From an uncultured delta proteobacterium (GTDB lineage: Bacteria; Desulfobacterota; Desulfobacteria; Desulfobacterales; SG8-13): 64,000 bases of DNA. Both the position numbers and the translations under genes were made by a program. Each line of letters opens with the position of its first letter. Positions within the stretch are counted from its first letter, which is position 1. The stretch lies in the NCBI GenBank assembly GCA_963848135.1, contig CAWKCK010000005.1, positions 372,001 through 436,000 on the forward strand. Direction: 5' to 3'. Positions 1 to 64,000 of this stretch are shown here, piece by piece. The notes below the pieces were generated by a model. It worked only from the letters and a program-made list of their open reading frames with translations. It was not told the origin of the DNA and did not search any database.

Positions 1-69
1 CCTGGATTTACCCCATTTTAGTGGACACCTCAGAAAGCCCGAGGTATATGGGCAACAGGAGGTGTTCCA

Positions 70-369
70 ATGTCAAAGAAACAAAGAAAGACCTACAGCC
101 GAGAATTCAAGAAGGAAGCTGTGGCGCTGATCACCGAAAAGGGATACAGCATGGCCGAAGCCTCCCGGAATCTGGGTATCGAATACAGCATCCTGCGCCG
201 CTGGAAAAAACAGCTGGCCGATGACCCCCAAAACGCATTTCCCGGCAAGGGACAACTTAAAACTGCCGACCGGGAAATGCGGGAACTCCAGCGTAAATTG
301 GAGCGAGTTACCGAAGAGCGTGATATCTTAAAAAAAGCACTGGCCTACTTTGCGGAGGATCAGAAATGA
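70..369 (+). CDS. IS3 transposase OrfA (HTH)
   Basis: RKTYSREFKKEAV...ERDILKKALAYF typical of OrfA; RBS AGGAGG upstream; A7G slippery run at 330-337. Confidence 0.93.
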   Translation: MSKKQRKTYSREFKKEAVALITEKGYSMAEASRNLGIEYSILRRWKKQLADDPQNAFPGKGQLKTADREMRELQRKLERVTEERDILKKALAYFAEDQK

Positions 370-1229
370 AATTTCGTTTCATCTCTGCCCACCGGGAGAC
401 GTTCAAGGTAGGCCGCATGTGCACGCTGCTCAAAGTCTCCCGCTCTGGTTACTATACCTGGCTGAAGCGTCCAGAGAGCCGTCGAAGTCTTGAGAACCGA
501 GCTCTGGAAGACAAGATCCGCGTCTTTCATGCCGCCAGTCACGGCATCTACGGATCACCCAAGATTCACCGGGATCTTATCGATGATGGCGTGCGATGCG
601 GTAAAAACCGTGTCGCCCGAATCATGCGTGAAGCCGGTATCCGGTCTCGGACCAAAAAGAAATTCAAAGCGACGACCAACTCCCGGCACAACCTGCCGGT
701 AGCGCCAAACCTGCTGAACCAGGATTTCACTGTGGATGCTCCTGACCGTACTTGGGTTAGCGATATTACCTACATCCATACCGAGAAAGGATGGCTATAT
801 CTGGCCGTGCTGCTGGATCTGTTCAACCGCGAGATCGTCGGTTGGGCAACCTCATCTCGGATGACCCGCCAACTGGCGATTGATGCACTGCAGATGGCTC
901 TTGGCCGTCGAACTCCTGCACAGGGCTTGATTCACCACTCGGATCGGGGCAGTCAATACGCTTCCGGCGATTATCAAAAACTCCTTTCCAAGCATGCCAT
1001 TACTTGCAGTATGAGCCGCAAAGGAAACTGTTACGACAATGCTGTTGCGGAAAGCTTTTTTCGTCTGCTCAAAACCGAATGGGTGAACCATCACCGGTAC
1101 CTGAGCAGGTCTCAGGCAACCAACAGCCTTTTTGATTACATAGAAATCTTCTACAACCGAAAAAGGCGTCACTCGGCACTCGGATATGCAACGCCGCAGG
1201 AATACGTAACTTTCTCTCTTGCGGCTTAA
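366..1229 (+). CDS. IS3 transposase OrfB (rve DDE integrase core)
   Basis: WVSDITY, HHSDRGSQY, SRKGNCYDNAVAESFF motifs; ATGA overlap with orfA in the -1 frame. Confidence 0.95.
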   Translation: MKFRFISAHRETFKVGRMCTLLKVSRSGYYTWLKRPESRRSLENRALEDKIRVFHAASHGIYGSPKIHRDLIDDGVRCGKNRVARIMREAGIRSRTKKKFKATTNSRHNLPVAPNLLNQDFTVDAPDRTWVSDITYIHTEKGWLYLAVLLDLFNREIVGWATSSRMTRQLAIDALQMALGRRTPAQGLIHHSDRGSQYASGDYQKLLSKHAITCSMSRKGNCYDNAVAESFFRLLKTEWVNHHRYLSRSQATNSLFDYIEIFYNRKRRHSALGYATPQEYVTFSLAA

Positions 1230-1265
1230 CTCGGTGTCCACTGATTCGGGGGAAATTCACCCATC

Positions 1266-1380
1266 GGGATTGCCGATCTTGCCGTATCTACGGTGTCATA
1301 TGCCGTCCCGCGTAGCTGATCCCGCCGGCGGCGGGACGGAACGACATTTTCCTTGTATCTGCAGCAACCTCGACAATCGC
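1266..1380. repeat. Palindromic MITE/REP-like element
   Basis: Terminal IR GGGATTGCCGA / TCGACAATCGC (9/11); internal CCGTCCCG...CGGGACGG stem; TACGGTGTC and CCTTGTA motifs shared with the other palindromic elements. Confidence 0.5.
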
Positions 1381-1390
1381 TCAAATTAGG

Positions 1391-2170
1391 TTAAACTGAC
1401 TTGTATGTTTCCTCAACAATGTCTTTACCGTATTTCCTTTCAAGACGACGGATTATAAAATGACCACGTGCCATATCCTGAAAATGATCGATGAATAACG
1501 TGTTGACGATAGCCCCTCCCGCTGCGCCAATTGCCGGCACTGCCTGCGCTGCCGCTTTCTCGGATACCTGGAGACTAAATCGCTGTGCAATTTGAGTAAT
1601 TAACCGCACAAGGGCCGGCGCACCCTCTTCAGAGAGGCCTCTTTTTGCAATATATTCTGCCGCTTTCGAAATGGTTTGCGCCAAGGTTGCCCGAACTGCA
1701 AAATACCCGGACTCAGAAGCATCATCACCCATGCTCGGCCCACCCAAAGCAAATACTTCGATGCATGCTATTTGAGACTCGATTTCTTGGATATTTTCAT
1801 CTTCACTTCTCGCAATATCAGCTATAGAGCGCAACATAATTGTTGTTGATATGGGAAGCTCGATTGACAGAGCGGGTAACCCAAATAAGCCCCCGATGCC
1901 ACCTGTTGTTGCCACTGCCAATTTATGCCAGATATTGGATGCTTCTTCCCCTGACGAAGCTTTCATTGTAAGAACTGCAGCCCTGACAGCCTTGGATAAG
2001 GCAGTGCGTGTCAATTCACCGATTTTTAGGTTCCAATTTTCAGGCAATAAAGAAAATCCTTTTTCGATTGGGGTACCCAGAAAATTGGTTATTTTTGATG
2101 CCAGGCCTCGGTTTTCAAGAAGCGCTTTTGCTTTTTTTAGATCATTTAAATCCTGCTCTTGAAGAGTCAT
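1391..2170 (-). CDS. EcsC family protein
   Basis: IELPISTTIMLRSIADIARSE and KAAAQAVPAIGAAGGAIVNTLFIDHFQDMARGHF motifs. Confidence 0.85.
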   Translation of the reverse strand: MTLQEQDLNDLKKAKALLENRGLASKITNFLGTPIEKGFSLLPENWNLKIGELTRTALSKAVRAAVLTMKASSGEEASNIWHKLAVATTGGIGGLFGLPALSIELPISTTIMLRSIADIARSEDENIQEIESQIACIEVFALGGPSMGDDASESGYFAVRATLAQTISKAAEYIAKRGLSEEGAPALVRLITQIAQRFSLQVSEKAAAQAVPAIGAAGGAIVNTLFIDHFQDMARGHFIIRRLERKYGKDIVEETYKSV

Positions 2171-2180
2171 AATATTCCCA

Positions 2181-3425
2181 TTAAGTTAAATCTTCGTGTG
2201 TTTGCTTCAAAATTTTACCAATTTGAATTTTTTGAGGGCAATATTTTTCAGCCATGGAATAGTCGGCATTAAGAATATTTTCCTTAACATCTGTTGGCAG
2301 CTCATCGAATAATCTCAGAGCGATATCTCGATCTCCATAGCTGTGATTGTACATGGAATAGCGCAATATATCACTGATCGGAACGTTAAGATTAACTGCT
2401 GCTTCGCAAATATTGGCACATCCGGCACAGTAGCCGGGGGCTGTTCTTTGAGAATATTGTTCCAAGCGTTGTTTATCACCTTCAGATAAGTGCATTTTAT
2501 TCAATGCAGCGGCAACATTCGCCTGCAGGATGGTCATATTCGGCATCGCCGAACAGATGCTGGCGATATTTTTATTATCCCATACCACTTTAAGTCTCGC
2601 CTGCTCAGCAGTGTAGCCTTTTTTTAATAAATTGTCGGTCATTTTCATGGCAGCATCAGTTTCGGAGCCAATCGAGGCATAAAAGTTAGCTGAGAAAGCG
2701 GCCTGGGTTTTCATGGCAGTCAATCCGATTCCTGCATTAACACAGGCATCAACCGCTCTCTTCATTTTGTCCTTCACCATGAGCCGGTAATTATAACTCA
2801 TCATAATTCCATCGATCCATCCAAGTTCAGCCGCATCAAGCATACAGTCTTCCATATTTTTATGAGAACTAAATCCAATAAAACGAATCTTTCCTTCCGA
2901 TTTGGCTTTCTCAGCCCAGGCTTTGACCTCATTTGTCATTTCGTTTTTGACATCACTGACATAGTGAATGAAATACATATCGACGTACGACGTATTCAAT
3001 CGTTGAAGTGAGGTATTTAATTTCTCGGTTAATTTTTTCGGATCTGAAGTTCTTGCTTTAGTGACCAGAAACACCTTCTCTCGATCGTTTGGGAACTTGG
3101 TAAAGTACTTACCAATGGCTTTTTCATTTTTCCCCCATGAATATGAATCGGCTGTATCCCAGTAAGTTACGCCCAATTTAAAGGCCTGCCTGAATATCAA
3201 CTGGTCATAAATATCCAATACACCGCCCAACGAAAGAATTGAGACCTTTACACCTGTTTTTCCATATGGTCGCGTTGGCACAACCATTTGTTCAGTTTCC
3301 TCCGTAGCAGAGATACCATGTGCCGGTATCACGGAACTTAAAGGTATAAGCGCCGATCCCAAACCGACGGTGCCAGTTGTTTTAATAAAATCCCTCCTTG
3401 AAATATTCCTTTTTTTGCCAGGCAT
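2181..3425 (-). CDS. Aldo/keto reductase with Tat signal and C-terminal Cys cluster
   Basis: SRRDFIK twin-arginine motif; RPYGKTGVKVSILSLG, WDTADSY, GKIRFIGFSSH; CAGCANIC and CPQ Fe-S-like cysteines. Confidence 0.88.
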   Translation of the reverse strand: MPGKKRNISRRDFIKTTGTVGLGSALIPLSSVIPAHGISATEETEQMVVPTRPYGKTGVKVSILSLGGVLDIYDQLIFRQAFKLGVTYWDTADSYSWGKNEKAIGKYFTKFPNDREKVFLVTKARTSDPKKLTEKLNTSLQRLNTSYVDMYFIHYVSDVKNEMTNEVKAWAEKAKSEGKIRFIGFSSHKNMEDCMLDAAELGWIDGIMMSYNYRLMVKDKMKRAVDACVNAGIGLTAMKTQAAFSANFYASIGSETDAAMKMTDNLLKKGYTAEQARLKVVWDNKNIASICSAMPNMTILQANVAAALNKMHLSEGDKQRLEQYSQRTAPGYCAGCANICEAAVNLNVPISDILRYSMYNHSYGDRDIALRLFDELPTDVKENILNADYSMAEKYCPQKIQIGKILKQTHEDLT

Positions 3426-3629
3426 GTTTTACGTCTCCTTTCTAAGCCGAACATTTCATGAAATCATTTCACTGAGCGGTCAAAAAGAACCCATATCGGG
3501 GCACACTTGGTCCCTTGCCAAGATCTAATGAAAGATCGGGATTGATTGCTCCCTGAATCTTGCATGAAAATTAAGCGAGAATTTATTGACCCGCCTTGAA
3601 AAAATTCTTTGAGACTCCCGCACTGCTTG

Positions 3630-3911
3630 TTAATATCCGCGCAGAATGTTGCCGCCTTCACTGCCAAACATTGAGAGGGCAAAGGCCAACATCAAACCTA
3701 TAGCAGCAATAGTTCTATATTTAGAACCGATCATTTCAACAATACCCCAAATACCAGCAAAACTAACAATTAATATCAACCATGTGTTTTTAGGAAACAT
3801 CCCCATCTTATCTAAAATCACGGAGCAAATAAATATTATTATTCCGACGTGATGGAGAATGGCATTAGTAAAACTCTTGTATCGACGAGAATCATTATCT
3901 CTATCATCCAT
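3630..3911 (-). CDS. Small hypothetical membrane protein
   Basis: 93-aa ORF with three hydrophobic segments. Confidence 0.45.
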   Translation of the reverse strand: MDDRDNDSRRYKSFTNAILHHVGIIIFICSVILDKMGMFPKNTWLILIVSFAGIWGIVEMIGSKYRTIAAIGLMLAFALSMFGSEGGNILRGY

Positions 3912-4064
3912 GACCTTAGCTCCAATGAACGTTCATTCTTATAGGAGGAATTTGCCTCTACGGGCTGTCGGCACAGTTTATTAAGCGCCTATTTGACTGA
4001 TAGGGGCTGCAAGGGGAGTATGGGACATTTAGTAACCCCAGGCTTTAAGTGATAGGCGTTAAGC

Positions 4065-5225
4065 TCATGCGGACGGACGACTATTGCGCTCACCAGTACC
4101 TGCACTTAATGGAATGATCAAAAGCAACATGCAAATATAGATCAGCGCACTCCAGCCGCCTTGTTTGTATGCAAATCCTGAACCTGTGATTCCCAACCAG
4201 CCCCCCAGGTAGTAAAACAGCACGTAAATAGCATTTGCACGTCCCTGCCCGCTCGAAAGCTTGCGGTTGAGAGATCCAACCGCAGCAGCGTGGACAGTGA
4301 AAAATCCGGCGCAAACACCGAGAAGCCCCAATATGACAGCCGTTAAAGAAGGTAACAGGATAAGGGCCAAAGCCCCTCCCAAAACGAAACTCCCGATAAG
4401 CAGGGTGTTTCCAGTGCCGAAGCGGTTGCTGATTCGACCGGCTATCGGCCCTATGAAGATACCAACGACATAAACAAGGTAAAGCGAGGTCGTCATTTCT
4501 GTGGAAAATCCAAAAGGCTCTGCACCGAGCCGGTATGGCAAATAATTGAAAACCGATGAGAAAATTGCGAAACTGCCTGCAGCGCAGAGATATATCCGCC
4601 ATAAGTCCCAGCTCTTCAATAACTCCCAGAAACCGATGGCCTTGTAAAGCCGGCCGGTTTCTCTCGATGGCCCTGACAAGCCGCGCACGGCAACGAATGT
4701 CGCCAATAGGGTGAGTGTTGATGCAGATACGAAAGCATAGCGCCAATGCAATGGCGAATGAATCCATCCGCCGATCAAGCGACCGCACAACCCCCCGAGC
4801 ACTGTAGCCGATACATAAGAACCCATCACGACATTTAGCCTTGCGACCGGAAGTGTTTTTGCCAGATAAGCCGCAATACAGGTTGTCAGGGGCGGAATGA
4901 AAACGCCCTGAAGGAAACGGGCGCCAATTAAAACCCAAAGGTCATTTGTCACCGCGCAAACCAGACCTCCGGCGGCCACCAAAACTCCACCGGTCAAAAT
5001 GATCGAATGAATAGGCAATCTATCGGCCAAATAACCGAAAGGCAGATTGGATAGGGCGATTCCGAAAATGACGGCAGACACGCTGAAAGACACCAGCACC
5101 ATATCAGCCGAAAACTCGCTCTGCAGAACCGGCAATAGCGGCTGAGTGACGTAGATGTTGGTAAACGCTGCGGATACCAACGCAAAGACGATAAATTGCA
5201 GGCGAACGTACGAATAGTCTGCCAT
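4065..5225 (-). CDS. MFS transporter (YnfM-like)
   Basis: IYVTQPLLP, GYLADR, RFLQGVF, YVLFYYLGG motifs; about 12 TM segments. Confidence 0.88.
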   Translation of the reverse strand: MADYSYVRLQFIVFALVSAAFTNIYVTQPLLPVLQSEFSADMVLVSFSVSAVIFGIALSNLPFGYLADRLPIHSIILTGGVLVAAGGLVCAVTNDLWVLIGARFLQGVFIPPLTTCIAAYLAKTLPVARLNVVMGSYVSATVLGGLCGRLIGGWIHSPLHWRYAFVSASTLTLLATFVAVRGLSGPSRETGRLYKAIGFWELLKSWDLWRIYLCAAGSFAIFSSVFNYLPYRLGAEPFGFSTEMTTSLYLVYVVGIFIGPIAGRISNRFGTGNTLLIGSFVLGGALALILLPSLTAVILGLLGVCAGFFTVHAAAVGSLNRKLSSGQGRANAIYVLFYYLGGWLGITGSGFAYKQGGWSALIYICMLLLIIPLSAGTGERNSRPSA

Positions 5226-5341
5226 GTGTTCACATTCTGGTTAAGAAATTTTTTCAGTGTTTCACAAAAGGTGAGATTAGCAAGAATTGATCACAAAAGA
5301 GAATGTCAATGGTCTTCATAACGATAGCAAAAGTCAATTTC

Positions 5342-5369
5342 TTGACAACATCTGCGATGTTATTAGGTT
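5342..5369 (+). promoter_or_regulatory. Candidate sigma-70 promoter with palindromic operator in the spacer
   Basis: TTGACA at 5342, TAGGTT 16 nt later; AACATC-N3-GATGTT inverted repeat overlaps the spacer; lies between divergent genes. Confidence 0.35.
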
Positions 5370-5525
5370 AATTGAGTGTATCCTCTTATTATCAAACGAG
5401 AATACCTGGCATTAGCACATTCAGCTTCCAGATAGCGTGTATTCATCTTTTGAAATAACCGCGTATTGAGCCGGTCCATCCCTGAGGGGCCGTGGCGAAA
5501 CAATTCAGAAGCAGGAAAGGATTAA

Positions 5526-6764
5526 ATGATGAGTTTAGCACATAGACTTTCGCTAACAACATATTTCTTAATTTTGATGGGCTTTATAGGTTATGTTCAA
5601 GCGGAAGAAGCGCGAAACACCGCTGAGCAACAGGAATTGAATCAGGCCATGGAGATGATGAAGAAGTCAGGCATGGACCCGGAACAGCTGCAGCAAATGG
5701 AAAATATTTTCAAAAACATATCAGATAGTGAGGCCCAGAAAAAATCCTCTAAATTGAATGCGGAGAAACAGGCGTTTGAAGCGGCAACTGCCGGTTACGG
5801 CACCGCCCAGGTTGAGGTGGAGGGCAAGCAGTATGATCTCAAGTTGCAAAAATGTGAAGTCAAAGACCGCGGCGCGGGCATTTTCAGCATTCAAGGGCGT
5901 CAGGCACCGGGTGCGGATGAAGGCGAATTACGTATTCAGAGCGACGGTACGAAACTTCAAAGTTATGTTCAATTTTCTACCAAATCGATGACGTTCGATA
6001 CCTACGAAATAGAAAATCCTGCCTTTACGTTCGACGGCAAAACACTGAGTTGGAAAGGTGTCGTCGCCGCATCCAATAGGGCAAAGGTGCCACTGGCATT
6101 GAATCTCAGTTGCGGAGCGGAAGCCGTTTATTACGACAAGCCATCCAAGCCGCGTAAAAAAACGCCTGTGAATGTCTTGACCTTATACCTGGGTGACGAA
6201 ACCCATTTTTTCGAGGCCGAACATTGCACGACCGAGGCGTATCGCACGGGTAACTTGATGGTTGATTTCGAAACCACTGCAACAGGAACCTTCCGTGGCC
6301 GCCCGGCGATAGTACTGCTTACCAAAAGTCATGGTGTGGGACTTGAAGGGGGATCTGCAGGTTATTTTCACGAACTTGACCTACTGCTGGGCGAACTGTC
6401 GGCCGAACAACGCAGGCTCTCGCCATTCAAAGTCCAAAAGCAGCTGAATGTCGTCTTGGAAACTTATCGCCAGAAAGAACACGTGGCGCACCAGGAAAAA
6501 TACAGTAAGAAGATGTATGATAGCTTGCCCCCGGAAAAATTGGTCGAGACAATGAATACATCACAGGAGGAATACTCACGGATTATGGCAAAAGCGGAAG
6601 CGATGCGCTATCCAGAGGCCGAAAGTCAGGGCGGCATGATAACCATCAATGGCCAGGATGTCTTTTTCCGTGGACCAGCTATGTCCACCAACGATGCCAA
6701 TCGCGCACCTGAGTTTCAAGATCTTTCGTCAATACCGGAAATTTGGGTTACCTGTGGTGGATAG
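5526..6764 (+). CDS. Hypothetical secreted protein
   Basis: 412-aa ORF; signal peptide ending VQA; RBS GGAAAGG; no recognisable family. Confidence 0.75.
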   Translation: MMSLAHRLSLTTYFLILMGFIGYVQAEEARNTAEQQELNQAMEMMKKSGMDPEQLQQMENIFKNISDSEAQKKSSKLNAEKQAFEAATAGYGTAQVEVEGKQYDLKLQKCEVKDRGAGIFSIQGRQAPGADEGELRIQSDGTKLQSYVQFSTKSMTFDTYEIENPAFTFDGKTLSWKGVVAASNRAKVPLALNLSCGAEAVYYDKPSKPRKKTPVNVLTLYLGDETHFFEAEHCTTEAYRTGNLMVDFETTATGTFRGRPAIVLLTKSHGVGLEGGSAGYFHELDLLLGELSAEQRRLSPFKVQKQLNVVLETYRQKEHVAHQEKYSKKMYDSLPPEKLVETMNTSQEEYSRIMAKAEAMRYPEAESQGGMITINGQDVFFRGPAMSTNDANRAPEFQDLSSIPEIWVTCGG

Positions 6765-6876
6765 GCAGTAAGAGGTGTTCGGCGCAACACTTGTGTAGAT
6801 TGTTGTGAGCTTGCATCCTGTGCGCCTTAAAAGGAGTTTCGTTAAGCTGATCGATTTTTAGTCTTGATGATCACGC

Positions 6877-7054
6877 TTACCAGAAGTCTTCCCCATTTCG
6901 AATAAGAGGATTTTACCGAAACTTGAGAGGCAATAGCAACTGCCCGCAGGTATCGATGCGCGACGCCTAATAATTTTCGACCTTGAAAGACAGGGCCTCG
7001 AAAATTTCGACCATTTGATCGATGTCGTCAAAGTCCTCCGGTAGGCTCGCTTCT
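6877..7054 (-). pseudogene. dinB: Internally deleted duplicate of the dinB 3' end
   Basis: 6877-6968 aligns to 10346-10437 (about 83/92 nt); ~6975-7054 aligns to ~10651-10730. Confidence 0.85.
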
Positions 7055-7070
7055 AAATCATATAAAAATA

Positions 7071-8039
7071 CTATGTTTCTTGATAACCCTCGAACGGATC
7101 CTTGAGATTTCCATCCCATTCTGTCACTGCATTTTGTTTTCGCAAGTTCACATTGAGTTGGAACACGTCAGGTCGGGCGTAGTGGCCGGGTGTATCGAGA
7201 TCGTATTTGCCTTCAGGAATCTTGTCGAGGTCCAGATCCGCGCGCAGGATGGTCGGGCCTTCGAAGTTAGGTCCAGCTAAGACCTCCCCTAAGGGGCCTA
7301 CGATGCAACTTCCTCCGCGCATAAGAACGGTATCAGGGTCATTACCCTGAATAGCATTGAACTCTTCGGGGCAATCTTTTCGCAACAGGTATTGGCAACC
7401 ACTCAGCACGAAGCAACGCCCTTCCAGTGCAATATGCTGCATGGAGGGAAGCCAGGTATCTCGGTCATCGGCAGTAGGTGCGCAATAAAGTTGTACCCCT
7501 TGAGAGTACATGTACATCCGCAATAACGGCATGTAATTTTCCCAACAAATAACTGCACCTACGCGTCCTAAAGGGGTATCGATAACCGGCATGGTAGAGC
7601 CATCTCCAAAACCCCACACCAACCTCTCCATAGCCGTCGGCATAAGTTTACGATGCTTACCTAAAAGTTCTCCTTGTGGTGAAAAGAAGCAAATCGTACA
7701 ATACAGTGTTCCCAATTCCCGTTCGATGACTCCGATTACAAGATGTACGTTGTTTTCCTTTGCCGCTGCACCTATGGTGGCAGTTGCCGATCCAGGCACC
7801 TCTATGGCACTTTCGAAATATCTGCGAAAATCCTCACGTCCTCCGGGAAGACGCATTCCTATACGAGCACCAAAATCCAGCCCCTTGGGGTAAGCAGAAA
7901 CGAACGCCTCAGGGAACACAACTATTTGGGCATCTAATTTCGCAGCCTCTTTGACTAAATCTTGGACTTTGGAAAGGGTGGCTTTTCGATCGAAAACAAC
8001 AGGATAATCCTGCACGACAGCAGCACGCACTATACTCAA
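7071..8039 (-). CDS. Nitrilase (carbon-nitrogen hydrolase)
   Basis: E-K-C triad: VFPEAF, KHRKLMPT, ICWENYMP; C-terminal GHYARPDVF; RBS AGGAGG before TTG start. Confidence 0.92.
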   Translation of the reverse strand: MSIVRAAVVQDYPVVFDRKATLSKVQDLVKEAAKLDAQIVVFPEAFVSAYPKGLDFGARIGMRLPGGREDFRRYFESAIEVPGSATATIGAAAKENNVHLVIGVIERELGTLYCTICFFSPQGELLGKHRKLMPTAMERLVWGFGDGSTMPVIDTPLGRVGAVICWENYMPLLRMYMYSQGVQLYCAPTADDRDTWLPSMQHIALEGRCFVLSGCQYLLRKDCPEEFNAIQGNDPDTVLMRGGSCIVGPLGEVLAGPNFEGPTILRADLDLDKIPEGKYDLDTPGHYARPDVFQLNVNLRKQNAVTEWDGNLKDPFEGYQET

Positions 8040-8087
8040 TCTAAGACCTCCTATTTTTAATGATCAGCAGTGTTGAACTTTATTTAT

Positions 8088-8201
8088 TCAATGGTCAAGC
8101 TTTTCCATCAATTCATTCAAAATCGGCATTAAATGAAGTCTAAAACCCTCGGGATTCTCTGTCATCGGGAAATGGCCAAGCTTTGGCATGATCACCACGC
8201 G
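8088..8201 (-). pseudogene. C-terminal remnant of an alpha/beta hydrolase
   Basis: Manual translation RVVIMPKLGHFPMTENPEGFRLHLMPILNELMEKLDH* with the catalytic-His GHFPM.E.P motif; stop codon just upstream in frame. Confidence 0.6.
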
Positions 8202-8456
8202 GACATGCGTAGCGTCTATGATTTAATGAATTTCTTCAACTGGTGAACAAATTCCTCAGTTTCTGCTGTCTTCTTTCCATGCTGGACAGGTTTGAGGCCG
8301 GAAGTAAAAGAAAGCAGACATCAGGCATTCGGCCACTGGCTGCATACAATACCTTCTCAATCTTCAGTATATTGTATGTAAACACAAATCTCCGAGCATG
8401 TCTGCCGATTACAAGATCTTGGGGTGCACCGAAAAAACCATGGCCTTCTTCTGGCA

Positions 8457-9860
8457 CTAATCTCCACATGCGAAAAAGGTTACAAAACTGCCCACCTTTG
8501 AAATACCGGCATAGCCGATGTTGGTGTTCAGCATATTCTGGTTGTGCCCGGCAGAATTTCTCCAGCCTTCAAACTGGGCTTCGGGAGTAGGGTAATTCCA
8601 GCCTACGTTCTCCACACAATAGCTATATCCTGCTCTATCGGCACGGTCATAAAATCCATCATGGTTCATACTGTTGTTGGCATGCATGTATTCACTATGC
8701 TCTGCTGCTAGCGAATTTAAAAGGGCATCGAAGCTGAGAGGGGACAGTGCGTTCGAAGTTCGATACGCGCTGATCAGCACCAGCAGTTGTGTTTCGTATG
8801 CGCCGTTGCCCGGAAAGCAAGTCAGATCTTCTCCGTTGCAATCCTGATCGATACTGTCACCGCAAATATCGATAGCGACTGGGTTAATGGCAGCATTATG
8901 GTCGTTGCAATCGCCCTGGCTCTCGGTATAGCCATCGCCGTCTATATCTGGGTCTAGCGGATCGCACACCTGATCGCTGCCGCTGCAATCCTGATCGATA
9001 CCGTCGCCGCAAATATCGATGACGCCTGGGTTAATGGCAGCGTTATAGTCGTTGCAATCGCCCTGGCTCTCGGTATAGCCGTCGCCATCTGTATCTGGGT
9101 CTAGCGGATCGCACACCTGATCGCTGCCGCTGCAATCCTGATCGATACCGTCGCCGCAAATATCGATGACGCCTGGGTTAATGGCAACGTCTTGGTCGTT
9201 GCAGTCGCCCTGGCTCTCGGTATAGCCGTCGCCGTCTATATCTGGGTTATTTAGGGTCGCGCGCAAATGATTCTGAGCCACGGCCGCAGAAATGAGTTGG
9301 CGAGGCGTATCGGCTGTAAAAAGGTTCAGCGCATTCAAGGTGTCAAACAGGCCCACAATGGCCGGGTGGTTTTCAAATTGGCTGATACTCAAATTAAAGT
9401 CAATCGCCCGGCCATCCACCTCGGCCCGGATTTGCGCCGTGATCTGAATACCGTTTTGCAAGTTTCCATCCTGATCAAGAGATTGCAGCAAACGGCAAAT
9501 ATTGGTCACGGTTGTATCAGTCTCGTCAGCGGCCCCTGGTACCAGATCAATGGGGGTCAGCATGTCTTTTCCCGCCGCTTGCCCCAAGATCACATCGCCG
9601 ATAGAAAAGGTAATCATTTCGCCTTCGCGATAATTAAATCTACCACTAAGACCCGTCAGTCCGAACTCAGAACCTGTTTCATAGTCCATACCTTCAACCG
9701 GACTGTCCACAAAAACCCCATTGGGGAGTACGGGTCCACCAGCTCCGGCACCCCCGCCGCCGCCGCCGCCGCATCCAACCATAACAAGCGTCAGGGAGCA
9801 CATCATCGTCAGCAGACCCAACGCATAATGACGTCCAAATCCTTTTATAACCAATATCAT
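8457..9860 (-). CDS. Lipoprotein with three MopE-type metal-binding repeats and a C-terminal CAP domain
   Basis: Lipobox MVGC then poly-Gly; DxDGDGY..GDCND....INPG..DICGDGIDQDC three times; CAP motifs AAEHSEYM, ENVGW, WRNSAGHNQNML. Confidence 0.88.
   Translation of the reverse strand: MILVIKGFGRHYALGLLTMMCSLTLVMVGCGGGGGGGAGAGGPVLPNGVFVDSPVEGMDYETGSEFGLTGLSGRFNYREGEMITFSIGDVILGQAAGKDMLTPIDLVPGAADETDTTVTNICRLLQSLDQDGNLQNGIQITAQIRAEVDGRAIDFNLSISQFENHPAIVGLFDTLNALNLFTADTPRQLISAAVAQNHLRATLNNPDIDGDGYTESQGDCNDQDVAINPGVIDICGDGIDQDCSGSDQVCDPLDPDTDGDGYTESQGDCNDYNAAINPGVIDICGDGIDQDCSGSDQVCDPLDPDIDGDGYTESQGDCNDHNAAINPVAIDICGDSIDQDCNGEDLTCFPGNGAYETQLLVLISAYRTSNALSPLSFDALLNSLAAEHSEYMHANNSMNHDGFYDRADRAGYSYCVENVGWNYPTPEAQFEGWRNSAGHNQNMLNTNIGYAGISKVGSFVTFFACGD
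8836..9246 (-). repeat. Coding tandem repeat, 147-bp period, about 2.8 copies
   Basis: TCTGGGT anchor recurs at 8947, 9094 and 9241; near-identical units encode 49 aa. Confidence 0.92.
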
Positions 9861-9936
9861 ACACCAAAATCCTTGTTCAAATTATGGATCCAAAACACCG
9901 TAACAATCCCTTTGACAATTATCCTCAAGAGAGTTT

Positions 9937-9952
9937 AGCAAATAACATTCCA
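9937..9952 (-). promoter_or_regulatory. Sigma-54 (-24/-12) promoter of the CAP lipoprotein gene
   Basis: Minus strand TGGAAT-GTTAT-TTGCT matches TGGCAC-N5-TTGCW; IHF-like TTTCAATCGGTTA at 10089-10101 upstream. Confidence 0.6.
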
Positions 9953-10345
9953 AATAAACATAAAACACTATAACCGATTATTATTACTATTGTTTTAAGC
10001 CTAAAAGCCCTTCGCCTAAAGACAAATTGAAGGTATTATCACACAATCCTACTGCGCGCTTTGCGCCTTTTATTAGAAAGAAGATTATTTTCAATCGGTT
10101 ACATTTGTAGGATTATTCATTCAATGGGGCTCTATTTGCGAATAGTAAAACGTCAACATGAAACGAAGGTGTGTTGCAGCGATATGGAGAAGAAGGGCTG
10201 AGGGATATGTTCATGGGGTCGCACCAAGGACCGGAGTTTTACATCCAGTATAACGGTGGTCATTATTATCAACGTGATCAAGGGTTATTCGACCCCTGCG
10301 GCAGGATGCTCGCAAGCGTTAGGGATGCAATTTGAGAGGAGGAGT

Positions 10346-11476
10346 CTACCAGAATTCTTCCCCATTTCGAATAAGAGGATTTTGCCGAAACTTGAAAGGC
10401 AATAGCAACTGCCCGCAGCTATCGATACAAGATGCCTGTCCCTCGAAATTGGATATCGATATCCCTAGAAGCCTGACTTTCTTTTTACCGGCTTTTGTTT
10501 TCTGAAGCAGCGATCTGACATGCTTCATAATATCAGATGCGCTCTCGACCGGATCTTCAACGGTCATACTGCGGGTGATACTCTTGAAATCGAAATATTT
10601 GATTTTAAGAGTGACTGTCCGCCCTTTCGCCGCGCGTTTGTTCAATGAACTTTCGACTTTGAAAGATAGGGACTCGAGAATTTCGACCATCTGATCGATT
10701 TCGTCGATGTCCTCCGGCAGGGTCGTTTCTTTCCCGATGGATTTCCTGATCCTGTTTGGCTGGACCGGCCGGTCATCAAGGCCGTGGGCGATATCATAAT
10801 AATAGCCGCCCGCTTTTCCGAACAGCCGTAATAACTGTCTCTTTTCATATTTTTTCAGGTCGGCACCGGTTTTAATTCCGAGACCAAGCATTTTCCCCTC
10901 GGTCACCCTGCCGACCCCGAAGAACTTTCTAATGGGCAGTTTGTCAATAAATTCTGGTGCCGCATCCGGCGGAACAACCGTGATTCCATTCGGCTTATTG
11001 AAATCGGAAGCCACCTTGGCAAGAAACTTGTTGAAAGACACCCCTGCCGAAGCGGTCAGTTTATTCGTTCGTTCGTAAATATTTTGCCTTATTTCCTGCG
11101 CGATAAGGGTCGCAGAATTCATCCCTTTATGATTTTGGGTGACATCGAGAAAGGCCTCATCCAGGGATAACGGTTCCACAAGGTCGGTATACTCACAGAA
11201 AATTTCCCGTATTTGCGCAGATACGGATTGATAAACATCGAACCTCGGCCGGATGAATATCGCTTGGGGGCACAATCTGTGTGCCGTGGATGATGCCATG
11301 GCTGAGTGTATACCGAATTTTCTGGCTTCATATGAACATGCGGCAACGACACCCCTTGCCTGGGGATCACCCCCTACAATGACGGGCTTTCCTTTCAGTG
11401 ATGGGCAATCGCGCTGCTCAACGGAGGCGTAAAATGCATCCATATCGATATGGATTATTTTGCGGATGGAATCCAT
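10346..11476 (-). CDS. dinB: DNA polymerase IV
   Basis: RKIIHIDMDAFYASVE, CSYEARKFGI, EPLSLDEAFLD, KFLAKVASD.NKPNG. Confidence 0.96.
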   Translation of the reverse strand: MDSIRKIIHIDMDAFYASVEQRDCPSLKGKPVIVGGDPQARGVVAACSYEARKFGIHSAMASSTAHRLCPQAIFIRPRFDVYQSVSAQIREIFCEYTDLVEPLSLDEAFLDVTQNHKGMNSATLIAQEIRQNIYERTNKLTASAGVSFNKFLAKVASDFNKPNGITVVPPDAAPEFIDKLPIRKFFGVGRVTEGKMLGLGIKTGADLKKYEKRQLLRLFGKAGGYYYDIAHGLDDRPVQPNRIRKSIGKETTLPEDIDEIDQMVEILESLSFKVESSLNKRAAKGRTVTLKIKYFDFKSITRSMTVEDPVESASDIMKHVRSLLQKTKAGKKKVRLLGISISNFEGQASCIDSCGQLLLPFKFRQNPLIRNGEEFW

Positions 11477-11738
11477 TATATGAAACCTGTCTCAGAAATA
11501 AGAACTTTCTACCTCAATACCAGATCTCAGTTAACCCGAAAATTTCGTAAAATCTTTTCAGGCCTGCAGTTTTCCATTGCCTCGCCCGTCGCCTGGAACT
11601 GTCGACCCACTTTTTTCAATGACGGCCTGCGTTTTGATCATGACCGACTCCTTCTCGAATGATGAATGGACTCAAAGGTCAAGCGTAGGTGGTATTCTTT
11701 ACATTTCGAAATATCGTAAGGAGGTCTTAAAATAAAAA

Positions 11739-12215
11739 CTAAGGTGAATGTACAAGACGAAATCCGATACAGTCGAATATAATGTCAGAACTCAGACTGT
11801 AACGATTGGCTGATCGACAGCTCCTGGCGTCATCGGCTGATCCGCCACCCCGCAGCACGCGTTCCGTGCCATCGGATGGGCCGGTAGGGTCAGTTACAGA
11901 CCCTGGCGGATAATTCCCATACCAATCGGCACACCACTCCGCGACGCTGCCGTGCATGTCATATATCCCCCACGCATTTGGTTTCTTTTACGCAACAGGA
12001 TTGTGGGGAAAGCGATCTGAATTTCCGCGGTACCATCCAATTTCATCCAAAGTTGGATCATTAACCGCAATCGAGTATCGATATATCTCCATTTGCAAAG
12101 GCTGTTTGACTGCCGGCTCTTGCGGCATATTCCCATTCCGCTTCGGTCGGAAGTCTGTATTTTTGAGTCCCCTCAAGTTTATTCAATTTATGGATAAATT
12201 CCTGCGCATCATTCC
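11739..12215 (-). pseudogene. Truncated formylglycine-generating-enzyme (SUMF1) family gene
   Basis: Manual translation NDAQEFI...[16 protein letters not shown], a frameshift near 12062, an in-frame TAA at 11988, then KKPNAWGIYDMHGSVAEWC...RVLRGG...GFRL; 5' half missing. Confidence 0.85.
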
Positions 12216-14083
12216 GGCAAACCCGCTTGCTGCAATAAGTCTTTGAACCGAGTGTCTCGTTCCGGGTCGTGGAGGGTGTGGCTCTGCATGAATCGGCCGA
12301 CGCTAAATTTCGGATTCAGCCGCATGACCTTGTCGGCGGCCAGTCTGGCTTCGTCCAACCGGCCGAGATCGGCGTATACAGCAGCGAGAAATGCCTGGGG
12401 GATAACGTGATTGGGGTTGAGTGCGATAGCCTTCTCGAACGACACAACGGCTTCCTCCTTGCGACCCACGAGGTGCAGCGCCACGCCGTAGGCGGATGGG
12501 AGCCACCAGGGATGCTTGGGACTCAGCCGCAGCGCCCGTTCGAATAGCTCGACTGCCTCCTGTTCTCCGCCAAAATCTTTGAGGCGCGTGGCCAGTCCGG
12601 CAACCGCAGGGACATCGTTTGGCGCCAGTTCGGCGGCCTTGCGTCTCAACTCGATAGCCCGTTCGCCTTGACCGCTCAAAGCATAAAGGTTCCCAAGCGT
12701 TTGGTAACCGAGCGTCGCATCCGGATCCATCTGGATGGCCCGCTGTGCCAACGCCATACCGGACCGGATTGACGCTTCCTTCGAGGCGCTCCACCCCTTT
12801 TTGGCCTCATACCAATCGACGGAGGCGAGTCCGGCGACAGGCCACGACCAATCGGGGTCCGCCTGATGAGCGGCCTCGTATAGCTCACGGGCGCGTATCA
12901 TCCCTTCCCGGGTGAACTTCATGAATTCAGCATATGCCTCGAGCCGCAGGAGCCAGGCCTCGAGATTGCTGGTTCCCCGACCCGCCATGCGCGCCGCATC
13001 GCCCTGTGTGAGCTCGACCTGCAATTCAACGATCACGTGCTTGACGATTTCATCCTGCAGCGCAAATACATCCCTTGCCGGCCGGTCGAAGCGATCCGCC
13101 CAGAGGTGGCGTGCGTTGAGAGCATCGACCAACTGGACGGTGATCCGAAGCTTATCATCCGCCTTCTGAACGCTGCCCTCGAGCACGTATTGGACGCCCT
13201 GCTCCTCGGCCACCCGTTTCACGTCGACCGGCTTTCCCCTGTAGGTGGCAGCGGAACTTCTTGCGATCACGAATAGTTCTGGGACCCTCGAAAGCGCCGC
13301 CGTCAGGTCCTCGGTCAGGCCCCTGGCGAAGAAGTCCAGCTTCGCATTGTCCGAATAGTTTTCGAACGGTAGCACGGCGATTGACGGTTTGTCGGGCAGC
13401 GGATAGGCCATACGGCCGACAGAGGCGGGCTCAAACGCGGGCCTCGCCTGATAATACAGGATGCCGCTAACTCCGGCCACCGCAACCAGAATGGTAACTG
13501 CCGCGGCCAGCCATAACCGCGCCAATGCCTTCGCTTTATGAGCACTGACGGTCTTGCCGGCGTCCTTCGGATCCAGCAGCAACTTGTATGCGTTGACCGG
13601 CTTTTCGATGTTCTTGACCGCCTGGGGTCCGAGGTCAGCGAAACCAATCTCGAGCTTGTTTTCGACCTGTTCGTACACCCGCCCGGATATACAGATGCCA
13701 CCAGGTTCGGCCAGACCCTCGAGACGCGCCGCCACGTTGACACCGTCGCCGTAAATGCTGCCGTCGGACTTTTCGATCACCTCTCCGAGGTTGACGCCGA
13801 TGCGGAATCGCATGTGCTGGCCCGCAGTCACGGGTTTGTCCAGCCGGGATAGCCCGACCTGGATGTCCCGCGCGGCTCTCACCGCGGCCGTCGCCGCTGT
13901 AAAGACTGCCAGGATGCTGTCGCCGGCCATGTCGACGACGCGACCGCCATGCTCGATGATGCTCTCCTCGAAAACCGCGCGGCTCGCATCCAGCGCAACC
14001 AGAGTTGCCTCCTCGTCGGAACCGATCAAGCGGCTGTAACCAACTACGTCGGCATGCAGAATCGCTGCGAGCCTACGCTCCAT
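12209..14083 (-). CDS. Class III adenylate/guanylate cyclase with TM, TolB-like and TPR domains
   Basis: [45 protein letters not shown]-type [17 protein letters not shown] repeats; GC-richer than flanks. Confidence 0.93.
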
Positions 14084-14340
14084 GCCCTCTCCTTCATGCG
14101 AACCATTTAAGCGGAACCAAGGGCACTTTCACAGGGCCCCAAGGTATCCGATAACGTTTACGAAATTAAATGAAAATAGGAACTTTCATCTCAAAGAAAT
14201 ATAGGGGAGCATACATTTGTGTCAATGCCTATGAAGTTACAGCAAGTTTGGGGAACAGAATGGACGTTATATATTGAAATAACTATAGAATATACTTCCA
14301 AGAGTAGTAAAAAAGAAAGTAATTATCGCCTTGTAAAAAA

Positions 14341-14400
14341 ATAACCTCCTGATAGCATAAGGGCACCCAAAACCTAAACCCACAGCTAAAAGGAGGTTAT
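14341..14400 (+). promoter_or_regulatory. Inverted repeat that would sequester the transposase RBS
   Basis: ATAACCTCCT (14341-50) is the exact reverse complement of AGGAGGTTAT (14391-400), 1 nt before the ATG. Confidence 0.7.
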
Positions 14401-14401
14401 C

Positions 14402-15685
14402 ATGAACGACTCTGACCTTAGCAGGATCGAGGGGTTCCGTCAACTCAAGCAGGAGATTCGGGGTTCGGATCGTCATTTGATCGTAGGAATCGATATCGCC
14501 AAGAGTACGCATCACGCTTTCCTGGGAACCGCAAACGGTAAAACCGTTTTGAAAGGCTTGATCTTTGAAAATTCACGGCAAGGGCTGGAGAAGCTTCTAA
14601 CCCGTGTGCAGTTTTACATGGACCGCGACGGTTTCAGAGAGGTCGTTTTCGGTGTTGAACCAACCAGTGTATATCATAAACCTCTGGCCGAGAAGCTCAT
14701 CGAGCACGGTCACATGGTCGTGTATGTCACCAATGAGGCCATAAAGAAAAACCGGACATTGCTCGATGGGCGCTGGGACAAAAACGACACCAAAGATGCA
14801 GCCAATGTGGCCGATCTTATCAGCCAGGGAAAATGCAACTATTATGATCTGCCCGGCATGCCGATCCGTGAACTGCGCAGTCTGCTGTTGTTGCGAAAGC
14901 GTTTAAAGAAGCAGCTTCACAGCTGCCGGGTGCGCATCCGCAACAATCTTGTGGCACAGTACTTTCCGGAGCTCGACAAATCGTGGAATCAGGCTGAAGA
15001 CGAGAACCTGGCCATAGTGCGCTGGTTTTTGTCTCCCGAGAAAATCAGATCTTTGGAATTTGAAGACTTTTTTAATCGGGTAACAAAGCGCTGCCGAGGC
15101 ATCCGTCAACGTCGTCGTCTACGCACAGTTTGGGAGATGGCCGGCGAGTCGATCGGCTGTCGCCCCGGCACTGCGATGCAACTTGAAGCAAAAGTCCTTA
15201 CCGAGAATATCAAAAGCACCAAAGAGCAGATCGAAAAAGTCGAGAAGGAAATCGAAAAGATTAGCGGCAGCTGCGAGGAGTATGCTCACCTGCAGACAAT
15301 TCCAGGATTCGGGCCGTATGTGTCGGCGGTCGTGCTGGCTGCGATCGGCAACCCGCACCGTTTTGAAAACATCCAGCAGCTCAAACGACTGGCAGGCTTT
15401 GACCTGAATGCTTCGCGCAGCGGTAAAAGAAGCCGCAGCGCCGTGCCGGTAATCAGCAAGAAAGGCAAAGGCGATTTGCGTTACGCTCTTTACCAGGCAG
15501 CTTTGGTGGCCTCGAGCTTGACCAGGCAGTTCAGAGCTTATTATCACAGCATCCTGAAAGGCAGAGAAAAAGAAAAAGGTATTCGCACCAAAATGCGTGT
15601 CAAGTTGGCGTCAAAATTTTTGGTGATCGCCTGGACCTTGATGAAGAAAAAGGAACCGTTCAGCCCGTCATATCTGAAGATATAG
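14402..15685 (+). CDS. IS110 family transposase/recombinase
   Basis: RuvC-like DEDD residues GIDIAK, GVEPT, KNDTKDA; Tnp domain LQTIPGFG, RF....L..LAG, SRSG (catalytic Ser), ISKKG...LRYALY. Confidence 0.95.
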   Translation: MNDSDLSRIEGFRQLKQEIRGSDRHLIVGIDIAKSTHHAFLGTANGKTVLKGLIFENSRQGLEKLLTRVQFYMDRDGFREVVFGVEPTSVYHKPLAEKLIEHGHMVVYVTNEAIKKNRTLLDGRWDKNDTKDAANVADLISQGKCNYYDLPGMPIRELRSLLLLRKRLKKQLHSCRVRIRNNLVAQYFPELDKSWNQAEDENLAIVRWFLSPEKIRSLEFEDFFNRVTKRCRGIRQRRRLRTVWEMAGESIGCRPGTAMQLEAKVLTENIKSTKEQIEKVEKEIEKISGSCEEYAHLQTIPGFGPYVSAVVLAAIGNPHRFENIQQLKRLAGFDLNASRSGKRSRSAVPVISKKGKGDLRYALYQAALVASSLTRQFRAYYHSILKGREKEKGIRTKMRVKLASKFLVIAWTLMKKKEPFSPSYLKI

Positions 15686-15701
15686 CTTGAATCGAACAGA
15701 C

Positions 15702-15883
15702 TTCGGCGAGAGAGCCCGAGAATGGACGTTGAGGCTTTGAGACCTCTGGAGGGACAATTAAGGGCCTCTCGCTGAGCCCCAAACTTTGACAAGGGATGAT
15801 GGGTGATCCCTCTCTGTCAGGGATATGCCGTATAAAAGTAACGATCAAGTCAGGGCTCATTTACAAGCGAGTTTATCCGCCGA
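15702..15883 (+). ncRNA. Predicted bridge RNA / seekRNA
   Basis: Two stem-loops with large internal loops; loop 1 carries AGAATGGACGT (identical to the left flank) and GGGAC (complement of the right flank); loop 2 carries GGATG and TATAA matching the circle junction. Confidence 0.75.
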
Positions 15884-16128
15884 ATTCCTTAACCAAAAAC
15901 GTAGAAGATAAGTGCGTCCATTTGATTACAAATATTATAACAAGTTGTAATCAATATAAAAAAGTAAAAGCTTGACAGGGGGAATACAGGATGTCCCGAA
16001 ACGATTTTGACGCTAACCGTGCTACTTTTTGTGACGCTACCTCATTTGACAACGATGCTCATTGCACTTACCCTCCTCTATAATACGGTCGGATGTTAAT
16101 CTACCCATTACCTAAAGGAGTGTTCAAA

Positions 16129-16323
16129 ATGGCTAAACGCGTTGTTATCGATACCGATGAATGCGTCGGATGTGAATCATGTGTGGAGTTGTGCTCAGAG
16201 GTGTTTGCCTTTAATGAGGATGAGGAAAAAGCTGAAGTCATCATGCCCGAGGGCGGCCCTGAGGATTGTATTGAGGAAGCGATAGACTCCTGTCCGACGG
16301 AGTGCATATCTTGGGAAGAGTAG
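16129..16323 (+). CDS. Ferredoxin (single 4Fe-4S cluster)
   Basis: CVGCESC...CPTECI; acidic 64 aa; RBS AAGGAG. Confidence 0.92.
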
Positions 16324-16356
16324 AGTATCTCTATCTTGGGAATTAAAAGAGGACCG

Positions 16357-16767
16357 ATGAAAAAAAATGATCTAACCGAAGATGAATGGCGCCAGCGGCT
16401 GACGCCGGAACAATACCGTATCTTGCGCAAAGAAGGGACTGAACGTCCATTTACAAGTACGCTCCATGAGAAAAAAGACAGCGGAGTTTACAAATGCGCA
16501 GGCTGCGGTACGTCGCTTTTTACATCAAATATGAAGTTTGATAGTGGTACTGGATGGCCCAGCTTTTTCGAAACGTTGCCCGGGATTTTCGAAACGAAAA
16601 AAGATTCAAAGCTATTTCGCTCACGCATCGAATACCATTGTGCGGTCTGTGGTGGCCATCACGGCCATGTTTTTGACGATGGGCCACATCCTACCGGTAA
16701 ACGATATTGTAACAATGGTGCAGCGCTTATTTTCGAGGCCGACGACCAGAAAATGCATGATGAATAA
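16357..16767 (+). CDS. msrB: Peptide-methionine (R)-S-oxide reductase
   Basis: GTERPF, CAGC, KFDSGTGWPSF, GHVFDDGP.PTGKRYCNNG. Confidence 0.95.
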   Translation: MKKNDLTEDEWRQRLTPEQYRILRKEGTERPFTSTLHEKKDSGVYKCAGCGTSLFTSNMKFDSGTGWPSFFETLPGIFETKKDSKLFRSRIEYHCAVCGGHHGHVFDDGPHPTGKRYCNNGAALIFEADDQKMHDE

Positions 16768-17513
16768 TGCCAAAATCAATTAAAAAATCTGAAATTGCCT
16801 TTAGGAATTGGCTTTGGGTGGTGGTTTTTGCGATGGCCTTTGCCTGGGTCGAGAGTGCGGTGGTCGTTTATTTGCGCGAAATCTTCTTTGACGGTAATTT
16901 CAGCTTCCCCCTGCACGTCGAGTGGGAGGAGGGTAAATACATTGTCGATCCTCTGGTTCGTATCGAGTTCTGGCGTGAAATCGCCACCATAATTATGCTG
17001 GTGGCAGCCGGCTGGATTGCCGGAAGGAACAAATTTCAGAAGTTCTGCTATTTTATGATCGCCTTTGGAGTATGGGACATATTTTACTACATCTGGCTCT
17101 ATGTCATGGTAGGCTGGCCCGAAAGCCTCATGACATGGGATCTTCTGTTCTATATTCCACTGCCCTGGGTCGGTCCGGTCATCACACCGGTATTGATCGC
17201 ACTGGCCATGGTAACGGCCGGTTCCCTCATTATTTATTTTGATGACAAAGGATATGATATCCGCTGGCAACGCTACGACATGGTCGTCGAACTGAGCTGT
17301 GGTTTGCTGATGATCGTGGCATTCTGCTGGGATTGGAAAAATATCATTCAGATGCCCGGAAATATTGAAAGGACGGGGATTCCCAACCCTTTCGCATGGT
17401 GGCTTTACCTGCCGGCATATTTTTTTGCCGCTGGTTATTTTGCCCTGAGATTGAGGCAAATCATTCGTAAGCATTCACAGGGCAACGCATCTGCTTTGTT
17501 GTCGGACACTTGA
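16767..17513 (+). CDS. Conserved hypothetical membrane protein
   Basis: Several TM segments; ES.VVVYLR, REIATIIML, WDIFYY, WDLLF.IP.PW.GPV; coupled to msrB stop. Confidence 0.8.
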   Translation: MPKSIKKSEIAFRNWLWVVVFAMAFAWVESAVVVYLREIFFDGNFSFPLHVEWEEGKYIVDPLVRIEFWREIATIIMLVAAGWIAGRNKFQKFCYFMIAFGVWDIFYYIWLYVMVGWPESLMTWDLLFYIPLPWVGPVITPVLIALAMVTAGSLIIYFDDKGYDIRWQRYDMVVELSCGLLMIVAFCWDWKNIIQMPGNIERTGIPNPFAWWLYLPAYFFAAGYFALRLRQIIRKHSQGNASALLSDT

Positions 17514-17570
17514 AGTACAAAAGTACGTCTGCGCGCCCGACGCCTTGCATTTGCGTCACCCTGTAAATGC
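17471..17570. repeat. Palindromic MITE-like element overlapping the 3' end of the upstream gene
   Basis: IR GCATTCACAGGGCAACGCA / TGCGTCACCCTGTAAATGC (16/19); inner GTCGG/CCGAC stem; GCCTTGCA motif. Confidence 0.6.
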
Positions 17571-17715
17571 ATACAAATAGGTGGTTTGATGCGCTTTGGA
17601 CGTTGCAACCCTGTGAACGGCTACAATCATTCTGTCTGGCCGCCCGTTTCCGGCAGGTGAACGACAATCCGAAAAAAGCGCCTGACCCAAAATCACTGAA
17701 GACAAAGTTAATGAC

Positions 17716-18400
17716 ATGCGAAAAATGATAGGCTTTTCACTGAAAATGTTCTCGGTATCTGTCCTTGTGGCCACAATCCTCTCTTCGAACCTTGCCGTTC
17801 GTGAGGGCTTTGGTGAAGAACTTCACAACAGCGGGGCACTCGATGAGAAGGTGAAATCGTTCCTGGAGAGCCGCAAAGGGGCATGGAATAATTGGAACGT
17901 CCCCTACTCTGACGGTAAGGTCCTTTATGATCTCATCATTAAAAACAATTACAAGAATGCGCTGGAAATTGGAACCTCGACCGGACTTTCGGCGATCTGG
18001 ATCGCCTGGGCCCTGAGCAAGACCGGGGGTAAGCTCATTACCATCGAAATCGATGCGAGTCGGTACAAAAAAGCCCTGGCCAATTTCAAAGAAGCCGGGC
18101 TTTCCGAATATATCGATGCCCGGCTGGCCGATGCCCATGAACTCGTGGAGGTGTTAAAGGGTCCATTCGATTTTGTCTTTTCCGATGCCGATAAAGACTG
18201 GTACACAAAATATTTCATCGCCCTGGCACCGAAACTTGTCGTCGGTGGCTGCTTTACGGCCCATAACGCCAGAAATACTAGGCATGGGGAGTATCGGAGA
18301 ATTTATCGACTACGTGGAAAGTCGGCCCAATTTCAAAACCACCATCGACACATCCAGCAGAGCGGGAATATCGATTAGTTGTAAAATCGCATCTGATTGA
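17716..18400 (+). CDS. SAM-dependent O-methyltransferase with a frameshift near 18280
   Basis: ALEIGTSTG, ITIEID, GPFDFVFSDADK, TAHN; a plausible C-terminus (EFIDYV...GISISCK) lies in another frame ending at 18400. Confidence 0.8.
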
Positions 18401-18591
18401 GAGGTGCTCGGAATATGTTGTCAAAAATATTGGGATTGATTCTCGGACTGGCCGCACTCAGCCTCTATGCCTGGAAGTTCAAAAATACTGAGTTGTGCCG
18501 ACCATGAATCATGCTGACAATTGCCGGCGGTGTAGGTTACACCGCATATTGGGTTTTAAAGAAATTGATATAACAAGACACTTACTCCACT

Positions 18592-19272
18592 ATGTTCATC
18601 TTTCTCGATACCGAAACCACTGACCGGGGCCCGACGGACCGGTTGTGCCAGATCGCCTTCAAAACTGAAGATGGCCTCACGATCAATGAACTGTTCAACC
18701 CGGGCATGCCGATCTCCATCGACGCGATGACTGTTCATCACATCACCAATGAAATGGTTCAGGATAAACCCTCCTTCCGCGGCAGCGATGCATGGCATCA
18801 GCTCCAGAATCTGATAAAACCGGATAGCAATGTCATGGTCGCACACAATGCGGCGTTTGATGTCGATATGCTCAAAAAGGAAGGGATCGAGCCAAAGAGA
18901 GTCGTTTGCACCTTTAAATTGGCCCGCTATTTAGACAAGGATGGGCTGATCCCGCGTTATAGTCTGCAATATCTGCGTTATTATCTGAAACTCAATGTCG
19001 ATGCCACCGCGCACAGCGCCTTGGGGGATATCCTTGTTCTCGAAGCTCTCTTCCAGCATATTCACGCCAAAGCGGTTGAAGAATTCGAGGATGATGCCGT
19101 TGCCAAGATTATCGAAGTGTCAAATAAACCGGTTCTTTATCGCAGGATGCCTTTCGGCAAGCATAAAGGCCTGATGATGAGTAAAGTTCCGGCTGATTAT
19201 TTGAAGTGGCTCGCCAAGACCGACCTGAATGAAGATTTGAGATATACGGTTGACCATTATCTGAATGCCTGA
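18592..19272 (+). CDS. DEDDh 3'-5' exonuclease (ExoX-like)
   Basis: LDTETT, VAHNAAFD, AHSALGD; C-terminal MPFGKHKG...VP.DYL.WL. Confidence 0.9.
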   Translation: MFIFLDTETTDRGPTDRLCQIAFKTEDGLTINELFNPGMPISIDAMTVHHITNEMVQDKPSFRGSDAWHQLQNLIKPDSNVMVAHNAAFDVDMLKKEGIEPKRVVCTFKLARYLDKDGLIPRYSLQYLRYYLKLNVDATAHSALGDILVLEALFQHIHAKAVEEFEDDAVAKIIEVSNKPVLYRRMPFGKHKGLMMSKVPADYLKWLAKTDLNEDLRYTVDHYLNA

Positions 19273-19312
19273 GAAATAATTGTCGAATATTGTAATGGAA
19301 TGAGCCGTTCGA

Positions 19313-19573
19313 ATGAACGAAAATGAATGGGTCGTCTATCTGGTTCGGTGTGCCGACGAATCGTTGTATTGTGGTATTACCAACGATATCGAAAAGCGTT
19401 TGGTTGCGCATAATACAGGTAAAGGTGCCAAATACACCAAATCACGACTGCCCGTTGAAGCGATCGGTGTCAGCTCTAAAATGACCAAAAGTGAGGCGCT
19501 TAAACTCGAGCGCCGCATTAAGCAAGTTCCTGCCGCCAAAAAGATTTTTGAATTAGAAAAGATTAGCCGTTAA
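19313..19573 (+). CDS. GIY-YIG nuclease family protein
   Basis: VYLVRCADESLYCGIT, R...HN.GKGAKYT, ALKLE..IK. Confidence 0.9.
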   Translation: MNENEWVVYLVRCADESLYCGITNDIEKRLVAHNTGKGAKYTKSRLPVEAIGVSSKMTKSEALKLERRIKQVPAAKKIFELEKISR

Positions 19574-20096
19574 TAGGATTTTCCGATTAAACGGTATAAT
19601 TTCGATGGATGATTCACAGAACCCAAAAAAAACGCAGGCGGGACGTTCTTATTTTTTTCAATTGATTTACGGTAAAACCCGCCTTTCGAGATATTTATCT
19701 CGATACAGAACCCAAACCCCGTGTTACGCCTGAGCGCTGATTCCCGATCACGTTCACTTCCTGCTTATCCGCTTTTCAATAATAATTTCGGACATCCCTC
19801 CATATCGCCGCCTCGCACCCATTCCCACGATGATACACCGCCTGCAGTCCGGCGACGTAATGGCGTTTGAACACTGCCACCGCCGTCACGGCTGCCTTTT
19901 ACAGAATCACTATTAAAATCCGTCTTGCGCCACAGAAATAATATTTTACCGGATCTTTAACCTACCTTTAATCAATCGATACACGAGCTGTTTATGTTTC
20001 GATCAGTCGAATGCGGTCCTATCAGACAACCGTATTCTCCGACGGGTCTGGATGATCCGATTGAATCCCAAAATTCTTACGGAAAAGGAGGCCACC

Positions 20097-20828
20097 ATGA
20101 AAAGAAAGTTACTCGGAACGATTTTTGGTTTGTTGATTTTGACATCGTTTGCTGTCGGTCAGGCATCTGCCGCAGAGTTCAACGTCACGGTGAAAAACCT
20201 GACGAACGGCACCTGGTTCACGCCACTTTTAATCACGGCCCATGACAGACACACCGATTTGTTCGAAACCGGCGAACCGGCCTCTGAAGCGCTGCAGGCA
20301 ATGGCCGAAGGAGGAGACACTACCGGATTGGTATACATTGTGGGTGGGGAAGATGCCGATACCGTTGCACTCCCGGCCGGTGATCTGCTCCCTCCCGGAA
20401 AATCGACAGTCGAAGTGTTTCTGAACACCGACCGAACCCGCAACAGGTATTTGTCGATTGTGGCGATGCTGCTGCCCACAAACGATGGATTTGTGGGACT
20501 GGATTCGTTGCGCATCCCCAGAATTCCAGGGACCTACACCTATTACCTGAACGGTTACGACGCCGGCACCGAGGCCAATACTGAACTCATTAATGGCGCG
20601 GGCACACCAGGAGAGCTGGGCATTCCGGCCGCTCCGGGGGGTGATGGCGGAACCGGTGGAACAGGTGCGGCCGCTATCGACACCAACACCACCGTGCACG
20701 TTCACCGCAGCGTTGTAGGGGATACCGATTCCAAAGGCGGTATCAGCGACCTGAACAGCACCATTCATCGCTGGCTGAACCCGGTTGCAGAAGTAATCAT
20801 CACGGTTTATCACGGTCGCCGGCGGTAA
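20097..20828 (+). CDS. Secreted spondin-domain protein
   Basis: Signal peptide ending ASA; LQAMAEGGD, MLLPTNDGFVG, YDAGTEAN; RBS AAGGAGG. Confidence 0.85.
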   Translation: MKRKLLGTIFGLLILTSFAVGQASAAEFNVTVKNLTNGTWFTPLLITAHDRHTDLFETGEPASEALQAMAEGGDTTGLVYIVGGEDADTVALPAGDLLPPGKSTVEVFLNTDRTRNRYLSIVAMLLPTNDGFVGLDSLRIPRIPGTYTYYLNGYDAGTEANTELINGAGTPGELGIPAAPGGDGGTGGTGAAAIDTNTTVHVHRSVVGDTDSKGGISDLNSTIHRWLNPVAEVIITVYHGRRR

Positions 20829-20968
20829 AAGATGAACCTATGTTACGAATACGATGCAAAGAGCAGCTAATACGACTTCAGTCCAGGACCAGGAACCAAA
20901 AAAAAACTGTCTGATCTGAACCGATTGCAGGACCCATCTTACGACTCTTTTATCGATTAATCAGCTTG

Positions 20969-21011
20969 ACAGTGCCCACCAGTTTTCTTCTGGCGGGCAC
21001 TGTTTGTTTTT
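20969..21011 (+). terminator. Rho-independent terminator
   Basis: ACAGTGCCCACCAG / CTGGCGGGCACTGT stem followed by TTGTTTTT. Confidence 0.7.
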
Positions 21012-21259
21012 GAACTATGGAACATCTACGAGACTTAAGGTTTCAAACCAATTTACTTGGTCGGAATCGGCGGGACCGGGGGTGTCAAAACAACAAGGGG
21101 ACAAATGGATTGAAGATTATTGGATTATACAAGTACGTCCTGGTATAATATATTGTCCGCGTACCTCGGCTTTCGACAACTGGTGATCAAAGAGTGTGAT
21201 GGGGGAGCGTCAGAAGGCCCCTGACTCTATTTCTATATGCACCCTGTAGGGAAAATAAG

Positions 21260-22096
21260 ATGAACCTGGAACTCATCTTTGCCGCCAGCCTGGTGGCTGC
21301 TTTCATCTTCTGGTATGCCTGCGGACTGATCCTTGCCCGGATACCGCGTGGACTTCTCCGCGCAACAGGTATCGCTCTATTTTGCTCACCGGGATTTATC
21401 ATCGGTCATGGTTTCGCCGTGGTCCCAAGCCTGTTCGCCCTTTTCGTGCAGCCCTCGATATTTACGCTGGGGCCCATACTGGTCGTATGGCTCATCGCTT
21501 TGGGAATCATTTTCGGCGTACCGGCACTGCGCAACCATCGCAGCAAATGGCCGCCTACAGGCGAGGATATCTTTCTGAGGGCCTATGCCCCGAAGTTCCT
21601 CTTCTTCGGGATAGTCGCCGCTATACTGATGCTGGCATTGATGTACACCGAGCAACGGCGCGCCCTGTGGGTCGTGGTGTTCAAGTACGGACTGTTCTTC
21701 GGCGGTGCGGTGTTCAATTTGACACTGTGCTACGGGGCCACCCGCACCCAGCAGGCCAATCCATTGCTGACCCCCCTTCTCTTTTCCGCTCCCGCCTTTT
21801 TTGCGACCGCACCCACGGTACCTTTCATGTGGTACGGGGGCGGCGCTATCGGCGGACTTATCGGCAGCGAACGCTACCGTATCGCGGCCTGGATCTCGCT
21901 GGGCGTTTTCGCGCCCCTGTGCGCCTACGCAACGTTTCGAATCTACTTGGCCGCCACTGCAGCGCCGCATGTCAAGATTGGGGGCGGCGTGGCGGGTAAC
22001 GCCGCAATGGCGGCCGTCTACGGCGGCTTGGGTGCTGTGGCGTGGTGGGCGCTAAAGCGTCACTCGCCGGGCAAATCAAGTAAAAAGCCGTCTTAG
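21260..22096 (+). CDS. Hypothetical polytopic membrane protein
   Basis: 278 aa, about 8 hydrophobic segments; GC-richer than flanks. Confidence 0.65.
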   Translation: MNLELIFAASLVAAFIFWYACGLILARIPRGLLRATGIALFCSPGFIIGHGFAVVPSLFALFVQPSIFTLGPILVVWLIALGIIFGVPALRNHRSKWPPTGEDIFLRAYAPKFLFFGIVAAILMLALMYTEQRRALWVVVFKYGLFFGGAVFNLTLCYGATRTQQANPLLTPLLFSAPAFFATAPTVPFMWYGGGAIGGLIGSERYRIAAWISLGVFAPLCAYATFRIYLAATAAPHVKIGGGVAGNAAMAAVYGGLGAVAWWALKRHSPGKSSKKPS

Positions 22097-22165
22097 ACCC
22101 CGTATTGAGGGAGACATAGGGACGTCCCTTTTATGTTCCGTAATGCGGGCCTTCTGGTTAACGGA

Positions 22166-24223
22166 TTATTCGTTCAAGGCTTTCCGGATGGCATCGGCAA
22201 TATCGTTTATCAGTATCGGTTTCATGACAAAGCCCTTGATTCCCATATCAGCAGCCCTCGTCGGGTCAATTTGCTGGCTATACCCGGAGCATATTATGAC
22301 CGGAAGGTCCGGTCTCATCGCCATAAGCGCTCTGGCGAGTGCATCTCCGGTCATGCCGGGCATCGTTTGATCCGTAATCACCAGATCGAAATCGTCGGGT
22401 TTGGCTTTGAACAGTTCAAGTGCCTCAATCGGGCTGGTCCGCACCGTAACATCGTACCCTAATCGTTCCAGTACTTTCTGACCGATGTCGACCAGCATTT
22501 CTTCGTCATCCACAAACAGGATGCGTTCGTTGCCTCCCAAAGGCAATTCAGTCTGATCGATTGAATCGGGAGCGGCCTGATCGATTCTGGGCAAATATAT
22601 ATGAAACGTGGCACCTTTTCCCGGCGCACTTTCGACCTTTATTGCCCCGCCATATTTCTTGATGATTCCATGGACCACAGCGAGACCTAAACCCGTTCCG
22701 ACGCCCTTTTCTTTGGTCGTAAAATAAGGGTCGAAAATCCGTTTCAGTATTTCAGGCGGCATCCCCGCACCCGTGTCTCTGATGGAAACTTTGATATACG
22801 GCCCAAGGTTCAAGCCCATAAAGTCATCAATTTGCGTGTGATCGATTTCAGTATTTTGCACATCGATCTCCAGAATACCTTCCTTATCTCCTATGGCATG
22901 GACGGCATTGGTGCAAAGGTTCATTATGATTTGGTGAAGTTCGACCGAATTGGCCAAGACAGCTCCGGCCTTCTCCCCACTGCGGGTTTTGATTTCTATC
23001 GTTACCGGGATGGTGGCGCGCAAGAATTTGACAGCTTCCTTGACAACCAGCCAGACTCTGACGGGCATCCTTTCCTCATCTGTCTGCCGGCTGAACGCAA
23101 GAATTTGTTTGACCAGGTCTTTGGCCCTGCTGGATGCCATTAATGCTTCTTTGAGTTCAGCAACGCAACTCTCCGACCCTTCGCTGAGCGCAGCCAGCTC
23201 GATATAGCCGATTATTGCTGAAAGAATATTGTTGAAATCGTGGGCAATGCCGCCAGCCAAAGCGCCGATGGCTTCCATTTTCTGTGCTTGTTGAAGTTGC
23301 ATTTCTAACTTTTTCTGCTCGGATAGATCCTGAAAAATCGTCAGAATATATTCTTCTCCCTTTATTTTTACCAGCCGCGAAAACATGTGGGTGTGCAGAA
23401 TAGAACCGTCGCCGGCGGTGAAATCCATTTCAAACCCGACGAGTTTTCCCGTCTTCTCCAGCTTTGAAGTAAATTGGTTCCGCTTTGTGCGGGTATAGAA
23501 TCCAAGATCCACTGGAGATTTACCGATAATTTTTTCCCTCTGAAATTTAAACAATTCGCAAAACTTATCATTTACGTCGACAATGGCGGAGGATTCCATC
23601 CGGACCAGAGCGATCGCCTGAGGAGATAGATCGAAAAGCGTGCGGAACTTGCCTTCGCTCTCCACCAGGGCGTCCTGGGCTTGTTTTTGCTCGGTAACAT
23701 CCATTATGACGCCATCGTAAAACAAAACATTGTCGAACTCATCTTTGACGGCCACTGTGGAAACCGAACCGATGAAAATGGTGCCGTCTTTTCTTTTTAA
23801 CCTCAGTTCTTCGTTGACCACGAAGCCCTCTCTTTTCATTTTTTCGCTAAACTTACGGCGGTCATCCGAATTTTGATAAAGGTCAACAACTGGAGAATTG
23901 AAAAATTCCTCCTTGCTGTCAAAACCGAACATGTCGACAATGGCTGAATTGGCCGCGATGCACCGTCCCTCGGGTCCTGAGGTGTTTCGATATATTCCAA
24001 CGTTAAGGTTATTTGCTAAACCTTGAAACCGATTTTCCCTTTTCTGAGGGGCGGCAGTCCGTTGAGCGGTTCCGTCGGGCAGCGCCGATTCTGCCGCGCT
24101 CGATGTTAAATCTCCCTCCGGGTATGCATCTAATTCCCTTTGTAGCCCTGCCAATTCGGCTTTTATCTCGGCGACCCGAGTGTGCCGGCGGGATTGCTCA
24201 TTATCCATTTTATCGTTCTCCAT
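22166..24223 (-). CDS. PAS-PAS hybrid sensor histidine kinase/response regulator
   Basis: Two PAS domains; GGIAHDFNNIL, NLCTNA, DTGAGM, FDPYFTTK, GTGLGL; receiver LFVDDE...TDQTMP. Confidence 0.95.
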   Translation of the reverse strand: MENDKMDNEQSRRHTRVAEIKAELAGLQRELDAYPEGDLTSSAAESALPDGTAQRTAAPQKRENRFQGLANNLNVGIYRNTSGPEGRCIAANSAIVDMFGFDSKEEFFNSPVVDLYQNSDDRRKFSEKMKREGFVVNEELRLKRKDGTIFIGSVSTVAVKDEFDNVLFYDGVIMDVTEQKQAQDALVESEGKFRTLFDLSPQAIALVRMESSAIVDVNDKFCELFKFQREKIIGKSPVDLGFYTRTKRNQFTSKLEKTGKLVGFEMDFTAGDGSILHTHMFSRLVKIKGEEYILTIFQDLSEQKKLEMQLQQAQKMEAIGALAGGIAHDFNNILSAIIGYIELAALSEGSESCVAELKEALMASSRAKDLVKQILAFSRQTDEERMPVRVWLVVKEAVKFLRATIPVTIEIKTRSGEKAGAVLANSVELHQIIMNLCTNAVHAIGDKEGILEIDVQNTEIDHTQIDDFMGLNLGPYIKVSIRDTGAGMPPEILKRIFDPYFTTKEKGVGTGLGLAVVHGIIKKYGGAIKVESAPGKGATFHIYLPRIDQAAPDSIDQTELPLGGNERILFVDDEEMLVDIGQKVLERLGYDVTVRTSPIEALELFKAKPDDFDLVITDQTMPGMTGDALARALMAMRPDLPVIICSGYSQQIDPTRAADMGIKGFVMKPILINDIADAIRKALNE

Positions 24224-24470
24224 TTCCGAAACAACTCTTTCTAAAACATATTAGATACATATATGAAAGTTTTGCGTTTGATTCATTGGCGACTTTCAAT
24301 CCGCCAGACGGAAGAGGGCTCTGGCACCTGAAACTGACTTGAAAAGTATAATTTATGAATGAGTCGCAAGATACTACAATTCATGCGATGTTGCGAAGCA
24401 TTAAAATAATTATCACCAGATCTTCGTTTTCATTCGGAAAGACCACCCCGGTGGGATAGGGTGTTGTTAA

Positions 24471-24632
24471 CAGCTGTTGAAAAACTATTGCGCTTGAGAA
24501 TACGGCGTTAATGGCTGAACCGCGGAACCCTACCCCCGCTTCGGCGAAAATGCTCATTTATCACACATAAACTCCGCTTTTTACCGGATTTTGCCTTGTC
24601 TTGCCCTCGCTCAGGACGTTTTTAACACCCTG
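24471..24632 (+). mobile_element. MITE family A, copy 1 (162 bp)
   Basis: CAGCTGTTGAAAAA...TTTTTAACACCCTG IRs; TTAA on both sides; homologous to 38853 and 62529. Confidence 0.85.
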
Positions 24633-24867
24633 TTAATGTGAGAACCCGAAAACAAAAAGATATGAGGGCGATGGCTGCGGTCAAACCGGCAACATTGGAT
24701 GATTTTCTGCAGATCATATTGACTTCTTTTAGATCTGCCGAAAATAATTTATGAAATATGCAGGCTAAAGCCCAGCGATACTGTGCGGTTTTCCTGTATT
24801 GAATCCGCGGTGGGATATGCCGCAATCAGCGGCGAGAAGGTTGTAAATCAAAAGCGGTGTGTTATCG

Positions 24868-25425
24868 CTATTTCATTACGACACCGTCGTACTTTAGGAT
24901 ATCGGCAAATGCATCTGGATTTTCCCTAACATCCTTAAAGTATTCATCTATGGCTTGCTGATATAATTTAGGGTCCATATCTTCTTGCCCTGATTTGGGA
25001 TCATATTCCAAATATCGACAACCCTTCATTGCTTTTGTCGCATCTTCGGGTGTCATTGGATAGAATCCAGATGATCTGGCACGCCACATACCCATGGCGA
25101 TTCCTTCGCCAAGGAAATATGTTTTCCCAGGTTTAAAATCAAAATGAGCAACACACGTGTTCTCAGTTGCTACCACAACATAATGCGGTCCTGGTGTGAC
25201 TGTCGTTACAAAATAAGTTTTTCCCATTGTTTCGCCGATTAGCTTTTCGTCTAAGTAATTCCAGAAGACGATAGCCCCGCCAAAATGAGTATCGCGAATA
25301 ATTATGAGTGTCGCTTTGTCAGTCTGGAAATTTAGATCCGGAGCTTTTTCAGGCTTGACCATATGAGTGGTTGCACAGCTTGTTAACAGGAAGATAATAG
25401 AAATGACAAGAATCGCTTTTTTCAT
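24868..25425 (-). CDS. Lipoprotein (DUF2846-like)
   Basis: Lipobox LTSC; IGET.GKTYF...PG.H motif. Confidence 0.75.
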   Translation of the reverse strand: MKKAILVISIIFLLTSCATTHMVKPEKAPDLNFQTDKATLIIIRDTHFGGAIVFWNYLDEKLIGETMGKTYFVTTVTPGPHYVVVATENTCVAHFDFKPGKTYFLGEGIAMGMWRARSSGFYPMTPEDATKAMKGCRYLEYDPKSGQEDMDPKLYQQAIDEYFKDVRENPDAFADILKYDGVVMK

Positions 25426-26114
25426 ACCTCACCTTGGCCCATTGAAATTGTTTTTTCCAGGTATTTCAATTCACGCGCAATATCTCTGTATTCTAGATCA
25501 AGTGATTTCAGTTCAGATCGTATTTCGGTCCTTTGCGCGTCATTCAGGTAATCCGCATACAGCGCCTTTTCTTTTTTGCTTATTTTTCGTTCTAATTTTT
25601 CCAGGCGTCGTTGGAGTGCGGCAATTTTCGACTCATGTTCGTGGAGCTCTTTTCCTTTTATGTAACCAATTTTAAAATCCTTATCCAACTCGGTAGGACA
25701 AACATTCCGGTATGCTCGCCCCTGGCGTCCAATCTCATAGCCGTTCTCTTGCGAGCAGTATATTTGCAATCCATTATGGTAGCCGGTTCGGAAGTTCTTC
25801 TCGAATTGGGAAGAACAAACGGATTGATAGGCAATCCCCTTGCTTCCCAGATCAAAACCTTTTTGCTCTGTGCAATAAGACTTCAAACCCATGTCATGCC
25901 CCTGGTAGTAGGCCTGGCGGTCTGCGCTAACGCCATGCTCCAGGCAGGATTTGGCGCGATCATGAAATGCCGTCCGAGGTTTCCCGCGCATTCCATCCAT
26001 GCGGCCGGTTTCAAGCCAGTCTGTCACCAGGCAATCCTCTTTGGATACGGTTGCGCAACCGACCAAAATGAGTAAAAATGCCAGAGTTGAGATGATACCC
26101 TTAAATTTTTGCAT
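25422..26114 (-). CDS. DUF2799-like lipoprotein
   Basis: LVGCAT.SKEDC...W...G..DG; repeated Y..G...G...YC....G...G..G; coiled-coil tail. Confidence 0.8.
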   Translation of the reverse strand: MQKFKGIISTLAFLLILVGCATVSKEDCLVTDWLETGRMDGMRGKPRTAFHDRAKSCLEHGVSADRQAYYQGHDMGLKSYCTEQKGFDLGSKGIAYQSVCSSQFEKNFRTGYHNGLQIYCSQENGYEIGRQGRAYRNVCPTELDKDFKIGYIKGKELHEHESKIAALQRRLEKLERKISKKEKALYADYLNDAQRTEIRSELKSLDLEYRDIARELKYLEKTISMGQGEV

Positions 26115-26276
26115 GATGGCTTCCTTTTGCTGAACTCATCAGGTAACGCAGCACAATTAGGCGATTTGGGGGCTGAATCGAATCGATGGACTGATTATGT
26201 TTATCATCGTCCAAAGAGGAGGAAAACTTTAGGTATGACTAAATGAGGACTCGAAGAGTTTTCATTAAACGGGAGT

Positions 26277-26420
26277 GGAGCAGCGCGACATGTGATGCTC
26301 CGGGGGCATGCAGTGTCGCAAAATATTCGCGGATGCCAAAAACCGCGACAATTTTTTCAAACGCATGGCGGTAGCTTTTGACGGTCTGCCAAACCTGATG
26401 CGTCGAATATTGAAAGGAAT
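26277..26420 (+). pseudogene. Remnant of a REP-associated tyrosine transposase (RAYT) N-terminus
   Basis: With one frameshift reads GAARHVMLRG/MQCRKIFADAKNRDNFFKRM...LMRRILKG, resembling the PG..HH...RG..R..IF....DR..F..RL and MRRLL.G motifs; HUH segment missing. Confidence 0.45.
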
Positions 26421-26422
26421 AT

Positions 26423-26614
26423 ATGAATCGTTATCATAACCGCTTCTGGGTGGATTTTCTTGGAAGAATTGGGGCGCCAATGTTCGCCGCAACTCTGGTC
26501 GGTTGTCTTATATCGGAACAATTCACTTATATCCATGGCCTGCTTTTGCTCATTGGAATTATATTTATGGGTATCAGCCATTGGTATGAATACCATCAGG
26601 TAAAAAAATTATAG
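26423..26614 (+). CDS. Small two-TM hypothetical protein
   Basis: 63 aa; RBS AAAGGA; two hydrophobic segments. Confidence 0.45.
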   Translation: MNRYHNRFWVDFLGRIGAPMFAATLVGCLISEQFTYIHGLLLLIGIIFMGISHWYEYHQVKKL

Positions 26615-26772
26615 CAGGCATTCATAGGTATAATACTACGGCTGCACCCTTGAGTGCCTTGCCAATGAATCCCTCAGGGGCGTGAAACATCCGGGTTAAG
26701 CTTTACAAATTAGGTCTTCAAATAGGTCATCACATCGAGTACAAGCTTTCCTCTTTGCAAAGCACCTCTCAG

Positions 26773-28521
26773 TCAACCGCGTTCTGGCCGCCCCATCTCG
26801 ACAATTTTTTGTGCGTATTTCTGACGTAATCGATCCAGCACTTTTTCATCGATCGGGCCCTTCCAGGTACTGATATCTGTGAATCGCTTCGGAATCTCTA
26901 TGGTGGTCGGATCATAACCGGTCGCCAGCCGGATGTGCCACCGGCGTTCCTGCAAGCCCTGTGATACTTTCGGAATGGTCTCTGCGAGCGTGTCGTACCT
27001 CACCGCATGGAGGCACTCTGCCAGGAGTTCTTTTTTGTAAACACTGCGGGCAAAAAGACAGGCCACCATGGACGTCAAAAAAACCCGCTCCTGCTCGTCT
27101 TTCACCAGAAATTCGACGGCATCGTCAGGGTCTATGGCTTCGAATTTCTGATCGTAGGAATAGCCGCTGGAGTCAAGGTGCGAATGCCGGAAGCCCAGGG
27201 CCTGGGAAACGAAATAAACCTCGCCGGTGGCGTAACCGGCCATTTCCTGGCCCAAAACGCAGGCAAACTCCTTTCCCCCGTAATGGCCGGCGGCCTTTGC
27301 GGTTCCCTGAGCCAATAACTGGTAAAATTCATTCGATCCTGCGGCAAGATGCCAGACGGCCTCAGTGTAGATCTTGGCTTCTCCGAACTTCAAGGGGACC
27401 AGGGTGTCTTCTTCCTTGACGATGTCATGCGCCAACGCTTCGGTGGCCCAGGCCAGGGCAACCCCTGCAGCCATAACGTCTAGTCCGGTTTGCTCGACAG
27501 TATCCATGATGTCGAGCACGGCAAAAGGATCGGTCACGCCGAGCATGGCACCAGTGGCAAAGATCGGCTCGTAATCGTAGGCCACCTGGCGATAGAAATA
27601 CTGATTGGGTTCCATGAACTTCTCGCGCACGAAACCCACATGAATGCATCCCACCGGGCAGCCGGAGCAAGCCGTGTTGCGCAAAAGGGTTTGCTCGGCA
27701 AAACTCTCACCGGTAATGGCTTCGATTTTCGGATCGGTCGTTTGCTGAAGGTTACGAATCGGCAGGGCTTTCAATCCGTTCAAAACCGCGACGTTCGCCG
27801 CGGTCCCCAGGTTGTGGTACTTATGCATCATCTCCGTATCGGTAAGTTGCAGATGCACCTTCTCGAATAGTTTAGCGTATGCCTTTCCTTCCGGAAGCGC
27901 AAACGTGCCATCTCCCTGGATGACGATGGCTTTGAGGTTCTTGGCCCCCATCACCGCCCCACCCCCGAGTCTTCCAAAATGGCGATACGTGTCGACGTTG
28001 ATGCCGGCCATGGCGGACCCCTGCTCACCGGCCAAACCGATACGCAGTATGCTGCGGTGCCCAGACCCCTTGAACATGCGCCGTAACAGTTTACCGGTGG
28101 TGCCCACGTCCTTGCCCCACAGGTAGTGAACATCCTTGATCTCGAGATGTCGCGATCCGATAGAAAGGCAGACCGGCCGCTCAGCCCGGCCGGTGACAAC
28201 TAAAGCATCCAGATCGGCAAAACGCAAGGAAAGGGCGCTCCGACCGCCGGCATGGCTTTCGGCATATTGATCATGGTAGGGCGACTTGAAGGCGCAGACG
28301 GTCTTGCTCATCAATGGAAAATACCCCGTCAGGGGACCGATGGCGAAAATGATCGGCTGGTGCGGATCGTTCCAGGGCTGATCGAACTGACCGTAGCGCT
28401 CGAAGAGGACGGCTGCCAAGCCGCTACCACCCACGTGCATACTGCGACCTTCCACCCTCTCGACAGTGCCGCGGCCAGCGGACAAATCCACAACCAGCAC
28501 TCTGAAATCATCTCGGATCAT
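26773..28521 (-). CDS. Aldehyde:ferredoxin oxidoreductase family (W/Mo-pterin)
   Basis: GGSGLA, AIGPLTG, ESHAGG, GRLGGGAVMGAKNLKAIV, CSGCPVGC, D..EQ.GLD. Confidence 0.92.
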   Translation of the reverse strand: MIRDDFRVLVVDLSAGRGTVERVEGRSMHVGGSGLAAVLFERYGQFDQPWNDPHQPIIFAIGPLTGYFPLMSKTVCAFKSPYHDQYAESHAGGRSALSLRFADLDALVVTGRAERPVCLSIGSRHLEIKDVHYLWGKDVGTTGKLLRRMFKGSGHRSILRIGLAGEQGSAMAGINVDTYRHFGRLGGGAVMGAKNLKAIVIQGDGTFALPEGKAYAKLFEKVHLQLTDTEMMHKYHNLGTAANVAVLNGLKALPIRNLQQTTDPKIEAITGESFAEQTLLRNTACSGCPVGCIHVGFVREKFMEPNQYFYRQVAYDYEPIFATGAMLGVTDPFAVLDIMDTVEQTGLDVMAAGVALAWATEALAHDIVKEEDTLVPLKFGEAKIYTEAVWHLAAGSNEFYQLLAQGTAKAAGHYGGKEFACVLGQEMAGYATGEVYFVSQALGFRHSHLDSSGYSYDQKFEAIDPDDAVEFLVKDEQERVFLTSMVACLFARSVYKKELLAECLHAVRYDTLAETIPKVSQGLQERRWHIRLATGYDPTTIEIPKRFTDISTWKGPIDEKVLDRLRQKYAQKIVEMGRPERG

Positions 28522-28961
28522 GGTGCCGCCTCCCTCGGTTCCCTTTTCGGATCCGGCGTGCCGGGCACATCGACCAACTCTAGGCAGTCATGCGGGCAGA
28601 ACGGAACGCAACGGCCGCAATGGATACACACGAAAGGCTCACCTGTGGGATCGAGATAGATGGCATCCACCGGACAGGCCTCATCGCAGGCACCGCAGCG
28701 AATGCAAAGGCTTTTTTTCACGATCACACCGCCACCTTTGCGTTGGGAATAGGCTCCAGTGGGGCAGACCGCAACACAGGGCGCAGGATCGCAGGCAAGA
28801 CAGGGTTTGGCTTCGAAGCCGGTGGACAATCCACCCGAAGACAGGATACGTATGCCGGCGGTGTCCCAGGACAGGCGCTTGTGCACCAGACGGGCACACG
28901 CCAGAGAACAGGCATGGCAACCGATACAGCGCTCCATTCTCGGGGTGGTCAATATCTTCAA
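28518..28961 (-). CDS. 4Fe-4S multicluster ferredoxin-like subunit
   Basis: CIGCHACSLAC, CLACDPAPCVAVCP, CIRCGACDEACP, CIHCGRCVPFCP; probable TTG start after AGGGGA; ATGA overlap with the AOR gene. Confidence 0.9.
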   Translation of the reverse strand: MKILTTPRMERCIGCHACSLACARLVHKRLSWDTAGIRILSSGGLSTGFEAKPCLACDPAPCVAVCPTGAYSQRKGGGVIVKKSLCIRCGACDEACPVDAIYLDPTGEPFVCIHCGRCVPFCPHDCLELVDVPGTPDPKREPREAAP

Positions 28962-29177
28962 TGGGAATCCCCTGATCGGACTGAAATGAATAGATTCAAA
29001 AAAATCGGAATGCCCTGAAAGATGGGAACTTTCTTTAGGTATAGAGCGAGTGTGGCAGGAATGTATTTGCGTGTCAATAACCATACAGGGCCGAAAGACA
29101 TCGGTCGTACCGCCGTTGACACTATCCTGCGGCAATAGTAAAGGTTTTATATTTTTCAAACATGGAGGTTACCCGGG

Positions 29178-30251
29178 ATGAAACCGACCGTTTTTCTGGC
29201 AAAGGTAGCCGACGGCGCACCGGTCGCCGACCAGGCTAAAGCCCTGTCAGCCGTTCTGGCGGCGACACGGTTTGTAGAACGGCTGCGCGCCCTCGACATG
29301 CTGGCCGTCAAGGTGCACGTTGGAGAAAAAAACAATACCACCCACATCAAGCCCGAGCTGGCGGCCGCGGTCGTCAAAGTCGCAAAGACCACCGGCGCCC
29401 AGCCCTTCATCACCGACACTGCCACTCTTTACAAGGGCGAGCGGGAGAACGCCATTAAACACACGATTCATGCCTACCGCCACGGTTTTCATTATCGCCG
29501 GACCGGGGCCCCCTTCATCGCGGTGGACGGCCTCGCCGGCACCGACGAAGCGGAAGTGGCCATTAGCGGTGAACTCCACGACAGCGTCAAAGTGGCCGGC
29601 CAGATTCTGCTGGCCGATGCCATGGCGGTCATCAGCCATGCCACCGGTCACATGGGTAGCGGCATCGGAGCGGCAATCAAAAACGTCGGAATGGGACTTT
29701 CGTCCCGCTCCGGAAAAATGCGCCAGCACAGCGCCATCACCCCGGAGGTGGATTCAGGCAAATGTATAAACTGCGCTAAATGCCGTAAATGGTGCCCCAC
29801 CAATGCCATCAGTGAACAGGAAGGGGTCTCCTATATCGCCCGGGAGAACTGCATCGGATGCGGCGAATGTATTGCGGTCTGTCGATACGGGGCGGTCAAG
29901 TACGACTGGGAAATCGAATCGGCCGTCCTGCAGCGGAGTATGGCCGAACACGCCGCCGGGGTGGTGCGACATTTCGGCCCGAAAGCCGTCTACCTGAACG
30001 TGATGGTCGATATGACCCAGGACTGTGACTGTCTGAATGAAAATCAGAAAAAAGCTGTGCCGGACATCGGCATTCTCGGTTCAACCGACATCGTAGCCAT
30101 CGATCAGGCCACCCTGGACCTCACGGCCCGCATCCACGGCGCGAACCTGGGCGAAAAATTCCACCCGACTCTCGACCCGGCCATACAAATCGTACACGCC
30201 GAAAAGCTGGGCTTGGGGAGCCGAAAATATCAACTGGAAGAAATTCGATAG
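29178..30251 (+). CDS. DUF362 domain protein with 2x[4Fe-4S]
   Basis: AVKVHVGE, TD..TLY.G.R, H..GH.....GAAIKNVGMG, CxxCxxCxxxCP, CDC, S.D.VAIDQA. Confidence 0.9.
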   Translation: MKPTVFLAKVADGAPVADQAKALSAVLAATRFVERLRALDMLAVKVHVGEKNNTTHIKPELAAAVVKVAKTTGAQPFITDTATLYKGERENAIKHTIHAYRHGFHYRRTGAPFIAVDGLAGTDEAEVAISGELHDSVKVAGQILLADAMAVISHATGHMGSGIGAAIKNVGMGLSSRSGKMRQHSAITPEVDSGKCINCAKCRKWCPTNAISEQEGVSYIARENCIGCGECIAVCRYGAVKYDWEIESAVLQRSMAEHAAGVVRHFGPKAVYLNVMVDMTQDCDCLNENQKKAVPDIGILGSTDIVAIDQATLDLTARIHGANLGEKFHPTLDPAIQIVHAEKLGLGSRKYQLEEIR

Positions 30252-30347
30252 ATCGCGTCAACATGACGAGAATAATTAAGGACACGGCTCACATTTTTGA
30301 CAATTTCATATGGATCGTACAATTCAATAGGCTAAATTTTTAAGAGT

Positions 30348-30863
30348 TTATAGGTAGATAAGGCTTGTATCCAACCAGCCGTATGTTTCCACATCCATGA
30401 TTTCCCCGGCAACCGTCAAGTGTTCGGTTTTGATATAGGTACCATTGATTTTTTTATAAAATCGCCGGTAAGGATTGAGTTTGAGGACCCGCACCAGCAT
30501 GGAATATATGCTATTTTGGTTGAACTGCGTTGCCAATGCAGAAACAAGTTTTCCACCGAAACCCTGCCGCTGAAAATTTTTCAGGACATAAAGGGTGTAG
30601 ATCTCACCACTGTAAATATCGTTTCCATTCCTTTCGTTACCGCCCGTAATAAAGCCGACAACCCTGTCGGCGTCTTCGGCCACGAAACTGATAACCTTCT
30701 TGCTATTGATTTCATTCAAAAACTCCTGTTCATGCTGGGATTCCGACATATCGAATAGAAAACCAAACGGAATCACACTCAGATAGGTATCCCGCCAGGA
30801 TTGCACGTAGATACGAGACATGGAATTTGCATCAGTTCTTTGAGAAGGCCGGATCACCATCAA
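30348..30863 (-). CDS. GNAT family N-acetyltransferase
   Basis: V.SWRDTY, GEIYTLYV...QRQGFG..L, N...RFY.K..G. Confidence 0.88.
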   Translation of the reverse strand: MMVIRPSQRTDANSMSRIYVQSWRDTYLSVIPFGFLFDMSESQHEQEFLNEINSKKVISFVAEDADRVVGFITGGNERNGNDIYSGEIYTLYVLKNFQRQGFGGKLVSALATQFNQNSIYSMLVRVLKLNPYRRFYKKINGTYIKTEHLTVAGEIMDVETYGWLDTSLIYL

Positions 30864-31078
30864 TGTTCACCCTCAATTTTAGTGAATATACTAATGCGTC
30901 TATAGAACCGGGTCAAAGTCCGCGGAGTTCGCCTGCCCGGAATAAAAAGCATATCCCCGTCCGGCCATAACAACCTGCTCTTGCCGGATCCTCTTCCAAT
31001 TTTATGCAATTCGTTGTAAACGATATGCAATGAAAGCATCCCGCATTAAGTTGCATCACTGTTGAGCAGGAGACCGTT

Positions 31079-31942
31079 TTGAAAAATATTCTCGCGATCA
31101 TCGGATCACCCCGAAAGCTCGGCAACTGCGAAATCATGGCCAAGGAGATCAGCCGCCGTATCTCAGAACCCCACGACCTGAGACTCCTGCGCCTGCCCGA
31201 ATACGACATCCAATCTTGCACTGGCTGCTACACATGCCTGTTTAAAAACGAATGCATCATCGATGACGATTTTCAATCGGTCGCGCAGGCCATCGTCGAA
31301 GCCGACGCACTGATCGTTGCCGTACCCACCTACTTCCTTGGACCCAATGCCTGCCTGAAGCGATTCATCGACCGGGGTATTGCCCTGTATCCATACATAG
31401 AGAAGATGTGGGGGAAACCGGCGGTTGCAGCCGGAATTGCCGGAATTGAGGGCAAGGAAGGCTACACCATGCTGGGGCTGGAGAGCTTTCTGAAAATGCT
31501 CTTCGCGGATATTAAAATGCGGCGTATTGTCTACGGAGCGCTACCGGGTGAGGTTTTTTTCAATCAGCAGAATCGCGAAACGGCGGCAGACATGTCCCGG
31601 GCGCTTATCGGGGAACCTGAGACTGAAAAAACGCCCTGCTGCCCGGTGTGCGGCGGGCAAACCTTTCGCTTTAAGGAAGACGACCAGGTCAGGTGCATGC
31701 TGTGCAGTAACGCCGGTAAGATGGTTGTGGAAAACGGCCGCCCGGTATTCGAGATCGCCAGAAGCGAGCATGAATTCTTTTTAACCCTGGAAGACGCCCT
31801 GAAACACCGTGAATGGCTGGTGGGAATGAAATCGCGCTTCAAAGCGAACAAGGACCGCTTGAAAGAGATCTGCCTCGACTACCGCCAGTCAGGCCAGTGG
31901 CTGAAGCCGCCGGCACTGACGACGGATGACAACACGACCTAA
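31079..31942 (+). CDS. Flavodoxin-like iron-sulfur flavoprotein
   Basis: IIGSPRKLGN, CTGCYTC....C...DD, PTYF, KRFIDR; C-terminal CPVC...CMLC. Confidence 0.85.
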   Translation: MKNILAIIGSPRKLGNCEIMAKEISRRISEPHDLRLLRLPEYDIQSCTGCYTCLFKNECIIDDDFQSVAQAIVEADALIVAVPTYFLGPNACLKRFIDRGIALYPYIEKMWGKPAVAAGIAGIEGKEGYTMLGLESFLKMLFADIKMRRIVYGALPGEVFFNQQNRETAADMSRALIGEPETEKTPCCPVCGGQTFRFKEDDQVRCMLCSNAGKMVVENGRPVFEIARSEHEFFLTLEDALKHREWLVGMKSRFKANKDRLKEICLDYRQSGQWLKPPALTTDDNTT

Positions 31943-31967
31943 CCCGGATATTTCACGAGAATTCACA

Positions 31968-32306
31968 ATGAATGCAAATAACGAAAGTAAAATTGACATC
32001 GACGCCGGCATTGCCCTTCTGGAACAGCAGATAGAGTCGGCCCAGCACCTATTGGAATTCCGGCCTCTGAATAAAGAACTATATGCCGCCTGGAACGAGG
32101 AGACCCGAAGCTGTCTGACGAAAACTTACGGCCCCGGATCGCCAAACATCCGCAGCATCGAGTCAACCGTGGGCGCCACTCCCGTGTGGCTGGGTATGCC
32201 ACCGGAGGTGGCCGAAGCCTACCAGGCATCCCGCTTGGAAAGAACGGTGTCGATGTTGAAAAGCTGCATCGTTTCCTTGAAGCGAAAAGCCGGCAACCCG
32301 GCTTGA
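31968..32306 (+). CDS. Hypothetical helical protein
   Basis: 112 aa; GIALLEQQI...LL..RPL....Y..W...TR..L.K.YG..SPN pattern. Confidence 0.6.
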   Translation: MNANNESKIDIDAGIALLEQQIESAQHLLEFRPLNKELYAAWNEETRSCLTKTYGPGSPNIRSIESTVGATPVWLGMPPEVAEAYQASRLERTVSMLKSCIVSLKRKAGNPA

Positions 32307-32369
32307 GGATCGAAAGGGCGTCGGCACAATTCGTCTCCTGTCAAAATTTGCCGCCAACGTGGATACGTT

Positions 32370-33155
32370 CTACGCTGGAAGCCTCGGTAAGACGGTCTCC
32401 AAATCCTGTTTGAAGCTGATCATGGATAAATAGACGCAACACCCCGGGTATGATTCGTGGAGTGTTTTCAGGTTTCCGATGGGATCGTATGCGTCTGCTT
32501 TTTCGTCCTTGTCTTTACCAACGCTTTTGTAAAGCAGATCGATGTTCTTCGACATCCAGGCTTCGACGATGACTGCTATGTTAAAATCTTTCAGCCTGTC
32601 GACGTTTTCGTCTTGTCCGATGACCGGTTGGGTCACCACGAATTTTGCGCCGGCGTCTATTTTTTGCTGCATTCGGTTCAACTCGAACGGCATGGGTTTA
32701 TAAGGGTTGAAGGCCGCACCGGTCATGAATCGGCCTGGATACTCCCTGTTGATGTATCGGATCACGTCGGTGGAGGTCGCAACGCTCTTTTGCCCACCGA
32801 TGCCTTTCGGGTCAAGCGTGGGCAGCAGGGGGCCGCCGTCCCCTCTGACAACCAGAATGTACTTCAAGTTCACCTCCGCCGCTCTACGCAACAACCCGTC
32901 AAGCTCTTTTTGGGTGTGGAACGTGTTCAGATTCATCACGACCTTTTCAGGGTCGACCAAAAGGCCTCTTAAACCAAAACTTTCCAGTGCCCCCAACCTG
33001 GGTTGTCCCATCGGGTTGTCCGGAATGGATAGGCCGCACCCGGCGTCAATAATCCTCCGGTACCGCTCGGCAAATTGGTCCAGGAGACGATCCACTCGAT
33101 CGTCTGCCGATCTCTTCGGTGTAAGCAACTCGACAAGATAGGGATAATCAAACAT
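32370..33155 (-). CDS. Methylenetetrahydrofolate reductase family protein
   Basis: SIPDNPMG, ILVVRGD, GAAFNPY, R..QKIDAGAKFVVTQP; RBS AAGGAAGG. Confidence 0.8.
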   Translation of the reverse strand: MFDYPYLVELLTPKRSADDRVDRLLDQFAERYRRIIDAGCGLSIPDNPMGQPRLGALESFGLRGLLVDPEKVVMNLNTFHTQKELDGLLRRAAEVNLKYILVVRGDGGPLLPTLDPKGIGGQKSVATSTDVIRYINREYPGRFMTGAAFNPYKPMPFELNRMQQKIDAGAKFVVTQPVIGQDENVDRLKDFNIAVIVEAWMSKNIDLLYKSVGKDKDEKADAYDPIGNLKTLHESYPGCCVYLSMISFKQDLETVLPRLPA

Positions 33156-33336
33156 GACAAACCTTCCTTTATATTTCTTTTTCAATATAACTCAGAAGTT
33201 CTAACGTGTCAGCACCCTGCAAATCCCATGATGCGGAAAAGGACCATTTATGAACGGGGAGTTGGTGCCCTTCCATGGTTTTATAAGAAACCCTGAACAG
33301 TGTCCAATTCATAAATGAGATTTTTTTTGCTGAGCA

Positions 33337-34446
33337 CTAGTTAATCCGATGCCGGAACAGCCAGCCCGCGGCGGCCAGGTTGATGCAGCCGATAACCGCC
33401 ATGGGCCAGTATTGATGCAATAGTAAATGAAACGGTGTGTTTTCCAAAAACACACCCCGGATGACCACCATGAAATACCGCAGCGGATTGAGCAAGGTGA
33501 TTTTTTGCACCAATTCCGGCATGTTGGCAATCGGGGTGGTAAATCCGGAAAGGATGATGGCCGGCACCATGAACAGAAACGCACCCATCAGCCCCTGTTG
33601 CTGGGTAACTGCCAGGGAGGAAATCATCAGACCGATGCCAATGGCCGAGAGAATGAAGAGAAACAGGCCGGTGTAAAGCGTAATGACATGGCCGCGCAGG
33701 GGGACATCGAACCAGAAGACAGTAATCATGATAATGACGGTTGCCTCCACGGTCCCGATGATGAAGCCGGGCAAGGCTTTGCCAAGCAGGATTTCCACCG
33801 GCCGCAAAGGGGTCACCAACAACTGGTCGAACGTCCCCTGCTCCCGCTCCCGAGCCACGCTGAGAGCGGTTACCAAAAGGGTGACCACCAGCGTCAGTAA
33901 ACCGATAATACCGGGAACGATAAACCAGCGGCTCTCCAGATTGGCGTTGAACCAAGCCCGGATATCCAAATGGGCCGGGGGTGAAGCGCCACCGTGGCGT
34001 TGGATCCATTCCAGGTTATACCGGGTAACAATGGCCCTCACGTAGTTGAGGGCGATCATGGCGGTGTTCGAATTGCGACCGTCCACGATCACCTGAAGGG
34101 TGGCCTTGCTGCCGGTCAGCAGGTTACGGCTGAACTGCGGGCCGATGTGAACCACCAAGAGCGCCCCCCTGCGGTTGATCAGGGGGGCGATATCGGCATC
34201 ACGCCCCAGCTGCGCAACCTCCTGAAAGCTGGGTGACCCTTTAAAGCGGCTCAGTAGGTCACGGGCCGCGGCGCCCCGGTCTTCGTCATAAACGGCGTAA
34301 GGCACGCTGTTCAGGTCGTAGGTGGCGGCATAGCCGAATACCAGAAGCTGAACGATTGGCGGGATGACGATGGTGAAACGGCTCTTCTTGTCTTTCATCA
34401 GCGCCAGGAATTCTTTGCGCATCAAGGCGAGGATTCGCAGGAACAT
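33337..34446 (-). CDS. ABC-2 permease (YbhR-like)
   Basis: QLLVFGYAA, WFN.NLESRWFIVPG, AREREQGTFDQLLVTP, LSGF.TPI.NMP; RBS GGAGG before ATG 34446. Confidence 0.9.
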   Translation of the reverse strand: MFLRILALMRKEFLALMKDKKSRFTIVIPPIVQLLVFGYAATYDLNSVPYAVYDEDRGAAARDLLSRFKGSPSFQEVAQLGRDADIAPLINRRGALLVVHIGPQFSRNLLTGSKATLQVIVDGRNSNTAMIALNYVRAIVTRYNLEWIQRHGGASPPAHLDIRAWFNANLESRWFIVPGIIGLLTLVVTLLVTALSVAREREQGTFDQLLVTPLRPVEILLGKALPGFIIGTVEATVIIMITVFWFDVPLRGHVITLYTGLFLFILSAIGIGLMISSLAVTQQQGLMGAFLFMVPAIILSGFTTPIANMPELVQKITLLNPLRYFMVVIRGVFLENTPFHLLLHQYWPMAVIGCINLAAAGWLFRHRIN

Positions 34447-34456
34447 GGTACCTCCC

Positions 34457-34603
34457 AGAAGTGTTTTCAAAACCCTATCTGACACCCAATTGCGGTGTTG
34501 TGGTCCTCCTCAAAATACTCACATACGCCCATGTATGCTGCGTTTTTTCGTCGGCCCACGCCTTGCACCTGGGCATGTGATCTGAGGTTTTGAAATCACT
34601 TCT
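34457..34603. mobile_element. Palindromic MITE-like element inside the ABC operon
   Basis: IR AGAAGTGTTTTCAAAACC / GGTTTTGAAATCACTTCT (17/18); inner CCTCCTCAAAATACTCA and TGCGTTTTTTCGTCGG shared with MITE family A. Confidence 0.75.
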
Positions 34604-35777
34604 AATCAAGTCGCTTGCGTGACTTTTTACGGCTCAGACCGAGAAAAATCGCGGCAAACACCATCAATGCCAAAGCGTTTGGCAGAATTACCGACCAGAC
34701 GTTGCCGGCCAGAAATACCGTCTGAAGTATGGATACAAAATAGCGCGCGGCAATGAGGTGAGTGACGCCCTGGACCACCTTCGGCATGCTGCCGATGTCG
34801 AAGATGAAACCGGAGAGCAAAAAGGCCGGGAGAAAAGTGACGATGATGGCGGCCTGTCCGGCAACGAACTGGTTTTTGGCAGCACTAGAAATAAACAGCC
34901 CCATCCCCAGGGCGACCAGCAGGAACAGCGCCGCGGCTGCCGTCAGAACCCAGAGGGACCCGGTCAGCGGAACTTTGAAAAGCCAGACTGCCATTGCGAC
35001 CGAAAGCCCCATACCTCCCATCCCCATGATGAAGTACGGTACCAGCTTGCCCAGCAGGATCTCGTGCACGGCCACGGGGGTCACCATGAGGGCCTCCATG
35101 GTGCCGCGCTCCCACTCGCGGGCCACCACCAGCGCTGTCAACAGGGCCCCGATGAGGGTCATGATCACGGCGATAAGGCCGGGAACGAGAAAATTGCGGC
35201 TGCGCACGGCGCTGTTGAACCATATGCGCTGCTCGACCTGAACGGGCAGATCCAACGGGTTTCCAAGATTCAATGAGCGCTGCTCGATCCAGTTGAGCCA
35301 GGCACCCTCCACGTATCCGGACACCAGTCGGGCGGTGTTGGCATCGACACCGTTCAAAATAACCTGCACCGCCGCGCCGCCGGGCCGTTTTAGATCCCTT
35401 GCAAAATTAGCCCGCAAGTAAATGATGCCGTCCACACGATGCTGCATCAACGCCGCTTCGGCCGGCCTCATGCCCTGCATGACCACCGGGGCAAAGAAGT
35501 CGTTGTTCCTGAAAACCGCGAGGAAGCCTGCCGTATCGGCATCGGGCTTCTCGACGACGACGGCGATGGGCACGTGTTCTGCGTCGAGGGAGACACCATA
35601 GCCAAACAGCAGCAACAGGACCACCGGCATGAGGAAAGCAATTCCAATACTACTCGGATCCCGCACCACTTGCAAAAACTCTTTACGCACCAGACCACGC
35701 AACCGCATCATTCCACCCCCGCGGGCTTTTCCCAAAGTTGCGGTCCTATTACGGCCGTCGTCTCCCGAGGCTTTCAT
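34602..35777 (-). CDS. ABC-2 permease (YbhS-like)
   Basis: KEFLQVVRDPSS, LFGYGVSLD, FLVPGLIA, AREWERGTMEAL. Confidence 0.9.
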   Translation of the reverse strand: MKASGDDGRNRTATLGKARGGGMMRLRGLVRKEFLQVVRDPSSIGIAFLMPVVLLLLFGYGVSLDAEHVPIAVVVEKPDADTAGFLAVFRNNDFFAPVVMQGMRPAEAALMQHRVDGIIYLRANFARDLKRPGGAAVQVILNGVDANTARLVSGYVEGAWLNWIEQRSLNLGNPLDLPVQVEQRIWFNSAVRSRNFLVPGLIAVIMTLIGALLTALVVAREWERGTMEALMVTPVAVHEILLGKLVPYFIMGMGGMGLSVAMAVWLFKVPLTGSLWVLTAAAALFLLVALGMGLFISSAAKNQFVAGQAAIIVTFLPAFLLSGFIFDIGSMPKVVQGVTHLIAARYFVSILQTVFLAGNVWSVILPNALALMVFAAIFLGLSRKKSRKRLD

Positions 35778-37603
35778 GTCGATATCTCCGGTTGCGCCTG
35801 CCGTTCGATCAGTGCGATAAAAGCTTCTTCCATGGTTTGAACGGATTTCTCTTGCCCATCGGAGGCTTTTCGCTTGATTTCGATCGGGCTACCGATGGCA
35901 AGAATTTCCCCGGCGGCCATGATCGCCAACCGATCGCAGTATTCGGCTTCCTCCATGAAGTGGGTGGTCACCAGCACGGTGACCCCGGATGCAGCCAGAG
36001 AATTGATGTGACGCCAAAATTCCCGGCGCGCCATGGGATCCACCCCGGAGGTAGGCTCGTCCAGAAACAAGATTTCCGGTGCATGCATCAGGGCAGCAGC
36101 CAAAGCCAGCCGTTGCTTGAAACCGAGTGACAATTCCCCGCTGACAGCATCGGCCAATTCGGACAGTTCAAAGCGGTGTAGGACCCAGTCGATCCTGTCG
36201 CGGCGCCGGGCTCCGCTCAATCCGTAGGCGCTGCTGAAGAATTGCAGATTCTGACGAACGCTCAAATTGCCGTAAAGTGAAAATTTCTGTGACATGTAGC
36301 CGATACGGGCCCGGGCCTTGGCTGCCGCGCGCCGCAGATCACGCCCGGCCACGCTCAGCTGACCATCGCTGACCGGCAACAGACCGCAGAGCATACGGAA
36401 AGTCGTGGTCTTTCCGGCACCGTTGGCGCCCAGTAAACCAAACACCTCGCCCTGGAACACTTCGAAAGAAACCTTCTTGACGGCATAAAAGTCGCCGAAC
36501 CGGCGTTGGACATTATCGACCCTGATGACAGCTTCGTTCGCCACAAATGGCGACACCCGGGTATCCATTTCAGCAGAGTGTTTCCGGTCGACAGCCTCAT
36601 CGGTCCGTTCGGCCTGGAGCATGGCAACGTAACAGTCTTCGAACCGGGGAGGCACTGCCGTGAAATCGACATCCGGCACGCCCGGCAGCAGGAGTGCCGG
36701 GTCGGGCGCTTGCATGTCGGCCATCACCATGCGGACCGCGTCCCCCTGAATAACAGCATCTAAGACCCCTGCGGCATCTGCCAGTCGTTCCTGCAGTTCA
36801 CGCTTTTTCAGTCCGTCGACCGTCACCGTATACGTCCGGCCCTTTTGCTTCTCTCTGAAATCACCCGGCGGACCCTGGCCGAGAACCCGGCCTTCATGAA
36901 GGATCACCAATTCGTCGCAGCGCTCGGCTTCGTCCAGGTAAGCGGTACTCAGGAGCACGCTCATCCCTTCGGTTGCCACCAGCCGGTCGACGATGGACCA
37001 GAGTTCACGGCGCGATACCGGATCGACGCCGACCGTGGGTTCGTCCAGCAGCAGCAGTCGCGGTGGCCGCAACAACGTACAGGCCAAGCCGAGCTTCTGC
37101 TTCATTCCGCCGGACAGTCGCCCGGCCAACCGCTTGGTGAACGCACCGAGATTGGTCATCCGGGTAAGCTCTGCGTAACGTGCAGGGCGGTCGGCCTTGA
37201 TCAGGCCTTGCAGGTCCGCGTAAAGATCCAGATTTTCCTGAACGCTGAGATCTTCATAGAGCCCGAATCGTTGAGGCATATACCCGATACTGGCCTGCAC
37301 CTTCAGCGGATCGGCGATCGCATCGATATCGAGCACAGTGATAGCGCCGGCCACCGGTTTCAACAAACAGGCCGCCAGGCGCATCAGGGTCGTCTTGCCG
37401 GCACCGTCCGGGCCGATCAGGCCAGTGATACAACCTCGGGCGATGCGGACATGGACGTCTTGTAACGCCGGTATACGGCGTTTTCCCTGCATGAAAAACT
37501 TGGATACGCCTTTGAACTCCAGGGCCGGTCGCTCCGGGTCGTCCGCTGAAGCCGTTGGCCCGAATCCCTTATCGACGGCCGCCGGCATCATTCCTCCTTG
37601 CAC
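35774..37603 (-). CDS. Dual-domain ABC ATP-binding protein (YbhF-like)
   Basis: GPDGAGKTT, LSGGMKQKL, LDEPTVGVD; second NBD GANGAGKTT, LDEPTSGVD. Confidence 0.92.
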   Translation of the reverse strand: MQGGMMPAAVDKGFGPTASADDPERPALEFKGVSKFFMQGKRRIPALQDVHVRIARGCITGLIGPDGAGKTTLMRLAACLLKPVAGAITVLDIDAIADPLKVQASIGYMPQRFGLYEDLSVQENLDLYADLQGLIKADRPARYAELTRMTNLGAFTKRLAGRLSGGMKQKLGLACTLLRPPRLLLLDEPTVGVDPVSRRELWSIVDRLVATEGMSVLLSTAYLDEAERCDELVILHEGRVLGQGPPGDFREKQKGRTYTVTVDGLKKRELQERLADAAGVLDAVIQGDAVRMVMADMQAPDPALLLPGVPDVDFTAVPPRFEDCYVAMLQAERTDEAVDRKHSAEMDTRVSPFVANEAVIRVDNVQRRFGDFYAVKKVSFEVFQGEVFGLLGANGAGKTTTFRMLCGLLPVSDGQLSVAGRDLRRAAAKARARIGYMSQKFSLYGNLSVRQNLQFFSSAYGLSGARRRDRIDWVLHRFELSELADAVSGELSLGFKQRLALAAALMHAPEILFLDEPTSGVDPMARREFWRHINSLAASGVTVLVTTHFMEEAEYCDRLAIMAAGEILAIGSPIEIKRKASDGQEKSVQTMEEAFIALIERQAQPEIST

Positions 37604-38634
37604 GGGGGAATGCTCTCAGCACCAGCCGACGGGTGCGACTGATCCAAGGGAATGATAACAGTGGCAGGCATGCCGAGTCGAAGCTCGTTGCGGGGATTGC
37701 ACACGAATACGCGAACCTGATAGACCAGTCGTGTCCTCAACTCCGGGGTTTCCACCGTTTTGGGGGTAAACTCCGCCACGGGTGAAATATACCCAATCCA
37801 GGCCGGATAGGTTCTGTCCGCATAACTGTCGGTGACCACATGGGCGGTCATGCCCGGAAATAGGTTGCCCAGTTTCGTTTCCGGAACGTAGGTGCGGACC
37901 CAGACGGGGTCGATCAGAGCCAAGGTAAAAACGGCCTTCTGAGGGAAAGCCATATCGCCGGGCTCAAGAATGCGGTTCTGGATAACGCCGTTGGATGGTG
38001 CATACAGGGCGGCGTCTGCCAGTTTCTGCCCGGTCAGCGCCAACTCGGCCTCTATCGCCTTCAACTGCGACCGGGCCGCAGCTATGTCTTCTTTCCGGGG
38101 ACCAGCGAGGGCTAGTTCTAGACCCTGTACGGTCGCCTGCAACTGGGCCTGGGCGGCATCGGCCCTGGACCTGGCCTGATCGATCTGCTCCGGAGCGATC
38201 AGTTTCTTCTGCGCCAAGGGTCGCAGGCGCCGATACGTTCGTTCGAGATCATCGGCCCGGGTTCTGGCGGCCTCGACTTCGGCCCTTGCCCGGTTGATTT
38301 CCTCGACCCGGGTTCCGGCAGCCAACTTGGCGACCTCATCCCGCTGCGCAGCCACCCGTGCTTGGACGCGCTCCACATCGTGCTGGAGCCGAACGGTTTC
38401 CAAAACAGCCAGCAGCTGTCCCTTTTTGACTGCCTCGCCTTCCTTCACGACGATCTCGGCAACGCGTTCGCTGGCGTTAAAGGCCAGTTCGACCTGGCGG
38501 ATATCCACGTTGCCGTAGAGAACCAGTTCGTTCCTTTGTTCCTTTTGGTCTCGCAAAAGAATGAACCGAATGCTCGCACCCACCACTGCAAGAAGTAAAA
38601 AAAGAATCGCCAACCGTATCGCTATCTTCTTCAT
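37588..38634 (-). CDS. HlyD-family membrane fusion protein (YbhG-like)
   Basis: LYGNVDIRQV.LAF, ISPVAEFTPKTVETPELRT.LVY. Confidence 0.9.
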   Translation of the reverse strand: MKKIAIRLAILFLLLAVVGASIRFILLRDQKEQRNELVLYGNVDIRQVELAFNASERVAEIVVKEGEAVKKGQLLAVLETVRLQHDVERVQARVAAQRDEVAKLAAGTRVEEINRARAEVEAARTRADDLERTYRRLRPLAQKKLIAPEQIDQARSRADAAQAQLQATVQGLELALAGPRKEDIAAARSQLKAIEAELALTGQKLADAALYAPSNGVIQNRILEPGDMAFPQKAVFTLALIDPVWVRTYVPETKLGNLFPGMTAHVVTDSYADRTYPAWIGYISPVAEFTPKTVETPELRTRLVYQVRVFVCNPRNELRLGMPATVIIPLDQSHPSAGAESIPPCKEE

Positions 38635-38852
38635 CGAAATTCTGCCTGTCTGTCAGAAGGAAACAAAGTCCGAGCCTCAGCCCGTATATTTTGTCCGCCA
38701 AGTTCCATCCATTGAACACGTATTCGTCCCCGATTTTGACTTTGATTTCAACAAAATAATGCATTTGCATCTTAAATTTCGCAAGAATGATGGAACGGGT
38801 CGGTAAGGCTGCTGAAACCAAATTTTACAGAAATGACTTTACAGGATCTTAA

Positions 38853-38992
38853 CAGAGTGTTGAAAAACGTCATGAGCGCCGGCAAGACAAGGCAAAATCC
38901 GACGAAAAAGCGGCGTTTATGTGCGATAACTGAGCATTTTGAGGAGGATTTTAACGCCGTATTATCAAGCGCAATCGTTTTCCAACTGCCTG
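38853..38992 (-). mobile_element. MITE family A, copy 2 (140 bp, inverted)
   Basis: CAGAGTGTTGAAAAA...TTTTCCAACTGCCTG; TTAA on both sides. Confidence 0.85.
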
Positions 38993-39023
38993 TTAATGGA
39001 CGACTGAGCTTGACCAAATAGGG

Positions 39024-40574
39024 TTAGACGGTGTGGCTGCTATGTTTCTCCTGCGGTAACAGCAGGCAGAAGATCAGGCTGGCGACGGCAGCAACCAGGG
39101 TAGCCCAGAAGACGCGCAAGGATCCCTGCGCAACCGCTTGGTTCAGATGCAGAAGCACGTCGGAGGAAAGCTGGACTCTGATTTCAGGACGTAGAACGCT
39201 GTCAGCGTTGCGGAGGATTTGATCGATCAATGCCTCCGGGAGTTTGGCCGCATGACTGCCTAACAACGCGGATTGCAATTTCGCGGAAAACCCGGCGAGG
39301 AATAGGCTACCGCTGATCCCGATACCCACGGTCGCACCGAGGTTTCGAAAAAATTGATGCGAGGAAGTCGCCACGCCCAAATCGGACACATCGACGCTGT
39401 CCTGCACCACGAGTATAGTTGCCAGGGACACGAATCCCATGCCGACCCCGACCAGGGCGAAAACCCATAGACAGGTGCTGGTGGACGTCGCTGTCGAAAA
39501 TGTGAGCGTAAAGGTACAGCCGGCAACCAGGAAAACGGCGCCCACTGAAGCGCATGGTTTGCTCCCCCAGCGATGAACGAAACGGCCCAGGACCAGAGAG
39601 CCAATGGACCATCCGAGGCTCAGTGAGAGAATGGTTGTTCCGACCTCGACGGGGCTTTTCCCCAAGGCCCCCTGGATAAAGAGCGGAGCATATCCGAAAA
39701 AGGAGAATATGGCGAAGCTGCTCATGAAAACGGCCGCATTGCCGACACTGAAGCCACGCCGTTTGAAAAAGGGAAGGGGGAGTATCGGTTCTTTCGCACG
39801 CCGCTCGGCAGTGTAAAACAATAGACCAAACACCAATGTGACCACCCAGAGAATAATAATCCGGGGCGAGCTCCAGGCATGACTTCGACCGGCCAGCAGG
39901 AAAATGAAAAGCAGGCCCAGAATGGTGATCGTCAGGGTCAGGGCGCCGCTGTAATCGATGACCGCTTTTTTATTTTTTTCGCGGGTTTCGAGCAGATACA
40001 GGCTTACCCCGGCCAGTGACAGCATACCGAGGGGCACATTGATAAAAAAGATCCAAGGCCATGCCAGGTAGGCCACGATAAATCCGCCCATGGTCGGGCC
40101 CAAAACGCTCGCCAAGCCCCAGACGAAGCTTCCGAGCGAATACGTCTTCCCGCGCTCTTCGGGTGAGGAAATATCCGCCAGCACGATGTACACCAGGGCG
40201 AAATTGCCTCCGGCGCCGATTCCCTGGACGGCACGGCAGACGATAAGAAAGAGCATGCTTTTGGCGAAACCTGCCGCCAAGGATGCTAAAATGAATATTA
40301 GAATCGACACGACGTAGAGGGACTTCGTCCGGTAGATGTCGGCCAGCTTTCCGAAAATGGGCAGAGAAACCGTGCGCGCCAGGAGGTAGGCCGAATACAC
40401 CCAGCTGTAAAGATCGAGGCCGCCCAAGTCCTCTACAATGGTGGGCATGGCCGTCGACATCACCAACGCATCTAATGCCCCCAGAAAAAGCGCCAGTAGG
40501 GAAGCGGAAATAATGAGATTACGGCTTTTTGTCGGAATTGTTGCCTTAGAATGAGTTGACACGTCGGATTTCAA
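39024..40574 (-). CDS. MFS drug:H+ antiporter (DHA2, 14 TM)
   Basis: LD..VMSTAMPTI, WVYSAYLL, GKLADIY, RAVQGIGAG, WIFFINVP.G. Confidence 0.9.
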   Translation of the reverse strand: MKSDVSTHSKATIPTKSRNLIISASLLALFLGALDALVMSTAMPTIVEDLGGLDLYSWVYSAYLLARTVSLPIFGKLADIYRTKSLYVVSILIFILASLAAGFAKSMLFLIVCRAVQGIGAGGNFALVYIVLADISSPEERGKTYSLGSFVWGLASVLGPTMGGFIVAYLAWPWIFFINVPLGMLSLAGVSLYLLETREKNKKAVIDYSGALTLTITILGLLFIFLLAGRSHAWSSPRIIILWVVTLVFGLLFYTAERRAKEPILPLPFFKRRGFSVGNAAVFMSSFAIFSFFGYAPLFIQGALGKSPVEVGTTILSLSLGWSIGSLVLGRFVHRWGSKPCASVGAVFLVAGCTFTLTFSTATSTSTCLWVFALVGVGMGFVSLATILVVQDSVDVSDLGVATSSHQFFRNLGATVGIGISGSLFLAGFSAKLQSALLGSHAAKLPEALIDQILRNADSVLRPEIRVQLSSDVLLHLNQAVAQGSLRVFWATLVAAVASLIFCLLLPQEKHSSHTV

Positions 40575-40670
40575 TCCTTAAAAATGAACACTCCCCGTGG
40601 CCAATCAGCGCTGGGGATTGCAGATCGTTTCACAACCACCTAAAAACCCAATTATACGATTCATGGGGCC

Positions 40671-42524
40671 ATGGACAACTCGTCACGCAAAATATTGAAA
40701 CAGGTTTTCGGTTACGACGATTTCAGGCAAAACCAACACGAAATCATCGAAACCGTTATTAGCGGAAAAGATGCGTTCGTATTGATGCCCACCGGCAGCG
40801 GGAAGTCAATATGCTACCAGATCCCTGCCATCATGGGCAACGGCGTCGGTATCATCATCTCACCGCTGATTGCCTTGATGGAAGACCAGGTTAAAGGGCT
40901 GCTGCAAAATGGTGTCCGCGCCGCTTACCTGAACTCGACGTTGCCATTATCAGAAGCACAAAACGTCCAGCGCAAGGCCGCAGATGACCGATTGGACATT
41001 CTTTACGTTGCCCCGGAAAAGCTGCTCACCCGCGATTTTCAGCGTTTTCTCACGAGCATCAATCCGGCGCTTTTCGCCATCGACGAGGCCCACTGTGTAT
41101 CCCAGTGGGGTCATGATTTCCGGCCGGAATACCTCCGCATAAACGAGGTGACTAGGAATTTTCCGGACACCCCTCGGATAGCACTGACGGCAACCGCCGA
41201 TGCTATTACCCGCAAAGATATACTCGAAAAGCTCGAACTTCAACGCGCAGAAGTTTTTATCAGTAGTTTCGACCGGCCCAACATCAGCTATCGTGTGCAG
41301 GCCAAACAGGGGGACAAACAGCAGTTGCTCGCTTTCATCCGGAGAGAGCACCCGGAGAGCTCGGGCATCGTTTATGTGAGAACCCGCAAACGAACGGAGT
41401 TGATCGCATCCTGGCTCACGCAACAGGGTATCGAGGCGCTTCCCTATCATGCCGGATTGCCCGCGGACATCCGGTTTGAAAATCAGAAGCGGTTTCAGGA
41501 AAATGACACACGGGTTATCGTTGCCACTATCGCCTTCGGCATGGGCATCGACAAACCGGACGTTCGCTTCGTCGTTCACCTGGATTTACCGGCCAGTATG
41601 GAAGCCTACTACCAGGAGACCGGACGCGCCGGTCGAGACGGACAGCCGGCGGATGCCTGGATGTTGTATTCGCTTGCCGATGTGATTGCCATGCGCCGGC
41701 TCTTTGAATTGTCGGAAGGCAATGAGGAATTCAAGCACATCCAGCGCAAGAAATTGGATGCGCTTTTGGGGTACTGCGAAGCGGTTGAGTGCCGAAGAAA
41801 GATCTTGCTGAACTATTTTGGAGAAAAATACGAGGGGCCGTGCCAGACGTGCGGCAACTGCCTCAACCCTGTGGAAAGCTATGATGGAACGGTTGCTGCA
41901 CAAAAAGCGTTGTCGTGCGTTTATAGAACCGGCCAGCGCTTCGGGGCGGCCCATTTGGCCAACGTGCTGATGGGCAACGAAAGCCAGCAGGTTCAGCGCT
42001 GGAAGCACGACCGCATAAAAACCTTTGGTGTGGGCAAAGAACTGGACAAGAATTCATGGATGTCGGTATTTCGACAGCTGCTTTCGGCCGGACTCCTCTC
42101 GGTGGATTTAGGGCAATTTGCCGGCATTCGTTTGACTGCGGACAGTTGGCCCGTATTAAAGGGGCAGCGAAACGTTTTCTTCAGAAAAGATTCAGTGTAT
42201 TCAAAAGCCCGGAAAAACAAGAAACCTTCAAAAGCCACCGAGCGGTTCTTTAAAAACGAAGAAAACCGGCAGCTTTTTGAGACCCTGCGAAAGCTGCGGC
42301 TCGATATTTCCCGGCAACTGGAGGTGCCGCCCTATATCATTTTTCCCGACAAATCATTGATAGAGATGGCTGCGCTCAAACCGGCGTCTGTGGAGGCTTT
42401 TTTGCAGATCACAGGTGTGGGAGAATCTAAGGCGCACCGATACAGTGCAGTCTTTCTGGATTGCATTCGCGGTGAGAAAATCGATTTGTCACGCTATATC
42501 GAACAACTTAAAGGTCAAGGATGA
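40671..42524 (+). CDS. recQ: ATP-dependent DNA helicase RecQ
   Basis: MPTGSGKSICYQ, IDEAHCVSQWGHDFRPEY, ATIAFGMGIDK, QETGRAGRDG; Zn-binding Cys, RQC and HRDC domains. Confidence 0.97.
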   Translation: MDNSSRKILKQVFGYDDFRQNQHEIIETVISGKDAFVLMPTGSGKSICYQIPAIMGNGVGIIISPLIALMEDQVKGLLQNGVRAAYLNSTLPLSEAQNVQRKAADDRLDILYVAPEKLLTRDFQRFLTSINPALFAIDEAHCVSQWGHDFRPEYLRINEVTRNFPDTPRIALTATADAITRKDILEKLELQRAEVFISSFDRPNISYRVQAKQGDKQQLLAFIRREHPESSGIVYVRTRKRTELIASWLTQQGIEALPYHAGLPADIRFENQKRFQENDTRVIVATIAFGMGIDKPDVRFVVHLDLPASMEAYYQETGRAGRDGQPADAWMLYSLADVIAMRRLFELSEGNEEFKHIQRKKLDALLGYCEAVECRRKILLNYFGEKYEGPCQTCGNCLNPVESYDGTVAAQKALSCVYRTGQRFGAAHLANVLMGNESQQVQRWKHDRIKTFGVGKELDKNSWMSVFRQLLSAGLLSVDLGQFAGIRLTADSWPVLKGQRNVFFRKDSVYSKARKNKKPSKATERFFKNEENRQLFETLRKLRLDISRQLEVPPYIIFPDKSLIEMAALKPASVEAFLQITGVGESKAHRYSAVFLDCIRGEKIDLSRYIEQLKGQG

Positions 42525-42569
42525 AAGAAAACATAAAATGTCCGGCAGGGTTCAAATCGTTCATTGCAT

Positions 42570-42855
42570 TTACCGGGATCGATACTTAATCATCTCGGCC
42601 ACAATATTGACGGCAATCTCCTTGGGCGTTTCAGCTCCGATGGCAAGGCTGACGGGGCAGTGCTCGCGGTCGATTTAGGGGCTAGAGTAACCCCCTCTGC
42701 CCGCAAGGCACCATGAATCGTGTTACGCTTGCGGACGTTGCCGATCATTCCGATGGTTCCCACATCCGCGGCCAACGCCCGGGCCAGAACGATTTTTTCG
42801 TGCAGATGCCCGTGGCGATTGACAAGAGGATGGATACCCACATCAAAACATCTAC
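42570..42855 (-). pseudogene. C-terminal remnant of an XdhC/CoxI family gene
   Basis: GHLHEKIVLARAL....GTIGMIG..RKR..I..AL..EG, frameshift, then HCPVSLAIGAETPKEIAVNIVAEMI; degenerate. Confidence 0.75.
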
Positions 42856-42861
42856 ACGCCC

Positions 42862-43494
42862 TCAAGGTAACGGCTTCAACTCGGCAATCTCGGCGCGCAA
42901 TCGAATATTTTCTGACTTGAGTTCGGCCACTTGCCGTTTCAGAGGCGATAAGACATCTTCCATCTCTTCTCTTGTCCATCGTTCCTGAATGTACTTGCGA
43001 CAATTTACATCCCAAGCTTGCACATGAAAAACCAGGGCGCGCTCGGCCACGGTCTCATACCCTGGATCTGCCAGGCGCGCCAACAGATTTGGATCGCTTT
43101 CAATAAATTTCGCTCGCCCCCATAGTTTAATGCGGGTCCGGGTGGGGTAATCGATAAAGAACATGAACGCTCGATCATTTTCACTCAAATTGCCGAGAGA
43201 GATGTATTGACGGTTGCCAGCATAGTCGGCAAATGCAAGGGTCTTCGGGTCAATTACTTTTACAAATCCTTTTGGCCCCCCACGATATTGAATGTAGGGG
43301 CGGCCGTCGCGGCTCGCGGTCCCAAAGTAGAAAAAATCCCGCTGATCGAGGAAGTTCGCCAGAGATTCATCTACCGTATCCTTCCAGCCCCCACTGCGTT
43401 CCAGGATTTCGTAAGTCTTCCGCGAACCGCGTTGCCGCTGGGCCGCCTTGACGGCTTCCGTGAAGGCAGTATTGCTGACTGGTTTTTTAACCAC
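42862..43494 (-). CDS. Pyridoxamine 5'-phosphate oxidase family FMN-binding protein
   Basis: AFT..VKA.Q...GSR, PYIQYRGGP.GF, ADY.GNRQYIS.GNL, AWDVNC. Confidence 0.88.
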   Translation of the reverse strand: MVKKPVSNTAFTEAVKAAQRQRGSRKTYEILERSGGWKDTVDESLANFLDQRDFFYFGTASRDGRPYIQYRGGPKGFVKVIDPKTLAFADYAGNRQYISLGNLSENDRAFMFFIDYPTRTRIKLWGRAKFIESDPNLLARLADPGYETVAERALVFHVQAWDVNCRKYIQERWTREEMEDVLSPLKRQVAELKSENIRLRAEIAELKPLP

Positions 43495-43571
43495 TTCGGC
43501 CTCCTACGTTTGAAAACAGCATGAACCACCAACGGATGGCCCCGGATTTACCCGACGATTATTATGAAAAG

Positions 43572-46500
43572 TCAGTTGGCCAGATCCCGCTCGAGGGCTT
43601 CGATTTCGCGCTCGACACGGTTGGCTGACGAAGTGAAGCGGGCCAGTAGTGAATAGGCCACTGGAACCAGAAAGAGAGTCAGGGCGGTGGAGAGCACCAC
43701 CCCGGCGATGATGACGACGCCGATAGTGAACCGGCTTTCCGCACCGGCACCGGTGGCCAGGACCAAGGGAATGGCGCCAATGGCGGTGGACACCGAAGTC
43801 ATCAACACCGGTCGCAGGCGGGTGCGGGCGGATTCCAGAATCGCATCCGCTACCGATTTGCCTTCGTTACGCAACTGGTTGGCAAACTCGACGATCAAAA
43901 TGCCGTTTTTGGCCGCCAGTCCAATGAGAACCAAGATGCCGACCTGGCTGTAGACATTGAGAGAACTACCGGCAAGATACAGGCCGCCGAGAGCTCCAGC
44001 CACAGCCAGCGGAACGGTCAGCATTATCGTTAGAGGATGCACGAAACTTTCGAACTGCGCCGCAAGCACCAGAAACACGATCAATAGAGAGAGACCAAAG
44101 GCAAATATCAATGCCCGTGAGGCATCCACGAACTCACGGGACTGGCCTTTGTAATTTATGACCGGCGTCGAACCCAGTTCCTCCCGCGTAATTTTTTCCA
44201 GGTAAGTGAGGGCATCCCCCAGGAGATAACCGTCCTCGAGGGTGGTGGAGAGAGTGATGGACCGTAGGCGGTTGAACCGGTTCTTTACCGCCGAATCGGC
44301 AAATTCTCGCAGGGACACCAAACTGGAGAGCGGGATCAGTTCACTTCCGGTTTCCGATCGGACGTAGATGTTGCGGATATCCGTGGGCGTCTGTTTTTGT
44401 TCCTTTTTGCCTTCGATGATCACATCGTATTCTTCGCCGCGATCGATGTAGGTGGTCACCTTTCGGAATCCGAGCATGGTTTCCAGTGTTCGACCGATCT
44501 GGGCAATGCTCACTCCCAAATCAGCGGCGCGGTCTTTATCGATGAAGACCTCCAGCTGCGGCTTGGTTTCCTTGTAATCACTCTCCAGGTTCGATAGCCC
44601 CTTGTTTTCTTCGGCGCGCGCGATCAGCACGTCGCGCCACCGCGCCAGTTCTTCGTAATCACTACCGCCCAATACGAATTCGACAGGCTTTCCGGCGCCG
44701 CCACCCAGGCCGCGACGCGCCACCGTGAAAGCGCGGTATCCGGGCAGAGCCGCCAGTTGGCGGTTGACATCCGTCATTATTTCCTGCATGGACCGGTCAC
44801 GTTCAGACCACGGGCTGAGGACCACGATTCCCCGGACGCTATTGACCTCGTTAGTGCTTGCAAATGAAGCTGGCACCCTCAGCAGCACACGGGTCGCCTC
44901 CCCGTTCTCGTACAGGGGCATCAATACGTCCTCCATGCGCTCCAGCATTTCGTAGGACTTATCGAACCCGGCGCCTTCGGGACCGTCAGCAATCACGAAG
45001 AAGGCGCCGCGGTCCTCCAGGGGAGAGTATTCTTTATCGATCAGGGTGTAGAGCAAGGGTATCGATATCAGTGTGATCGCAAAGATCACGGCAACAACCC
45101 ATTTGCGTTTCATCAACCCCGCCAGCAAGCGGCCGTAGCGTTCCGAGGCCGCCTCCTGCAGTCGTGATAAACGGCCGTACTTCTGCGGTGCTCCCAGTGG
45201 GCGCGCCTTCAAGATCCGGGAACACATCATCGGTGAGAGAGTGAGCGCCACCAGACTCGAAAGGCAGACGGCTCCGGCCAGGGCGATGGCGAATTCCGAA
45301 AAAAGCCGTCCTGTGTTGCCCTGCATAAAGGTAATCGGCACGAATACCGCCACGAGCACCAAGGTCGTGGCAATCACGGCAAAGCCGACCTGACGGGTCC
45401 CCTTGAGAGCCGCCAGCAGGGGTGGTTCTCCCTGCTGTATGCGGCGAAAAATATTTTCCAGAACGACGATAGCATCATCCACCACCATACCGATAGCCAG
45501 AATCATGGCCAACAGCGTCAGCAGGTTGACGGAGAAATCCATAATCCAAAGAACGGCAAAAGAGGCGATCAGGGATACCGGCACGGTAAGGGCTGGTACG
45601 AGAGTGGCCCGAAAGCTTCCGAGAAAAAGAAACAATACCGCCACTACCAGTATGGCGGTGATAGCCAAGGTTTTGTATACCTCTAAGATGGACGCTTCAA
45701 TGAAAACGGACGTATCGTAACTTTGAATCAACTGCATCCCCTCGGGGAGTGTTTTGTTGACCACTTCGGCTTCCCGCTTTACGGCATGAGCCACATCGAG
45801 GGTGTTGGCTTTGGACTGCCGGACGATACCGAGCCCCACCATGGGGATGCGATTGCCCCTCAGCACGCTGCGGTTGTCCTCGGCTCCGCGCTCCACGCGG
45901 GCAAAGTCTTGGAGGCGGATCAAGTGACCGTCCCGCCCTTGCCGGACCACCAATCGTCCGAAATCTTCAGCATTGTTGAACAAACGGGTCACTCGTACGG
46001 TGAACTCTTTGCGGGTCGATTCCACGCGGCCCGCGGGAAGCTCCACGTTCTGGGCGCGCAGCGCCTGCTCGACGTCGGCGGCGGTAACCTCCTGGGCGGC
46101 CATGACCTGGCGGTCGAGCCAAATGCGCATGGCATAGCGGCGGGCACCGCCAACCCACACCCGCGCAACGCCGTCCAGCACTGAAAATCGGTCCACAAGG
46201 AACCGTTGGGCATAATCGGTCAGTTCCAGTCCATCCATGCGATCGCTGACAAGGTTTAACCACATGATGACGCTGCTGTTGGAATCGACCTTGAAGATTT
46301 CGGGAGGCTCGGCCTCTTCGGGTAGGTTGTCCAGGATGCGGGAGATACGGTCTCGGACGTCGTTAACCGCCGCTTCCAGGTCACGGTCGATATAAAATTC
46401 CACCGTCACTTCCGAAATCCCGTCACGGCTAACCGAATCGACGGAACGGATCCCTTCGATCCCGCTAATGGCATCTTCGATAACCTGCGTCACGCGGGTC

Positions 46501-46679
46501 TCGACGACAGTGGCGGCAGCACCAGGATATCTTGATTCGACGGAAACCACCGGCGGATCGATATCCGGGTATTCCCTGACGGGCAGGCGGTTGAAACTGA
46601 TGACGCCGAACACAATCAGCAATATGCTGAAAACTGTCGCCAATACCGGGCGCCGTATGGAGATATCGGACAAAAACAT
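43572..46679 (-). CDS. RND efflux permease (AcrB family)
   Basis: RRPV.A, AIGMVVDDAIVVLENI, GLAAKNGILIVEFA, RLRPVLMT. Confidence 0.95.
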   Translation of the reverse strand: MFLSDISIRRPVLATVFSILLIVFGVISFNRLPVREYPDIDPPVVSVESRYPGAAATVVETRVTQVIEDAISGIEGIRSVDSVSRDGISEVTVEFYIDRDLEAAVNDVRDRISRILDNLPEEAEPPEIFKVDSNSSVIMWLNLVSDRMDGLELTDYAQRFLVDRFSVLDGVARVWVGGARRYAMRIWLDRQVMAAQEVTAADVEQALRAQNVELPAGRVESTRKEFTVRVTRLFNNAEDFGRLVVRQGRDGHLIRLQDFARVERGAEDNRSVLRGNRIPMVGLGIVRQSKANTLDVAHAVKREAEVVNKTLPEGMQLIQSYDTSVFIEASILEVYKTLAITAILVVAVLFLFLGSFRATLVPALTVPVSLIASFAVLWIMDFSVNLLTLLAMILAIGMVVDDAIVVLENIFRRIQQGEPPLLAALKGTRQVGFAVIATTLVLVAVFVPITFMQGNTGRLFSEFAIALAGAVCLSSLVALTLSPMMCSRILKARPLGAPQKYGRLSRLQEAASERYGRLLAGLMKRKWVVAVIFAITLISIPLLYTLIDKEYSPLEDRGAFFVIADGPEGAGFDKSYEMLERMEDVLMPLYENGEATRVLLRVPASFASTNEVNSVRGIVVLSPWSERDRSMQEIMTDVNRQLAALPGYRAFTVARRGLGGGAGKPVEFVLGGSDYEELARWRDVLIARAEENKGLSNLESDYKETKPQLEVFIDKDRAADLGVSIAQIGRTLETMLGFRKVTTYIDRGEEYDVIIEGKKEQKQTPTDIRNIYVRSETGSELIPLSSLVSLREFADSAVKNRFNRLRSITLSTTLEDGYLLGDALTYLEKITREELGSTPVINYKGQSREFVDASRALIFAFGLSLLIVFLVLAAQFESFVHPLTIMLTVPLAVAGALGGLYLAGSSLNVYSQVGILVLIGLAAKNGILIVEFANQLRNEGKSVADAILESARTRLRPVLMTSVSTAIGAIPLVLATGAGAESRFTIGVVIIAGVVLSTALTLFLVPVAYSLLARFTSSANRVEREIEALERDLAN

Positions 46680-46692
46680 GGCTGGTCCTCAG

Positions 46693-47793
46693 TTACCCGG
46701 CAATTCGGCCGAGTTCGCGAATTTCAACCACATTGACAAAAGTGCCCTGCCGGACGCGCGTGAGGCCCTGAATGATGACCTGATGCCCATCCTTCAACCC
46801 GCTGATAACCTCCACCTTCCCCGGACTGCGCCGGCCCGTGACGATCTCTATTTTATCGACCTTATTTTCAGGAGTAACCAGTAAGACGTATTTTTTATCC
46901 TTTTCCTGAATCACGGCCTCCTCAGGGATGATCAGGGAGGGTGAGCGGTCCTTGATCAGGTTTACGGCCAGCAGCATGCCCGGTTTCAGCAAACGATCCG
47001 GGTTGGGTATCTGGGCGCGTACCATCAATGTGCGGGTTTCGGGATCGACCCGACTGCTAATGGCGGTCACCGAACCGTCGAATTTCCGATCAGGATAGGC
47101 GGGACTACGGGCAATGACTTCCATGCCGATATTGAGAGCGCCAAGATAGATTTCCGATATGGTGAAATCGAGCTTGATAACTGTGGTGTCATCCAAAGTG
47201 GTGATCACCGAGTCCGAATCCACCACTGCGCCGGTGCTGATCTGGCGGGTGCCCAGAATTCCGGAAAACGGGGCCCGAATGGTGTAATCCTGCAAGCGCG
47301 CTTCCATGTTGGCTACTTTAGCCCTCGCGATCTCCATGAGGCCTTTTTCTTCATCCAGTTGGGATCGAGAAGTCGCGTTCGTTTTTGCCAAGCGACTCAT
47401 TCTTGCATACTGCTTTTCCTGCTCCTGAAAAGCCGCTCTTTCCTCGGCCAGCAAATATTGGGCTTCGCTGTCGTCCAGTTTGACCAATACTTGGCCTTGG
47501 ATCACGACGTCGCCGTCGTCAAAAAATATGCCGACGACACGGTCGTCAACCGTGGGGGTAATGATAACCGACTCGTTGGCCTTCGCCGTTCCCAGGGCCT
47601 CCAAGGTCTCCGTAAATGGTTCGGTTGTCGCCACGGCGGTCACGATAGGTACCGCGGCCTTGGCGGACGTCAACGCCAGTGCTTGTCCGGAGGTCTTCTC
47701 TGCGCCGGTTCTCAACTGAGGCACAATAATCAGTGTTGCAGCAATCACGACAGCCAGGCTTGCTGTTATGGTTATAATGGGTTTTTTTCGCAT
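46693..47793 (-). CDS. RND periplasmic adaptor subunit
   Basis: N-terminal TM; GT..ANESV.I, IRAPFSG, RVDPETRT, LKPGM. Confidence 0.9.
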   Translation of the reverse strand: MRKKPIITITASLAVVIAATLIIVPQLRTGAEKTSGQALALTSAKAAVPIVTAVATTEPFTETLEALGTAKANESVIITPTVDDRVVGIFFDDGDVVIQGQVLVKLDDSEAQYLLAEERAAFQEQEKQYARMSRLAKTNATSRSQLDEEKGLMEIARAKVANMEARLQDYTIRAPFSGILGTRQISTGAVVDSDSVITTLDDTTVIKLDFTISEIYLGALNIGMEVIARSPAYPDRKFDGSVTAISSRVDPETRTLMVRAQIPNPDRLLKPGMLLAVNLIKDRSPSLIIPEEAVIQEKDKKYVLLVTPENKVDKIEIVTGRRSPGKVEVISGLKDGHQVIIQGLTRVRQGTFVNVVEIRELGRIAG

Positions 47794-48238
47794 ATATCCC
47801 TCATCAGACGCCAACCAGATTACGCCATCTTATTTAGCGCCAAATTATTTTTATGTTCTGTTGACTTGTTAAATCTATCACTATCGCAAGGATTGCATTT
47901 CACTAGCTTAAGCACCCCTTTGGACGAATCAAGCACAACCGTTCCAACGCGTTGAAACTTCCATAGAGTCCTCGGTGGATCATGGGCCGCAAATCGTTGG
48001 TTTATTTTCCGTTAAAACTATTTTATTTCAGATAGATAGCCTTATTTCGCAGCATACGTTAAAGCTTCCGGCATGTAATATAGATAGAGGTAAATACTCC
48101 TATAAAACTATCAAACAACACCTATTGTCCGGTCGCTCATGAGTGCTCATTTTTAAGGAGTGAAAATAGACATCAAGCGTGGAATTATGTCGACATGCGG
48201 TGCATGATATGACGACATGTTAATGAATGGAGAGATTG

Positions 48239-49301
48239 ATGAAATGGTCTTTTAAAATCGGCCGGTTTGCCGGCATAGACGTATATATGCATTTTACATT
48301 CATTTTGTTGATCGGTTGGGTGGCACTGTACACTGGCGGCAAGGACAGAGTGTTGCGGCCGCGGTGGCCGGTGTGACCTTTATCCTGGTTGTGTTCCTTT
48401 GTGTGGTTTTGCACGAATTCGGCCATGCCTTGACGGCCAGACGATACGGTATCAAAACGCGTGATATCATTCTGCTGCCGATTGGCGGGGTGGCGCGCTT
48501 AGAACGATTGCCAACAAATCCGATGCAGGAGTTGTGTGTCGCACTGGCCGGACCAGCTGTAAATGTCGTCATCGCTGTCGTGTTATTCGTTTGGCTGAAA
48601 CTTACGGTAACACTCGAACCGCTGCAGGCATTGACAATGACGACCGGGCCATTTCTGGAGCGCATCATGGCAGTGAATCTGTTCCTGATAGCATTCAACA
48701 TGATCCCGGCCTTTCCAATGGACGGCGGTCGTGTGCTGCGCGCGATTCTTGCCACCGAAAGGAATATGCCCGAGCGACCCAGATAGCGGCTACCATCGGA
48801 CAGGGAATTGCCGTTCTCTTCGGGTTTATTGGCCTTTTCTACAATCCATTTTTACTATTTATCGCGTTTTTCGTGTGGATCGGTGCCACCCAGGAAGCGA
48901 GTATGGCCCAACTGAAATCGGCCATCGGCGGCATTCCGGTTCAACAGGCCATGATCACTGATTTTAAGACCCTCCATCGATACGATAGCCTGGAGCGTGC
49001 TGTCGAACTGACGCTGGCGGGTTCTCAAAAGGATTTTCCGATGGTGGACAACGGCGACATCGAGGGCGTGTTGACTCAAACCGATCTGATGAAAGCTCTT
49101 AGAGAGAAGGATCGTCACCCCGCGGTAGCAGCGGTGATTCAAAAAGAATTCGTGACGGTGGATTCGCTGGAGATGCTAGAAATAGGCTATCACCAAGGTC
49201 AGAGATGCAAATGCACAGTTGCGGTGAACGCAAGGGCCGTTTGGTCGGATGTTGACGATCGAAAATATTTTGAAGATTTGCCCGATTCACGACCATTTTG
49301 A
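48239..49301 (+). CDS. Site-2 (M50) zinc metalloprotease with CBS domains, frameshifted in this sequence
   Basis: MKWSFKIGRFAGIDVY.H start; HEFGH, LLPIGGVA, ALAGP.VN, NMIPAFPMDGGR; split over at least three frames; 3' end uncertain. Confidence 0.8.
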
Positions 49302-49426
49302 AGTGCAGAATTTTCCCGAGTATTCCAAACTTGAGCGCATAGTGCACACTGTCCTCGACCTCAACCCCGCCTGTCACTTCATGGAAAATAGAATGCTGAT
49401 TTCGGCCATTGAATCATGTTTGGGGT

Positions 49427-50925
49427 TCACCCCCCAGGGGTCAGAACGACGGCACCCATGGTCTGTCGGGCTTCGATTCGATTATGGGCTTCAGCCGCCT
49501 GGCTTAAGGGAAACGCTTCGATGGCGGGAATGATCGTGCGGCTTTGAATCTTTGCGAACAATTGATGGGCGAGGCGTTGCAAGTAGGACCGATCGTCAAA
49601 ATAGTCGAAACATACCGGGGCCGATACGGTCAGGGACCGCTGTTTCAACACGTTCACGTCTATGGGGATTGGCTGTTCGTCACGGTCACCGATGACGGCG
49701 CAGTGCCCGCAGCGGGACAGGCAGGCGACGGCGGCATCGAGCCCATGGGCGCCGCTGCTGTGGACCCAGTAATCGACCCCGCGCCCATTGGTGATGCGCA
49801 TCACTTCGGCCGCCAACGGTTGGCATCGTCCGCGACCACAATGGGGTGGTCGCAGCCGTGGTCCCGGCTGAACTTGGCTTTCTCGGCGGTGGATACCGTG
49901 CCGATGACGGTGAGGCCCATGGATTTGGCCCATTGGCTGAGCAAGTGGCCCACACCGCCGGAAACCGCCTGGATCAGGATTGTCGCGCCCGGGGCGGCCC
50001 TGAACACGCGGCTCGAGCAGCAAGGCCGCCGTAACGCCTTTGAGCAACATTGACGCCTCAATATCGGAGAGGCCATCGGGCAGGGGCATGCATGCATCGG
50101 CATCGATACAGCGGATGTCGGCATAGGCCCCGGGAGTTCGGCTCATGTAGGCGACACGGTCACCCGGGAACAGGCCGTTGACCTGTTCTCCCACATCGAT
50201 GATCTCACCCACGCCTTCCACGCCCGGTGTCCCCGGCAGGTCAAAATCCAGTGGAGATTCCCCGGCGATGCTTGAGGTCGAGGGTAGTTGACCGCAATGG
50301 CGGTCTGACGGATGCGCACTTGCCGGGGGTCCGGCGCAGGAACCGTCACATCTCTCAGGGACATGACCTCGGGCCCACCGGTGGCCGCCACCACCACCGC
50401 CTTTGACGGCAAGTGCTCGCCGGCAGAGGCCACAACCACCGCCGTCTCGCGTTTTGCCGGATGGCAGCCGCGACGGGTGCGGCCTGTTCGGCCAGAAACG
50501 TCCGCAGCCCCGTGAACCCGGCCTCGTAGATCTGCCGGCCGACCAGGTTTTCAAGCTCTGCGGCACGATCGTCCGGGCGCGCGAAACTGCGAGCGCCAGT
50601 CCCAGAAGGTCTGGTTGCCGTCGGTCACCGGCTTGAGGCGAACCGTGGCCACATAGTCAAGAAGCGGCAGGGATGAATCGAGGATGCTGTAGGTAATGGT
50701 GGAATCGCGGTCACTGTGATGCAGCAGCTGTTCACGCAGTTCGGCGCCGTCGGTGAGGTTGAATCGCCGCACACCGCCGACCACATCCCCATCGAGATCG
50801 TTTTCCATCTGGCTGCGGGCCACCGCCGGATGCCACCGGTGGTGACTGTTGAAATCGCGCAGCACGGCCCACACCCGATCGATGGGGGCGTCGATGACGG
50901 CCGATCGAATGACAATGATCTTCAT
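49427..50925 (-). CDS. SRPBCC domain fused to a Qor-type MDR quinone oxidoreductase, frameshifted in this sequence
   Basis: IRSAVIDAPIDRVW..LRDFN..W; then GGPEV, AIAVNY, PGVEGVG, GDRVAY, GGVG..LSQWAK..G, FPLSQAAEAH..IE.R across several frames. Confidence 0.75.
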
Positions 50926-51362
50926 CGTTGCCCGTAGCGTTTCTTCAATGCGTCCAAGCCGGTCTGAAACATCCCGTCGCCGACGGTTTCGGCCAACTCG
51001 GCAACCTTTTCCGACGGGCAATCGAATTCCGCCCGCCACTCCACGAAGCAGCGGTTGCCCTCGGTGACGGGAAACAGCCGCAAGGTGGCCACGTAGTCAC
51101 TCAGATCCATGGGGCTTTCCAGGATGGTATAGATGCAGGTGTAGTCGTAATCCGACAGCGACAGCAGCTTTTCCCGAATCCGGGCGCCGTCCTTGAGCTG
51201 GAAATTTCTCACGCACCCGACCTTGTCGGCCGGATGGCCTTTTTCGATGCGGCTCAATACGATCAACGGGTGCCAGTTGGCCAGCCCGTTGAAATCTCGA
51301 AGGTCCCGCCACACCCGATCGGCCGGGGCGTCCAGGACCGTGGACCGATAGACCTTGACCAT
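50922..51362 (-). CDS. SRPBCC / polyketide cyclase-like (START fold) protein
   Basis: STVLDAPADRVW..LRDFN....WHP, VGCVRNF, IREKLL.LSD. Confidence 0.88.
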   Translation of the reverse strand: MVKVYRSTVLDAPADRVWRDLRDFNGLANWHPLIVLSRIEKGHPADKVGCVRNFQLKDGARIREKLLSLSDYDYTCIYTILESPMDLSDYVATLRLFPVTEGNRCFVEWRAEFDCPSEKVAELAETVGDGMFQTGLDALKKRYGQR

Positions 51363-51365
51363 TGG

Positions 51366-53047
51366 TTATTTCTCCTTGTCCCCTTCGGGGCGATCCTTTT
51401 TCAGTTCACCCAGCAGGTGTGCAATCTTACTGGGATCGCCGGCATCGATGCCGATTTCGCCCAACAGGTGGTCCAAAAGAGGCGCCTGGGCCCGGTAGCG
51501 CAGGGCGCTGCTGACGAGCCGATCGGTGAGCCCGCCTTCGCCGTCCGGGGCTCCGCCGCCCACCTGGCGCCGTCAGGCCGTCGAGGTGGACCACCTTGAT
51601 CCCCTCGATCTTCTCCATGGGCTTGACGCTCTCGCGGATGATCGAATCGAGTTTTTCCACCAGCCGCAACCGCAGGGCCGACACCCGGGCCTCGGGGCTG
51701 GCGATATTGTTGGCCTCGGCCATGAGCCGGACCCCCTCGGATTCGACCTGGTTCCGAATTTGATAGGCTTTGGAGCGGGTCTCTTCGGCCACGGCAAAGG
51801 CATCGGCCTCGATGCGCGCAATGTCCGCCTGCTCGGCAGCCACCGCTTTTTCGGTGGCGATGCGGGTATTCTGCCGCAACTGGTCTTTTTCCACCTCCAG
51901 GGCCGTCAGGATCAGTTCCACCTGCTTTTTACGCTCCGCCTGGGCCTTCTCCCGGGCGGTAAAAATGGCCTCTTCGGCGGAAATGGCCGCCGCACGCACC
52001 TCGTCGGCCTTGGCGCGTGCCGCTGTCTCGGCCTCGGAGGATTCGGCCACGGCAATGCTCCGGTGGTGCTCGGCCAACTCGATCGATTTGCGCCGCTCGA
52101 TCTCCATGGCCTCGATGTCCCGCTGCTGCTCGATGCGGTCCTGCTCCAGCTGGCGCTCGGAAGCGATGCGGGCCTTCTCTATCTCCTCGTTGGCGATGAT
52201 ATCGGCCACTTCTGGCCTCACGCTTGCGTTCGGCGCGCTCGCGGACCAACTCCGCCTGTTGCTGGGCCCGGCGGAACTCCAGCTCCTTTTCCTGTGCCAG
52301 GCGGGCATATTCGCTCTCCTGTTCGATATCCAGGCTCTGTTTTTCGGTTTCCAGATTCTTGGTGCGGATCTGGATCAGGGTGTCCTGCTCGATGTCGTTG
52401 CGCGTTTTCTTACGCTGCTCGATCTCGTCCGTCAACCGGGTCAACCCCTCGGCATCGAAGGCATTGGAGGGGTTGAAGTACTCCATGTCGGTCTGGTCGA
52501 GATCGATCAGGCTGGCCGATTCAAGTTCGAACCCGTTCTTGGTCAGGGATTCGGCCACCGCCTGCCCCACGGCCTGAACGAACTGGCTGCGCTGTTCGTG
52601 AAGCATCTCCAGGGTCATACCGGCGGCCGTGGCCCGCAGGGCGTCGACGAATTTGCCCTCCATCATCTCACGCAGTTCGTCGGGTTTGCCCGTCTTGCGC
52701 CCGAGGGTCTGGGCGGCGATGGTGACGCTCTCGGCATCTTTGCGGACACGAATGTAAAAATCCACGGCCACGTCCACGCGCATGCGGTCCTTGGAGATCA
52801 GCGCCTTTTCCTTTTCACGGGCCACCGACAGTCGCAGGGTGTTGAGATGGACTTCGGTGACATCGTGAAAAATCGGAAAAACAAAGGCGGCGCCATCGAT
52901 GACGACCTTCTGCCCCCCCAGTCCGGTGCGAACGAAGGCGATCTCCTTGGACGATCGACGATAAAAGGACCGGATGAACCAGATCCCCACCGCGACGAGA
53001 ACGATCGCGACGACGACCGCCAGGATAACCCACCCGTAAATAGTCAT
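51366..53047 (-). CDS. Flotillin-family (SPFH) protein, frameshifted in this sequence
   Basis: TM, then YRRSSKE.AFVRTGLGG, NTLRL.V, D.MRVDV..DFYIRV, FNPSNAFDAEGL; coiled coil; IIRESVKPMEKIEGIK; SALRYRAQAPL.D. Confidence 0.85.
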
Positions 53048-53143
53048 GGCACTCCTCCTGTGGTTGACAACCCACTCAGCACCGGCTCACCCCGCATCCC
53101 TGCACCGACGGCTTTTTAGGCCAACGGCCGGTCGGGACGACCG

Positions 53144-53977
53144 TTAGCTGCGCTTGATGTTGAGAAATTTTTTGGTTTGGGCCGTGAGGGCCTTCTCGGT
53201 GGGCAGCCGCTCCATCGAGGAGGCCCCGTAAAACCCGTTGCACTGCGGACAGCGCTTCAGGACGTACTCGGCATCCGCGGGCATGGAGATCGGGCCCCCG
53301 TGGCACAGGACAATCACGTCCCGGCGCTTTTTCAGCGCTGCGTCGCTCCAGGCGTTGATCTAATCGACACAATCATCCAGGGTCTTGGCCGTGTCGGCAC
53401 CGATATTGCCGCCGGTGGTCAGCCCCAGATGGCAGACGATGACATCGGCGCCGGCCTCGGTCATGGCGATGGCATCATCTTCGGAGAACACATAGGGCGT
53501 GGTCAACATGTCTTTTTCGTGGGCCAGGCGGATCATATCCACTTCCAGCCCGAAGCCCATCCGGTTTCCTCCAGGTTTTGCCGGAAGGTGCCGTCGATGA
53601 GGCCCACCGTGGGGAAATTCTGCACCCCGGCAAACCCCACGGCCTTGAGCTGGTCGAGAAAATGGTCGAAGATGCAAAAGGGATCGGTGCCGTTGACGCC
53701 GGCCAGGACAGGTGTGTTGCGGGTAACCGGCAAGCACTTCCCGGGCCATTTCCATCACGATGTCGTTGGCATTGCCATAGGGCATGAGCCCGGATAGCGA
53801 TCCCCGGCCGGCCATGCGGTAGCGCCCCGAATTGTAGATCACGATCAGGTCGATGCCGCCGGCCTCCTCGCATTTGGCCGACAGCCCGGTACCGGCGCCA
53901 CCGCCGACGATGGGTTGTCCGTTACGAATTTTTGCGTTGAGTCGATCCAGAATTTGTTGCCGGGTGAAACGGGCCAT
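53144..53977 (-). CDS. TIM-barrel signal transduction (PEP hydrolase-like) protein, frameshifted in this sequence
   Basis: [79 protein letters not shown]. Confidence 0.9.
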
Positions 53978-53993
53978 AATAATCTCCTGAAAA

Positions 53994-56157
53994 TCAATGT
54001 CCGGAAGAACCGGACGGTATAATGTCTAAAAAATGATCGACCAGCGCCTCGGCGAAGGCCGGATCGTTGATGTTCATGTCGAGTTTGATCAGCTGGCGAT
54101 TGGGTCCCGGCCGAAATTCGCTTTCCAGGGTCTCGAACAGCATGCGGTCGGCCGCCGGGTCGTGGAAGGGTTTGCCGGGCGCATCGATCATGGAAACCCC
54201 TTTCAAGGGCAGCAAAAAGCGCACGGGGCCCTCCATCTGGTTGAGCTTAGCGGCAATGAAGCGTCCGAATTCCTGATTTTCCGCCGGGGTGGTGCGCATC
54301 AGGGTCACCTGGGGATTGTGTCGAATAGAGGTTGCGGTCCTTGAATTTCTGCGGCACCGTGTCCATGGCCTCGAAATTAACCATGTCCAGCGCCCCGCAG
54401 GAACCCACATAGGGAATTTTACTGCGGATGATAGCGCCCATGCGATCCTCGCCGGCGCTCATGACACCGCCCACAAGATAAATCGGCCACCTCGGTGGTG
54501 GTGATATCGATGACCCCCTCGAGCATTCCCGATTCGGCCAGTTTCTCCATGGATTGCCCCCGGTGCCGGTGGCATGAAACACCAGACAGTCAAAGCGCAT
54601 TTTCAGCGATTTGGTGACCGCCTGGACGCACGGCGTGGTGACGCCGAACATGGTCAGCCCGATCGCCGGCAGCCGCGAGCGGTCCTCTTCCTGTCGAAAT
54701 CCGATCATGCCGGCCAAGGCATGGGCGGCGTTGGACAACACGTTGGCCGAGATACGGTTGATGCCGGCCACGTCGGTGACCGAATACATCATGCAGATGT
54801 CCGAGGGGCCCACGTACTGCCGGACATTGCCGGAAGCGACCGTTGAAACCATGACTTTGGGGATGCCCACCGGCAGGCTGCGCATCGCCGGGGTCGCCAG
54901 GGCGGTGCCGCCGGTGCCGCCGGCCGAGATGATGCCGCCCACGTCGCGGCGGCCGGCCATGAAGCGGGTGAACGCCTGGGCCATGCCGGCCACCGCCGAT
55001 CCCCGGTCGCCGGTAAACACGGCCCCGATCCCATCCGGATGGTGCCGGGCCACCTCTGTGGGGCTGATGGCTGCCGGTGAGGGTTTCCGCGAGGTGGAAA
55101 GATCCACGGTAATGGTTCGCAGGCGCTGGCGATCCAGACAGGACTTGATGAACAGCAGGTCCCGGGCCTTGGTGTCGAAGGTCCCGACAATGTAGGCGGC
55201 CCGGTCGATGGTGTCGGCCACCGACACGCAGCAATGCAGACGATTGGGTTTGACTCGCCGGCCGGGAGGCGTGCCGTGCCTTTCCGGGGGCCGGGTCTCC
55301 GCAAGGCCGGCACCGCTCCAAAGCGTCGGCGCGGTGGCCCCGACGACGGTTTCGGGGAACGCTTCGGCCGGCGGAACCTCTAGCCGTCTCCTGCGCCTGC
55401 GGTTCTTCGGGGGGTTCCGGCAGGCAGGTCGCTGGTGCCGGCGGTCACGCCCAGCAATTGCTGAAGCAGGTGCTGATCCGCCGCAAGGGTGGCGGCCGGC
55501 AGTTCCCGGGCAATGCGGCCGTTGACGAAAACATAGGCGCGCTGGGCCAGAGACTGGGCCATCTCCAGGTTCTGCTCGACCAGCAAGATGGCCATGCCTC
55601 TGGGAACTCAGATGGCGGCACACCTCTTCCACCCGTTGGATGACCAGCATGGACAACCCCTCGGAAGGCTCGTCCATCATCAACAGCAGCGGGTTGGTAA
55701 CCAGCGCCCGCCCGAAGGCCAGCATCTGTTGCTCGCCGCCGCTGAAGAGGGTGCCGGAGATATGGGCTCTCTTTTTCAATTCAGGAAACAGATCGTAGAT
55801 CGATTCCGGCGACCACTCGGAATTTGTCGCCGCTCGGCGCCAGGCAAAACTCAGGTGTTCATCCACAGTCAAGGAAGGAAAAAGCATCCGCCCCTGGGGC
55901 ACAAACCCGATCCCCAGGTTGGCAATTTCATGGGTCGGCCTGTCCGCGGTTTCCTGGCCGTCGAAAAGGATCGTTCCGGTTCTGGACAGGGGCGGCATCC
56001 CCATGATCGATTTCAACAAGGTGGTTTTACCCATGCCATTGCGACCGACAATGACCACCAATTCTCCAGGGCCGACTTGCAGATCGACGCCCTGAAGGAT
56101 GTGACTCTTGCCGTAGAAGGCATCCAGCTTTTCGATTTTAAGCAATGGTTCAGGCAT
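53994..56157 (-). CDS. LivF-type ABC ATPase fused to a Tm-1-like (UPF0261) domain, frameshifted in this sequence
   Basis: [31 protein letters not shown]; Pro-rich linker; [62 protein letters not shown]. Confidence 0.8.
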
Positions 56158-56168
56158 GATGGAAATCT

Positions 56169-56927
56169 TTATGTATGCCGGCTAAGGGTATAGATCTGTT
56201 GAACCTTTTCATTGGTTTCGATCTGCTTTGGGGTGCCCTCGGCAATAATGGCGCCATGGTGCAGCACCGACACCTGGTCGGCAATATTGAAGGCCACATC
56301 GATATCATGCTCGATGATGACCACCGTAATCTCGGGCTTCAAGCTCATGATCAGCTCGGTCATGAACCCCCGCTCGCCAGCGGAGAGCCCGGCCATGGGT
56401 TCGTCCAGCAGCAGGATCCTGGGTTCGTGGGCCAGGGTGATGCCCAATTCCAGCTGGCGGTGTTCCCCGTGGGAGAGTTCTTCGACCGGAACGTCGAATT
56501 TGTCATCCAAACCAACCCGGCTGGCGATCTGGGCGACATGGCGCCGTTGGTTCTCAAATTTGCGCCAGGAACGAAACAGCGTGGCGATAGGGAGAAGTTC
56601 TCTTTCCACGCGTTTGCCACGACGCCAGAAACAGGTTCTCCTCGACCGTCAATTGTGAAAAAAGGTTGGAGACCTGATAGGTTCGGCCCAGCTGCGAGGC
56701 AATCCGTTTTTGCACGGGCTGCGTCGGGTCAGGTCCCTGCCGAACAGCAGGATCCGGCCTCGGTCCAGGGGGATTTCACCGGTGGCCAGGTTGAATAAGG
56801 TCGATTTGCCGGCACCATTGGGTCCGATCAATGCACGGCTCTCGCCCTCGGTGACGGTGAGGTTGACCTTGCTGATCGCATCGATACCGCCGAACGATTT
56901 GGATACGTTTTGTAGATTCGAGCGCAT
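56169..56927 (-). CDS. LivG-type ABC ATP-binding protein, frameshifted in this sequence
   Basis: KSFGG, IGPNGAGKSTLFN, LSHGE.RQLE, LLDEP.AGL, IEHDID. Confidence 0.85.
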
Positions 56928-56978
56928 TCATGTGATCGAACCCGATGGCAATATTGGCCGTTCTCAGGCAGGTTAATA

Positions 56979-58324
56979 CTAATCGACCCAGCCGTTATTC
57001 TTCTTCAGCTTCTCGACATAGTCTTTACCGAAGTATTTTTCGATCTCCTTGAAATAGGCGGCTTTGTCTCCGGGCGGATAGTCACGGGTGGTGGCGGGCG
57101 CCGCCATGTATTTGTCGGCCATATCGGCGTAGGGGCCGAACTGGGAGACATTGTTATAGGTCTTTAACGGCCTCGTTCATCAGCCGGCCGTCCTTTTTGA
57201 CCACCTTCTTGATGTAGATATTCTGGACCGGGTTGGCGTATTTATCGAAGATAAAACGGGCCGCGCGGCGATTCGTCGGCACTCATTTTCACCTGGCGAA
57301 GGGCGGCGATGAATTTCTTGGGATCATCCACTTGCCCGTTGATGGCCTTCATGGCTTTGAAGGCAACATGCACGGCATCGTAGCCCTGAAGAGCGATGAC
57401 GTCCGGGTAGTGGCCGTATTTCTTCTTGAAGCTTTCGCGGAATTTCTTGTTGGCCTGTGAGGGGTTGCCGTCGTAGTAGTGCAGCGAAGAGTAAACCCCC
57501 AGGGCGGAATCCCCGAGCTCGGAGAGCATCGAGACGATGGGCACGTTGGCCTGACCCAGGATCTGGGGATAGACCTTGTCCAGCCCGAACTGTTTCCACT
57601 GTTTGAAAAAAGCGACCACCTGGGCCCCACCGGAATTATTCAGGACGGCGTCGTACTCCTTGGACATGCGCATCAACTTGGCCATGATCGAGCTGAAGTC
57701 GACGGCTTCCACCGGATGCCAGATGCGTTCGACTTTTTCCCCGCCGTTTTCCAGAAACCCTCTGATAAAACCGGCAGCCTGGTCCCAGGGGTAGGAGTAA
57801 TCCTGCCCGACGATGATAATCTTTTTATAACCCAGATCTTTGGCACAGTATTGGCCGAAATTGAAAATCACCTGGGCACCGGTCCAACCGGGACGAATAA
57901 CACTGTTGGTGGCCTTGCGCATGGTGATGTCTTCCGGGGCGGAATAACCGATCAGGATGGGAACCTCGGGATTTCGCGCCCCCCAATCCACGGCCGCCAT
58001 ACCCTCGTGCCCCAGCGACGGACCGATGATCAAATGGACTTTGTCGCGATTCTTGAGAGAGTCCAATTTGGTGCGCATCACTTCCACATCGGCCTTTGTG
58101 TCTTCACTGAAAATTTTGATTGGCACACCGTTGAATTCATTGTTGTATTCATCAAGGGCCAACTTGATGCCGTTGAGGCAACCCTGGCCGAAAATGGTCG
58201 CCCACCCGGTGATCGGACCGATGGTGCCGATCCGGATCTCCTCCACTGCCGTTGCATTGCCGGCCATGGCACCGAAAATAAATAAAACTGCCGTAATCGC
58301 CACGACCCATTTTTTTGTGTTCAT
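56979..58324 (-). CDS. Liv-type ABC substrate-binding protein, frameshifted near the 3' end
   Basis: Signal peptide; IRIG.IGP.TG, IIGP, QDYSY; C-terminal SPRGPF..D...NPVQNIYI...NVSQF in other frames. Confidence 0.85.
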
Positions 58325-59358
58325 CTTCTTTCTCCTTTCCTATTTAGTGTCCTTATAATATTGAATCCTCGGTATCGCCCTTTGTGGACGTCCCGCCTAT
58401 CCGACGTTCGCGATGAAATGCTGTCCCACAGGCGCTTCAATGCCCCTGCAGCTCCCTGGGGCGCGAACATGATCACAATCAAAAACAAGATACCCATTAC
58501 CAACAAATAACGCTGGGTGATTCCGCTCAGAACAAGGTCCAGAGTTTTGAGAATTACGGTTCCCAAGATCGCTCCGAACAGGGTTTGAATACCTCCCAAA
58601 ATTGCCGAAAGCAGCGTTTCGACGTTGGTGGTCAACGAAACGGAATGAGGGTTGATCAGACCCGGTAAAGTAGGCAAAAAATACGCCCCCGATCGCGGCC
58701 ACGAACGCAGCAAAGATAAACGCCATGTAACGCAGAAGGGAAACCGGGTAGCCCAGCATCGCCATCCGGCTCTCGCTGTCGCGAACGCCGCGCAGCATCA
58801 ACCCGAATGGAGACCGTTTCAATGCCGCCAGAAAGGTGATCACGCCGCAAAAGAAGAACAACTGAAAGAGATAAAACGCGCCTTTTGATTTTTCCGTTGA
58901 AACCCCGAATATCACCGGAGCGAATATGTCGGTAATACCCGAGTCACCTCGTGGTGACAGATGCCCATTGGCTCGCCAGCGCCCAGACGAGCTGACCCAG
59001 CACGAGGGTGAGCATCAAAAAGTATATGCCCCGCACGCGAATCACCAGCAGTCCGGTCAAGGCGGCAAACAGGACAGCCACGCCGATACCCACCAGGGGA
59101 GGGATAGGAAACGGGATCTGATAACGGGTTTGCAAGATGGCGATAAAGTACCCCGATATTCCAAAAAACGACGCCTGCATCAACGAGACGACCCCCAGTT
59201 CACCTGCCAGAAAGCACATACTCAGGGTCAGCATGCCAAAATACATCACGCGGATACACATCATGACAAAATAGTCCGAGGCGATCCACGGCACGGCGAC
59301 GAACAGCACCAGGACAGACAGCCATCAAGAGGGCTTTGGGTATTTGAGGCTGATTCAT
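58321..59358 (-). CDS. LivM-type ABC permease, frameshifted in this sequence
   Basis: G.VSL.QASFFG, RVRGIYFLMLTL, SPFG..LRGVRDSE.R...LG, ILGG..TLFGAILG. Confidence 0.85.
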
Positions 59359-59362
59359 CGGG

Positions 59363-60232
59363 TTAGGCCTTTGTTCCAAACAGCCCATGGGGCCTGATGG
59401 ATAGAATAATGGCCACGGGCAAAAACAGTATGAACAAGGAAAATTCGGGGATATACGCGGTTGCAAAACTATAGACCAGACCGGTTATCAGTGCCCCCGC
59501 GATGGTGCCCCCCAGACTGCCCATACCGCCGATAATGATCACGATTAACGTTAAGGTCAGAATACGCCAGTCCTCACCCACGACCAATATCATGAAGGTT
59601 CCGCCCACCACGCCGGCCACACCGGCCAGAAAAGCCGGACAAGGCAAAAAACGATCGTAAACAGTCGCCGGACGTTGATCCCCAGTGCGGAAACCATCTC
59701 GAAATTATCGACACCGGCACGGATGGTGATCCCGAGGTTGGTTTTCTTGAGGAAACAGCCACAGGGCAACGATGATAAAAATGGCCAACCCCAACATGAA
59801 AATCCGAAATACAGGATAGATCAGCCCGATCACGGGGATGGTCCAGACGCCGCTGAGAATCTCTGGGATTTCAATTGTTTTGGGGTAACCTCCCCAGATG
59901 ACCAGAACCAGGTCTCCGATGATAATAGCCACCGATAGCGAGATCAGTGTCTCTATGAGGTCATTGCCGCGGGCCCATCTCAGCAGAAACTTCTCTTCCA
60001 GAAGGGCCAGGACAGCCATGGCACCACCGCCCGCCAGCAGTGCCAGAAGCCAACTCCCGGTGACCTTGATCACGGACACGCCGATGAAGCCGCCGGCCAT
60101 ATAAAGTGCCCCATGGGTCAAATTGACAACACGCATCAGGCTGAACGACAATGTCAGCCCGCTGGCTGTGATGAACAGCAGCGCGGCCAGCGTTAGTCCG
60201 TTCAGTAATGACATGGTAACGAGGAGCGACAT
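59363..60232 (-). CDS. LivH-type ABC permease, frameshifted in this sequence
   Basis: LFI.ASGLTL.F..M.VVNL.HG..YM.G; LAG.AG; IIIGGMGSL.G...GA...G; RP.GLFG. Confidence 0.85.
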
Positions 60233-60359
60233 CGAACCCCTTAACAGCAATCCCTGCACTTGAGCCGTGCAAGGCGCATCGAATTTCCTGATTGGATGAG
60301 CATCCAGTGGTGGCCACCCCTGGGGTGACCACCTCGGGGAGGGCTGAAGGTCTCGGCAC

Positions 60360-60736
60360 CTAAAACCGATTGGCCTTGAACCCTTCCATTTGTACTTTAA
60401 TGGTGTTTTTTACGGGTTGTCGCTCCATGCTGGAGGCGCCATGAATTCCTGAGACGCCTTGGGCATTTAAAAGGGACGCTTTGGGTACCGTCAGGCATGG
60501 AGATGGGGCCGCCATGGCAGAGCGTGGTTACATCGGGATTGGCGCTATTGCGGCGTCGCATGGCACCTGGACCTTGGCCGAGTTTCTTCCAGGGTCGCTG
60601 CCGTTGTCGCTCCGATGGATCCTATGGTGGTGTGACCCAAATGGACGACAACCACATCGGCTCCCGCTTCGGCCATGGCTTTGGCTTCATCGACGGTAAG
60701 GGCATAACACGGTAAAAGGCTGCGAGTCAATGGCAA
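60360..60736 (-). pseudogene. Degenerate second copy of the TIM-barrel signal-transduction gene (3' half)
   Basis: [48 protein letters not shown]; broken frames and substituted conserved residues. Confidence 0.75.
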
Positions 60737-60939
60737 CAGACATCGGGTCGTACCCGTCTACCGCAGCGTTGGTTCCGTTGAAAAACAGCGGGGTGCATGG
60801 CCAGTCAGAAGGGGATGACGTTCTCAATAAAAACCGGGAAATTGAAGCGAAGTCTTGGCTGAAAAAGGCGGCGGTATTCAAACGATCGTTGTAAATTCTA
60901 CCCCAGTTGAGCGTTTCAAATTATGAAAATATGAAACGT

Positions 60940-62034
60940 TCAATCGGGGTTCAATTTTGAATTGAACAGGTTATCCGATTTCCCTTTCCAGAACCTCTGT
61001 TTTTTTTCAGCCCCCCAGCGGTAACCGCCCAGCTCACCGTTTTTCCTGACCACCCTATGGCATGGAATGGCGATAGCGAGTTTATTGGATGCACATGCAT
61101 TGGCCACGGCTCGAGCGGCTTTGGGGTTGCCAATTTTCTCGGCGATATCAGCGTAGCTGGCGGTAGAGCCGAAGGGAATTTCGCACAGTGCCTGCCAGAC
61201 CTGACGCTGGAATACTGTACCCTTTATATCCAAGGGGAGATTCAAGCGTTGGGACGGATTATCGATGTGGATGAGAATCTGCTTTACCCAGTCCTTCAAA
61301 TCGTTATCACCTTCTATAATAAAAGCATTTGGAAAACTCTCAAGCAGCCGTGCTAACAAATCATCAGGGGTGTCGCCAAGATCTATGGAGCAAATGCCTT
61401 TCTCTGTTGCGCCGATTAAAACCCAACCAAGGCTGGATTTTACAAGTGCAATTTTTATGCGGACGCCGACGGCGCCTTTGCGGTATTGCGATGGCTTCAT
61501 GCCGAGGTTTTTGACGACATGTTCATAAAAACGACTGCTGGAAGAAAAACCCGCCTCGAAAATCGCATCCGTGACGGACGCGCCCTTTTTCAACCGGGCT
61601 CGAACCCGTTTTGACCTTTTTTGCATGGCATATTGCTTGGGCGAAATGCCCATGGCCTTTTTAAAAAGCCGCTGGAAGTGGAAGGCGCTCAGACCCAACT
61701 GCGCGGCCAGATCTTTCAATGGGATATGCGCCACAGCGTTGTCCATCATTCTGCAGGCCTTGACGATCGTTTCCGAAAGGTTGTCGGCGGATTCACCCCG
61801 CCGTGGATGGCACCTCTTACAGGGCCGGAAACCGGCCCGCTCGGCTTGCGCCCAGGTATCGAAAAAACAAACATTTTCAATATTAGGCCGCCGGGAAGAA
61901 CAATTCGGGCGGCAGTAAACGAGTGTCGTCGACACCCCATAGAAGAAAATACCGTTCGCCTTATGATCCCGCTGGACAAGAGCATTCCAGCGCGCCTGAT
62001 CCGTTGAGTATGATTGATTTGCCTCTGGGTTCAC
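60940..62034 (-). CDS. ada: Bifunctional Ada transcriptional activator / O6-methylguanine-DNA methyltransferase
   Basis: YCRPNC.SR, GFRPCKRC, AraC HTH, GT.FQ..VW..L, ARAVA.AC..N...IAIPCHRV; probable GTG start after GAAGGGA; C-terminus probably lacks one base. Confidence 0.93.
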   Translation of the reverse strand: MNPEANQSYSTDQARWNALVQRDHKANGIFFYGVSTTLVYCRPNCSSRRPNIENVCFFDTWAQAERAGFRPCKRCHPRRGESADNLSETIVKACRMMDNAVAHIPLKDLAAQLGLSAFHFQRLFKKAMGISPKQYAMQKRSKRVRARLKKGASVTDAIFEAGFSSSSRFYEHVVKNLGMKPSQYRKGAVGVRIKIALVKSSLGWVLIGATEKGICSIDLGDTPDDLLARLLESFPNAFIIEGDNDLKDWVKQILIHIDNPSQRLNLPLDIKGTVFQRQVWQALCEIPFGSTASYADIAEKIGNPKAARAVANACASNKLAIAIPCHRVVRKNGELGGYRWGAEKKQRFWKGKSDNLFNSKLNPD

Positions 62035-62047
62035 GTGTGAAGTCCCT

Positions 62048-62194
62048 TCACTGATGGCTATAAACAGCGACGATTTGCAAGGCACCGGTTGGTTCTTTTG
62101 ACCGCCGCGACATGATGAGATTCTTTATCCGACCGTCAATAGCCGCCAGTCCGAAAACGATAATCCAAATGCCCTTGTTCGCTGATCTGTTCAT
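62048..62194 (-). CDS. 48-aa ORF between the Ada box and ada (small protein or remnant)
   Basis: Manual translation MNRSANKGIWIIVFGLAAIDGRIKNLIMSRRSKEPTGALQIVAVYSHQ*; RBS GGGAGG. Confidence 0.3.
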   Translation of the reverse strand: MNRSANKGIWIIVFGLAAIDGRIKNLIMSRRSKEPTGALQIVAVYSHQ

Positions 62195-62273
62195 CCTAAG
62201 GTACCGCCCTCCCTTTTCCGTAATCTCATTTTACCGACAATATGACATAAGACGGACTGAGGCTATCCGTTTC

Positions 62274-62286
62274 TTGCGGTCAAATT
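62274..62286 (-). promoter_or_regulatory. Ada box
   Basis: Minus strand AAT-TTGACC-GCAA (A box, 6 nt, B box) upstream of ada; TGtCATATT extended -10 candidate downstream. Confidence 0.6.
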
Positions 62287-62528
62287 AATTTTTATTAAAT
62301 TTTGCATATCAAACCCGTATGAGTCCTCCGCCTGAATCGCAAAAACTAATGCGGCTGCAGCGTCCTGAATATCTCAAATACATGCCATTTCGGTGACTCA
62401 TACGAAATATAATTGCCGGAATTTCCAATTTGGCCTCGTCCCGATAAACGGTTTCCGGTATAATAAACTTTATGATTCAGTGATCTCGTAGTCGGGTGAA
62501 AGTATGAATTGATGTCAGAACGAATAAA

Positions 62529-62667
62529 CAGGCTGTTAAAAATATATTACTCTTGGCAATACGGCGATAAATATTTTCTCAAAATGCTCATTTATTAAAC
62601 ATAAACTGCGCTTTTCGTCGGATTTTTCGTTGTCTTGCCAGTGCTCATGACGTTTTTCAACACACTG
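62529..62667 (+). mobile_element. MITE family A, copy 3 (139 bp)
   Basis: CAGGCTGTTAAAAA...TTTTTCAACACACTG; TAAA on both sides. Confidence 0.85.
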
Positions 62668-62687
62668 TAAATCTTAAAATACGTCGT

Positions 62688-64000
62688 ATGCTGAGTGGTA
62701 ATCTGAAAAAACGGACTGTATGGCTCGGATGGTTGGCCTTGGGAATCATTATTTTCGGTTTTCAGGTGATCGGTGCCACTGTTAGAAAAATAACACCGTC
62801 GGAGGGGTCGACGACCGTACTGTTCTACATGAACGGCGATAACGATCTGACCGACGAAGTTTTGTCAGCTGTTGATACAATGGAAACAGTTGGCTCCACA
62901 GCCAAGTTGAACATCGTCGCATTGGTCGATGGTCATCCCGATGGTATTTCACGTTTTGGAAGCCAATGGATTGGGACCCGCCTGCTGCGTATAACGCCCG
63001 ATGTTCAGGTCGCTCAAATCAATTCCGAAGTATTGTCCGAATGGGGAGAGCGGGATTTGGGAGACCCGGACACTTTAACGCAGTTCATACGGGTTTCCCT
63101 CAGTCAATTTCCGGCTGAAAGATATATATTTTGTGCCTTTGCCCATGGCAAGGGTGTCATCGATACCGGCCGGCTGACAAGTGGATCCAAACAAAAAACT
63201 TTGAGCATATCTCCTGATGCAACCAGTCAAACGATTATGCCGCTGACCGCATTCGAGCGCGCACTCAAGAACGGTTTGGATGATCGTCGGTTTTCTCTGA
63301 TGGTCTTGTTTTCTTGCCTGTCCAGCATGGTTGAAATCGCCGATGCCCTCAGTGATGTCACCGATTTTCTGATCGCCAGCGAAGACGAAATCCACCTCGT
63401 AAACGAGCCTCCCGGCACGCACCAATTGCGTGGAATATCATTTGGAGATCTTCTGCGGGATTTGAAGACCTACCCCTCTTTTTCGGATATCGAATTAGGC
63501 CGCCGGATCATCGACCGGTTCGTCGAGCCTTACAACCGAGAGATTTACACGCTCAACGGCAGCGGCAGCGAGGTGTCCCACCGTTACCCCGCAGGCCTCG
63601 CCCTGATTGACTGCCGCGCGACAGATCGCCTCGTCGCGGCTTTAGATAGATTGGCCTACCTGGTGATCGATGATCTGAACCGGCCCGATACCTTATTATC
63701 GACACTGGCCAACTTGCAGATTACACTGAAAAATACGCCGGCCTTCAAGAGTTTTCTCAACCTTGAATACTTCGACTTATTGGGTCTGCTCGATCAGTTG
63801 ACTCAGGTCACTACCAACTCCGATATCCGTGATACAAGCCTTCTCTGCGCGAATCTATTAAAATCCGAGGTGATCAGATACGAAAGACACACCCCAGGCG
63901 CCAAATCAAACGGGATGTCCATTTTCTTCAGCCATTTCCTGGTGCCCGAAAACGTCTATGTCGCTCACCTCAAGATGTATCGCCAAACGCGTTTCAGTCG
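62688..64000 (+). CDS. Clostripain-related (C11) cysteine peptidase, runs off the window
   Basis: Not in the ORF track because it has no stop in the window; manual translation gives an N-terminal TM, TVLFYMNGDNDL, ME.VGS, FAHGKG (His) and FSCLSSMVE (Cys). Confidence 0.85.
   Translation, partial: MLSGNLKKRTVWLGWLALGIIIFGFQVIGATVRKITPSEGSTTVLFYMNGDNDLTDEVLSAVDTMETVGSTAKLNIVALVDGHPDGISRFGSQWIGTRLLRITPDVQVAQINSEVLSEWGERDLGDPDTLTQFIRVSLSQFPAERYIFCAFAHGKGVIDTGRLTSGSKQKTLSISPDATSQTIMPLTAFERALKNGLDDRRFSLMVLFSCLSSMVEIADALSDVTDFLIASEDEIHLVNEPPGTHQLRGISFGDLLRDLKTYPSFSDIELGRRIIDRFVEPYNREIYTLNGSGSEVSHRYPAGLALIDCRATDRLVAALDRLAYLVIDDLNRPDTLLSTLANLQITLKNTPAFKSFLNLEYFDLLGLLDQLTQVTTNSDIRDTSLLCANLLKSEVIRYERHTPGAKSNGMSIFFSHFLVPENVYVAHLKMYRQTRFS

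Follow-up and report, generated by a model that had tools for sequence, protein, structure and literature searches.

The locus described here raises the question of how an IS110-family insertion sequence selects the site at which it inserts, and whether an RNA encoded behind its recombinase gene could specify that site. A new class of programmable recombinases is built on bridge and seek RNAs; RNA-guided recombinases of this kind were described in 2024. To our knowledge, only a few examples have been characterised, namely IS621, ISCro4, ISEc21 and some members of IS1111. The element lies in a stretch of DNA of 64,000 nucleotides (hereafter the window), for which an initial annotation had proposed that the 3′ end of the element encodes a bridge RNA and that one loop of this RNA spells out the insertion site of the element itself. 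The positions of the features that enter the argument are given in Table 1.

Table 1. Features of the element and of its predicted RNA, in window coordinates.
Feature	Position	Strand	Remarks
IS110-family insertion sequence	14268-15992	+	1725 bp; GT at both sides (14266-67, 15993-94)
Left target half-site and core, ATGGAC-GT	14260-14267	+	Identical to loop 15722-29; other copies: ATGGGCGT
Core and right target half-site, GTCCC	15993-15997	+	From the sequence, the flanks of the copies and the flanks in the family
Inverted repeat in left end	14341-56 / 14385-14400	+	Arms of 16 nt, 88% complementary; CCTCC pairs with GGAGG, the recombinase gene's Shine-Dalgarno sequence
Recombinase gene, 427 aa	14402-15685	+	ORF; D31, E86, D129, D132, S340
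Predicted bridge RNA	15700-15851	+	Target-binding domain, then donor-binding domain; covariance model match
Target-binding loop domain (predicted)	15706-15772	+	Outer stem 15706-17 / 15762-72; inner hairpin 15731-34 / 15743-46
Left target guide (predicted), AUGGACGU	15722-15729	+	In the window copy identity reaches 15719
Right target guide (predicted), GGGAC	15751-15755	+	Complementary to GTCCC 15993-97; A15756 adjoins and is the candidate handshake base for donor T15992
Donor-binding loop domain (predicted)	15783-15850	+	Outer stem 15783-86 / 15847-50; inner stems 15802-04 / 15827-29 and 15806-10 / 15820-24
Left donor guide (predicted), GACAAGGGAUG	15788-15798	+	Matches right end ...TACAGGAT-G (15984-15993), a 2-nt bulge being allowed
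Right donor guide (predicted), GUAAC	15838-15842	+	Would pair with GTTAT (core and left end, 14266-70) with one G-T wobble
Candidate handshake base G15843	Adjoins right donor guide	+	For target C14265
TTGACA, -35-like hexamer in right end	15972-15977	+	17 nt from left-end TATATA once circular

Results

The element, its copies and its boundaries

Three copies of the 1725-bp element are present in the genome at 100% identity: the one in the window and two on contig C18, at 468844-470568 on the forward strand and at 460624-462348 on the reverse strand. A relative that is 66-68% identical resides on contig C4, disrupted by a stop codon and by another insertion sequence. The left flank ends with AGAATGGACGT at the window site, with TCTATGGGCGT at the forward-strand C18 site, with TTTATGGGCGT at the reverse-strand C18 site and with TTAATGGGCGT at the C4 site; the right flank starts with GTCCCG in the window, with GTCCCT at both C18 sites and with GTCCCC at C4. 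The flanks of the three identical copies are otherwise unrelated, their common part being only [A/T]ATGG[A/G]CGT on the left and GTCCC on the right, and GT is found at both junctions of all four sites (the three copies and C4). Among the genomic copies the left flank, in which CGT occupies −3 to −1, varies at −11 to −9 and at −4; the outcome that would have refuted the initial annotation, namely that other copies carry 14257-67 as element sequence, does not occur.

The reverse-strand C18 site has an uninterrupted paralog that reads straight through ...ATGGGCGT-ACTGAAACTC... and shares about 90% identity with 110 nt of the left flank. Left flank, GT and right flank can be aligned to it free of gaps only if the GT is counted once; the paralog has no CCC after the GT and is empty. 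This gapless alignment indicates that ATGGGCGT is host DNA and that the empty state holds a single GT. Contigs from four public metagenome runs, 90-99% relatives, diverge from the window to the left of 14258-14264 and to the right of 15997. The boundaries are thus supported by three independent flank sets, by the uninterrupted paralog and by the diverging metagenome contigs, and the GT core of the initial annotation is borne out both by the junctions of the copies and by the single GT of the paralog. An empty counterpart of the window site, for which that annotation had looked to related genomes, did not turn up: flank searches of 40 related genomes returned diverged intergenic DNA only, in the nearest relative (G007) no site for the window-copy insertion could be recognised, and exact 24-nt words from the left and the right flank gave 0 matches in the metagenome contigs. 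In the element's own genome, the 11-nt target motif occurs 3 times, against 4 times for a reversed control, with 0 occurrences in a repeat context.

The ends of the element are kept across the family, with GT followed by TATATAT at the left junction and ATAGRAT followed by GT at the right junction; the right end common to the relatives reads TTGAC[A/G/T]-N15/16-ATAGRAT and continues across the junction with GTCCC. The left end of the element measures 134 nt and contains the inverted repeat listed in Table 1, whose aacctcctg...aggaggtt motif recurs in most homologs. This repeat may have a part in translation control.

The recombinase itself is intact, as had been claimed, all five catalytic residues being present. 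The 427-aa protein matches the Pfam families DEDD_Tnp_IS110 (PF01548, E 2e-26) and Transposase_20 (PF02371, E 9e-20), and it scores 183.7 bits, at a cut-off of 140, with the NCBIfam model NF033542, 'IS110 family RNA-guided transposase'. Among proteins of solved structure, the recombinase of IS621 (8wt6, E 8e-20) is its best relative; there, D11, E60, D102, D105 and S241 lie opposite D31, E86, D129, D132 and S340; the roles of these IS621 residues are described as a DEDD site and a serine nucleophile (PMC11208158). A tblastn search of plasmids yielded 180 records, all below 60% identity and those listed at 25-29% (e.g. the ISBth13 family), with no close named relative among them, and the supplements of Durrant et al., searched for Geobacter/Desulfo IS names, gave just 3 alignment rows, which are unrelated.

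A conserved structure behind the recombinase gene

The predicted RNA begins 15 nt past the stop codon of the recombinase gene. The complementary segments that had been read from the sequence, GCGAGAG (15706-12) with CTCTCGC (15766-72), GCCC (15714-17) with GGGC (15762-65) and GAGG (15731-34) with CCTC (15743-46), are all present. It is likewise correct that AGAATGGACGT occurs at both 15719-29 and 14257-67, and that 15751-55 (GGGAC) and 15993-97 (GTCCC) are reverse complements. Both the outer stem and the inner hairpin form when 15686-15992 is folded to minimum energy (−86.5 kcal/mol, z = −2.63, with 1 of 100 shuffles as good). Only the target loop had been described; the donor loop at 15783-15850, which falls within the range then considered, had gone unrecognised.

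Relatives were collected by a scan at one genome per species, which gave 237 encoding stretches, and the best 80 of these 237 (49-93% amino acid identity, mostly from Desulfobacterota MAGs) were used; behind the stop codon they share a region that is conserved and RNA-like. The RNA alignment comprises 57 distinct regions, that is 55 loci, the window and C4, and leaves out rows without a recognisable 3′ motif as well as two loci, L043 (with a 50-nt insert) and L094 (mis-delimited). Over 30 pairs in four helices, 88.4% of the cells are paired, as opposed to 79.7% in shuffles, and none of 500 shuffles reaches the observed value. Changes on both sides are found at 19 of the 30 pairs, against 12.9 expected, and pairing falls to 32-51% when the partner is slid by 1-3 columns as a control. 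Helix 2, in the target domain, is 99.6% paired with double changes in three of its four pairs; helices 3 and 4, in the donor domain, are 95% and 81.9% paired, with double changes in 11 of 12 pairs. RNAalifold alone recovers 20 pairs, 13 of them with a compensatory change.

A covariance model built from the 57 homologs has a single match in the window, at 15700-15851 (145.4 bits, the window sequence being part of the seed). Both the model and an nhmmer profile made from the same alignment pick out four genomic places, namely C4 and the three copies, and the model matches in 25 of 151 genomes sampled from the host's class, the own genome counted. No Rfam family reaches threshold in 14000-16300, where 8 sub-threshold chance matches occur, and none does in the relative L067. 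The proposal that an IS110-family element carries a bridge or seek RNA in its 3′ non-coding end, behind the gene, is upheld by this covariation of the structure and by the covariation of guides and flanks described below. A complementarity of 10-15 nt between the left flank (14244-58) and the linker (15772-86) was also noted; it is at chance level for the region.

It is possible to read the element as a member of the IS1111 group, carrying a seekRNA of the ISEc11/ISPa11/ISKpn4 type rather than an IS110/IS621-type bridge RNA. In these three elements the RNA lies downstream of the gene that encodes the transposase, in the right end (PMC11187229; PMC11208160), and a long non-coding region with an RNA behind the gene is the rule for IS1111 and an exception for IS110-type elements; the trait of the IS110 group, whose RNA lies upstream of the gene in the left end, is absent here. 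However, the order of the guides speaks for the other group, since the bottom-strand match (15722-29) precedes the top-strand match (15751-55), as it does in ISEc21 and IS110, whereas in all IS1111 seekRNAs tested the order is reversed and the top-strand match is 5′ (PMC11187229). The length of the protein may point the same way, 427 aa falling within the 395-455 aa given for transposases of the IS110 subgroup and outside the 330-350 aa given for those of IS1111 (PMC11187229). Moreover, IS1111 elements are described as having subterminal inverted repeats of 7-17 bp (PMC11187229), but over 37 elements of the present family no conserved repeat of this kind emerges, the best exact repeat averaging 6.7 nt against 6.2 nt in shuffles, at inconsistent positions. 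The 11-nt, 91% inverted repeat between the ends of the window copy is not conserved. Finally, the donor guide would occupy a simple internal loop as in IS621, while in IS1111 the donor-binding bases often lie in a multiloop (PMC11208160). We consider membership in IS1111 very improbable on these grounds.

The target loop and the flanks of the element

If the RNA is of the IS110/IS621 type, then the 5′ side of its target loop should resemble the left flank of each element. In the window, AGAATGGACGT occurs exactly only in the loop and in the left flank, both strands considered, and with one mismatch allowed there are 3 matches where 1.02 are expected. In full, the identity between loop and flank extends over 12 nt (14257-68 = 15719-30). 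A second, unrelated exact repeat of 12 nt exists within the same 1.86 kb (14543/15357), and because of this repeat the length of the match alone is not decisive. It is the position of the match that makes it non-random, as it adjoins the junction and sits in an internal loop.

To compare guides with flanks across the family, the 5′ side of the loop was set against the 14 nt before the junction of GT and TATAT; both features are present in 56 of 84 rows, which yield 53 distinct pairs. For the eight positions that precede CGT, the mean number of matches is 5.06 in cognate pairs and 3.76 in 2,724 non-cognate pairs, and none of 10,000 permutations reaches 5.06, although these permutation figures overstate the significance because the elements share ancestry. 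Eight matches are reached by one pair (the window), seven by 6 pairs, six by 14, five by 16, four by 8, three by 7 and one by 1 pair. The excess is strongest at −7, −6 and −5, with match rates of 0.77, 0.72 and 0.68 in cognate pairs against 0.32, 0.39 and 0.43 in non-cognate pairs, and it is weak at −9 and −4. Position −8 (A) and positions −3 to −1 (CGT) are conserved in RNA and flank alike. In these alignments the telling point is identity at the variable positions, beyond mere correlation. The covariation of the loop with the flanks of other elements, which the initial annotation had named as a check on its reading, is thus observed; so is the geometry it proposed, with a left guide in the same sense as the left flank and core and a right guide complementary to the core and right flank (11 of 11 and 5 of 5 nt in the window).

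A left guide of 11 nt, by contrast, finds no support. At −12 to −10 there is no excess matching across the 53 pairs, and the flanks of the two other identical copies match the guide at 7 of the last 8 nt, with an A-opposite-C mismatch at −4, and at none of the positions −11 to −9. The window site matches at 8 of the 8 family-supported positions. From these comparisons, a left guide of 8-9 nt including the core is supported, and the extra AGA of the window copy is unsupported by the other copies.

On the right side, all 57 RNAs carry GGGACAA without variation, and of 49 distinct sites 48 have GTCCC at the start of the right flank. A longer right guide was considered and rejected, as the 4 nt before GGGAC do not covary with flank positions +6 to +9 (0.33/0.24/0.22/0.20 against 0.24/0.20/0.21/0.16). 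The programmability named in the initial annotation is a putative property; in nature, variation is confined to about 3-5 positions of the left guide, the right guide being invariant.

The donor loop and the ends of the element

In an RNA of the IS621 type, a second loop is expected to read the ends of the element itself. Across the family the 5′ side of the donor loop reads GAYAAGGRAUG. The R at 15795 equals the R of the right-end AGRAT in 49 of 49 loci (27 A/A, 22 G/G and 0 discordant). Comparing GG[G/A]AUG in the RNA with AG[G/A]AT in the right end, only three independent changes are counted, all in one direction (sign test p = 0.25), on a FastTree tree of 42 transposases from which 7 rows with stops or of short length were dropped. 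The Y at 15790, a C, matches the right-end C of the lineage formed by the window and L037, ATACAGGAT; other elements have T/T, which amounts to one event. For the left donor guide to match the right end a 2-nt bulge is required, and even so the guide has no match for the second base of the core (AUGAU versus ATGTT).

All 57 RNAs have [G/A]UAACG as the 3′ side of the donor loop, and the family conserves the left end GTTATAT. The alternation of G and A is compatible, at the level of the aligned bases, with a T partner, either as a G-T wobble or as an A-T pair. By analogy with IS621, A15756 could pair with the last right-end base, T15992, after strand exchange, and the invariant C that precedes the core (14265) could be the partner of G15843. 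Such a G15843-C14265 handshake would account for the fixed C before the core.

One may ask whether the RNA reads the target at all. It is conceivable that the target is chosen chiefly by the protein, from the conserved A...CGTCCC, and that the RNA is a mere scaffold or a 3′-UTR element whose loop resembles the flank by ancestry or by chance. Indeed, since A at −8, C at −3, GT and CCC are invariant in the family, reading by RNA and reading by protein are indistinguishable there; 8 of the 12 target positions, being invariant across the family, are uninformative on this point. Another exact 12-nt repeat has arisen by chance in the same 1.86 kb, and 16 of the 53 guide/flank pairs match poorly, at four or fewer of eight positions. 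However, at the variable positions −7 to −5 the loop equals its cognate flank in 68-77% of cases against 32-43% for non-cognate flanks, the donor guide and the right end agree in all 49 loci, and the geometry is that of the experimentally proven IS621 and ISEc21. Target choice mainly by the protein strikes us as very improbable, slightly more so than membership in IS1111.

The circle junction and the activity of the element

Joined ends would bring the TTGACA of the right end into register with the TATATA of the left end. Of 39 distinct right ends, 35 have a spacing of 17 nt from TTGACN to TATATA and the other 4 one of 18 nt; the presence of TTGAC is no independent result, since the right-end pattern required it. 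Promoter-like sites in 14200-16100 number two, against 1.8 expected, and neither is near 15600-15700, i.e. there is none just upstream of the RNA. Metagenome contigs covering the element contain no joint, be it of a skip or of a circle. Contigs from RNA libraries cover parts of the element; such contigs cannot reveal transcription, ends or strand.

The 100% identity of three copies over 1725 bp at different sites indicates recent movement. The element is complete and recently active, and for the host genome it is an ordinary insertion sequence. That the copy was recently inactivated or domesticated, its RNA being no longer active in transposition, is the least probable of the explanations considered, for which one could cite the absence of a circle junction and an empty site from the metagenome contigs examined and the disruption of the related C4 copy by a stop codon and another insertion sequence, but against which stand the three identical copies, the intact ORF with all its catalytic residues and a guide that fits the window site throughout its family-supported positions.

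Discussion

The reading that best fits these observations, to which we assign a probability of roughly 0.86, is that 14268-15992 is an intact IS110-family element whose 3′ non-coding region encodes, at 15700-15851, a two-loop bridge RNA of the IS621 type. A scenario for its movement can be drawn up along the lines of IS621. The element would be excised as a circle in which the right end, GT and the left end are joined (RE-GT-LE), and the circle junction would form a promoter, TTGACA-N17-TATATA, read into the recombinase gene and then into the RNA, which is probably transcribed with or behind the recombinase mRNA. In the donor loop, GACAAGGGAUG (15788-98) would read the right end and GUAAC (15838-42) the core and left end, as they are joined in the circle. 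The 427-aa recombinase, with D31, E86, D129 and D132 as its DEDD residues and S340 as its nucleophile, would be held on both loops, and recombinase dimers on the two loops would join the donor junction to a site of the form A-NNN-R-C-GT-CCC. Strands would be exchanged at the GT core, leaving the element with GT on each side and without a target duplication, and ATGGACGT to the left of the element would then count as host DNA rather than as part of the element. Binding of the RNA by the protein and formation of the circle would follow the IS621 scheme, on which this part of the scenario is modelled.

As an annotated natural example, the locus has both loops, four guides, the core and the ends mapped, and it combines a GT core with a larger recombinase and a 3′ RNA. 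About 50 diverged relatives reveal which guide positions are varied in nature. Placement of the RNA at the 3′ end is, on this reading, not confined to IS1111-type elements, which bears on the movement of RNAs between element ends.

A bolder proposal is that the element represents a distinct lineage, found mainly in Desulfobacterota and of IS110 type as opposed to IS1111, which would be defined by a two-loop RNA behind the gene, a GT core, and a fixed GTCCC and fixed base before the core. Since the right half-site and the base before the core would be fixed, natural retargeting would be limited to 3-5 positions of the left guide; some relatives have a duplicated target loop and may use two alternative targets. 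In one Desulfosarcina genome the flank of one copy fits loop 1 better than loop 2. We put this forward tentatively and regard it as rather doubtful. The family may already be contained in the supplementary tree of Siddiquee et al., in the 'green' group of IS110 elements, whose non-coding region lies downstream. The preprint 10.64898/2026.08.14.744561 contains none of the terms for a 3′ RNA location that were looked for.

The closest comparison is with IS621, which is proven by experiment (PDB 8wt6-8wt9), while the present element is known from its sequence alone. In IS621 the 5′ sides of the loops are reported to read 8-9 nt of the bottom strand and the 3′ sides 4-7 nt of the top strand, every guide taking in the core (Durrant et al. 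2024, PMC11208160; Hiraizumi et al. 2024, PMC11208158). The present RNA is alike in having a target internal loop followed by a donor internal loop in one molecule, and in the strands and lengths of its guides (8-9 and 4-7 nt), each with the core included. In both proteins a DEDD RuvC-like domain is combined with a Tnp domain that bears the catalytic serine, all five residues being aligned, and both elements have the core on either side and a candidate promoter at the circle junction. They differ in that the RNA of IS621 lies in the left end and that of the present element 3′ of the recombinase gene, in the core (CT in IS621, GT here) and in the size of the protein, 326 aa against 427, the gap between the two aligned regions amounting to about 6 residues there and about 80 here. 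Furthermore, the right target guide and half-site (GGGAC/GTCCC) are fixed family-wide in the present case, and its left donor guide leaves the second base of the core unmatched. Of the differences from IS621 that the initial annotation had named, the GT core, the 3′ RNA and the 427-aa protein hold, whereas the left guide turns out to have the same length as in IS621, 8-9 nt. These differences are also smaller than was implied, since guide RNAs at the 3′ end had been recognised before, in IS1111 and in some elements of IS110 type. Indeed, a 3′ non-coding region is described for a minority of IS110-type elements (PMC11187229; PMC11208160), and the layout seen here is this minority arrangement, already mentioned in the papers of 2024.

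With the seekRNA of ISEc21, a member of the IS110 family, the present RNA shares a bottom-strand match located 5′ of the top-strand match, matches that overlap at the insertion point, and the lack of a target duplication (Siddiquee et al. 2024, PMC11187229). According to the same source, ISEc21 differs in that its non-coding region is upstream of the gene, its transposase has 358 aa and the published seekRNA, of 58-74 nt, comprises the target-binding part only (PMC11187229). The 3′ position of the RNA thus resembles IS1111, while the other features examined appear IS110-like, and it is by published descriptions rather than by a tree that the element would be set apart from IS1111.

Target sites and copies in the window genome

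An extended context of similar sequence, (G)TTATAAT(T)-N2-5-ATGGRCGT and then CCCC[A/T]..., recurs around many insertions in unrelated genomes; the left flanks concerned come from the sites in the window genome, from seven loci fetched for relatives of the window element (L038, L064, L069, L070, L074, L103 and L111) and from contigs of sequencing runs. On this basis, the natural target may be some intergenic motif that is conserved. Such a candidate motif is not a high-copy repeat in the window genome, where ATGGRCGT has 342 matches, without excess.

The C18 locus holds a repeat of about 110 nt with TTATAATTTTATGGGCGT at its end, which occurs twice, once filled and once empty. The segment between the two inverted copies at this locus (see table) codes for a CarboxypepD_reg-repeat protein of 1711 aa, along with a Y1 (IS200-like) transposase of 335 aa. 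The sister element on C4 has a guide that differs from that of the window element (TGAATAGGCGT, versus its own flank TTAATGGGCGT), its gene is disrupted by a stop, and a DDE (IS4/IS5-like) transposase gene interrupts its 3' part. Its last 155 nt nevertheless match the right end of the window element at 100%, and thus the C4 element is, judged from this shared end, a chimera or recombinant.

Features of the window element and its relatives in the window genome (G000)
Feature	Position	Description
Inverted repeat, 16 nt	window 14341-14356 / 14385-14400	CCTCC pairs with GGAGG, the Shine-Dalgarno sequence of the recombinase gene
Complementary match, 15 nt	window 14244-14258 / 15772-15786	87% complementary, 10 nt exact
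Two other copies of the window element	contig C18:460624-470568 (locus L008)	mutually inverted, flanking a 6.5-kb segment
Sister element	contig C4:193817-197332 (locus L007 2317-5833)	66-68% identity to the window element

Elements around the gene and its RNA

The CCTCC/GGAGG motif of the inverted repeat is kept in most homologs, and this conservation suggests translational control. The complementary match joins the left flank immediately 5' of the target with the linker that connects both loops of the RNA, at chance level given the size of the region.

In several relatives (L058/L059, L063/L067/L068/L092, L065, L093 and L105) the stop codon and the target loop are set apart by an insert that is conserved and measures some 200-270 nt. 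These inserts are GC-rich, form hairpins and start ...GGTGAAAC.GAGGCAGGCTCTGCTGGGGAGCAACC....; the one searched against Rfam, from L067, had no match.

Other relatives, in part the same ones, carry two target-loop-like stem-loops in tandem 3' of the transposase gene (L040, L051, L052, L060, L062, L063, L067, L068, L092 and L077-L080). The guide of the first loop, TTCA[A/T]CCCCGT, is kept among diverged elements, whereas that of the second is variable and usually fits the left flank. In the L078 copy, from Desulfosarcina variabilis, the flank fits loop 1 better than loop 2 (5 versus 3 matches over the 8 positions before CGT), which hints that two-loop relatives may be capable of dual targeting.
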